Part shown: one piece after another, positions 1 through 10,248 of the stretch
Layout: the number at the start of each line of letters is the position of its first letter
Position numbering within the stretch: position 1 is the stretch's first letter
Source of the DNA: a virus
Lineage: Duplodnaviria; Heunggongvirae; Uroviricota; Caudoviricetes
Direction: 5' to 3' (one strand)
IMG/VR virus record: IMGVR_UViG_2663762839_000007
Coordinates: 1 to 10,248 of that record
Length of the DNA: 10,248 bases
Made by a program: the position numbers and the translations under genes
Notes under the pieces: generated by a model
What the model was told of the DNA's origin: nothing
Seen by the model: only the letters and a program-made list of their open reading frames with translations
The model's database searches: none

Positions 1-1
1 C

Positions 2-280
2 CAGCATATCGTCTGGTTCCCGCCAGTGAGCATTAATCTCCTGCTTACTATTTTGCTCGCGGTCGTTGCCGGTACAGTGGGATGCTTGCTGCGTCTTCCT
101 TCCAGCACGATGCTCATCCCGATGCTGGCGGGCGCAGTGCTCCAGTCTGGTCAGCTCATCACCATCGAACTACCGGAATGGCTGCTGGCGATGGCGTATA
201 TGGCAATTGGCTGGCGGATTGGTCTTGGTTTCGATACTATGATCATGTATAGTTGGTTGTCGTTTTGCCATGTGGTTTAG
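2..280 (+). CDS. AbrB-family (PF05145-like) membrane protein, partial: reading frame is open from the window start, so the 5' end lies outside the window; the last ~15 codons are AT-rich and probably not native
   Basis: Hydrophobic translation with the AbrB-repeat pattern LP...ML.GA.L...LPEWLL.A...IGW.IG.GF; host-like GC and codon use up to about position 235, then an abrupt AT-rich stretch before the stop at 278-280. Family assignment is from recalled motif pattern, not a search. Confidence 0.5.
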   Translation, partial: QHIVWFPPVSINLLLTILLAVVAGTVGCLLRLPSSTMLIPMLAGAVLQSGQLITIELPEWLLAMAYMAIGWRIGLGFDTMIMYSWLSFCHVV

Positions 281-291
281 AAGGTGATTGA

Positions 292-1446
292 TTGTGTGTC
301 GATCCTTACCTATCATTGGTTTTATTCCAAAATCGAATAATTGGTGCTAAAGAAGTGAACAAAATTTCAGCGGTGAGCTTATTTACTGGGGCAGGAGGGA
401 TGGATGTCGGTTTCTCTAATGCCGGGTTCCGAACAGTTTGGGCCAATGATATAGATAAGGATGCATGTGATACATTTAAGCTTAATCATGAATCACCTGT
501 TTTTTGTGGTGATATTGATGAGATGCTAAGTGAATTGTCTGGGCTGAAAAATATAGGTTGTGTTTTTGGTGGGCCTCCATGCCAAGGATTTTCTGTGGCA
601 GGGAAAATGGACGCTCATGATCCACGTAGTAAGCTGGTTATGTCATTCATGCGGGCGGTGGATATAATTCAACCAGAATGCTTTGTTATGGAGAATGTTA
701 AGGCTTTAGCACAGTTGTCCAAATTTGAACCAGTTAGGTGTGAACTGTTTAAGATGGCTGAAAAGTCAGGCTATCGTTCAGCCTTGCTGGTGCTGAATTC
801 TAAAGATTTTGGCGTTCCTCAGAATAGGGAACGTATGTTTTTTATAGGGTTTCGTTCCGAAAATGATGTGAAACGAGTTGAGGCGGCGATAAAAAAATAC
901 CAATATCTTTCGCCAACAGTTGGTGAGATTATTCGGCCTTTAGGGCGAGCGGGTAATCCAAATAATTCAAGAGTCTGTAATGCAAGGATTACAAATGCTG
1001 CTAAGCCAGTATTACGGAAGTCACCTTACGCGGGAATGATGTTTAACGGGCAGGGAAGACCAATTAACCCGAATGGGTATGCTTCAACTATAGCTGCTTC
1101 TATGGGGGGGAATAGGACACCAATTATTGATGAAGAACACCTTTATGATGGCTCAACAAGTTATGTTGAGACTTATCATAATCATCTAATGAATGGTGGT
1201 GAGCCAAAAGATATGCACGATGTACCTAGTCGTTTACGTCGACTAACGATAGATGAGGCTCTTTTGATTCAAACATTCCCGAGTAATTATGTCTTTGTGG
1301 GGAAAAATTCGTCAATTTGGCGTCAGATAGGGAATGCTGTGCCTTGTAAATTGGCGCAGGCTGTTGCTGCAGGGGTTTTGGATGTCCTTACTGGTAAAAC
1401 TATTAATGTTCAAAAGAGTCAAACAGAGTTGAGTTTGAATTCGTAA
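292..1446 (+). CDS. DNA (cytosine-5)-methyltransferase, no adjacent restriction endonuclease (orphan); start uncertain (TTG 292 after AAGGTGA, or GTG 355 giving a typical short N-terminus before motif I)
   Basis: All canonical C5-MTase motifs are visible in order: motif I LFTGAGGMDVGF, motif IV GGPPCQGFS (catalytic Cys), motif VI ENVKAL, motif VIII QNRERMFFIGF, a variable target-recognition region, then motif X GNAVP. The gene is clearly more AT-rich than the flanking phage and host DNA. Confidence 0.9.
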   Translation: MCVDPYLSLVLFQNRIIGAKEVNKISAVSLFTGAGGMDVGFSNAGFRTVWANDIDKDACDTFKLNHESPVFCGDIDEMLSELSGLKNIGCVFGGPPCQGFSVAGKMDAHDPRSKLVMSFMRAVDIIQPECFVMENVKALAQLSKFEPVRCELFKMAEKSGYRSALLVLNSKDFGVPQNRERMFFIGFRSENDVKRVEAAIKKYQYLSPTVGEIIRPLGRAGNPNNSRVCNARITNAAKPVLRKSPYAGMMFNGQGRPINPNGYASTIAASMGGNRTPIIDEEHLYDGSTSYVETYHNHLMNGGEPKDMHDVPSRLRRLTIDEALLIQTFPSNYVFVGKNSSIWRQIGNAVPCKLAQAVAAGVLDVLTGKTINVQKSQTELSLNS

Positions 1447-1602
1447 AACGGATCACATTTTCAAACCGATGGATGCAGAATTTAACATTGCTGCATGAGT
1501 TTGCATCTTGAAATCATAAGCTGTACTGCTTAGCTTGACCAGAATTGATGTGGGTAAGAAGTGGTTATGCACCCGCATTAAAACCGCCCCATTAAGCGGG
1601 CG

Positions 1603-1621
1603 GGCGAGGCGGGGAAAGCAC
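1603..1621. other. P2-type cos site (19-nt cohesive-end sequence GGCGAGGCGGGGAAAGCAC)
   Basis: Exact 19-mer that I recall as the P2 cohesive end, located just beyond the 3' end of the portal gene Q, as in P2. Recognition is from memory and needs alignment to confirm. Confidence 0.55.
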
Positions 1622-1763
1622 TGCGCGCTGGCGGTGGTGCTGATTTTATTTTTTCAGCGTCTGAGCGCGTCTTGATGGCGTTTAGATTGTGCACCGGGGC
1701 GTTGGTGTGTCTGCGGGCTGTTTTGTGCGGTGGTGAGTGTGTGAGGGCGTGATGACGGGGTGT

Positions 1764-1785
1764 AAAAAAGCCGCCCGCAGGCGGC
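1764..1785 (-). terminator. Rho-independent terminator after the P-Q operon
   Basis: On the minus strand, GCCGCC-TGCG-GGCGGC hairpin followed by TTTTTT, immediately downstream of the Q stop. Confidence 0.6.
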
Positions 1786-1790
1786 GATGT

Positions 1791-2825
1791 TCAGCCGTTG
1801 TCAGTGTCCAGTGAGTAGTTTTTAAAGCGGATGACCTCCTGACCGAGCCAGCCGTTTATCTCGCGGATCCTGTCCTGTAACGGGATAAGCTCATTGCGGA
1901 CAAAGACCTTTGCCACTTTCTCAATATCGCCCAGTGACCCGACGTTCTCCGGCTTGCCGCCCATCAACTGAAAGGGGATGCGGTGCGCGTCCAGCAGGTC
2001 AGCGGCGCTGGCTTTTTTGATATTAAAAAAATCGTCCTTCGTTGCCACTTCACTGAGCGGGATAATTTTGATGCCGTCGGCTTTCCCCTGTGGGGCATAG
2101 AGAAACAGATTTTTAAAGTTGTTGCGGCCTTTCGACTTCACCATGTTTTCGCGGAGCATTTCGATATCGTTGCGATCCTGCACGGCATCGGTGACGTACA
2201 TGATGTATCCGGCATGAGCGCCGTTTTCGTAATACTTGCGGCGGAACAGCGTGGCCGACTCATTCAGCCAGGCAGAGTTAAGGGCGCTGAGATATTCCGG
2301 CAGGCCGTACAGCTCCTGATTAATATCCGGCTCCAGCAGGTGAAACACGGAGCCGGGTGCGAAGGCTGTCGGCTCGTTGAAGGACGGCACCCACCAGTAA
2401 ACATCCTCTTCCACACCACGGCGGGTATATTTTGCCGGTGAGGTTTCCAGTCTGATGACCTTACCGGTGGTGCTGTAACGCTTTTCCAGAAATGCATTAC
2501 CGAATACCAGAAAATCCAGCACAAAGCGGCTGAAATCCTGTTGCGAAAGCCACGGATGCGGGATAAATGTCGAGGCCAGAATATTACGTTTGACGTAAAT
2601 CGGTGAGCTGTGATGCACGGCAGCACGCAGGCTTTTTGCCAGACCGGTAAAGCTGACCGGTGGCTCATACCATCTGCCGTTACTGATGCACTCGACGTAA
2701 TCCAGAATGTCACGGCGGTCGAGTACCGGCACCGGCTCACCAAAGGTGAATGCCTCCATTTTCGGGGCGCTGGCGGTCATTTTTTTTGCCGCAGGTTGCG
2801 GTGTTTTCCCTTTTTTCTTGCTCAT
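1791..2825 (-). CDS. Q: Portal vertex protein (P2 gpQ-like)
   Basis: 344-aa ORF matching the P2 gpQ sequence and length as recalled; its ATG overlaps the P stop (ATGA), indicating translational coupling. Confidence 0.92.
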   Translation of the reverse strand: MSKKKGKTPQPAAKKMTASAPKMEAFTFGEPVPVLDRRDILDYVECISNGRWYEPPVSFTGLAKSLRAAVHHSSPIYVKRNILASTFIPHPWLSQQDFSRFVLDFLVFGNAFLEKRYSTTGKVIRLETSPAKYTRRGVEEDVYWWVPSFNEPTAFAPGSVFHLLEPDINQELYGLPEYLSALNSAWLNESATLFRRKYYENGAHAGYIMYVTDAVQDRNDIEMLRENMVKSKGRNNFKNLFLYAPQGKADGIKIIPLSEVATKDDFFNIKKASAADLLDAHRIPFQLMGGKPENVGSLGDIEKVAKVFVRNELIPLQDRIREINGWLGQEVIRFKNYSLDTDNG

Positions 2826-4597
2826 CAGTAAAACTCCAGAATGGTGGATGTCAGCGGGGTGCTGATACCGGCGGTGAGTGGCTCATTTAACAGGGCGTGC
2901 ATGGTCGCCCAGGCGAGATCGGCGTGGCTGGCTTCCTCGCTGCGGCTGGCCTCATAGGTGGCGCTGCGTCCGCTGCTGGTCATGGTCTTGCGGATAGCCA
3001 TAAACGAGCTGGTGATGTCGGTGGCGCTGACGTCATATTCCAGACAGCCACGGCGAATAACGTCTTTTGCCTTGAGCACCATTGCGGTTTTCATTTCCGG
3101 CGTGTAGCGGATATCTCGCGCGGCGGGATAGAACGAGCGCACGAGCTGGAACACGCCGACACCGAGGCCGGTGGCATCAATACCGATGTATTCGACGTTG
3201 TATTTTTCGGTGAGTTTGCGGATGGATTCCGCCTGAGTGGCAAAGTCCATGCCTTTCCACTGGTGACGCTCAAGTATTCTGAATTTGCCACCGGCCACCA
3301 CCGGCGGTGCCAGCACCACGCATCCGGCGCTGTCGCCACGGTGTGACGGGTCGTAACCAATCCATACCGGGCGGGAGCCGAACGGATTCGCGGCAAACGG
3401 CGCATAGTCTTCCCATTCTTCCAGCGTGTCGACCATGCAGCGTTGCAGCTCCTCGAACGGGAACACCGACGCCTTGTCGTCAACAAATTCACACATGAAC
3501 AGGTTTTTAAAATCGTCGGCGCTGTTTTCACGTTTGAGCTGCTCAATGTCGAACAGTGTGCAGCCACCTTTCAGGGCATCCTCAATGGTGACAATCTGCC
3601 GCCACTGGCCGTCCGCACAGAGAAGACCTCCGGCAAGGGCGTTATGACTGACGTCGATTTCCACACGTTCGGCGGCGCTGGCGCGTCCCCGGTTGAACAG
3701 TTCACCCGACCAGAACGGGTAGGCGTCGTGCGCCAGCGTGGACGGGGTGGAGAAATAGGTCGAGCGCAGGTGACTCTGTGAGGCCATACCTGATGCCACC
3801 TTACGCAGTACCTGAAAATTCGGGATCCAGAAAATCTCGTCGACGTACAGGTCGCCGTTATGGCTCTGCGCGGTGTTGGAGTTGGTGCCGAGAAAAATCA
3901 GTTTTGCGCCGTTATTGCCCAGGACAATCGGGTCACCGGTCAGGTCAACGTCAACCAGCCGGGCAAAGGCGATGATGTATTCGCGGAACACATACGCCTG
4001 CGTTTTACTGGCCGACAGAAAAATCTGGTTATGACCGGTTTTCAGGGCGCGCAGCAGCGCCTCGCGGGAAAAATAAAACGTCGCGCCAATCTGGCGGGAT
4101 TTCAGGATATCGCGGATGCGGTGCTCAAGCCCGGCACGATACCAGTGCAACTGATAGTCGAAAGACTGCTCAAAGAAAATCTGCTCCAGCTTTTCGATGG
4201 CCTCGTCACTGAAAAAATTCTTTTTCGGTTTGCGCCGCCCGCCTTTGTTGCGGTTAGCGACGTTCGGATTAAGGTCTGCCTCGTTGCCGGTCTGACTGTA
4301 ACGGTTTACCCGTGCCAGTCGTTCAATCTGGCGTCCGAGCAGGTCAATTTCCTTGAAGTCACCGCCGGTTTTCTGCGGTTTGATGATGAGCTGGGTCAGC
4401 CGCGCTTCCAGACTCATTTCGACACGGCTGATGGGGGCAACGCTGTCCCAGCCGTCGCGCTGTTTCCAGCTCTGCACCGTCGGGCGTTTCATCTGCAACA
4501 TGGCGGCAATCTGCGGCACGGAAAATCCCTGCCAGTACAGCAGCGCCGCCTGACGACGCGGGTCGTGTAAAAGAGTGGTGTCTGTGGTGATGGTCAT
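2825..4597 (-). CDS. P: Terminase large (ATPase) subunit (P2 gpP-like)
   Basis: The six-frame ORF starts at a TTG at 4627, but the ATG at 4597 is preceded by GAGG at a 5-nt spacing and gives MTITTDTTLL and a 590-aa product, matching P2 gpP as recalled. Confidence 0.92.
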   Translation of the reverse strand: MTITTDTTLLHDPRRQAALLYWQGFSVPQIAAMLQMKRPTVQSWKQRDGWDSVAPISRVEMSLEARLTQLIIKPQKTGGDFKEIDLLGRQIERLARVNRYSQTGNEADLNPNVANRNKGGRRKPKKNFFSDEAIEKLEQIFFEQSFDYQLHWYRAGLEHRIRDILKSRQIGATFYFSREALLRALKTGHNQIFLSASKTQAYVFREYIIAFARLVDVDLTGDPIVLGNNGAKLIFLGTNSNTAQSHNGDLYVDEIFWIPNFQVLRKVASGMASQSHLRSTYFSTPSTLAHDAYPFWSGELFNRGRASAAERVEIDVSHNALAGGLLCADGQWRQIVTIEDALKGGCTLFDIEQLKRENSADDFKNLFMCEFVDDKASVFPFEELQRCMVDTLEEWEDYAPFAANPFGSRPVWIGYDPSHRGDSAGCVVLAPPVVAGGKFRILERHQWKGMDFATQAESIRKLTEKYNVEYIGIDATGLGVGVFQLVRSFYPAARDIRYTPEMKTAMVLKAKDVIRRGCLEYDVSATDITSSFMAIRKTMTSSGRSATYEASRSEEASHADLAWATMHALLNEPLTAGISTPLTSTILEFY

Positions 4598-4770
4598 GAA
4601 TACCTCGCCGTGATGAATACACGGCAAGGCTACTGAGTCGCGCCCTGCGATTCGCTAAGGTGCTGTTGTGTCAGTGATAAGCCATCCGGGACTGATGGCG
4701 GAGGATGCGCATCGTCGGGAAACTGATGCCGACATGTGACTCCTCTAATCACTATTCAGGACTCCTGACA
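4598..4770. promoter_or_regulatory. Divergent late-promoter region between P (leftward) and O (rightward), equivalent to the Ogr-dependent P2 promoters
   Basis: Position between divergently transcribed late operons as in P2; contains a near-direct repeat ACTGATGGCG (4691-4700) and ACTGATGCCG (4722-4731). I could not find a clean TGT-N12-ACA Ogr-type dyad, so no individual site is called. Confidence 0.45.
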
Positions 4771-5625
4771 ATGGCAAAAAAAGTCTCAAAATTCTTTCGT
4801 ATCGGCGTTGAGGGTGACACCTGTGACGGGCGTGTCATCAGTGCGCAGGATATTCAGGAAATGGCCGAAACCTTTGACCCGCGTGTCTACGGTTGCCGCA
4901 TTAACCTGGAACATCTGCGCGGCATCCTGCCTGACGGTATTTTTAAGCGTTATGGCGATGTGGCCGAACTGAAGGCCGAAAAGATTGACGATGATTCGGC
5001 GCTGAAAGGCAAATGGGCGCTGTTTGCGAAAATCACCCCGACCGATGACCTTATCGCGATGAACAAGGCCGCGCAGAAGGTCTACACCTCAATGGAAATT
5101 CAGCCGAACTTTGCCAACACCGGCAAATGTTATCTGGTGGGGCTGGCCGTTACCGATGACCCGGCAAGCCTCGGTACGGAATACCTGGAATTCTGCCGCA
5201 CGGTAAAACACAACCCCCTGAACCGCTTCAAATTAAGCCCTGAAAACCTGATTTCAGTGGCAACGCCTGTTGAGCTGGAATTTGAAGACCTGCCTGAAAC
5301 CGTGTTCACCGCCCTGACCGAAAAGGTGAAATCCATTTTTGGCCGCAAACAGGCCAGCGATGACGCCCGTCTGAATGACGTGCATGAAGCGGTGACCGCT
5401 GTTGCTGAACATGTGCAGGAAAAACTGAGCGCCACTGAGCAGCGCCTCGCTGAGATGGAAACTGCCTTTTCCGCTCTTAAGCAGGAGGTGACTGACAGGG
5501 CGGATGAAACCAGCCAGGCATTCACCCGCCTGAAAAACAGCCTCGACCACACCGAAAGTCTGACCCAGCAGCGCCGCAGCAAGGCCACCGGCGGTGGCGG
5601 TGACGCGCTGATGACGAACTGCTGA
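4771..5625 (+). CDS. O: Capsid scaffolding protein (P2 gpO-like)
   Basis: The ORF track starts at 4705, but the ATG at 4771 gives MAKKVSKFFRIGVEGDTCDG and a 284-aa product, matching P2 gpO as recalled. Confidence 0.9.
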   Translation: MAKKVSKFFRIGVEGDTCDGRVISAQDIQEMAETFDPRVYGCRINLEHLRGILPDGIFKRYGDVAELKAEKIDDDSALKGKWALFAKITPTDDLIAMNKAAQKVYTSMEIQPNFANTGKCYLVGLAVTDDPASLGTEYLEFCRTVKHNPLNRFKLSPENLISVATPVELEFEDLPETVFTALTEKVKSIFGRKQASDDARLNDVHEAVTAVAEHVQEKLSATEQRLAEMETAFSALKQEVTDRADETSQAFTRLKNSLDHTESLTQQRRSKATGGGGDALMTNC

Positions 5626-5683
5626 CCGGCGTCAGTCAGTCCGGGAAAACCTTCACGATTAACCCTTAATTTCAGGAAAAACT

Positions 5684-6757
5684 ATGCGCCAGGAAACCCG
5701 CTTTAAATTTAATGCCTACCTGTCCCGTGTTGCCGAACTGAACGGCATCGACGCCGGTGATGTGTCGAAAAAATTCACCGTTGAACCGTCGGTCACCCAG
5801 ACCCTGATGAACACCATGCAGGAGTCCTCTGACTTTCTGACCCGCATCAACATTGTGCCGGTCAGCGAAATGAAAGGGGAAAAAATTGGCATCGGTGTCA
5901 CCGGCTCCATCGCCAGCACCACCGACACCGCCGGTGGCACCGAGCGTCAGCCGAAGGACTTCTCGAAGCTGGCGTCAAACAAGTACGAATGCGACCAGAT
6001 TAACTTCGATTTTTATATCCGCTACAAAACGCTGGACCTGTGGGCGCGTTATCAGGATTTCCAGCTCCGTGTCCGTAACGCCATTATCAAACGCCAGTCC
6101 CTTGATTTAATCATGGCCGGTTTTAACGGCGTGAGGCGTGCCGAAACCTCTGACCGCAGCAGCAATCCGATGCTGCAGGATGTGGCGGTCGGCTGGCTGC
6201 AGAAATACCGCAATGAAGCCCCGGCGCGCGTGATGAGCAAGGTCACTGACGAGGAAGGTCACACGACCTCTGAGGTTATCCGCGTGGGTAAGGGCGGTGA
6301 TTATGCCAGCCTTGACGCACTGGTGATGGATGCGACCAACAACCTGATTGAGCCGTGGTATCAGGAAGACCCTGACCTTGTGGTGATTGTGGGACGTCAG
6401 CTACTGGCGGACAAGTATTTTCCCATCGTCAACAAGGAGCAGGACAACAGCGAAATGCTGGCCGCTGACGTCATCATCAGCCAGAAACGCATCGGTAACC
6501 TGCCGGCGGTACGCGTCCCGTACTTCCCGGCGGATGCGATGCTCATCACGAAGCTGGAAAACCTGTCCATCTACTACATGGATGACAGCCATCGCCGCGT
6601 GATTGAGGAAAACCCGAAACTCGACCGCGTGGAGAACTACGAGTCAATGAACATTGATTACGTGGTGGAAGACTACGCCGCCGGTTGTCTGGTGGAAAAA
6701 ATTAAGGTCGGTGATTTCTCCACACCGGCTAAGGCGACCGCAGAGCCGGGAGCGTAA
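5684..6757 (+). CDS. N: Major capsid protein (P2 gpN-like)
   Basis: 357-aa ORF with an AGGAAA ribosome-binding site; sequence and length match P2 gpN as recalled. Confidence 0.92.
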   Translation: MRQETRFKFNAYLSRVAELNGIDAGDVSKKFTVEPSVTQTLMNTMQESSDFLTRINIVPVSEMKGEKIGIGVTGSIASTTDTAGGTERQPKDFSKLASNKYECDQINFDFYIRYKTLDLWARYQDFQLRVRNAIIKRQSLDLIMAGFNGVRRAETSDRSSNPMLQDVAVGWLQKYRNEAPARVMSKVTDEEGHTTSEVIRVGKGGDYASLDALVMDATNNLIEPWYQEDPDLVVIVGRQLLADKYFPIVNKEQDNSEMLAADVIISQKRIGNLPAVRVPYFPADAMLITKLENLSIYYMDDSHRRVIEENPKLDRVENYESMNIDYVVEDYAAGCLVEKIKVGDFSTPAKATAEPGA

Positions 6758-6760
6758 CCG

Positions 6761-7504
6761 ATGACGAGTCCCGCACAGCGCCACATGATGCGGGTCTCGG
6801 CAGCGATGACCGCGCAGCGGGAAGCCGCCCCGCTGCGACATGCAACTGTCTATGAGCAGATGCTGGTTAAGCTCGCCGCAGACCAGCGCACACTGAAAGC
6901 GATTTATTCAAAAGAGCTGAAGGCTGCGAAAAAACGCGAACTGCTGCCGTTCTGGTTGCCGTGGGTGAACGGTGTGCTTGAGCAGGGCAAAGGTGCACAG
7001 GATGACATTCTGATGACGGTCATGCTGTGGCGTCTGGATACCGGCGATATTGCCGGTGCGCTGGAGATTGCCCGTTATGCCCTGAAGTACGGTCTGACCA
7101 TGCCGGGTAAACACCGTCGCACCCCGCCGTACATGTTCACCGAGGAGGTGGCGCTCGCGGCCATGCGCGCCCACGCTGCCGGTGAGTCTGTGGATCCCCG
7201 CCTGCTGACGGACACCCTCGAACTGACCGCCACGGCTGACATGCCTGATGAAGTGCGCGCAAAGCTGCACAAAATCACCGGTCTGTTTCTGCGTGACGCT
7301 GGTGATGCCGCAGGGGCGCTGGCGCACCTGCAACGTGCGACACAGCTCGACTGTCAGGCAGGCGTCAAAAAAGAGATTGAACGACTGGAGCGGGAGCTGA
7401 AACCGAAGCCGGAGCCGCAGCCCAAAGCGGCCACCCGCGCCCCGCGTAAGACCCGGAGCGTGACACCGGCAAAACGTGGACGCCCGAAAAAGAAAGCCAG
7501 TTAA
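6761..7504 (+). CDS. M: Terminase small (endonuclease) subunit (P2 gpM-like)
   Basis: 247-aa ORF starting 3 nt after the N stop, with a basic C-terminal tail; matches P2 gpM as recalled. Confidence 0.9.
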   Translation: MTSPAQRHMMRVSAAMTAQREAAPLRHATVYEQMLVKLAADQRTLKAIYSKELKAAKKRELLPFWLPWVNGVLEQGKGAQDDILMTVMLWRLDTGDIAGALEIARYALKYGLTMPGKHRRTPPYMFTEEVALAAMRAHAAGESVDPRLLTDTLELTATADMPDEVRAKLHKITGLFLRDAGDAAGALAHLQRATQLDCQAGVKKEIERLERELKPKPEPQPKAATRAPRKTRSVTPAKRGRPKKKAS

Positions 7505-7603
7505 CAACCGAATGCGCCCCGCGCCAGGGCGGCACGCCGGTCAGTGAGGGTGAATCACCTGACACTGCACCGGCGTCCACCGCCCGACTTTTCAGAGGTA
7601 GTC

Positions 7604-8113
7604 ATGATGACGCTGATTATTCCGCGAAAGGAGGCTCCCGTGTCCGGTGAGGGTACGGTGGTCATCCCGCAACCGGCAGGCGACGAGCCGGTGATTAAAA
7701 ACACGTTCTTTTTTCCCGATATCGACCCGAAGCGCGTCCGGGAACGTATGCGCCTTGAGCAGACCGTCGCCCCCGCCCGTCTGCGTGAGGCCATCAAGTC
7801 AGGCATGGCTGAAACGAATGCGGAGCTGTACGAGTACCGCGAACAGAAAATTGCCGCCGGTTTTACGCGTCTGGCTGACGTCCCGGCGGACGACATCGAC
7901 GGTGAAAGCATCAAAGTTTTTTACTACGAGCGCGCCGTGTGTGCGATGGCGACCGCGTCGCTTTATGAGCGTTATCGCGGCGTGGATGCCAGTGCGAAAG
8001 GCGACAAGAAGGCCGACAGCATTGACAGCACCATTGATGAGCTGTGGCGGGATATGCGCTGGGCAGTGGCGCGCATCCAGGACAAGCCACGCTGCATCGT
8101 GAGTCAAATCTGA
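7604..8113 (+). CDS. L: Head completion/stabilisation protein (P2 gpL-like)
   Basis: The ATG at 7604 is preceded by GAGG and gives MMTLIIPRKEAP and 169 aa, the P2 gpL length as recalled; the longer ORF from 7544 has no ribosome-binding site. Confidence 0.88.
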   Translation: MMTLIIPRKEAPVSGEGTVVIPQPAGDEPVIKNTFFFPDIDPKRVRERMRLEQTVAPARLREAIKSGMAETNAELYEYREQKIAAGFTRLADVPADDIDGESIKVFYYERAVCAMATASLYERYRGVDASAKGDKKADSIDSTIDELWRDMRWAVARIQDKPRCIVSQI

Positions 8114-8316
8114 TGAAGACCTTTGCGCTACAGGGCGACACGCTCGACGCCATTTGTGTCCGGTATTACGGGCGCACTGAGGGCGTGGTCGAAGCCGTGC
8201 TCGCCGCAAATCCGGGACTGGCTGAACTGGGCGCGGTGCTGCCGCACGGCACCGCCGTCGAACTGCCCGACGTTCAGACCGCGCCCGTGGCTGAAACTGT
8301 CAATCTGTGGGAGTAA
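8113..8316 (+). CDS. X: Tail protein X (P2 gpX-like)
   Basis: 67-aa product MKTFALQGDTLDAIC...; its ATG overlaps the L stop (ATGA), as in P2. Confidence 0.85.
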   Translation: MKTFALQGDTLDAICVRYYGRTEGVVEAVLAANPGLAELGAVLPHGTAVELPDVQTAPVAETVNLWE

Positions 8317-8319
8317 CGC

Positions 8320-8547
8320 ATGACAGCAGAAGAAAAAAGCGTCCTGTCGCTTTTCATGATTGGGGTGCTGATTGTTGTCGGCAAGGTGCTTGCCGGTGGT
8401 GAACCCATCACCCCGCGTCTGTTTATCGGGCGCATGTTGCTCGGTGGTTTTGTCTCGATGGTTGCCGGTGTTGTTCTGGTGCAGTTTCCTGACCTGTCAT
8501 TGCCTGCGGTGTGCGGCATCGGCTCCATGCTGGGTATCGCCGGTTAA
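8320..8547 (+). CDS. Y: Holin (P2 gpY-like), probably C-terminally truncated
   Basis: 75-aa product with three hydrophobic segments; the ORF stops inside the third segment with no charged C-terminal tail. I recall P2 gpY as about 93 aa. The stop is followed directly by the ribosome-binding site and start of U. Confidence 0.6.
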   Translation: MTAEEKSVLSLFMIGVLIVVGKVLAGGEPITPRLFIGRMLLGGFVSMVAGVVLVQFPDLSLPAVCGIGSMLGIAG

Positions 8548-8561
8548 GGAGGTGACGAAAA

Positions 8562-9011
8562 ATGATGCTCGCGTTAGGTATGTTTGTTTTTATGCGCCAG
8601 ACGCTGCCACACCAGACCATGCAGCGTGAATCAGATTATCGCTGGCCGTCAAATTCCCGTATCGGCAAACGGGATGCCTTTCAGTTTCTCGGTGTGGGTG
8701 AGGAAAACATCACGCTTGCCGGTGTGCTTTATCCCGAACTGACCGGCGGAAAGCTGACGATGACCACGCTCAGGCTGATGGCAGAGGAGGGGCGGGCGTG
8801 GCCGTTGCTGGATGGCACCGGCATGATTTACGGCATGTATGTCATCAGCAGGGTGAGTGAAACAGGGAGTATTTTCTTTGCAGACGGCACACCCCGGAAA
8901 ATTGATTTTACGCTGTCACTCACCCGCGTTGATGAATCACTGGCCGCGCTTTATGGCGATATCGGTATGCCAGCATGCCGCACATGCGCGTACAAGCCGC
9001 TATATCACTGA
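8562..9011 (+). CDS. U: Tail protein U (P2 gpU-like) with a non-native 3' end that reads out of frame into ogr
   Basis: AAGGAGGTGA ribosome-binding site before the ATG at 8562. The first ~135 aa look like gpU; the last 14 codons (MPACRTCAYKPLYH) are the ogr zinc-finger region read in another frame, and gene D is absent. Confidence 0.7.
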   Translation: MMLALGMFVFMRQTLPHQTMQRESDYRWPSNSRIGKRDAFQFLGVGEENITLAGVLYPELTGGKLTMTTLRLMAEEGRAWPLLDGTGMIYGMYVISRVSETGSIFFADGTPRKIDFTLSLTRVDESLAALYGDIGMPACRTCAYKPLYH

Positions 9012-9168
9012 CACGACAAAAGAGCGTTATCACCAGTGTCAGAACGTGAATTGCAGCGCCACGTTCATCACTTATGAGTCGGTACAGCGATACATCGTGA
9101 AGCCGGGAGAAGTCCACGCCGTAAGGCCGCACCCATTGCCGTCAGGGCAGCAAATTATGTGGATGTAA
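8953..9168 (+). CDS. ogr: Ogr/Delta-family zinc-finger late-gene activator, N-terminally altered (possible pseudogene)
   Basis: Translation from ATG 8953 gives MAISVCQHAAHARTSRYITDTTKERYHQCQNVNCSATF..., matching P2 Ogr from Cys7 onward as recalled. The N-terminal MFHCPLC is replaced by MAISVC, so the first cysteine of the C4 finger is missing, and no ribosome-binding site precedes the ATG. Confidence 0.75.
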   Translation: MAISVCQHAAHARTSRYITDTTKERYHQCQNVNCSATFITYESVQRYIVKPGEVHAVRPHPLPSGQQIMWM

Positions 9169-9180
9169 TTACAAACAGAA

Positions 9181-9208
9181 AGCCCCCTCAGTCGAGGGGG
9201 CTTTTTTG
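9181..9208 (+). terminator. Rho-independent terminator downstream of ogr
   Basis: AGCCCCCTC-AGTC-GAGGGGGCT perfect 9-bp stem followed by TTTTTT, 13 nt after the ogr stop. Confidence 0.85.
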
Positions 9209-9270
9209 TCGATGTGGTCAATGTGTGGACGTGACCAGAAATAAATCCTTTTATTTCATGTGATTAGATA

Positions 9271-9297
9271 TCAAAAAATGTCACCAATAACTGACAT
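9271..9297 (-). pseudogene. pflA: pflA 5' remnant: start codon plus four codons (MSVIG) fused to unrelated sequence, stop after 8 codons
   Basis: Minus strand reads GGAGAAACACCGCA-ATG TCA GTT ATT GGT, a ribosome-binding site followed by the MSVIG start I recall for E. coli PflA, lying 191 bp downstream of the pflB stop. Homology ends after codon 5 (GAC ATT TTT TGA). Confidence 0.6.
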
Positions 9298-9419
9298 TGC
9301 GGTGTTTCTCCAGATGTGGCCCATCTGAGGCCGTGTTGGTGCGCAGCTCGAAGGCTACGTCGAGTCTGTTTTGGCAGTCACCTTAAAGTATAGATAGCTG
9401 ACAAAAAAGGCTCTCGTGC

Positions 9420-9445
9420 TAAAAAAGGCCCCACTTTCGTGGAGC
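9420..9445 (-). terminator. Rho-independent terminator downstream of pflB
   Basis: On the minus strand, GGCTCCAC-GAAA-GTGGGGCC hairpin followed by TTTTTT, about 45 nt after the pflB stop. Confidence 0.7.
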
Positions 9446-9488
9446 CTTTATTGTACGCTTTTTACTGTACGATTTCAGTCAAATCTAA

Positions 9489-10248
9489 TTACATAGATTG
9501 AGTGAAGGTACGAGTAATAACGTCCTGCTGCTGTTCTTTAGTCAGCGAGTTGAAACGTACTGCGTAGCCAGATACACGGATGGTCAGCTGCGGATATTTT
9601 TCCGGGTTTTCCATCGCGTCAAGCAGCATTTCACGGTTCATCACGTTAACGTTCAGGTGCTGACCACCTTCGATGGATGCTTCGTGGTGGAAGTAACCAT
9701 CCATCAGACCTGCCAGGTTGGTCTTACGAACTTCGTCGTCTTTACCCAGTGCGTTCGGAACGATAGAGAAGGTGTAGGAGATACCATCTTTAGCGTAAGC
9801 AAACGGCAGTTTAGCAACGGAAGTCAGAGACGCTACAGCACCTTTCTGGTCACGACCGTGCATCGGGTTAGCACCCGGTCCGAACGGCGCGCCAGCACGA
9901 CGACCGTCTGGGGTGTTACCAGTTTTCTTACCATACACAACGTTAGACGTGATGGTCAGAACAGACTGAGTCGGGATAGCGTCACGGTAGGTGTGCAGTT
10001 TCTGAATTTTCTTCATGAAACGTTCTACCAGGTCAACAGCCAGGTCATCTACACGCGGATCGTTGTTACCAAACTGCGGGTATTCGCCTTCGATTTCGAA
10101 GTCGATAGCCAGACCGTCTTCGTCACGAATCGGTTTAACTTTCGCATATTTGATTGCAGACAGGGAGTCAGCAGCAACGGACAGACCAGCGATACCACAC
10201 GCCATGGTGCGGATAACGTCACGGTCGTGCAGCGCCATCAGAGAGGCT
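9489..10248 (-). CDS. pflB: Pyruvate formate-lyase (glycyl radical enzyme), C-terminal ~250 codons; the 5' end lies beyond the window
   Basis: Translation ends ...[34 protein letters not shown], containing the glycyl-radical motif RVSGYAV and the PflB C-terminus as recalled; codon usage is strongly E. coli-like and the frame stays open to the window end. Confidence 0.88.

What the first reader, a model, noticed from the sequence alone, without database searches (positions are those of the whole stretch)
292..1602. Orphan low-GC cytosine-5 methyltransferase in the cos-proximal cargo position of the P2-like element
A complete C5-MTase with all catalytic motifs lies between the truncated host gene and cos, where P2 carries old/tin and where P2-like phages are known to carry variable defence or anti-defence cargo. 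Its composition is much more AT-rich than the rest of the element, which argues for separate horizontal acquisition. No restriction endonuclease, Vsr or controller gene is in the window. It may be the surviving half of a restriction-modification system cut at the left junction, a self-protective anti-restriction methylase, or an epigenetic regulator. Its variable region did not let me assign a target specificity.
Basis: partly seen in the sequence, partly recalled or inferred. Interest (0 to 1): 0.6.

Follow-up and report, generated by a model that had tools for sequence, protein, structure and literature searches.

The report
Leftover methylase of a prophage restriction system
The gene is a real, intact DNA cytosine methylase, but it is the surviving half of an already catalogued restriction-modification cassette that P2-like prophages of E. 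coli carry next to their packaging site, so it is ordinary rather than new.

Summary
An intact C5 cytosine methyltransferase (likely CDS 355-1446; 292 is only the longest-ORF start) lies between a truncated host abrB gene and the P2 cos site (1603-1621). It is AT-rich: 41.8% GC against 56.5% for the phage genes.

It did not arrive as a lone gene. The protein is 100% identical to the M gene of a three-gene cassette: SacI-family restriction endonuclease, small HTH controller (C), and methylase. All 20 of 5426 complete E. coli genomes that carry M also carry R and C. So do all 20 further contexts I fetched, always between P2 gpA and the portal gene.

The window keeps the first 26 codons of the C gene (316-239, minus strand) and a conserved palindromic operator (322-340). 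The break to abrB falls at 236/237.

Rousset et al. 2022 already list this cassette, with the same endonuclease accession, in the P2 hotspot. UniProt holds the identical methylase from a P2-like phage (Q83VT0).

The likely target is GAGCTC; this is inferred, not shown.

One caveat: the window is one whole 10.2-kb draft contig, so whether R survives elsewhere in that genome is unknown. The flank orientation fits an inversion, not a deletion.

Low interest; already known.

The parts
1..236 (+). Fragment of host gene abrB (nt 510-745 of the 1047-nt K-12 gene). The reading frame runs on into element DNA and stops at 278-280.
   Evidence: 234/236 identical to K-12 b0715. PF05145 AbrB, E 2.1e-17. 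Present in all 5426 complete E. coli genomes.
236..237 (.). Break point joining abrB to the cargo module. There is no shared base at the join.
   Evidence: Three-way comparison of window, K-12 abrB and L001. abrB would continue AACAAATC; the element upstream reads ...CCTGTAT.
239..316 (-). Stub of the HTH controller (C) gene: start codon at 316-314 and the first 26 of 104 codons. The HTH domain (aa 37-81) is lost.
   Evidence: Maps onto L001 8766-9080, annotated as a helix-turn-helix protein. PF01381 covers aa 37-81. The fused 48-aa ORF 170-316 is not on record as a called gene.
288..316 (+). Sigma-70-like promoter candidate for the methylase (TTGATT-17-TATCAT). Its -10 hexamer overlaps the C start codon on the other strand.
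   Evidence: Consensus scan, 9 of 12 matches. A prediction only.
322..340 (.). Palindromic operator (candidate C-box) TTATTC-CAAAATC-GAATAA, between the C start and the M start.
   Evidence: Same core and dyad (ATATGC-CAAAATC-GCATAT) at -29 to -56 of the M start in 14 other loci from gammaproteobacteria and cyanobacteria. It occurs only where an RE_SacI gene is adjacent. The arm changes are symmetric.
355..1446 (+). C5 cytosine DNA methyltransferase, 363 aa. The longest ORF starts at TTG 292. The catalytic Cys76 codon is at 580-582.
   Evidence: PF00145, E 1.3e-66. TIGR00675, 200.6 bits against a cut-off of 100.65. 100% identical to WP_244495171.1 of strain 13TMH22. Closest solved structure is M.HaeIII, E 6e-39.
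1447..1560 (.). AT-rich 3' tail of the cargo module (43.6% GC over 1447-1602).
   Evidence: Contiguous with M at 98.5-99.5% identity in the 20 carrier genomes. Absent from sequenced P2-like phages, whose homology begins at about 1560-1567. No Rfam match.
1603..1621 (+). P2 cos, the 19-nt cohesive end GGCGAGGCGGGGAAAGCAC.
   Evidence: Aligns to NC_001895 positions 1-19, annotated 'cosL; left cohesive end'.
1791..2825 (-). Portal gene Q, the conserved right border of the P2 hotspot.
   Evidence: PF04860. Annotated as portal protein in all related loci.

Best explanation
The gene is the modification half of a type II restriction-modification cassette that P2-like prophages carry as defence cargo between the replication gene A and cos/portal gene Q.

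The intact cassette has three parts. A SacI-family endonuclease (351 aa) and a small HTH controller (104 aa) are read leftwards. The m5C methylase is read rightwards. A palindromic operator lies in the 38-bp gap between the two.

In this contig a break 80 nt into the controller gene joins the cassette to host abrB. The controller's DNA-binding domain and the endonuclease are therefore gone from this locus. The methylase, its upstream 118 bp and the operator are untouched.

A break that removes R or C but spares M is the kind a cell can survive, so this is the usual route to a solitary methylase.

Inferred, not shown:
- The methylase is still made, from its own promoter-like site at 288-316 and possibly by read-through from abrB, which lies on the same strand.
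- It is no longer under controller regulation.
- It methylates the inner cytosine of GAGCTC. This now has no defence role, but it would keep the chromosome immune to SacI-type enzymes.
For: - The methylase is complete and has all catalytic motifs.
- It is 100% identical to the M protein of an intact cassette.
- DNA 237-1800 is 98.5-99.5% identical in 20 of 5426 complete E. coli genomes. The same 20 genomes, and no others, hold the R+C DNA at 99.5% identity or more.
- All 20 contexts fetched by exact protein look-up show gpA, RE_SacI, HTH, M, portal, at either the yegR or the pflA/pflB attachment site.
- The endonuclease matches PF09566 with E 1.9e-76. The controller matches PF01381.
- Homology to the intact cassette starts exactly at 237, inside the C gene.
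- R, C and M are all AT-rich (35.5, 37.1 and 41.8% GC) between gpA and portal genes of 53% GC.
- The pairing is old. M homologues of 59-85% identity in Pseudoalteromonas, Xanthomonas, a cyanobacterium and another P2-like phage all sit divergently beside an RE_SacI gene.
- Of 80 species-level loci, 27 have a clear RE_SacI neighbour and 38 have a divergent branch of the same family (hhalign probability 97.7%).
- The variable region of the methylase is nearly invariant across this family.
- The operator is conserved and co-occurs with RE_SacI.
- The cassette, with the same endonuclease accession WP_000866882, is listed for the P2 hotspot in PMC9122126, Table S5A.
Against: - The junction rests on one draft contig (GCA_000946855.1, CDRI01000239.1) that ends only 236 bp beyond it.
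- No other assembly or complete genome shows this junction.
- The independent Logan contig covers only 5178-9600.
- Nothing here shows expression or activity of the methylase.
- GAGCTC specificity is inferred from the name and family of the partner endonuclease and has not been measured. The site-avoidance tests are weak. GAGCTC is absent from carrier and non-carrier P2-like prophages alike, and it ranks only second among palindromic hexamers in the family's loci.
Confidence: 0.85

Rival explanations
1. The abrB end of the contig is an assembly or library chimera. The real genome carries the intact R-C-M cassette, and the methylase is not orphaned at all.
For: - The window is a whole 10,248-bp draft contig that stops 236 bp past the junction.
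- The junction is seen in no other assembly.
- The two host flanks lie in opposite relative orientation to K-12.
- The 92-aa and 84-aa abrB-fusion products are not found elsewhere.
Against: - There is no shared sequence at the join. De Bruijn graph mis-joins need a shared k-mer.
- An assembler would normally follow the well-covered path into C and R rather than a rare chimeric tip.
- The same contig has two other internal deletions that an independent assembly reproduces at 100% identity. So this prophage really is decaying.
Confidence: 0.12
2. The junction is one end of a roughly 204-kb chromosomal inversion between abrB and the C gene. The endonuclease gene then survives about 200 kb away behind a headless C gene and is silent or weakly expressed. 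The methylase still protects the chromosome in trans. This is a variant of the best explanation, not an alternative origin.
For: - In K-12, abrB and pflB are both on the minus strand, 203.5 kb apart. In the window they are on opposite strands.
- A simple deletion is therefore excluded by geometry. It would also remove essential genes (my own knowledge of the K-12 map).
- The window matches the predicted structure of one inversion end.
Against: - The four ORFs predicted for a precise reciprocal junction are absent from the 15-billion-protein collection. Short ORFs are often not called, so this is weak.
- I could not search the rest of the assembly.
- An inversion within one replichore of this size is usually costly.
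Confidence: 0.3
3. The methylase was acquired, or is now kept, as a stand-alone phage or host function. It would be either self-protection of phage DNA against host restriction or an epigenetic regulator.
For: - Solitary phage methylases and regulatory orphan methylases are well known (general knowledge).
- The gene is intact, and a promoter-like site is retained.
Against: - Every relative in E. coli is part of R-C-M.
- 74 of 80 distant loci have a candidate endonuclease neighbour.
- The C stub and operator show that this copy came from a full cassette.
- 100% protein identity to cassette copies means the event is recent, with no sign of separate evolution.
- The prophage is defective, lacking lysis and tail genes, so there is no phage DNA left to protect.
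Confidence: 0.04

Closest known systems
HTH + RE_SacI + DNA_methylase cassette of the P2 gpA-gpQ hotspot (Rousset et al. 2022, PMC9122126, Table S5A; RefSeq WP_000866882 / WP_244495171; UniProt Q83VT0 from a P2-like phage)
   Same: The methylase is identical (100%). The position next to cos and Q is the same. The C gene start, the operator and the 3' spacer are the same.
   Different: Here the cassette is cut 80 nt into the C gene. R and most of C are missing from the locus, and abrB takes the place of gpA.
Controller-protein-regulated type II systems with divergent M and C-R units (for example PvuII, EcoRV, Esp1396I; named from my own knowledge)
   Same: A small HTH gene lies upstream of and overlapping R. 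M is read divergently. A dyad operator lies between them.
   Different: The operator is a single 19-bp dyad with a fixed asymmetric centre, CAAAATC. It is not the GACT/AGTC-type C-box. Regulation has not been tested for this family.
P2 old and tin (cargo of reference phage P2 at the same position)
   Same: Same slot between gene A and cos. Same general role as anti-phage cargo.
   Different: Unrelated proteins and mechanism. old and tin are exclusion genes, not a restriction-modification pair.
M.HaeIII and M.HhaI (solved C5 methyltransferases)
   Same: Shared catalytic core motifs I-VIII and IX-X (E 6e-39 and 5e-20).
   Different: The target-recognition region (about aa 176-293) does not align. 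A different specificity is expected.
E. coli Dcm (CCWGG) with Vsr
   Same: Both are chromosomal m5C methylases of E. coli without an active partner endonuclease.
   Different: This is not a Dcm orthologue: NF007772 scores 39 bits against a cut-off of 710. There is no vsr gene. It is prophage-borne and recently orphaned.

Membership tests
C5 cytosine DNA methyltransferase (PF00145 / TIGR00675) | Full-length profile match above the curated threshold | tested here: met
   PF00145: 225.7 bits against a cut-off of 22, model 2-320 of 324. TIGR00675: 200.6 bits against 100.65.
C5 cytosine DNA methyltransferase (PF00145 / TIGR00675) | Catalytic motifs: I FxGxG, IV PCQ with the nucleophilic Cys, VI ENV, VIII QxRxR, X GNAVP | tested here: met
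   FTGAGG 10-15, PPCQ with C76, ENV 113-115, QNRER 156-160, GNAVP 326-330. All are invariant in the 12-sequence alignment and align to M.HaeIII.
C5 cytosine DNA methyltransferase (PF00145 / TIGR00675) | Transfers a methyl group to C5 of cytosine in DNA | not testable with these tools
   Needs bisulfite, EM-seq or nanopore sequencing, or a protection assay.
Type II restriction-modification system with a controller protein | A cognate endonuclease gene adjacent to the methylase | tested here: not met
   Absent from the window. Present in all 40 related E. coli contexts. The window holds a remnant, not a system.
Type II restriction-modification system with a controller protein | An intact HTH controller gene | tested here: not met
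   Only codons 1-26 of 104 remain. The HTH domain at aa 37-81 is lost.
Type II restriction-modification system with a controller protein | A dyad operator between the C-R unit and M | tested here: met
   The dyad at 322-340 is conserved in 16 RE_SacI loci counting the window, with symmetric arm changes. Binding has not been tested.
Cargo of the P2-like gpA-gpQ (old/tin) hotspot | Lies between replication gene A and cos/portal gene Q of a P2-like element | tested here: inconclusive
   The cos and Q side is met. The gpA side is missing here because of the break. It is met in all intact relatives and in the published table.
SacI-type (GAGCTC) modification methylase | The partner endonuclease belongs to the SacI family | tested here: met
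   The partner in identical-M loci matches PF09566 with E 1.9e-76. 65 of 80 distant loci have an RE_SacI-superfamily neighbour.
SacI-type (GAGCTC) modification methylase | Methylates GAGCTC and blocks SacI cleavage | not testable with these tools
   Only indirect data. GAGCTC has O/E 0.42 and ranks 2 of 64 in family loci, and it is absent from the window. An unrelated m5C enzyme with GAGCTC specificity is reported in PMC11954522.
Solitary (orphan) methyltransferase | No cognate endonuclease anywhere in the genome | not testable with these tools
   Only this contig of GCA_000946855.1 could be read.
Dcm (CCWGG) orthologue | Match to the Dcm subfamily model above its cut-off | tested here: not met
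   NF007772: 39.2 bits against a cut-off of 710.

The most novel reading that the evidence does not exclude
The break is one end of a roughly 204-kb inversion that physically separated a still-intact SacI-family endonuclease gene from its methylase and its controller promoter. This would leave a split, trans-protected restriction system in a natural isolate. Alternatively, the orphaned methylase is kept because GAGCTC methylation pre-immunises the strain against the P2-like phages and strains that carry the full cassette.
Probability: 0.12. Interest if true: 0.3.

Novelty: already known. Interest (0 to 1): 0.12.

Why it matters
It matters little beyond correct annotation.

- It is a clean, datable example of how a solitary methylase arises from a mobile restriction-modification cassette. 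The break leaves a controller-gene stub and the operator as a scar, inside a prophage that is losing genes piece by piece.
- In practice the gene should be annotated as the M subunit of a SacI-family system (predicted target GAGCTC), not as a phage anti-restriction or regulatory methylase.
- DNA from such strains is predicted to resist SacI-type cleavage.
- The conserved operator and the consistent pairing with RE_SacI enzymes across phyla may help people who annotate these systems.

Tried and rejected
- Megablast of 282-1602 against 50,697 phage records found nothing. A protein search found only relatives of 54% identity or less. No sequenced free phage in that set carries the gene.
Four ORFs predicted for a precise reciprocal junction are not in the protein collection. 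Truncated AbrB C-terminal products are common in many strains and so are uninformative. The junction-spanning 48-aa ORF and the abrB-fusion ORFs are not on record.
- The organism name of the source assembly was not returned.
- GAGCTC avoidance as a test of specificity does not discriminate. The count is zero in carrier and non-carrier prophages alike, and the site ranks second, not first, among palindromic hexamers.
- I first took the 38-locus neighbour family to be a new endonuclease family, because hmmscan gave no Pfam or NCBIfam hit. I rejected this. Many relatives carry precomputed PF09566 hits, and hhalign gives 97.7% probability to RE_SacI.
- I first took TTG 292 to be specific to the window. 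I rejected this too: the 384-aa form is on 425 contigs.
- Odegrip et al. 2006 (PMC1367236), the likely source of Q83VT0, is not held.
- Rfam found nothing in the window.
- A simple 204-kb deletion is rejected on strand geometry.

Full report
**What is in the window.**
- From left to right, the ORF list and profile searches give a fragment of the host membrane-protein gene abrB (1-236) and a C5 cytosine methyltransferase ORF (292-1446).
- Next come the P2 packaging site and genes Q, P, O, N, M, L and X of a P2-like prophage. These are followed by a shortened holin, a gpU fragment and ogr.
- The window ends with the 3' end of pflB.
- The 19-nt cohesive end at 1603-1621 aligns exactly with positions 1-19 ('cosL') of the phage P2 reference.
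- The window is not an excerpt. It is the whole of one draft contig, CDRI01000239.1 of assembly GCA_000946855.1.

**Checking the observation.**
- The methyltransferase is real and complete. PF00145 matches with E 1.3e-66 over model positions 2-320 of 324. TIGR00675 scores 200.6 bits against a cut-off of 100.65.
- The core motifs FTGAGG, PPCQ (Cys76, nt 580-582), ENV, QNRER and GNAVP are present. They are invariant in an alignment with eleven homologues and align to M.HaeIII and M.HhaI.
- The gene is 41.8% GC, against 56.5% for the phage genes.
- The start needs correcting. TTG 292 is only the longest-ORF start, and one close relative has TTA there. Homologues from other phyla begin at the position of GTG 355, which is also the PGAP start. 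ATG 400, used by the contig's own gene call, would delete motif I.
- The cargo ends at about 1560, where homology to sequenced P2-like phages begins.

**What it is.**
- DNA 237-1800 recurs at 98.5-99.5% identity in 20 of 5426 complete E. coli genomes.
- In strain 13TMH22 the methylase is 100% identical at protein level. It is the right-hand gene of a three-gene block between replication gene A and the portal gene. A 'restriction endonuclease, SacI family' (351 aa) and a helix-turn-helix protein (104 aa) are read leftwards, and the methylase is read rightwards.
- Pfam confirms RE_SacI (E 1.9e-76) and HTH_3.
- The R+C DNA is found in exactly the same 20 genomes, always complete.
- Twenty further contexts, fetched by exact protein look-up from isolates and metagenomes, all show gpA, RE_SacI, HTH, M, portal. 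The prophages sit at the yegR site or the pflA/pflB site. Several are internally deleted yet still keep the block.
- The whole block is AT-rich (R 35.5%, C 37.1%, M 41.8% GC) between flanks of 53% GC. It therefore came in as a unit.

**The scar.**
- Alignment with the intact locus shows that homology starts at window 237, inside the controller gene.
- Its start codon (316-314, minus strand) and 26 codons remain. The HTH domain (aa 37-81) and the endonuclease are gone from this locus.
- To the left the sequence is abrB up to nt 745 of 1047, with no shared base at the join.

**A conserved operator.**
- Between the C start and the M start lies a perfect dyad, TTATTC-CAAAATC-GAATAA (322-340).
- The same centre, with arms ATATGC/GCATAT, lies 29-56 nt upstream of the M start in 14 other loci from gammaproteobacteria and cyanobacteria. 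It appears only where an RE_SacI gene is adjacent and always in the same orientation. The two arm differences are mirrored on both sides.
- This is what a binding site for a dimeric controller looks like. Binding itself is not shown.
- A promoter-like site for M (TTGATT-17-TATCAT, 288-316) survives.
- abrB is on the same strand, so read-through is also possible. Both points are inference.

**How old the pairing is, and the likely target.**
- M homologues of 59-85% identity in Pseudoalteromonas, Xanthomonas, Phormidesmis and a second P2-like lineage all sit divergently beside an RE_SacI gene.
- In 80 loci from one genome per species, 27 have a clear RE_SacI neighbour.
- A further 38 have a neighbour family that hmmscan does not recognise. 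Many of its relatives carry PF09566 hits, and it aligns to RE_SacI with 97.7% probability.
- Nine more have a third, unannotated neighbour family of about 550 aa.
- The target-recognition region of the methylase is almost invariant across the family, so one specificity is likely.
- From the partner family I infer GAGCTC. An unrelated m5C enzyme with that specificity is documented (PMC11954522).
- The avoidance tests are only weakly supportive. GAGCTC is absent from the window, but also from a non-carrier P2-like prophage. It ranks second of 64 palindromic hexamers in the family's loci (O/E 0.42).

**Is it really orphaned?**
- In this contig, yes. In the genome, unknown.
- In K-12, abrB and pflB are both on the minus strand, 203.5 kb apart. 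In the window they are on opposite strands.
- The join therefore cannot be a simple deletion. It fits one end of an inversion, in which case R would persist about 200 kb away behind a headless C gene.
- ORFs predicted for a precise reciprocal junction are not in the protein collection. That is weak negative evidence.
- A contig chimera cannot be excluded, because the contig ends 236 bp past the join and no other assembly shows it.
- Against a chimera: there is no shared k-mer at the join. Also, the two other deletions in the contig (holin to gpU at about 8541-8546, and gpU to ogr at 8966-8967) are reproduced at 100% identity by an independent Logan assembly.

**Comparison with what is known.**
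- Rousset et al. 2022 defined the gpA-gpQ, cos-proximal locus of P2-like phages as a hotspot of anti-phage cargo.
- Their Table S5A lists 'HTH + RE_SacI + DNA_methylase' with the very endonuclease accession found here, WP_000866882.
- The identical methylase is in UniProt as Q83VT0 from a P2-like phage. It probably comes from the Haggård-Ljungquist laboratory's work on the variable tin/old region. That attribution is from my own knowledge, because the paper is not held.
- Loss of R with retention of M is the textbook route to solitary methylases (general knowledge).
- The gene is not a Dcm orthologue.

**Verdict.**
- The feature is already known and of low interest.

Noticed in passing
window 8320-9168: The prophage is a decaying remnant. 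Relative to the P2-like prophage of strain KFu022 at the same pflA/pflB site, about 2.2 kb is missing between the holin gene and gpU (join at 8541-8546). About 1.3 kb is missing between gpU and ogr (join at 8966-8967), giving a 75-aa holin and a 149-aa gpU fusion. An independent Logan assembly (ERR738831_252) matches 5178-9600 at 100%.
   Followed up: yes
window 1-236 versus 9489-10248: The two host flanks, abrB and pflB, are 203.5 kb apart and on the same strand in K-12, but on opposite strands here. This points to an inversion-type rearrangement, or a chimera, rather than a deletion.
   Followed up: partly
window 322-340; L026 4028-4048; L029 3350-3368; also L031, L034-L036, L038, L039, L042-L046, L049, L055: A conserved dyad with a fixed asymmetric centre (ATATGC/TTATTC-CAAAATC-GCATAT/GAATAA) lies just upstream of the methylase start. 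It occurs only in loci with a divergent HTH plus RE_SacI unit, from E. coli prophages to cyanobacteria. It is a candidate controller-protein operator for this family.
   Followed up: partly
whole window; L002 5357-25103; L003, L015, L020: GAGCTC does not occur at all in the 10.2-kb window. It is also absent from 18-20 kb of four P2-like prophages, against 4-5 expected, including one that carries a different cargo (an AAA ATPase). The phages are close relatives, so this is not four independent observations.
   Followed up: partly
L072, L078, L079 (1463-3214, minus strand), L086, L092, L099, L107, L111, L113: Nine methylase homologues from Rhodobacterales, Vibrio, Methylophaga and Coriobacteriia have no RE_SacI neighbour. 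Instead they sit next to a shared protein of about 550 aa with no Pfam or NCBIfam match. It may be an unannotated partner endonuclease.
   Followed up: partly
proteins P0249, P0251, P0252, P0294, P0334: Some relatives of the divergent RE_SacI branch are 446-454-aa proteins that carry HTH_3 and HTH_31 domains as well as RE_SacI. This looks like a controller-endonuclease fusion.
   Followed up: no
L006, L017, L021, L023: Several other P2-like prophages with large internal deletions, including loss of capsid or tail genes, still keep the complete R-C-M block. This fits the idea that the cassette stabilises, or is selected in, the remnant.
   Followed up: no
PMC9122126, Table S5A: Three contigs (NZ_NTIH01000052, NZ_NTIP01000012, NZ_NTIQ01000013) are listed with HTH + RE_SacI but no annotated methylase, and with a different endonuclease accession (WP_134874246). 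This may be an annotation gap or a decayed variant.
   Followed up: no
NZ_CP026641.1 1770518-1772080 (H7): In strain FORC_082 two 'DNA cytosine methyltransferase' features lie under the match. This suggests a split or frameshifted M gene beside an apparently complete R gene.
   Followed up: no

What the first reader, a model, noticed from the sequence alone, without database searches (positions are those of the whole stretch)
1603..8316. Tail-less remnant keeps a complete head and packaging module plus cos
Q, P, O, N, M and L all appear full length, with plausible ribosome-binding sites and P2-like start/stop overlaps, and the cos sequence is retained. In contrast the tail, lysis, replication and integration functions are gone. 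Random decay would not be expected to leave one module untouched, so this may be recent, or the module may be maintained. One hypothesis is that Ogr or Delta supplied by a superinfecting P2-like phage or P4-like satellite could switch on the late promoters and produce capsids and terminase that act on the resident cos. A single chromosomal cos is not by itself enough for P2-type packaging, so any mobilisation would need a second cos in the same orientation.
Basis: inference. Interest (0 to 1): 0.5.

Follow-up and report, generated by a model that had tools for sequence, protein, structure and literature searches.

The report
Freshly truncated P2-like prophage remnant
This is an ordinary, very recently damaged P2-type prophage whose head and DNA-packaging genes are still perfect only because there has been no time for them to decay, not because the bacterium is keeping them.

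Summary
Q, P, O, N, M and L (and the tail gene X) are full length and 98.4-100% identical to phage P2 proteins. The 19-base cos and the P/O late-promoter region are P2-like. ogr lacks its first six codons.

The "maintained module" reading is not supported. Window 237-8546 differs by one synonymous base in 8,310 from intact prophages that still carry lysis and tail genes. The U'-'ogr junction is found in only one NCBI assembly and one read-set assembly. Close relatives carry deletions that hit the head genes instead. Three random events of the observed sizes would spare the head block about 9% of the time.

The window is an entire 10,248-bp draft contig. Its left end joins phage DNA to the middle of abrB, in an orientation that needs a roughly 200-kb inversion or an assembly error. 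So "replication and integration functions are gone" cannot be concluded.

Helper activation of the late promoters by Ogr or P4 delta is plausible from established biology but untested.

Side result: the lysis/tail deletion starts at a spot in the holin gene (codon 75/76) that has been a deletion endpoint at least ten independent times in other P2-like prophages. The cause is unexplained.

The parts
1..236 (+). Internal piece of the host gene abrB (gene positions about 510-745), ending at junction J1 (236/237). There is no microhomology at the junction.
   Evidence: 99.6% identical to abrB in essentially all E. coli genomes. Junction sequence read. abrB and pflB lie on the same strand about 225 kb apart in strain KFu022, but on opposite strands here.
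237..271 (-). First 35 nt of the helix-turn-helix (controller-type) gene of a SacI-family restriction-modification cassette. The rest of that gene and the restriction gene are absent from the contig.
   Evidence: Alignment to intact prophages L002, L017 and L026, where HTH and RE_SacI genes sit to the left.
292..1446 (+). Intact DNA cytosine-5 methyltransferase, carried in the P2 old/tin variable hotspot.
   Evidence: Pfam PF00145, E=1e-66. The exact 348-aa form is seen on 397 contigs. Hotspot concept from PMC9122126.
1603..1621 (+). P2-type cos cohesive-end sequence, GGCGAGGCGGGGAAAGCAC.
   Evidence: One exact match; 0.01 expected by chance. Flanks align to the joined P2 ends.
1770..1785 (-). 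Terminator of the P-Q operon (tQ).
   Evidence: Terminator scan. Corresponds to the tQ annotation of P2.
1791..2825 (-). Q, portal protein, 344 aa, intact.
   Evidence: 341/344 identical to P2. The exact allele is listed in 21,017 blocks of the assembly collection.
2825..4597 (-). P, terminase large (ATPase) subunit, 590 aa, intact.
   Evidence: 590/590 identical to P2 gpP. The exact allele is listed in 31,909 blocks.
4598..4770 (.). Divergent late promoters PP and PO, with the activator (Ogr/delta) binding site at 4661-4691.
   Evidence: 172/173 identical to P2 2994-3166; the activator site is identical.
4771..5625 (+). O, scaffold/protease, 284 aa, intact, carrying the rare A145V allele.
   Evidence: This allele is on only 5-8 contigs, four of which are intact prophages with the same methylase cassette.
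5684..6757 (+). N, major capsid protein, 357 aa, intact.
   Evidence: 353/357 identical to P2. Exact allele on at least 1000 contigs.
6761..7504 (+). M, terminase small (endonuclease) subunit, 247 aa, intact.
   Evidence: 243/247 identical to P2. Exact allele on at least 1000 contigs.
7604..8113 (+). L, head completion protein, 169 aa, intact.
   Evidence: 168/169 identical to P2. Exact allele on at least 1000 contigs.
8113..8316 (+). X, tail (baseplate) protein, 67 aa, intact.
   Evidence: 66/67 identical to P2. Pfam PF05489.
8320..8547 (+). Y', holin truncated after codon 75. Junction J2 lies in the microhomology CGGTTA at 8541-8546 and joins Y to the last bases of T, deleting about 15.3 kb of lysis and tail genes.
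   Evidence: The junction is reproduced at 100% identity in the independent Logan assembly L006.
8562..9011 (+). U' open reading frame. It is native U up to codon 135 (8562-8967), then runs out of frame into 'ogr. Junction J3 lies at the microhomology TA (8966-8967) and deletes about 1.3 kb (the end of U, all of D, and the ogr promoter and start).
   Evidence: The 149-aa product is found only in this contig and in Logan ERR738831.
8968..9168 (+). 'ogr, codons 7-72 only. It has no start codon, lacks Cys4 and has no promoter, so it is taken as non-functional.
   Evidence: Translation; comparison with P2 Ogr.
9179..9204 (+). ogr / F-operon terminator, followed by the attR region up to the host gene.
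   Evidence: Terminator scan. Same order as in L001 and L003.
9489..10248 (-). 3' end of the host gene pflB, running off the contig. This is the right flank of a common P2-like attachment site.
   Evidence: 385 complete E. coli genomes match at least 80% of window 8400-10248.

Best explanation
The window holds a recently truncated, non-functional P2-like (Peduovirus) prophage at the pflA-pflB attachment site.

Shown: two illegitimate deletions with short microhomology removed the other lysis and tail genes between Y and T (Y codon 75 to the end of T, about 15.3 kb) and the end of U, all of D and the start of ogr (about 1.3 kb).

Shown: a third breakpoint, 35 nt into the controller gene of the phage's restriction-modification cassette, is joined to the middle of abrB. 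Inferred: this reflects either a roughly 200-kb chromosomal inversion, which would leave int, C, cox, B, A and the restriction gene elsewhere in the genome, or a chimeric contig end.

Inferred: the head and packaging block, cos and the late promoters are intact because the events are evolutionarily very recent, not because they are selected.

Inferred from established P2/P4 biology, not tested: with ogr destroyed, the late operons are silent unless a superinfecting P2-like phage (Ogr) or a P4-like satellite (delta) supplies an activator. In that case P, Q, O, N, M, L, X, Y' and U' would be made. They could complement or recombine with the incoming phage. The remnant alone cannot make tails, lyse the cell or be packaged from its single cos.
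For: - All six head and packaging proteins are full length and 98.4-100% identical to P2. cos and the late-promoter region are conserved.
- Window 237-8546 is 8309/8310 identical to intact prophages L168, L169 and L170, which carry Y, K, lysA/B/C, R, S, V, W, J and I. L171 is identical over 237-8129. The single difference (8415) is a synonymous third-position change.
- J2 and J3 have 6-nt and 2-nt microhomology and no insertion sequence. Both are reproduced in an independent assembly.
- The U'-'ogr fusion product occurs in only this contig plus one Logan run. No complete E. coli genome among 5,426 carries the arrangement.
- Related prophages show deletions that remove head genes instead: L019 P'->M', L025 P'->I, L023 O'->sheath', L011 N'->U, and L175/L176, which lack O and N.
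- Random placement of the three events spares the cos-L block with probability about 0.09.
- ogr lacks codons 1-6 and is out of frame with U'.
Against: - Recency makes selection undetectable rather than excluding it.
- The left endpoint of the large deletion is a recurrent breakpoint just downstream of the head module. The boundary is therefore not random, and selection for the retained part cannot be ruled out from sequence alone.
- J1 rests on a single contig and could not be confirmed independently.
- No expression or packaging data exist.
Confidence: 0.85

Rival explanations
1. The host maintains the head, terminase and cos block as a helper-inducible capsid and packaging resource, for example to mobilise DNA or to serve satellites.
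For: Every gene, the cos site and the Ogr/delta-responsive promoter region are intact. An independent remnant, L174, has the same architecture: O, N, M, L, X, Y' and then 'ogr. P2 prophage functions can package cos-bearing DNA in trans when delta is supplied (PMC9942202).
Against: Divergence from intact phages is essentially zero, so intactness carries no information about selection. The remnant is private to one assembly. Relatives lose head genes freely. There is no tail, no lysis function, no activator and only one cos in the contig. The junctions leave truncated gene stubs typical of accidental deletion.
Confidence: 0.05
2. It is a capsid-forming satellite (cfPICI-like), or a nascent P2-derived satellite, that makes its own heads and steals tails.
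For: There is a superficial resemblance: capsid, portal, both terminase subunits, a head completion protein and a packaging site, without a tail module (definition in PMC10085698).
Against: No integrase, regulator or primase-replicase is in the contig. [quoted passage not shown] The sequence is 99.99% that of an ordinary complete phage.
Confidence: 0.02
3. The abrB-phage junction (J1) is a chimeric contig end. If so, the true left neighbour of the methylase may simply be the rest of the prophage (controller gene, restriction gene, A, B, cox, C, int).
For: Only 236 bases of abrB sit at the extreme end of a draft contig. The orientation is incompatible with a simple deletion. The junction has no microhomology. 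No other genome or assembly shows it.
Against: De Bruijn assemblers seldom create junctions without a shared k-mer. A single inversion with ends in abrB and in the controller gene explains the structure exactly. The searches that failed to find it elsewhere had little power.
Confidence: 0.3

Closest known systems
Defective or cryptic P2-like (Peduovirus) prophages of E. coli, such as the ogrK remnant of K-12 and the defective P2-related prophage of E. coli B (from own knowledge), and the defective P2 elements described in PMC13586616
   Same: P2 gene order, P2 cos, P2 late-promoter region, position next to a P2-type attachment site, an internal deletion pattern, and a retained cargo gene from the variable hotspot.
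   Different: This particular combination of junctions is private to one isolate. It is unusually young: one synonymous change in 8.3 kb. Its left side is joined to a distant host gene.
Bacteriophage P2 itself (NC_001895)
   Same: Q, P, O, N, M, L and X are 98.4-100% identical. cos is identical. The P/O control region is 172/173 identical.
   Different: The contig lacks K, lysA/B/C, R, S, V, W, J, I, H, G, FI, FII, E, T and D, a functional ogr, and int, C, cox, B and A. It carries a methylase instead of old/tin and uses a different attachment site (pflA-pflB).
Capsid-forming PICI satellites (PMC10085698)
   Same: The logic of heads and packaging without tails.
   Different: No integrase, regulator or replication module. 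A tail gene and a holin remnant are present. The capsid genes are those of a complete phage lineage rather than a satellite lineage.
Engineered P2 helper lysogens used to package cosmids (PMC9942202)
   Same: Chromosomal P2 late genes switched on in trans by P4 delta can package cos-bearing DNA.
   Different: Those helpers keep tails and lysis genes and have cos removed. This remnant is the reverse: cos is kept and tails and lysis are lost.

Membership tests
P2-like (Peduovirus) prophage | P2-type 19-nt cos next to a leftward Q-P operon and a rightward O-N-M-L operon | tested here: met
   Exact cos at 1603-1621. Gene order and orientation as in P2. Pfam families PF04860, PF06056/PF03237/PF17289, PF05929, PF05125, PF05944 and PF05926.
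P2-like (Peduovirus) prophage | Activator-dependent divergent late promoters between P and O | tested here: met
   172/173 identical to P2 2994-3166, including the annotated activator-binding site. Function was not assayed.
P2-like (Peduovirus) prophage | Complete set of lysis, tail, regulatory, replication and integration genes (a functional prophage) | tested here: not met
   K through T and D are deleted, ogr is truncated, and int, C, cox, B and A are not in the contig. It is therefore filed as a defective remnant, not a phage.
Capsid-forming PICI | Integrase, regulator (AlpA/MerR type) and primase-replicase adjacent to the capsid module | tested here: not met
   None appears among the called genes or the Pfam hits of the contig. 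Definition from PMC10085698.
Capsid-forming PICI | Absence of tail and holin genes | tested here: not met
   X (PF05489) is intact, and Y' (PF04550) and U' (PF06995) are present.
P4-like satellite | P4 core genes (primase alpha, delta, sid, psu, integrase) | tested here: not met
   No such genes are in the ORF list or the Pfam results.
Type II restriction-modification system (SacI family, controller-regulated) | Methyltransferase together with the restriction endonuclease and the controller protein | tested here: not met
   Only the methyltransferase is intact. The controller gene is cut after 35 nt and the endonuclease is not in the contig. Intact relatives have all three.
Domesticated prophage module under purifying selection | Conservation across lineages beyond the neutral expectation | tested here: inconclusive
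   The remnant is private and differs by one synonymous base from intact phages. There is no divergence on which selection could be measured.

The most novel reading that the evidence does not exclude
P2-like prophages may carry a sequence-determined deletion hotspot at the end of the holin's last membrane segment (GGTATCGCCGGTTATC, Y codons 72-76). This hotspot would repeatedly convert them into non-lytic derivatives. Because it lies just downstream of the head module, it would bias decay toward remnants that keep an Ogr/delta-inducible capsid, terminase and cos cassette, like this window and L174. Whether such remnants are then exploited, as capsid donors, recombination reservoirs or decoys, is open.
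Probability: 0.4. Interest if true: 0.45.

Novelty: new member of a known kind. Interest (0 to 1): 0.2.

Why it matters
The finding mainly serves as a caution. An intact module inside a prophage remnant is not evidence of domestication when the remnant is only a few mutations away from a live phage. A draft contig also cannot show that the missing modules have left the genome.

The recurrent breakpoint in the holin gene is of modest interest. If it is mutational, it shows that prophage decay is not uniform and that some remnant architectures arise repeatedly for mechanical reasons.

Tried and rejected
- An exact search for the J1 junction in one genome per species found nothing. That collection holds only one E. 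coli genome, so the power was low.
- Look-ups of the AbrB'-fusion peptide were uninformative. The exact sequence is not in the collection, and a homology search returned no fusion.
- No paper mentions the accessions.
- Scans of viral contigs for the holin junction found 0, against at least 120 wild-type sites. The sample is too small to judge a variant at roughly 0.3% frequency.
- A composite BLAST query of six junctions failed, because the tool merged the repeated left halves.
- The Y->V junction alone is in 0 of 5,426 complete genomes.
- A hairpin at the holin breakpoint is rejected: folding energy is no better than shuffles, z about 0.
- A pseudo-origin for the P2 A nickase is rejected: the ori nick sequence GCGCCTCG/GAGTCC is unlike GGTTA/TC.
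- A circular contig is rejected: there is no terminal overlap.
- Rfam found no RNA family.
- Integron-type, invertase-type, Chi-type and restriction-site explanations for the hotspot were considered from sequence inspection only. None fitted all junctions.
Full report
**What the window is.** The 10,248 bases are identical to, and span the whole of, contig CDRI01000239.1 of the draft assembly GCA_000946855.1. No complete E. coli genome among 5,426 contains the whole arrangement; the best covers 85% in three pieces. The contig carries, in order:
- 236 bases from the middle of the host gene abrB;
- the first 35 nt of a helix-turn-helix gene and an intact DNA cytosine methyltransferase, both from a SacI-type restriction-modification cassette that sits in the variable region of some P2-like phages;
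- cos, then Q and P on the minus strand;
- O, N, M, L and X on the plus strand;
- a truncated holin Y', a truncated U' and a truncated ogr;
- the ogr terminator and attR region, and finally the 3' end of pflB.

**Check of the observation.** Against phage P2 (NC_001895), identical residues out of the P2 length are Q 341/344, P 590/590, O 283/284, N 353/357, M 243/247, L 168/169 and X 66/67. Each has the P2 length, an ATG start and no internal stop, and Pfam gives the expected families. The P2 cohesive-end 19-mer occurs once, exactly, at 1603-1621 (0.01 expected by chance), and its flanks align with the joined ends of P2. The 173-base P-O intergenic region differs from P2 at one base, and the annotated activator-binding site is identical. 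X is an additional intact gene, and Y', U' and 'ogr are fragments.

**How the remnant was made.** Alignment to intact relatives defines three junctions.
- J2 joins Y, just after codon 75, to the last bases of T. It lies within the six-base microhomology CGGTTA and removes about 15.3 kb, covering the lysis and tail genes from K to T.
- J3 joins U codon 135 to ogr codon 7. It lies within the two-base microhomology TA and removes about 1.3 kb: the end of U, all of D, and the ogr promoter and start.
- The surviving ogr sequence encodes residues 7-72, is out of frame with U' and has no start codon. The resident activator is therefore dead.
- J2 and J3 are reproduced at 100% identity in a separately assembled contig from read set ERR738831 (L006). 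They are not artefacts of one assembler.

**The left junction and what it means.** J1 (236/237) joins abrB position 745 to the phage without microhomology. In a normal E. coli chromosome, abrB and pflB lie on the same strand about 225 kb apart. In the contig they are on opposite strands. A simple deletion cannot give that. A single inversion with one end in abrB and the other in the phage controller gene gives exactly the observed structure. Such an inversion would leave the other half of the prophage (the rest of the controller gene, the restriction gene, A, B, cox, C, int) next to nei, about 200 kb away. From general knowledge, the interval also holds essential genes, which argues against deletion.

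Alternatively, the 236 terminal bases are a chimeric contig end. I could not confirm J1 elsewhere. The statement that replication and integration functions are gone therefore holds for the contig only.

**Recent or maintained?**
- Looking up the rare O allele (A145V, on 5-8 contigs) led to prophages with the same methylase cassette that are intact through Y, K, lysA/B/C, R, S, V, W, J and I. Window 237-8546 is 8309/8310 identical to three of them, and identical over 237-8129 to a fourth. The one difference, at 8415, is a third-position change in a proline codon. There are no amino-acid differences from a complete phage in 8.3 kb, so intact reading frames say nothing about selection.
- The exact P and Q proteins are among the commonest alleles in public assemblies (31,909 and 21,017 index blocks). 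N, M, L and X are each on at least 1,000 contigs. In contrast, the U'-'ogr fusion product is seen only in this contig and the Logan run.
- Relatives found through the methylase or terminase look-ups carry other deletions that destroy the head module: P'->M' (L019), P'->I (L025), O'->sheath' (L023), N'->U (L011) and loss of O and N (L175/L176).
- If two deletions of the observed sizes and one breakpoint are placed at random on a 33-kb prophage, the cos-L block survives with probability about 0.09. That is not rare, given the many remnants in public data.

**How it would work.** This part is inference from established knowledge. P2 late promoters need Ogr. P4 delta is an Ogr homologue that activates P2 late genes, and chromosomal P2 late genes induced in this way can package cos-bearing DNA (PMC7552001, PMC9942202). 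With ogr destroyed and the promoter region intact, the remnant should be silent until a P2-like phage or a P4-like satellite enters. P and Q, and O, N, M, L, X, Y' and U', would then be transcribed up to the ogr terminator. The products could complement or recombine with the incoming phage. The remnant cannot make tails or lyse the cell. Only one cos is present in the contig, so it cannot be packaged as a unit. None of this was tested.

**Comparison with known systems.** This is a defective Peduovirus prophage, a well known kind. A recent survey also reports defective P2 elements with intact cargo genes and no fixed pattern of core-gene loss (PMC13586616). The methylase lies in the old/tin variable hotspot described for P2-like phages (PMC9122126). 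The remnant is not a capsid-forming PICI. Those have integrase, regulator and primase-replicase modules and lack tail and holin genes (PMC10085698). This contig has none of the former and has X, Y' and U'.

**An unexpected side result.** The exact 75-residue Y' of the window occurs on 36 contigs (82 index blocks). In the places shown it is joined to different partners: V, H, R, S, the region upstream of E, and, in the window, the end of T. All these junctions read ...GCCGGTTA|A..., with 0 to 7 bases of microhomology. The Y-to-V junction occurs in two backgrounds that differ by nearby SNPs.

A homology survey of holin variants gave roughly 33 distinct truncation or fusion classes that break between codons 55 and 93. 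About a third of them break at codon 75/76. These include Y-to-ogr (L174), a second Y-to-S junction (L175) and Y-to-lysB/C (L177), confirmed at nucleotide level within GGTTATC. They also include one Y-to-sheath fusion in a lineage with only 89% holin identity.

L174 is an independent remnant that keeps O, N, M, L, X and Y'. It uses the same ogr breakpoint (TTTA|TGCCAG) as the window's J3. A smaller cluster of breaks lies at codons 72-73, in the neighbouring GGTATC.

The boundary just downstream of the head module is therefore a recurrent deletion endpoint. That helps explain why tail-less, head-retaining remnants arise. I could not explain the hotspot. There is no significant hairpin and no resemblance to the P2 origin nick site. 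The site overlaps a match to the IHF consensus (TATCAGGTGATTG), and by my own reading of the sequence it coincides with the end of the predicted last membrane helix. A protein-bound or bent-DNA effect, or selection on the truncated holin, both remain possible.

**Verdict.** The 'recent' reading is supported and the 'maintained' reading is not. The loss of replication and integration genes is unproven. The helper-activation idea is plausible but ordinary. Interest is low, apart from the modestly interesting recurrent holin breakpoint.

Noticed in passing
window 8541-8546 (Y codon 75/76); loci L039-L047, L174, L175, L177: The left end of the lysis/tail deletion is a recurrent breakpoint. At least ten independent partner classes join at GGTTA(TC) in the holin gene: V, H, R, two sites in S, upstream of E, the end of T, ogr, lysB/C, and a sheath fusion seen only at protein level. 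About a third of roughly 33 holin truncation classes break there. A smaller cluster lies at codons 72-73 (GGTATC). The mechanism is unknown.
   Followed up: partly
window 236/237: Phage DNA is joined to the middle of abrB, in an orientation opposite to that expected from the normal chromosome. This implies a roughly 200-kb inversion or a chimeric contig end. It disrupts abrB at about codon 248.
   Followed up: partly
window 237-1446: The cytosine methyltransferase of a SacI-family restriction-modification cassette is intact. Its controller gene is cut after 35 nt and the endonuclease is not in the contig. The methylase is either an orphan or separated from its partner.
   Followed up: partly
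L174 (Logan SRR15178042), 1-4322: An independent remnant has the same architecture (O, N, M, L, X, Y', then 'ogr). It was formed by a single deletion from the holin hotspot to the very ogr position (TTTA|TGCCAG) that the window uses at J3.
   Followed up: partly
L001 (E. coli KFu022, NZ_CP091677.1), about 14950-15160: At the same pflB attachment site there is a prophage that keeps replication, head and lysis genes plus R, U, D and ogr, but has lost S through T. This is another tail-less form. Its left break lies in the S sequence GACCGGCTG, the same spot used as the right partner in L043.
   Followed up: partly
window 5203-5205 (O codon 145): The rare gpO allele A145V (5-8 contigs) marks the lineage. 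It led to the intact relatives L168-L171, which are 99.99-100% identical to the window.
   Followed up: yes
L006 (Logan ERR738831_252) = window 5178-9600: The k-mer-based Logan contig ends inside O and 111 bases into pflB, although both are single-copy here. This may mean that the read set holds another sequence sharing these k-mers, for example a second P2-like element. I could not check this.
   Followed up: no
window 8562-9011: U' keeps the whole Pfam GpU domain. After the deletion it sits directly behind Y', so it would now be transcribed from the O-operon promoter rather than from the lost F promoter.
   Followed up: no

What the first reader, a model, noticed from the sequence alone, without database searches (positions are those of the whole stretch)
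8320..8561. Holin frame ends inside its third hydrophobic segment and abuts the start of U: apparent deletion of the entire lysis and tail block
The Y-like product lacks the charged C-terminal tail typical of class I holins and stops at GIAG, immediately before the ribosome-binding site of U. In P2 the genes K, lysA/B/C, R, S, V, W, J, I, H, G, FI, FII, E and T lie between Y and U, so a single deletion of many kilobases with endpoints inside Y and at the T/U boundary would explain the arrangement. The element can neither lyse the cell nor build tails. A truncated holin could still be membrane-active, so expression is worth checking.
Basis: partly seen in the sequence, partly recalled or inferred. 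Interest (0 to 1): 0.4.

Follow-up and report, generated by a model that had tools for sequence, protein, structure and literature searches.

The report
Truncated holin at prophage deletion scar
This is the scar of a 15-kb deletion in a defective P2-like prophage of E. coli that cut off the end of the holin gene and removed all lysis and tail genes, which is ordinary prophage decay, except that the same cut point in the holin gene recurs in unrelated remnants.

Summary
Window 8320-8547 encodes residues 1-75 of the 93-residue P2 holin Y, 75/75 identical. Homology to P2 then jumps from P2 6828 to P2 21877 across a shared CGGTTA. The TAA that ends the frame is the stop codon of tape-measure gene T, and the ribosome-binding site and start of U follow as in P2. 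About 15,054 bp are missing: the Y tail, K, lysA/B/C, R, S, V, W, J, I, H, G, FI, FII, E, T and three other genes.

The product lacks the last third of its third transmembrane segment and the basic tail, so I predict it is non-lytic. Its activator gene ogr is also truncated, and U is cut at codon 135.

This junction was found in no complete E. coli genome, phage record, GTDB representative genome or IMG/VR contig. That makes it ordinary prophage decay.

One thing was unexpected. The identical 75-residue product occurs on 36 contigs, with the same left endpoint joined to at least six different right endpoints. Other endpoints in P2-like remnants recur at nucleotide resolution too (8 coincident pairs; 0 of 20,000 simulations reach this). 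The cause is unknown.

The parts
8320..8547 (+). Y': truncated holin ORF (75 codons plus TAA), equal to P2 Y residues 1-75
   Evidence: 75/75 identical. (PF04550 positions 1-75 of 86, E = 7.8e-36).
8541..8546 (.). CGGTTA microhomology at the deletion junction (P2 6823-6828 and P2 21877-21882); about 15,054 bp lost between the two copies
8545..8547 (+). TAA stop codon of Y', which is the stop codon of tape-measure gene T (P2 21881-21883)
8547..8552 (+). AGGAGG, the native ribosome-binding site of U, now directly after Y'
8562..9011 (+). U': tail gene U codons 1-135 (135/135 identical to P2) plus 14 out-of-frame codons read from ogr DNA
   Evidence: (PF06995 positions 1-120 of 120).
8966..8967 (.). 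Second deletion junction (TA overlap): P2 22303 joined to 23638. It removes the 3' end of U, all of D and ogr codons 1-6.
8968..9168 (+). 'ogr: late-gene activator from codon 7 to its stop; lacks its start codon and Cys4 of the zinc finger
   Evidence: (PF04606 positions 4-47 of 47).
1567..8316 (.). Retained P2 block: cos region, then Q and P (- strand) and O, N, M, L, X (+ strand), all full length, 98.4% identical to P2
   Evidence: (P/O intergenic region 173/174 identical to P2).
236..237 (.). Junction of an abrB fragment (1-236) with the prophage moron region; needs an inversion or translocation, or the contig is chimeric
400..1446 (+). Orphan C5 DNA methyltransferase left from a SacI-family restriction-modification cassette of the prophage

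Best explanation
Window 8320-8561 is the scar of one illegitimate-recombination deletion in a P2-like (Peduovirus) prophage integrated next to pflB in E. coli. The window is the whole 10,248-bp draft contig CDRI01000239.1 of assembly GCA_000946855.1.

Shown:
- Recombination between two CGGTTA hexamers, one in holin codons 74-76 and one spanning the last codons of T, removed about 15,054 bp.
- The deletion took the last 18 codons of Y and all of K, lysA, lysB, lysC, R, S, orf30, V, W, J, I, H, G, the Z/fun region, FI, FII, E/E' and T.
- The holin frame now runs straight into T's TAA, and U's ribosome-binding site and start follow as in P2.
- A second deletion fuses U codon 135 to ogr codon 7.

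Inferred:
- The 75-residue product keeps transmembrane segments 1 and 2 and about 17 of about 25 residues of segment 3. It loses all C-terminal basic residues, so it should not form lethal holes.
- It lies in the Ogr-dependent O-N-M-L-X-Y late operon, and ogr is broken. It should therefore be silent unless a related phage or a P4-type satellite supplies an activator in trans.
- The fragment is a pseudogene in a decaying prophage.
For: - Sequence identity and the jump in homology.
- Base-level junction, microhomology and origin of the stop codon.
- Product identity and truncated Pfam match.
- Hydropathy of P2 Y: the third hydrophobic stretch runs to about residue 83 and is followed by QRRFKGRGKP.
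- Gene content of the deleted interval in P2 and in intact annotated prophages.
- All full-length homologues are 93-106 aa.
- Every examined context of the 75-aa form is a deletion derivative.
- No sigma-70-like promoter on the + strand in 7400-9500.
- ogr lacks codons 1-6.
- The Y'/U junction was absent from 5,426 complete E. coli genomes, GTDB representative genomes, INPHARED phages and IMG/VR. This fits a private, recent event.
Against: - The source is a short draft contig seen in one sample. It carries three rearrangement junctions in 10 kb, so a chimeric assembly is not formally excluded.
- Non-function of the fragment is inferred by analogy with lambda S and from the positive-inside rule; it was not tested.
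- The exact 75-aa product recurs in independent remnants (36 contigs). That could mean it is more than debris.
Confidence: 0.88

Rival explanations
1. The 75-residue N-terminal holin fragment is a selected, functional product. It could be a dominant-negative antiholin that is switched on by the Ogr of a superinfecting P2-like phage and poisons that phage's holin. The deletion scar is then kept because it is useful.
For: - The identical 75-aa product occurs on 36 contigs and in at least six different deletion contexts.
- It keeps transmembrane segments 1 and 2.
- It stays in the late operon, whose P/O intergenic control region is 173/174 identical to P2.
Against: - Neighbouring endpoints at codons 72, 73 and 76, with arbitrary out-of-frame tails, are about as recurrent. 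This points to a mutational hot spot, not selection for one exact product.
- Endpoints outside Y recur as well.
- No experiment bears on it.
- Blocking lysis would not rescue an infected cell.
Confidence: 0.07
2. The junction is an assembly artefact: a chimeric contig joining reads from separate parts of an intact prophage.
For: - The window is one small draft contig from one sample.
- It holds three junctions.
- The abrB/pflB arrangement is incompatible with a simple deletion.
Against: - The overlap at the junction is 6 bp (2 bp at the second junction), far below any assembler k-mer.
- The same kind of junction, with the same left endpoint, is present in other assemblies, including a 4.68-Mb contig. 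Comparable junctions with nearby or other endpoints are present in complete genomes.
Confidence: 0.04
3. The element is a capsid-only satellite (like a capsid-forming PICI) that makes its own heads and borrows tails from a helper. It is not a decayed prophage.
For: The cos region and Q, P, O, N, M, L, X are all full length, and every tail gene except a U fragment is gone.
Against: - The retained block is 98.4% identical to P2 itself.
- Its borders are truncated genes (Y', U', 'ogr), which are scars and not designed ends.
- No integrase, replication or regulatory module is on the contig.
- Sister remnants lose different, arbitrary gene sets, capsid genes included.
Confidence: 0.01

Closest known systems
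Bacteriophage P2 gene Y (class I holin, Pfam PF04550)
   Same: Residues 1-75 are identical. The position after X in the late O-N-M-L-X-Y operon is the same.
   Different: It lacks residues 76-93: the end of the third transmembrane segment and the basic cytoplasmic tail. It is no longer followed by the endolysin gene K.
Cryptic P2 remnant of E. coli K-12 (ogrK plus a fragment of gene D near yegQ/yegR)
   Same: It is also a P2-like prophage reduced by internal deletion. Its left boundary in D (P2 23330/1) is an endpoint reused by two other remnants.
   Different: The K-12 remnant keeps only about 0.6 kb, with an intact ogr. The window keeps the whole head module, has a broken ogr, and sits at a different attachment site (pflB).
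P2-like prophage of E. coli KFu022 at the same pflB site
   Same: Same insertion site. It also carries a tail-region deletion that ends near the 3' end of T, just upstream of U.
   Different: It is an independent event (P2 8844 joined to 21715, through a 19-nt imperfect repeat). It keeps Y, K, lysA/B/C, R, U, D and ogr intact.
C-terminal nonsense alleles of the lambda holin S (Blasi et al. 1999, from my own knowledge)
   Same: A class I holin shortened from the C terminus.
   Different: The lambda alleles stay lytic only while at least one C-terminal basic residue remains and the third transmembrane segment is intact. Y(1-75) has neither.

Membership tests
P2 Y-type class I holin (Pfam PF04550, Phage_holin_3_2) | Significant match to the family model | tested here: met
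   E = 7.8e-36, 122.8 bits against a cut-off of 25, but only model positions 1-75 of 86.
P2 Y-type class I holin (Pfam PF04550, Phage_holin_3_2) | Three complete transmembrane segments | tested here: not met
   The Kyte-Doolittle profile of P2 Y shows the third hydrophobic stretch running from about residue 59 to 83. The product stops at 75.
P2 Y-type class I holin (Pfam PF04550, Phage_holin_3_2) | Hydrophilic, net-positive C-terminal tail | tested here: not met
   QRRFKGRGKP is absent and the product ends in GIAG. Full-length homologues are 93-106 aa.
P2 Y-type class I holin (Pfam PF04550, Phage_holin_3_2) | Part of a lysis cassette, with the endolysin gene immediately downstream | tested here: not met
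   In intact relatives a GH24 endolysin gene follows the holin gene. Here U follows.
P2 Y-type class I holin (Pfam PF04550, Phage_holin_3_2) | Forms lethal membrane holes at a programmed time | not testable with these tools
   Needs expression in E. coli with lysis or membrane-potential read-outs.
P2-like (Peduovirus) prophage | Collinear head module cos-Q-P / O-N-M-L-X-Y with high identity to P2 | tested here: met
   Window 1567-8546 matches P2 32389-32541 plus 1-6828 at 98.4% identity, with all seven genes full length.
P2-like (Peduovirus) prophage | Complete lysis, tail, D and ogr genes (a functional phage) | tested here: not met
   P2 6829-21882 and 22304-23637 are absent.
P2-like (Peduovirus) prophage | Integrase, immunity and replication genes | tested here: inconclusive
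   They are not on this contig. The left junction with abrB implies an inversion, so they may lie elsewhere in the genome.
Capsid-forming satellite (cf-PICI-like) | Own integrase, regulatory and replication module, plus a capsid module distinct from that of helper phages | tested here: not met
   No such module is on the contig. The capsid genes are 98.4% identical to P2 itself.

The most novel reading that the evidence does not exclude
P2-like prophages carry a small set of nucleotide-precise fragile sites at which independent deletions start or stop.

The strongest site is in holin codons 72-76 (GGGTATCGCCGGTTATC, P2 6814-6830).
- Endpoint 6828-6830 is joined to at least ten different partners: in R, lysB, S (two different positions), V, H, the FII/E spacer, the T stop, ogr and FI.
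- Endpoint 6818-6821 is joined to at least six.

Other endpoints are reused in new combinations by prophages at three different attachment sites: P2 8844-8847, 9049-9052, 10555/6, 11051, 23330/1 (also the boundary of the K-12 remnant) and 23638-40.

Breakpoints are enriched for CGG-N0-2-T-W / GGNTA just 5' of the cut. This would point to a sequence-directed breakage or pausing process, host-encoded or intrinsic to the DNA, that shapes how these prophages decay.
Probability: 0.4. Interest if true: 0.6.

Novelty: new member of a known kind. Interest (0 to 1): 0.3.

Why it matters
The scar itself only shows that this E. coli strain carries a dead P2-like prophage that cannot lyse the cell or make tails. 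That is routine, useful for annotation, and a caution against calling the 75-residue ORF a holin.

The recurrence of the same breakpoints matters more. Prophage decay is usually modelled as random deletion filtered by selection. Endpoints shared to the nucleotide, in prophages at different attachment sites and with different partners, would mean the mutational input is strongly site-biased. That bias can be tested directly by large-scale breakpoint mapping and by deletion assays in repair mutants.

Tried and rejected
1. Nonsense mutation instead of a deletion. Rejected: homology to P2 jumps from 6828 to 21877.

2. A natural short holin in intact phages. No phage or IMG/VR record has it. The single IMG/VR pattern hit was a diverged phage with a synonymous TAC codon.

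3. A hairpin at the Y hot spot. A DNA fold of P2 6770-6880 is no better than shuffles (z = 0.34).

4. Chi-like sequences protecting the retained ends from RecBCD.
- P2 and the window have no Chi at all.
- Best Chi-like scores next to endpoints are barely above background (5.16 and 5.15 against 4.85 and 4.69), and the wrong orientation scores 5.08.
- Not supported.

5. A distal recognition site at a fixed offset, as for a type IIS or type III enzyme. No k-mer is shared by the recurrent sites beyond chance.

6. Integrase-mediated recombination at pseudo-att sites.
- Similarity to the canonical P2 core, which I recalled from memory, scored high in register.
- That score is circular with the GGTAA-like motif.
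- The same endpoints are used by prophages at the pflB, cpxP-fieF and yegQ sites, which have different integrases and cores. Rejected as a general cause.

7. Longer microhomology as the explanation for the hot spot. Overlaps are 0-7 nt, and a 33-kb genome holds tens of thousands of such repeats (my own estimate, not run with a tool).

8. Literature. The functional study of P2 Y (To et al. 2013) is not held in the library. Searches for prophage deletion hot spots returned nothing relevant.

Full report
**What is in the window.** The window is the complete 10,248-bp draft contig CDRI01000239.1 of assembly GCA_000946855.1 (locus L012). BLAST against phage P2 (NC_070905.1, locus L001) splits it as follows:

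| Window | Matches |
|---|---|
| 1-236 | internal fragment of E. coli abrB |
| 237-1566 | prophage accessory region with a C5 DNA methyltransferase |
| 1567-1719 | P2 32389-32541 |
| 1720-8546 | P2 1-6828, 98.4% identical (cos, Q, P, O, N, M, L, X, start of Y) |
| 8541-8967 | P2 21877-22303 |
| 8966-9267 | P2 23638-23939 |
| 9489-10248 | 3' part of pflB (- strand) |

Q, P, O, N, M, L and X have the same lengths as in P2.

**The observation.**
- The ORF at 8320-8547 has 75 codons. Its product is identical to residues 1-75 of the 93-residue P2 holin Y.
- Pfam PF04550 matches over model positions 1-75 of 86, whereas P2 Y matches 1-86.
- At base level, P2 Y reads ...GGTATCGCCGGTTA|TCAGGTG, the end of P2 T reads ...GCATGACGGTTA|AGGAGGTGACGAAAAATGATG, and the window reads ...GGTATCGCCGGTTA|AGGAGGTGACGAAAAATGATG.
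- The junction therefore lies in a shared CGGTTA. The TAA that closes the holin frame is T's own stop codon. AGGAGG and the ATG at 8562 are U's native translation signals.
- One repeat copy plus the intervening DNA is lost, which is 15,054 bp in P2 coordinates.
- The interval holds 19 annotated genes. In annotated intact relatives these are the GH24 endolysin, lysA, lysB, lysC, tail, baseplate, fibre, sheath, tube and tape-measure genes.

**Corrections and context.**
- U is itself truncated. Codons 1-135 are identical to P2. A second junction (TA overlap, P2 22303 joined to 23638) then runs out of frame into ogr. It removes the end of U, all of D and ogr codons 1-6, including Cys4 of the zinc finger.
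- A third junction at 236/237 joins abrB to the controller gene of a SacI-family restriction-modification cassette. Only the methyltransferase of that cassette remains.
- In an ordinary E. coli, abrB and pflB lie on the same strand, 218 kb apart, with infA, ftsK, lolA and serS between them. In the window they are on opposite strands. This junction therefore needs an inversion or translocation, or the contig is chimeric. The integrase and replication genes may lie elsewhere in the genome.

**Likely function of the fragment.**
- Hydropathy of P2 Y shows three hydrophobic stretches. The third runs to about residue 83 and is followed by QRRFKGRGKP.
- Y(1-75) loses about a third of that segment and every C-terminal basic residue.
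- From my own knowledge of lambda S (Blasi et al. 1999), C-terminal truncations stay lytic only if at least one basic residue remains. By analogy, and by the positive-inside rule, I infer that the fragment is lysis-defective.
- It sits in the late O-N-M-L-X-Y operon. The P/O intergenic region is 173/174 identical to P2, and no sigma-70-like promoter lies upstream on the + strand. From my own knowledge, that operon needs Ogr.
- Because ogr is broken here, expression should need an activator from another element. All of this is inference. The primary paper on P2 Y could not be read.

**How common it is.**
- The Y'/U junction is absent from 5,426 complete E. coli genomes, one genome per GTDB species, INPHARED phages and IMG/VR.
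- Full-length homologues are 93-106 residues.

**The unexpected result.**
- The exact 75-residue sequence is nevertheless on 36 contigs.
- In the ten places fetched, the left endpoint is always P2 6828 (...GCCGGTTA|A). The right endpoint differs:

| Right endpoint (P2) | Location | Loci |
|---|---|---|
| 8427 | R | L006, L008 |
| about 8827 | S | L007 |
| 10555 | V | L003, L004, L010 |
| about 14485 | a tail-fibre H variant | L005 |
| 18984 | FII/E spacer | L009, L011 |
| 21877 | T stop | the window |

- These prophages sit at no fewer than three attachment sites: pflB, cpxP-fieF and yegQ.
- A homology census of Y variants adds fusions that keep Tyr76 and then continue into lysB, S, ogr or FI. 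Three of these were checked at DNA level.
- The census also shows five or six events ending at codons 72-73 and five or six at codons 55-57, with few elsewhere in the visible range of codons 55-93.
- About 17 of about 31 events fall in P2 6814-6830. This count has limits: short-tailed variants are merged into one 90% cluster, only 120 of 181 hits were listed, and endpoints before codon 55 are invisible.

**Endpoints outside Y.** These were not the basis of retrieval, so they give a fairer test. Among 47 such endpoints from 31 distinct events, 8 pairs from different events coincide within 3 nt:

| P2 endpoint | Events sharing it |
|---|---|
| 23330/1 | L016, L029, and the boundary of the K-12 ogrK/D remnant |
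| 23638-40 | window junction 2, L025 |
| 9049-52 | L017, L019 |
| 11051 | L007, L026 |
| 10556 | right end in L003, left end in L023 |
| 8844-8847 | L002, L007 |

None of 20,000 simulations reaches 8. The null means are 0.23 for uniform placement and 0.52 when each endpoint is jittered by up to 150 nt to keep regional density.

**Sequence bias at breakpoints.** T is at position -2 in 30 of 45 parental sites. GGTA lies at -4/-5 in 8 of 23 sites, against a null maximum of 6 in 200 draws. CGG-N0-2-T-W lies within 10 nt 5' of the break in 13 of 47 sites, against 3.9% of all P2 positions. These motif statistics are post hoc, and the two partners of an event share their microhomology, so they overstate significance.

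**Mechanisms tested for the recurrence, none supported.**
- Hairpin.
- Chi-like protection.
- Distal recognition site.
- Integrase pseudo-sites: the in-register score is circular with the motif, and the endpoints are shared across prophages with different integrases.
- Selection for the exact 75-residue product is unlikely to explain it, because adjacent endpoints with arbitrary tails, and endpoints in other genes, recur as well.
- I leave the cause open. A sequence-directed break or pause followed by microhomology joining is my leading guess.

**Verdict.** The reported feature is real and is ordinary prophage decay. It is a new instance of a known kind, so its interest is low in its own right. 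The recurrent breakpoints, found by following the 75-residue product into other genomes, are the part worth a follow-up.

Noticed in passing
window 8541-8546; loci L003-L011, L017, L025, L026: The left endpoint of the deletion (P2 6828-6830, in holin codons 75-76) is reused in independent remnants with at least ten different right partners. A second cluster lies 10 nt upstream (P2 6818-6821) and a third at codon 56 (P2 6769).
   Followed up: yes
loci L002, L003, L007, L016, L017, L019, L022 (K-12), L023, L025, L026, L029: Endpoints outside Y also recur to the nucleotide in different combinations: P2 8844-8847, 9049-52, 10555/6, 11051, 23330/1 and 23638-40. There are 8 coincident pairs, against 0.2-0.5 expected. 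The boundary of the E. coli K-12 ogrK/D remnant is one of these sites.
   Followed up: partly
window 8966-8967: A second deletion fuses U codon 135 out of frame to ogr codon 7. D is lost and Ogr has no start codon and no Cys4. A GTG-started ORF at 8857-9168 reads through in the ogr frame.
   Followed up: yes
window 1-237: An internal abrB fragment is joined to the prophage. abrB and pflB are on opposite strands here but on the same strand, 218 kb apart, in a normal genome. This implies an inversion or translocation, or a chimeric contig. The junction again follows ...CGATA.
   Followed up: partly
window 237-1446: Only the C5 methyltransferase of a SacI-family restriction-modification cassette is kept. 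That cassette sits at this position in 19 related intact prophages. The endonuclease gene and most of the controller gene are gone.
   Followed up: partly
window 1567-8316: The cos region and all head and packaging genes (Q, P, O, N, M, L) plus X are full length and 98.4% identical to P2, while every neighbouring module is deleted.
   Followed up: partly
L002 (E. coli KFu022), locus positions 12978-12996: A P2-like prophage at the same pflB site carries an independent deletion from R into the end of T, through a 19-nt imperfect repeat.
   Followed up: yes
whole window and L001 (P2): Neither strand of P2 NC_070905.1 nor of the window contains the Chi octamer GCTGGTGG.
   Followed up: partly
L007, L009, L017, L023: Single remnants often carry three to six separate internal deletions, while the retained DNA stays 96-98% identical to P2. 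Decay seems to proceed by many deletions and few point mutations.
   Followed up: no

What the first reader, a model, noticed from the sequence alone, without database searches (positions are those of the whole stretch)
8940..9011. U-ogr fusion junction removes gene D and the first zinc-ligand cysteine of Ogr
The U reading frame runs 14 codons into the ogr zinc-finger coding sequence in a different frame, and ogr homology begins only at the second cysteine codon (TGC at 8968). This second internal deletion, in addition to the one between Y and U, leaves U as an isolated island between two breakpoints. The surviving Ogr-like ORF would be a three-cysteine variant with no ribosome-binding site, so it is likely inactive. 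That would make the intact head module dependent on an activator supplied in trans.
Basis: partly seen in the sequence, partly recalled or inferred. Interest (0 to 1): 0.45.

Follow-up and report, generated by a model that had tools for sequence, protein, structure and literature searches.

The report
Recurrent deletion hot spot in ogr
The U-ogr junction is a real deletion in a decaying P2-type prophage that knocks out the phage's late-gene activator, and its right-hand breakpoint falls on a single-nucleotide-precise site in ogr where at least 20 other independent E. coli deletions, and one laboratory-evolved deletion, also end.

Summary
Against phage P2, window 8541-8967 is the T stop codon plus U nt 1-406. 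Window 8966-9258 is ogr from nt 17 onward. P2 22718-24051 is missing: the U 3' end, all of D, the ogr promoter, RBS, start codon and Cys4. The two blocks share only TA. A 6-nt microhomology junction (8541-8546) joins Y' to this 427-bp U island. The remnant sits at the pflA-pflB att site. It keeps cos, intact Q, P, O, N, M, L, X and the Ogr-dependent pP/pO region.

The exact junction occurs only in this isolate. The ogr breakpoint itself (TTTA|TGCCAGC, P2 24052/53) recurs. It is joined to at least 20 different upstream prophage sites at three att sites, always as a collinear deletion and always through a shared TA. A published IS3-adjacent deletion in K-12 maps to the same phosphodiester by my calculation. 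Upstream partner sites show a non-random S-K-R-TA context with T depleted at -1. About 16 right-only versus 1 left-only ogr copies exist in complete genomes. I infer a site-specific, polar break-and-rejoin hot spot. The enzyme or structure responsible is unknown.

The parts
8966..8967 (+). U/ogr deletion junction (J2). The shared TA equals P2 22716-22717 and P2 24052-24053. This is the recurrent ogr hot spot TTTA|TGCCAGC.
   Evidence: recurrence
8541..8967 (+). U island: last 7 nt of T (including its stop codon), the native U ribosome-binding site and U nt 1-406
8562..9011 (+). U' fusion ORF (149 aa): gpU residues 1-135 plus the 14 out-of-frame ogr codons MPACRTCAYKPLYH. The whole Pfam GpU domain is kept.
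8953..9168 (+). Ogr' ORF (71 aa): MAISV plus Ogr residues 7-72. It has three of the four zinc cysteines, no SD sequence and no promoter of its own.
8968..8970 (+). TGC codon of Ogr Cys7, the first residue of the retained ogr reading frame
8541..8546 (+). Y/T deletion junction (J1), 6-nt microhomology CGGTTA. It removes P2 6943-22290 (K, lysABC, R, S, the baseplate, fibre, sheath and tube genes, and T).
8320..8547 (+). Truncated holin Y' (75 of 93 aa), ending on the former T stop codon
9179..9204 (+). Intact rho-independent terminator of ogr and the F operon. It is now the first recognisable terminator downstream of the O operon.
9283..9295 (+). attR core ACCAATAACTGAC of the pflA-pflB integration site, identified as the repeat found at both ends of the NCTC10973 prophage
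4661..4691 (.). Stretch equivalent to the annotated P2 activator (Ogr) binding site shared by divergent late promoters pP and pO. The surrounding 180 nt differ from P2 at one position.
1791..8316 (.). Intact head module: Q (1791-2825, -), P (2825-4597, -), O (4771-5625), N (5684-6757), M (6761-7504), L (7604-8113), X (8113-8316)
1603..1621 (+). cos cohesive-end sequence (P2 1-19, preceded by cosR-side sequence at 1575-1621)
236..237 (.). Third junction (J0): abrB nt 745 joined with no microhomology to prophage DNA just upstream of the dcm-type methyltransferase. It removes or relocates int through A and the SacI-family endonuclease gene.

Best explanation
Window 8940-9011 is the right-hand junction of a 1,334-bp (P2-equivalent) deletion in a P2-type prophage remnant integrated between pflA and pflB. 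The deletion fuses U codon 135 to ogr nt 17. It removes the U 3' end, gene D, and the ogr promoter, RBS, start codon and first zinc cysteine. What remains is an unexpressed three-cysteine Ogr fragment. The intact, Ogr-dependent head operons and cos are therefore left silent unless Ogr or a Delta-type activator is supplied in trans. The inactivity and the trans-dependence are inferred, not shown. The right breakpoint is not random. It lies on a nucleotide-precise, polar deletion hot spot in ogr (TTTA|TGCCAGC), from which DNA to the left is lost and the right side is kept intact to the base. My best reading of the mechanism is a recurrent site-specific break or stalled end at this TpA step. Its right-hand end would be protected from resection and rejoined, through the 2-nt TA, to a G/C-flanked R-TA site further upstream. 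Products that regenerate the T at -1 would stay susceptible and so be depleted. The activity that makes the break is unknown. This mechanistic step is inference (about 0.45). The other junctions in this remnant (6-nt and 0-nt overlaps) look like ordinary illegitimate joins. The overall confidence given (0.8) applies to the deletion, its consequences for ogr, and the reality of the hot spot, not to the break mechanism.
For: Structure.
Uniqueness of this junction.
Loss of ogr expression signals and Cys4.
Intact head genes and late promoter region.
Hot spot, 13 junctions verified at DNA level, all ...xTA|TG(C/T)CAGCATGCC. The left ends are at P2 22717, 26121, 18735, 1502, 2117, about 351, 27673, 1586, about 28276, 3248, 11550, about 8951, and a C-cox intergenic site.
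Seven more partners are inferred from fusion proteins.
The events lie at three att sites with unrelated cores.
The ogr alleles on the retained right side differ among the loci (AAGCC or AAGTC, and TGC or TGT at the Cys7 codon), consistent with independent events.
Laboratory event: PMC3708739 reports an IS3-adjacent 2,668-bp deletion into ogrK. In MG1655 the distance from the first base after IS3 (4335) to the A of TA (7002) is exactly 2,668 bp.
Polarity: right-half ogr copies number 2,315 and left-half copies 2,299 in complete genomes. All three truncated copies inspected start at P2 24052.
Left-site bias: -1 is a purine in 16 of 18 sites. T is found once against 36% expected (p = 0.003). -3 is S in 16 of 18.
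All left partners located at DNA level (13) or mapped from their peptides are collinear with ogr, none inverted, which argues for break-and-rejoin or template switching rather than transposase- or recombinase-type exchange.
Against: No nuclease, nick site or structure explaining the fixed end was identified.
The local hairpin is not better than shuffled sequence.
There is no terminal inverted repeat.
Ordinary microhomology joining would favour, not avoid, a third matching T, and would not hold the junction to one phosphodiester.
Most instances were found through called fusion ORFs. The census is therefore biased toward IS-free junctions with an upstream open frame, and inversions or IS-containing intermediates could be under-sampled.
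Only 3 of about 16 truncated copies in complete genomes were inspected.
The laboratory coincidence is computed on the MG1655 sequence from the paper's BW2952 coordinates. It carries a 1-nt ambiguity.
Inactivity of the Ogr fragment is not tested.
Confidence: 0.8

Rival explanations
1. This is a one-off, random illegitimate (microhomology) deletion during prophage decay. The ogr breakpoint has no special property.
For: Junction overlaps of 2, 6 and 0 nt with no IS or long repeat. The junction is unique to this isolate. Other remnants show ordinary repeat-mediated deletions, for example a shared stretch of about 15 nt (CCGGCTGGCCGCTCT) in KFu022.
Against: The same ogr phosphodiester is used with at least 20 different partners and in a laboratory-evolved clone. 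By contrast, only one N-terminal fusion at another ogr position was seen (P0042). The left sites show sequence bias.
Confidence: 0.04
2. Conservative site-specific exchange. A serine-type recombinase, or a TA-targeting transposase, uses the ogr site as a good site (or pseudo-end) and R-TA sequences as pseudo-sites, crossing over within the identical TA dinucleotide.
For: Single-nucleotide precision, obligatory TA identity at every natural junction, no other homology, and a degenerate motif at partner sites. P2-type prophages often carry tail-fibre invertases.
Against: A palindromic TA overlap, or intramolecular transposition, should yield inversions as often as deletions, yet none was seen among the left partners whose orientation could be determined.
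The ogr site shows no obvious dyad symmetry by inspection.
No matching inverted repeat or second end exists.
K-12 produced the same endpoint with an IS3 end ending in CA rather than TA.
Int is unlikely because the three att cores are unrelated.
Confidence: 0.15
3. The ogr site is an IS (IS3-family) insertion hot spot. Deletions arise by IS-mediated adjacent deletion or IS-IS recombination, and the IS is later lost, leaving an IS-free junction at the former IS boundary.
For: The laboratory event is an IS3-adjacent deletion ending at this site. IS3 matches (a 120-nt query whose first half is the IS3 end) were found in 4,611 of 5,426 complete genomes.
Against: No IS lies at any of the 13 DNA-verified junctions, nor in the 3 truncated copies seen in complete genomes.
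No complete genome has IS3|TGCCAGC.
IS3 flanks show no common target motif resembling the site.
The route needs several rare steps, and IS loss in every case.
Confidence: 0.1
4. The Ogr' ORF is a functional or partly functional activator, so the remnant is self-sufficient for late transcription.
For: 66 of 72 residues are identical to P2 Ogr, the Pfam score is well above threshold, and the ORF now lies in the read-through path of the O operon with no terminator before 9179.
Against: Cys4 is missing, the CX2CX22CX4C zinc site is described as four-cysteine (PMC3931495, citing Lee and Christie 1990 and Pountney et al. 1997), and Cys4 is present in 12 of 12 natural homologues. There is no promoter and no SD sequence, and the ORF lies inside the translated U' frame.
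Confidence: 0.05

Closest known systems
Cryptic P2 remnants in E. coli, such as the K-12 ogrK-yegZ(D') remnant next to yegQ
   Same: A P2-type right end (ogr, terminator, attR) is left beside a host gene after internal deletions. The family, gene order and att logic are the same.
   Different: K-12 keeps an intact ogrK with its promoter and a D fragment. Here ogr is truncated at nt 17, and the remnant keeps cos and the complete head module but no tail, lysis, replication or integration genes.
Nick-site or fixed-end illegitimate recombination (rolling-circle origins of M13 and pC194, topoisomerase-associated crossover points; recalled from the literature, not tested here)
   Same: One deletion endpoint is fixed to the nucleotide and the other is variable, with little or no homology. 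The events are deletions only and are polar.
   Different: No nickase, origin or topoisomerase site is known at this position in ogr. The fixed end lies inside a regulatory gene of a prophage, and the partner sites carry an obligatory TA with an S-K-R context.
IS-adjacent deletions (the IS3-mediated ogrK-yegR-yegS deletion in chemostat-evolved K-12, PMC3708739)
   Same: The ogr endpoint and the retained side are the same.
   Different: The natural junctions, including the window's, have no IS. The left partner is ordinary prophage DNA.
Multi-junction rearrangements with short retained islands, of the replication template-switching type (FoSTeS/MMBIR; resemblance recalled, not tested)
   Same: Several remnants have two to six junctions with small retained islands and 0-15-nt overlaps. 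Examples are the 427-bp U island here, a 175-bp A island in P276M, a 707-bp FI island in L009, and a 24-nt Y island in P0042.
   Different: Template switching does not by itself predict one invariant junction nucleotide across many strains.

Membership tests
P2-type (Peduovirus) prophage | Collinear nucleotide identity and gene order with P2 late genes | tested here: met
   97.6-99.3% identity in three collinear blocks. Q, P, O, N, M, L, X proteins are 98-100% identical to P2.
P2-type (Peduovirus) prophage | Complete genome able to form phage (int, C, cox, B, A, lysis, tail, D, ogr) | tested here: not met
   P2 6943-22290 and 22718-24051 are absent. Everything left of the dcm-type gene is replaced by abrB sequence. 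It is a remnant.
P2-type (Peduovirus) prophage | Integration at a known att site with an attR core next to ogr | tested here: met
   The ogr-attR-pflB arrangement is the same as in full-length prophages of NCTC10973 and in KFu022. The core is ACCAATAACTGAC.
Ogr/Delta zinc-finger late activators (PF04606) | Four-cysteine motif CX2CX22CX4C | tested here: not met
   The ORF starts MAISVC. The first Cys column is missing and only Cys7, Cys30 and Cys35 remain.
Ogr/Delta zinc-finger late activators (PF04606) | Profile match above the curated cut-off | tested here: met
   67.2 bits against a cut-off of 26.3, but only profile positions 4-47 of 47 are matched.
Ogr/Delta zinc-finger late activators (PF04606) | Own promoter and ribosome-binding site | tested here: not met
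   The P2 -35 and -10 signals (23973-24002) and the SD sequence lie inside the deleted interval.
Ogr/Delta zinc-finger late activators (PF04606) | Activates P2 late promoters | not testable with these tools
   This needs a reporter or complementation assay.
Microhomology-mediated illegitimate deletion | Short overlap at the junction, with no IS or long repeat | tested here: met
   2 nt (J2), 6 nt (J1) and 0 nt (J0).
Microhomology-mediated illegitimate deletion | Breakpoints scattered, with longer overlaps favoured | tested here: not met
   There is one invariant ogr breakpoint with at least 20 partners. A third matching base (T at -1) is depleted: 1 of 18 against 36% expected.
Transposase or recombinase-mediated adjacent deletion | Element end or recombinase site present at the fixed junction, with a second end or dyad symmetry | tested here: not met
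   There is no IS at any junction and no inverted-repeat partner.
Transposase or recombinase-mediated adjacent deletion | Inversions as well as deletions from the same site | tested here: not met
   All 13 DNA-verified and all peptide-mapped partners are collinear deletions. The sample is biased toward ORF-forming junctions.
Phage P2 GpU (PF06995) | Complete domain | tested here: met
   Profile positions 1-120 of 120 are matched at residues 6-125. Only the C-terminal 24 residues are replaced.

The most novel reading that the evidence does not exclude
P2-type ogr genes contain a previously undescribed site-specific fragile point. This is a single TpA step at codon 6/7 where a host-encoded activity or an intrinsic DNA property creates a protected end. 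Upstream prophage DNA (1.3 to 31 kb) is then repeatedly deleted in a polar, deletions-only manner. That would make loss of the late activator a preferred, mechanistically programmed route by which E. coli grounds P2-family prophages.
Probability: 0.35. Interest if true: 0.75.

Novelty: new variant of a known kind. Interest (0 to 1): 0.6.

Why it matters
Taken alone, the junction is ordinary prophage decay: a P2 remnant that has lost its tail, lysis and early genes and its late activator.

What is unusual is that the ogr endpoint is reused to the nucleotide in many unrelated E. coli strains, at three integration sites, and in a laboratory evolution experiment. Natural deletion hot spots of this precision with no IS, repeat or known recombination site are rare.

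If a defined break or stalled end underlies it, several things follow:
- It would give a tractable system for studying illegitimate recombination in vivo.
- It would explain how P2-family prophages, present in about 38% of complete E. coli genomes, are disarmed and become head-only or tail-only remnants.
- It would flag many database proteins annotated as OgrK or "DNA-binding transcriptional regulator" as fusion artefacts lacking a zinc ligand.

Tried and rejected
- Assembly artefact: rejected. An independent Logan contig is identical, and a 2-nt overlap cannot cause a graph misjoin.
- Native U-ogr arrangement: rejected. There are 0 such cases in phage records and complete genomes.
- Exact-junction scans of GTDB representative genomes and JGI metagenomes gave no hits. 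A relaxed pattern (non-T before TATGCC...) in those two collections and in IMG/VR also gave no hits. All other instances came from the protein and contig collection and from the complete E. coli genomes.
- Hairpin or cruciform at the site: the DNA folds are no better than shuffles, with z from -0.6 to +1.3.
- Transposon-like second end: no inverted repeat of TGCCAGCATGCC lies within the common 330 bp.
- Secondary att site for the phage integrase: the three att cores are unrelated.
- IS3 target motif or IS3 pseudo-end: the flanks of five IS3 copies share no motif with the site, and no complete genome has an IS3-ogr junction.
- By-eye comparisons with the P2 ori nick site (sequence read) and with recalled consensus sequences for dif/Xer sites, Chi, gyrase and topoisomerase I cleavage, and EcoKI gave no convincing match. 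C at -4 of a T|A cut occurs in 9 of 18 left sites (p = 0.02), which is suggestive only.
- P0041/L016 looked like another instance. It is a tandem duplication containing an N, so an assembly artefact.
- Primary papers on Ogr and 186 B cysteine mutants are not held in the library, so the essentiality of Cys4 rests on a secondary citation and on conservation.

Full report
WHAT THE WINDOW IS. The window is the whole 10,248-bp contig CDRI01000239.1 of assembly GCA_000946855.1. It holds a P2-type prophage remnant.

blastn against phage P2 (NC_001895) gives three collinear blocks:
- Window 1603-8546 = P2 1-6942: cos, Q, P, O, N, M, L, X and the first 227 nt of Y.
- Window 8541-8967 = P2 22291-22717: the last 7 nt of T and U nt 1-406.
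- Window 8966-9258 = P2 24052-24342: ogr from nt 17, its terminator and the Int P arm.

To the right lies the 3' end of pflB (9489-10248, minus strand). A full-length prophage of the same type sits between pflA and pflB in strain NCTC10973. Its order is int, C, cox, B, A, a SacI-family endonuclease, a small HTH gene, a cytosine methyltransferase, Q ... D, ogrK. The window aligns to it in the same three blocks.

CHECK OF THE OBSERVATION. Every element of the finding is in the sequence.
- Base-level alignments show that the U and ogr blocks overlap by TA only (8966-8967).
- TGC 8968-8970 is the Cys7 codon.
- The U frame from ATG 8562 continues for 14 codons (MPACRTCAYKPLYH) in a different frame and stops at 9009-9011.
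- ATG 8953 opens the in-frame ORF MAISV-CQHAAHARTSRY... of 71 aa. Its last 66 residues equal P2 Ogr 7-72.
- The missing P2 interval 22718-24051 contains the last 74 nt of U, all of D, the annotated ogr -35 and -10 signals, the SD sequence, the start codon and codons 1-5, including Cys4.
- A second junction, a 6-nt overlap CGGTTA at 8541-8546, joins Y codon 75 to the T stop codon. It deletes P2 6943-22290.
- U is therefore a 427-bp island that still has its own ribosome-binding site.

An independent Logan assembly of run ERR738831 reproduces window 5178-9600 exactly, with both junctions. Neither junction is present in 50,697 phage records or 5,426 complete E. coli genomes. The exact U' fusion protein is on record only on those two contigs.

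CONSEQUENCES FOR THE REMNANT. Q, P, O, N, M, L and X are full length, without internal stops, at 98-100% protein identity to P2. The terminase large subunit is identical at 590 of 590 residues. The divergent pP/pO control region, with the annotated activator binding site, differs from P2 at one of 180 positions.

Pfam places the Ogr' ORF in Ogr_Delta, but only from profile position 4 onward. The U' protein keeps the whole GpU domain. Cys4 is present in all 12 natural full-length homologues aligned, down to 61% identity. The family's zinc site is described as CX2CX22CX4C with four cysteine ligands (PMC3931495, citing Lee and Christie 1990 and Pountney et al. 1997).

The 19 nt upstream of ATG 8953 (GAATCACTGGCCGCGCTTT) contain no SD-like sequence. 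The ORF also lies inside the translated U' frame. No terminator-like site of the ogr type occurs between X and the ogr terminator at 9179-9204. The one weaker scan hit (8423-8447) lies inside Y sequence that is also present in P2. An O-operon transcript would therefore probably run through Y', U' and 'ogr.

It remains an inference until tested.

THE BREAKPOINT IN ogr IS RECURRENT. A protein search with the 71-aa ORF returned fusion proteins with unrelated N-termini, all joined immediately before Cys7, with V, I or L (codon xTA) as the preceding residue. Fetching their DNA confirmed the pattern.

In 13 different junctions the sequence reads ...xTA|TG(C/T)CAGCATGCCGC. The left side is ordinary P2-type DNA ending at these positions:
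- P2 22717 (U, this window)
- 26121 (cox)
- 18735 (FI)
- 1502, 1586 and 2117 (P)
- about 351 (Q)
- 27673 (orf82)
- about 28276 (A)
- 3248 (O)
- 11550 (J)
- about 8951 (S)
- a C-cox intergenic site

Members of the same 90% protein cluster add partners in P (1398), Y (6932), FI (18477 and 18032) and Q (about 603). A search with the out-of-frame tail adds FII and a second J site.

The loci lie at three integration sites: pflB, yegQ/trhP and cpxP-fieF. Their att cores are unrelated. The retained ogr segments carry different alleles, so the events are independent. Three of them are in complete genomes (EN-1077, P276M, GZ2408P). Only one N-terminal fusion at another ogr position was seen (P0042, at KPGEV).

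Eight draft assemblies have contigs that begin 0-2 nt to the left of TTATGCC.

In complete genomes the right half of the site (P2 24052-24151) has 2,315 copies and the left half (23954-24053) has 2,299. Eleven records have a right half only and about one has a left half only. Every sampled right-half match begins at query position 1.

A LABORATORY EVENT AT THE SAME PHOSPHODIESTER. PMC3708739 describes a chemostat-evolved K-12 clone with an IS3-adjacent deletion of 2,668 bp that removes yegS, yegR and part of ogrK. In MG1655, IS3 occupies locus positions 3077-4334 and the T of TGCCAGC is at 7003. Positions 4335-7002 span exactly 2,668 bp. The paper's primer arm (...GCATGCTGGCATA) agrees. The IS3 end was therefore joined to TGCCAGC, the same point and the same retained side, with a 1-nt ambiguity. 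The chance of this within the roughly 1.7-kb interval that could satisfy the selection is below 1 in 1,000.

PROPERTIES THAT CONSTRAIN THE MECHANISM.
- Every natural left partner natively ends in TA, so the junction always carries a 2-nt identity.
- The partners are not random TA sites. Among 18 sites, position -1 is a purine in 16. T occurs once against 36% expected in P2 (p = 0.003). Position -2 is G or T in 14, and position -3 is G or C in 16.
- Depletion of the base that would extend the homology (ogr has T at -1) is the opposite of what simple microhomology joining predicts. It would be expected if products that rebuild TTATGCC remain substrates.
- All partners lie upstream, within the prophage, 1.3 to 31 kb away.
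- All are collinear deletions. No inversion was found.
- By K-12 map reasoning (my inference), replication runs in the same direction as ogr at all three att sites.
- Many of these remnants carry further junctions and small islands. Examples are the U island here, a 175-bp A island in P276M, the FI and Q' islands in L009, a 24-nt Y island in P0042, and six or more junctions in Z217-2.

WHAT DOES NOT EXPLAIN IT.
- No IS is present at any junction.
- No complete genome has an IS3-ogr junction.
- IS3 flanks share no motif with the site.
- The local hairpin is not significant.
- There is no inverted-repeat partner.
- The phage integrases differ between att sites.
- Comparisons by eye with the P2 ori nick site, dif, Chi, and the gyrase and topoisomerase I consensus sequences gave nothing convincing.

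MOST LIKELY MECHANISM. The deletions-only, polar pattern favours a site-specific break, or a stalled or nicked end, at the TpA. One end stays fixed to the base and the other varies. The right end would be protected and rejoined through TA to an upstream site. I hold this at about 0.45.

A conservative recombinase or transposase-type exchange (0.15) fits the precision and the obligatory dinucleotide. It does not fit the absence of inversions or the K-12 event.

An IS insertion hot spot followed by IS loss (0.1) needs too many steps and leaves no intermediates in the data examined.

COMPARISON WITH WHAT IS KNOWN. The locus is a member of the well-known class of cryptic P2 remnants. It differs from the K-12 ogrK-D' remnant in retaining the head module and cos while having a truncated ogr. 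The Ogr' ORF fails the defining four-cysteine test of the Ogr/Delta family and should not be filed as a functional member.

The hot spot resembles fixed-end illegitimate recombination at nick sites and topoisomerase-associated crossover points. It also resembles IS-adjacent deletions. No defining component of any of these was found. Three full-text literature searches found no description of this hot spot.

VERDICT. The finding as written is correct, and on its own it is ordinary: a strain-specific deletion in a decaying prophage. Its right breakpoint, however, falls on a reproducible, nucleotide-precise deletion hot spot in ogr whose cause is unknown. That is the part worth following.

Noticed in passing
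window 1-291 (junction at 236/237): abrB nt 510-745 (K-12 map about 0.75 Mb) is joined, with no microhomology, to prophage DNA just upstream of the methyltransferase gene. abrB reads in the opposite chromosomal orientation to pflB (about 0.95 Mb). This implies a roughly 200-kb inversion with one end in the prophage, because a plain deletion would remove essential genes. It could also be a chimeric contig. The Logan contig does not cover this junction.
   Followed up: partly
window 292-1446: This is an orphan DNA cytosine methyltransferase. In the full-length relative (NCTC10973, L005 18733-21210) it is paired with a SacI-family restriction endonuclease and a small HTH gene. The 236/237 junction separates it from both.
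   Followed up: partly
window 8320-8547: The truncated holin Y' is fused in frame to the last two codons and the stop codon of T. The native U ribosome-binding site follows immediately, so U' is now positioned as a gene of the O operon.
   Followed up: yes
L019 (E. coli Z217-2, NZ_CP159630) 1-6600: A P2-type prophage at the yegQ site is broken into many collinear and inverted pieces: P', R, tail-fibre segments, FI', and a U-D' fusion. It has at least six junctions but an intact ogrK. It is an independent U-to-D deletion (P2 22769|23886) that does not use the hot spot.
   Followed up: partly
P0042 (protein): A mosaic ORF: a Cox N-terminus, then 8 residues of holin Y (AGVVLVQF), then Ogr from KPGEV. 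It is a two-junction rearrangement with a 24-nt island, and the only N-terminal Ogr fusion seen away from the hot spot.
   Followed up: no
L022-L029 (contig starts): Contigs from eight draft assemblies, at four different flanking contexts, begin 0-2 nt upstream of TTATGCCAGC. One genome (GCA_003338955.1) has two such contig ends, at the fieF and pflB sites. This suggests further hot-spot junctions or repeats hidden at contig breaks.
   Followed up: partly
L002 (E. coli KFu022) 12950-13010: At the same pflB att site, another remnant lost S through T by recombination between a shared stretch of about 15 nt (CCGGCTGGCCGCTCT, P2 about 8951 | 22129). It shows ordinary repeat-mediated decay alongside the hot-spot events.
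   Followed up: yes
Left partner positions in P2 coordinates: Left breakpoints cluster. Six of 18 fall in 351-2117 (Q and P, which are transcribed in the opposite direction) and three in 18032-18735 (FI). This could reflect mechanism, selection for removing lysis and tail genes, or detection bias.
   Followed up: no
L016 (GCA_003730615.1) 3323-3508: An apparent ogr-ogr tandem duplication containing an N gives a 61-aa ORF ending in the same MPACRTCAYKPLYH tail. It is most likely a scaffolding or assembly artefact, not a real junction.
   Followed up: yes
L017 (E. coli EN-1077) 587-4576: The remnant truncated at the hot spot carries two reverse-transcriptase genes and a retron Ec48-family effector in the P2 cargo position next to Q. 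L009 and L037 carry AAA-ATPase cargo genes there.
   Followed up: no
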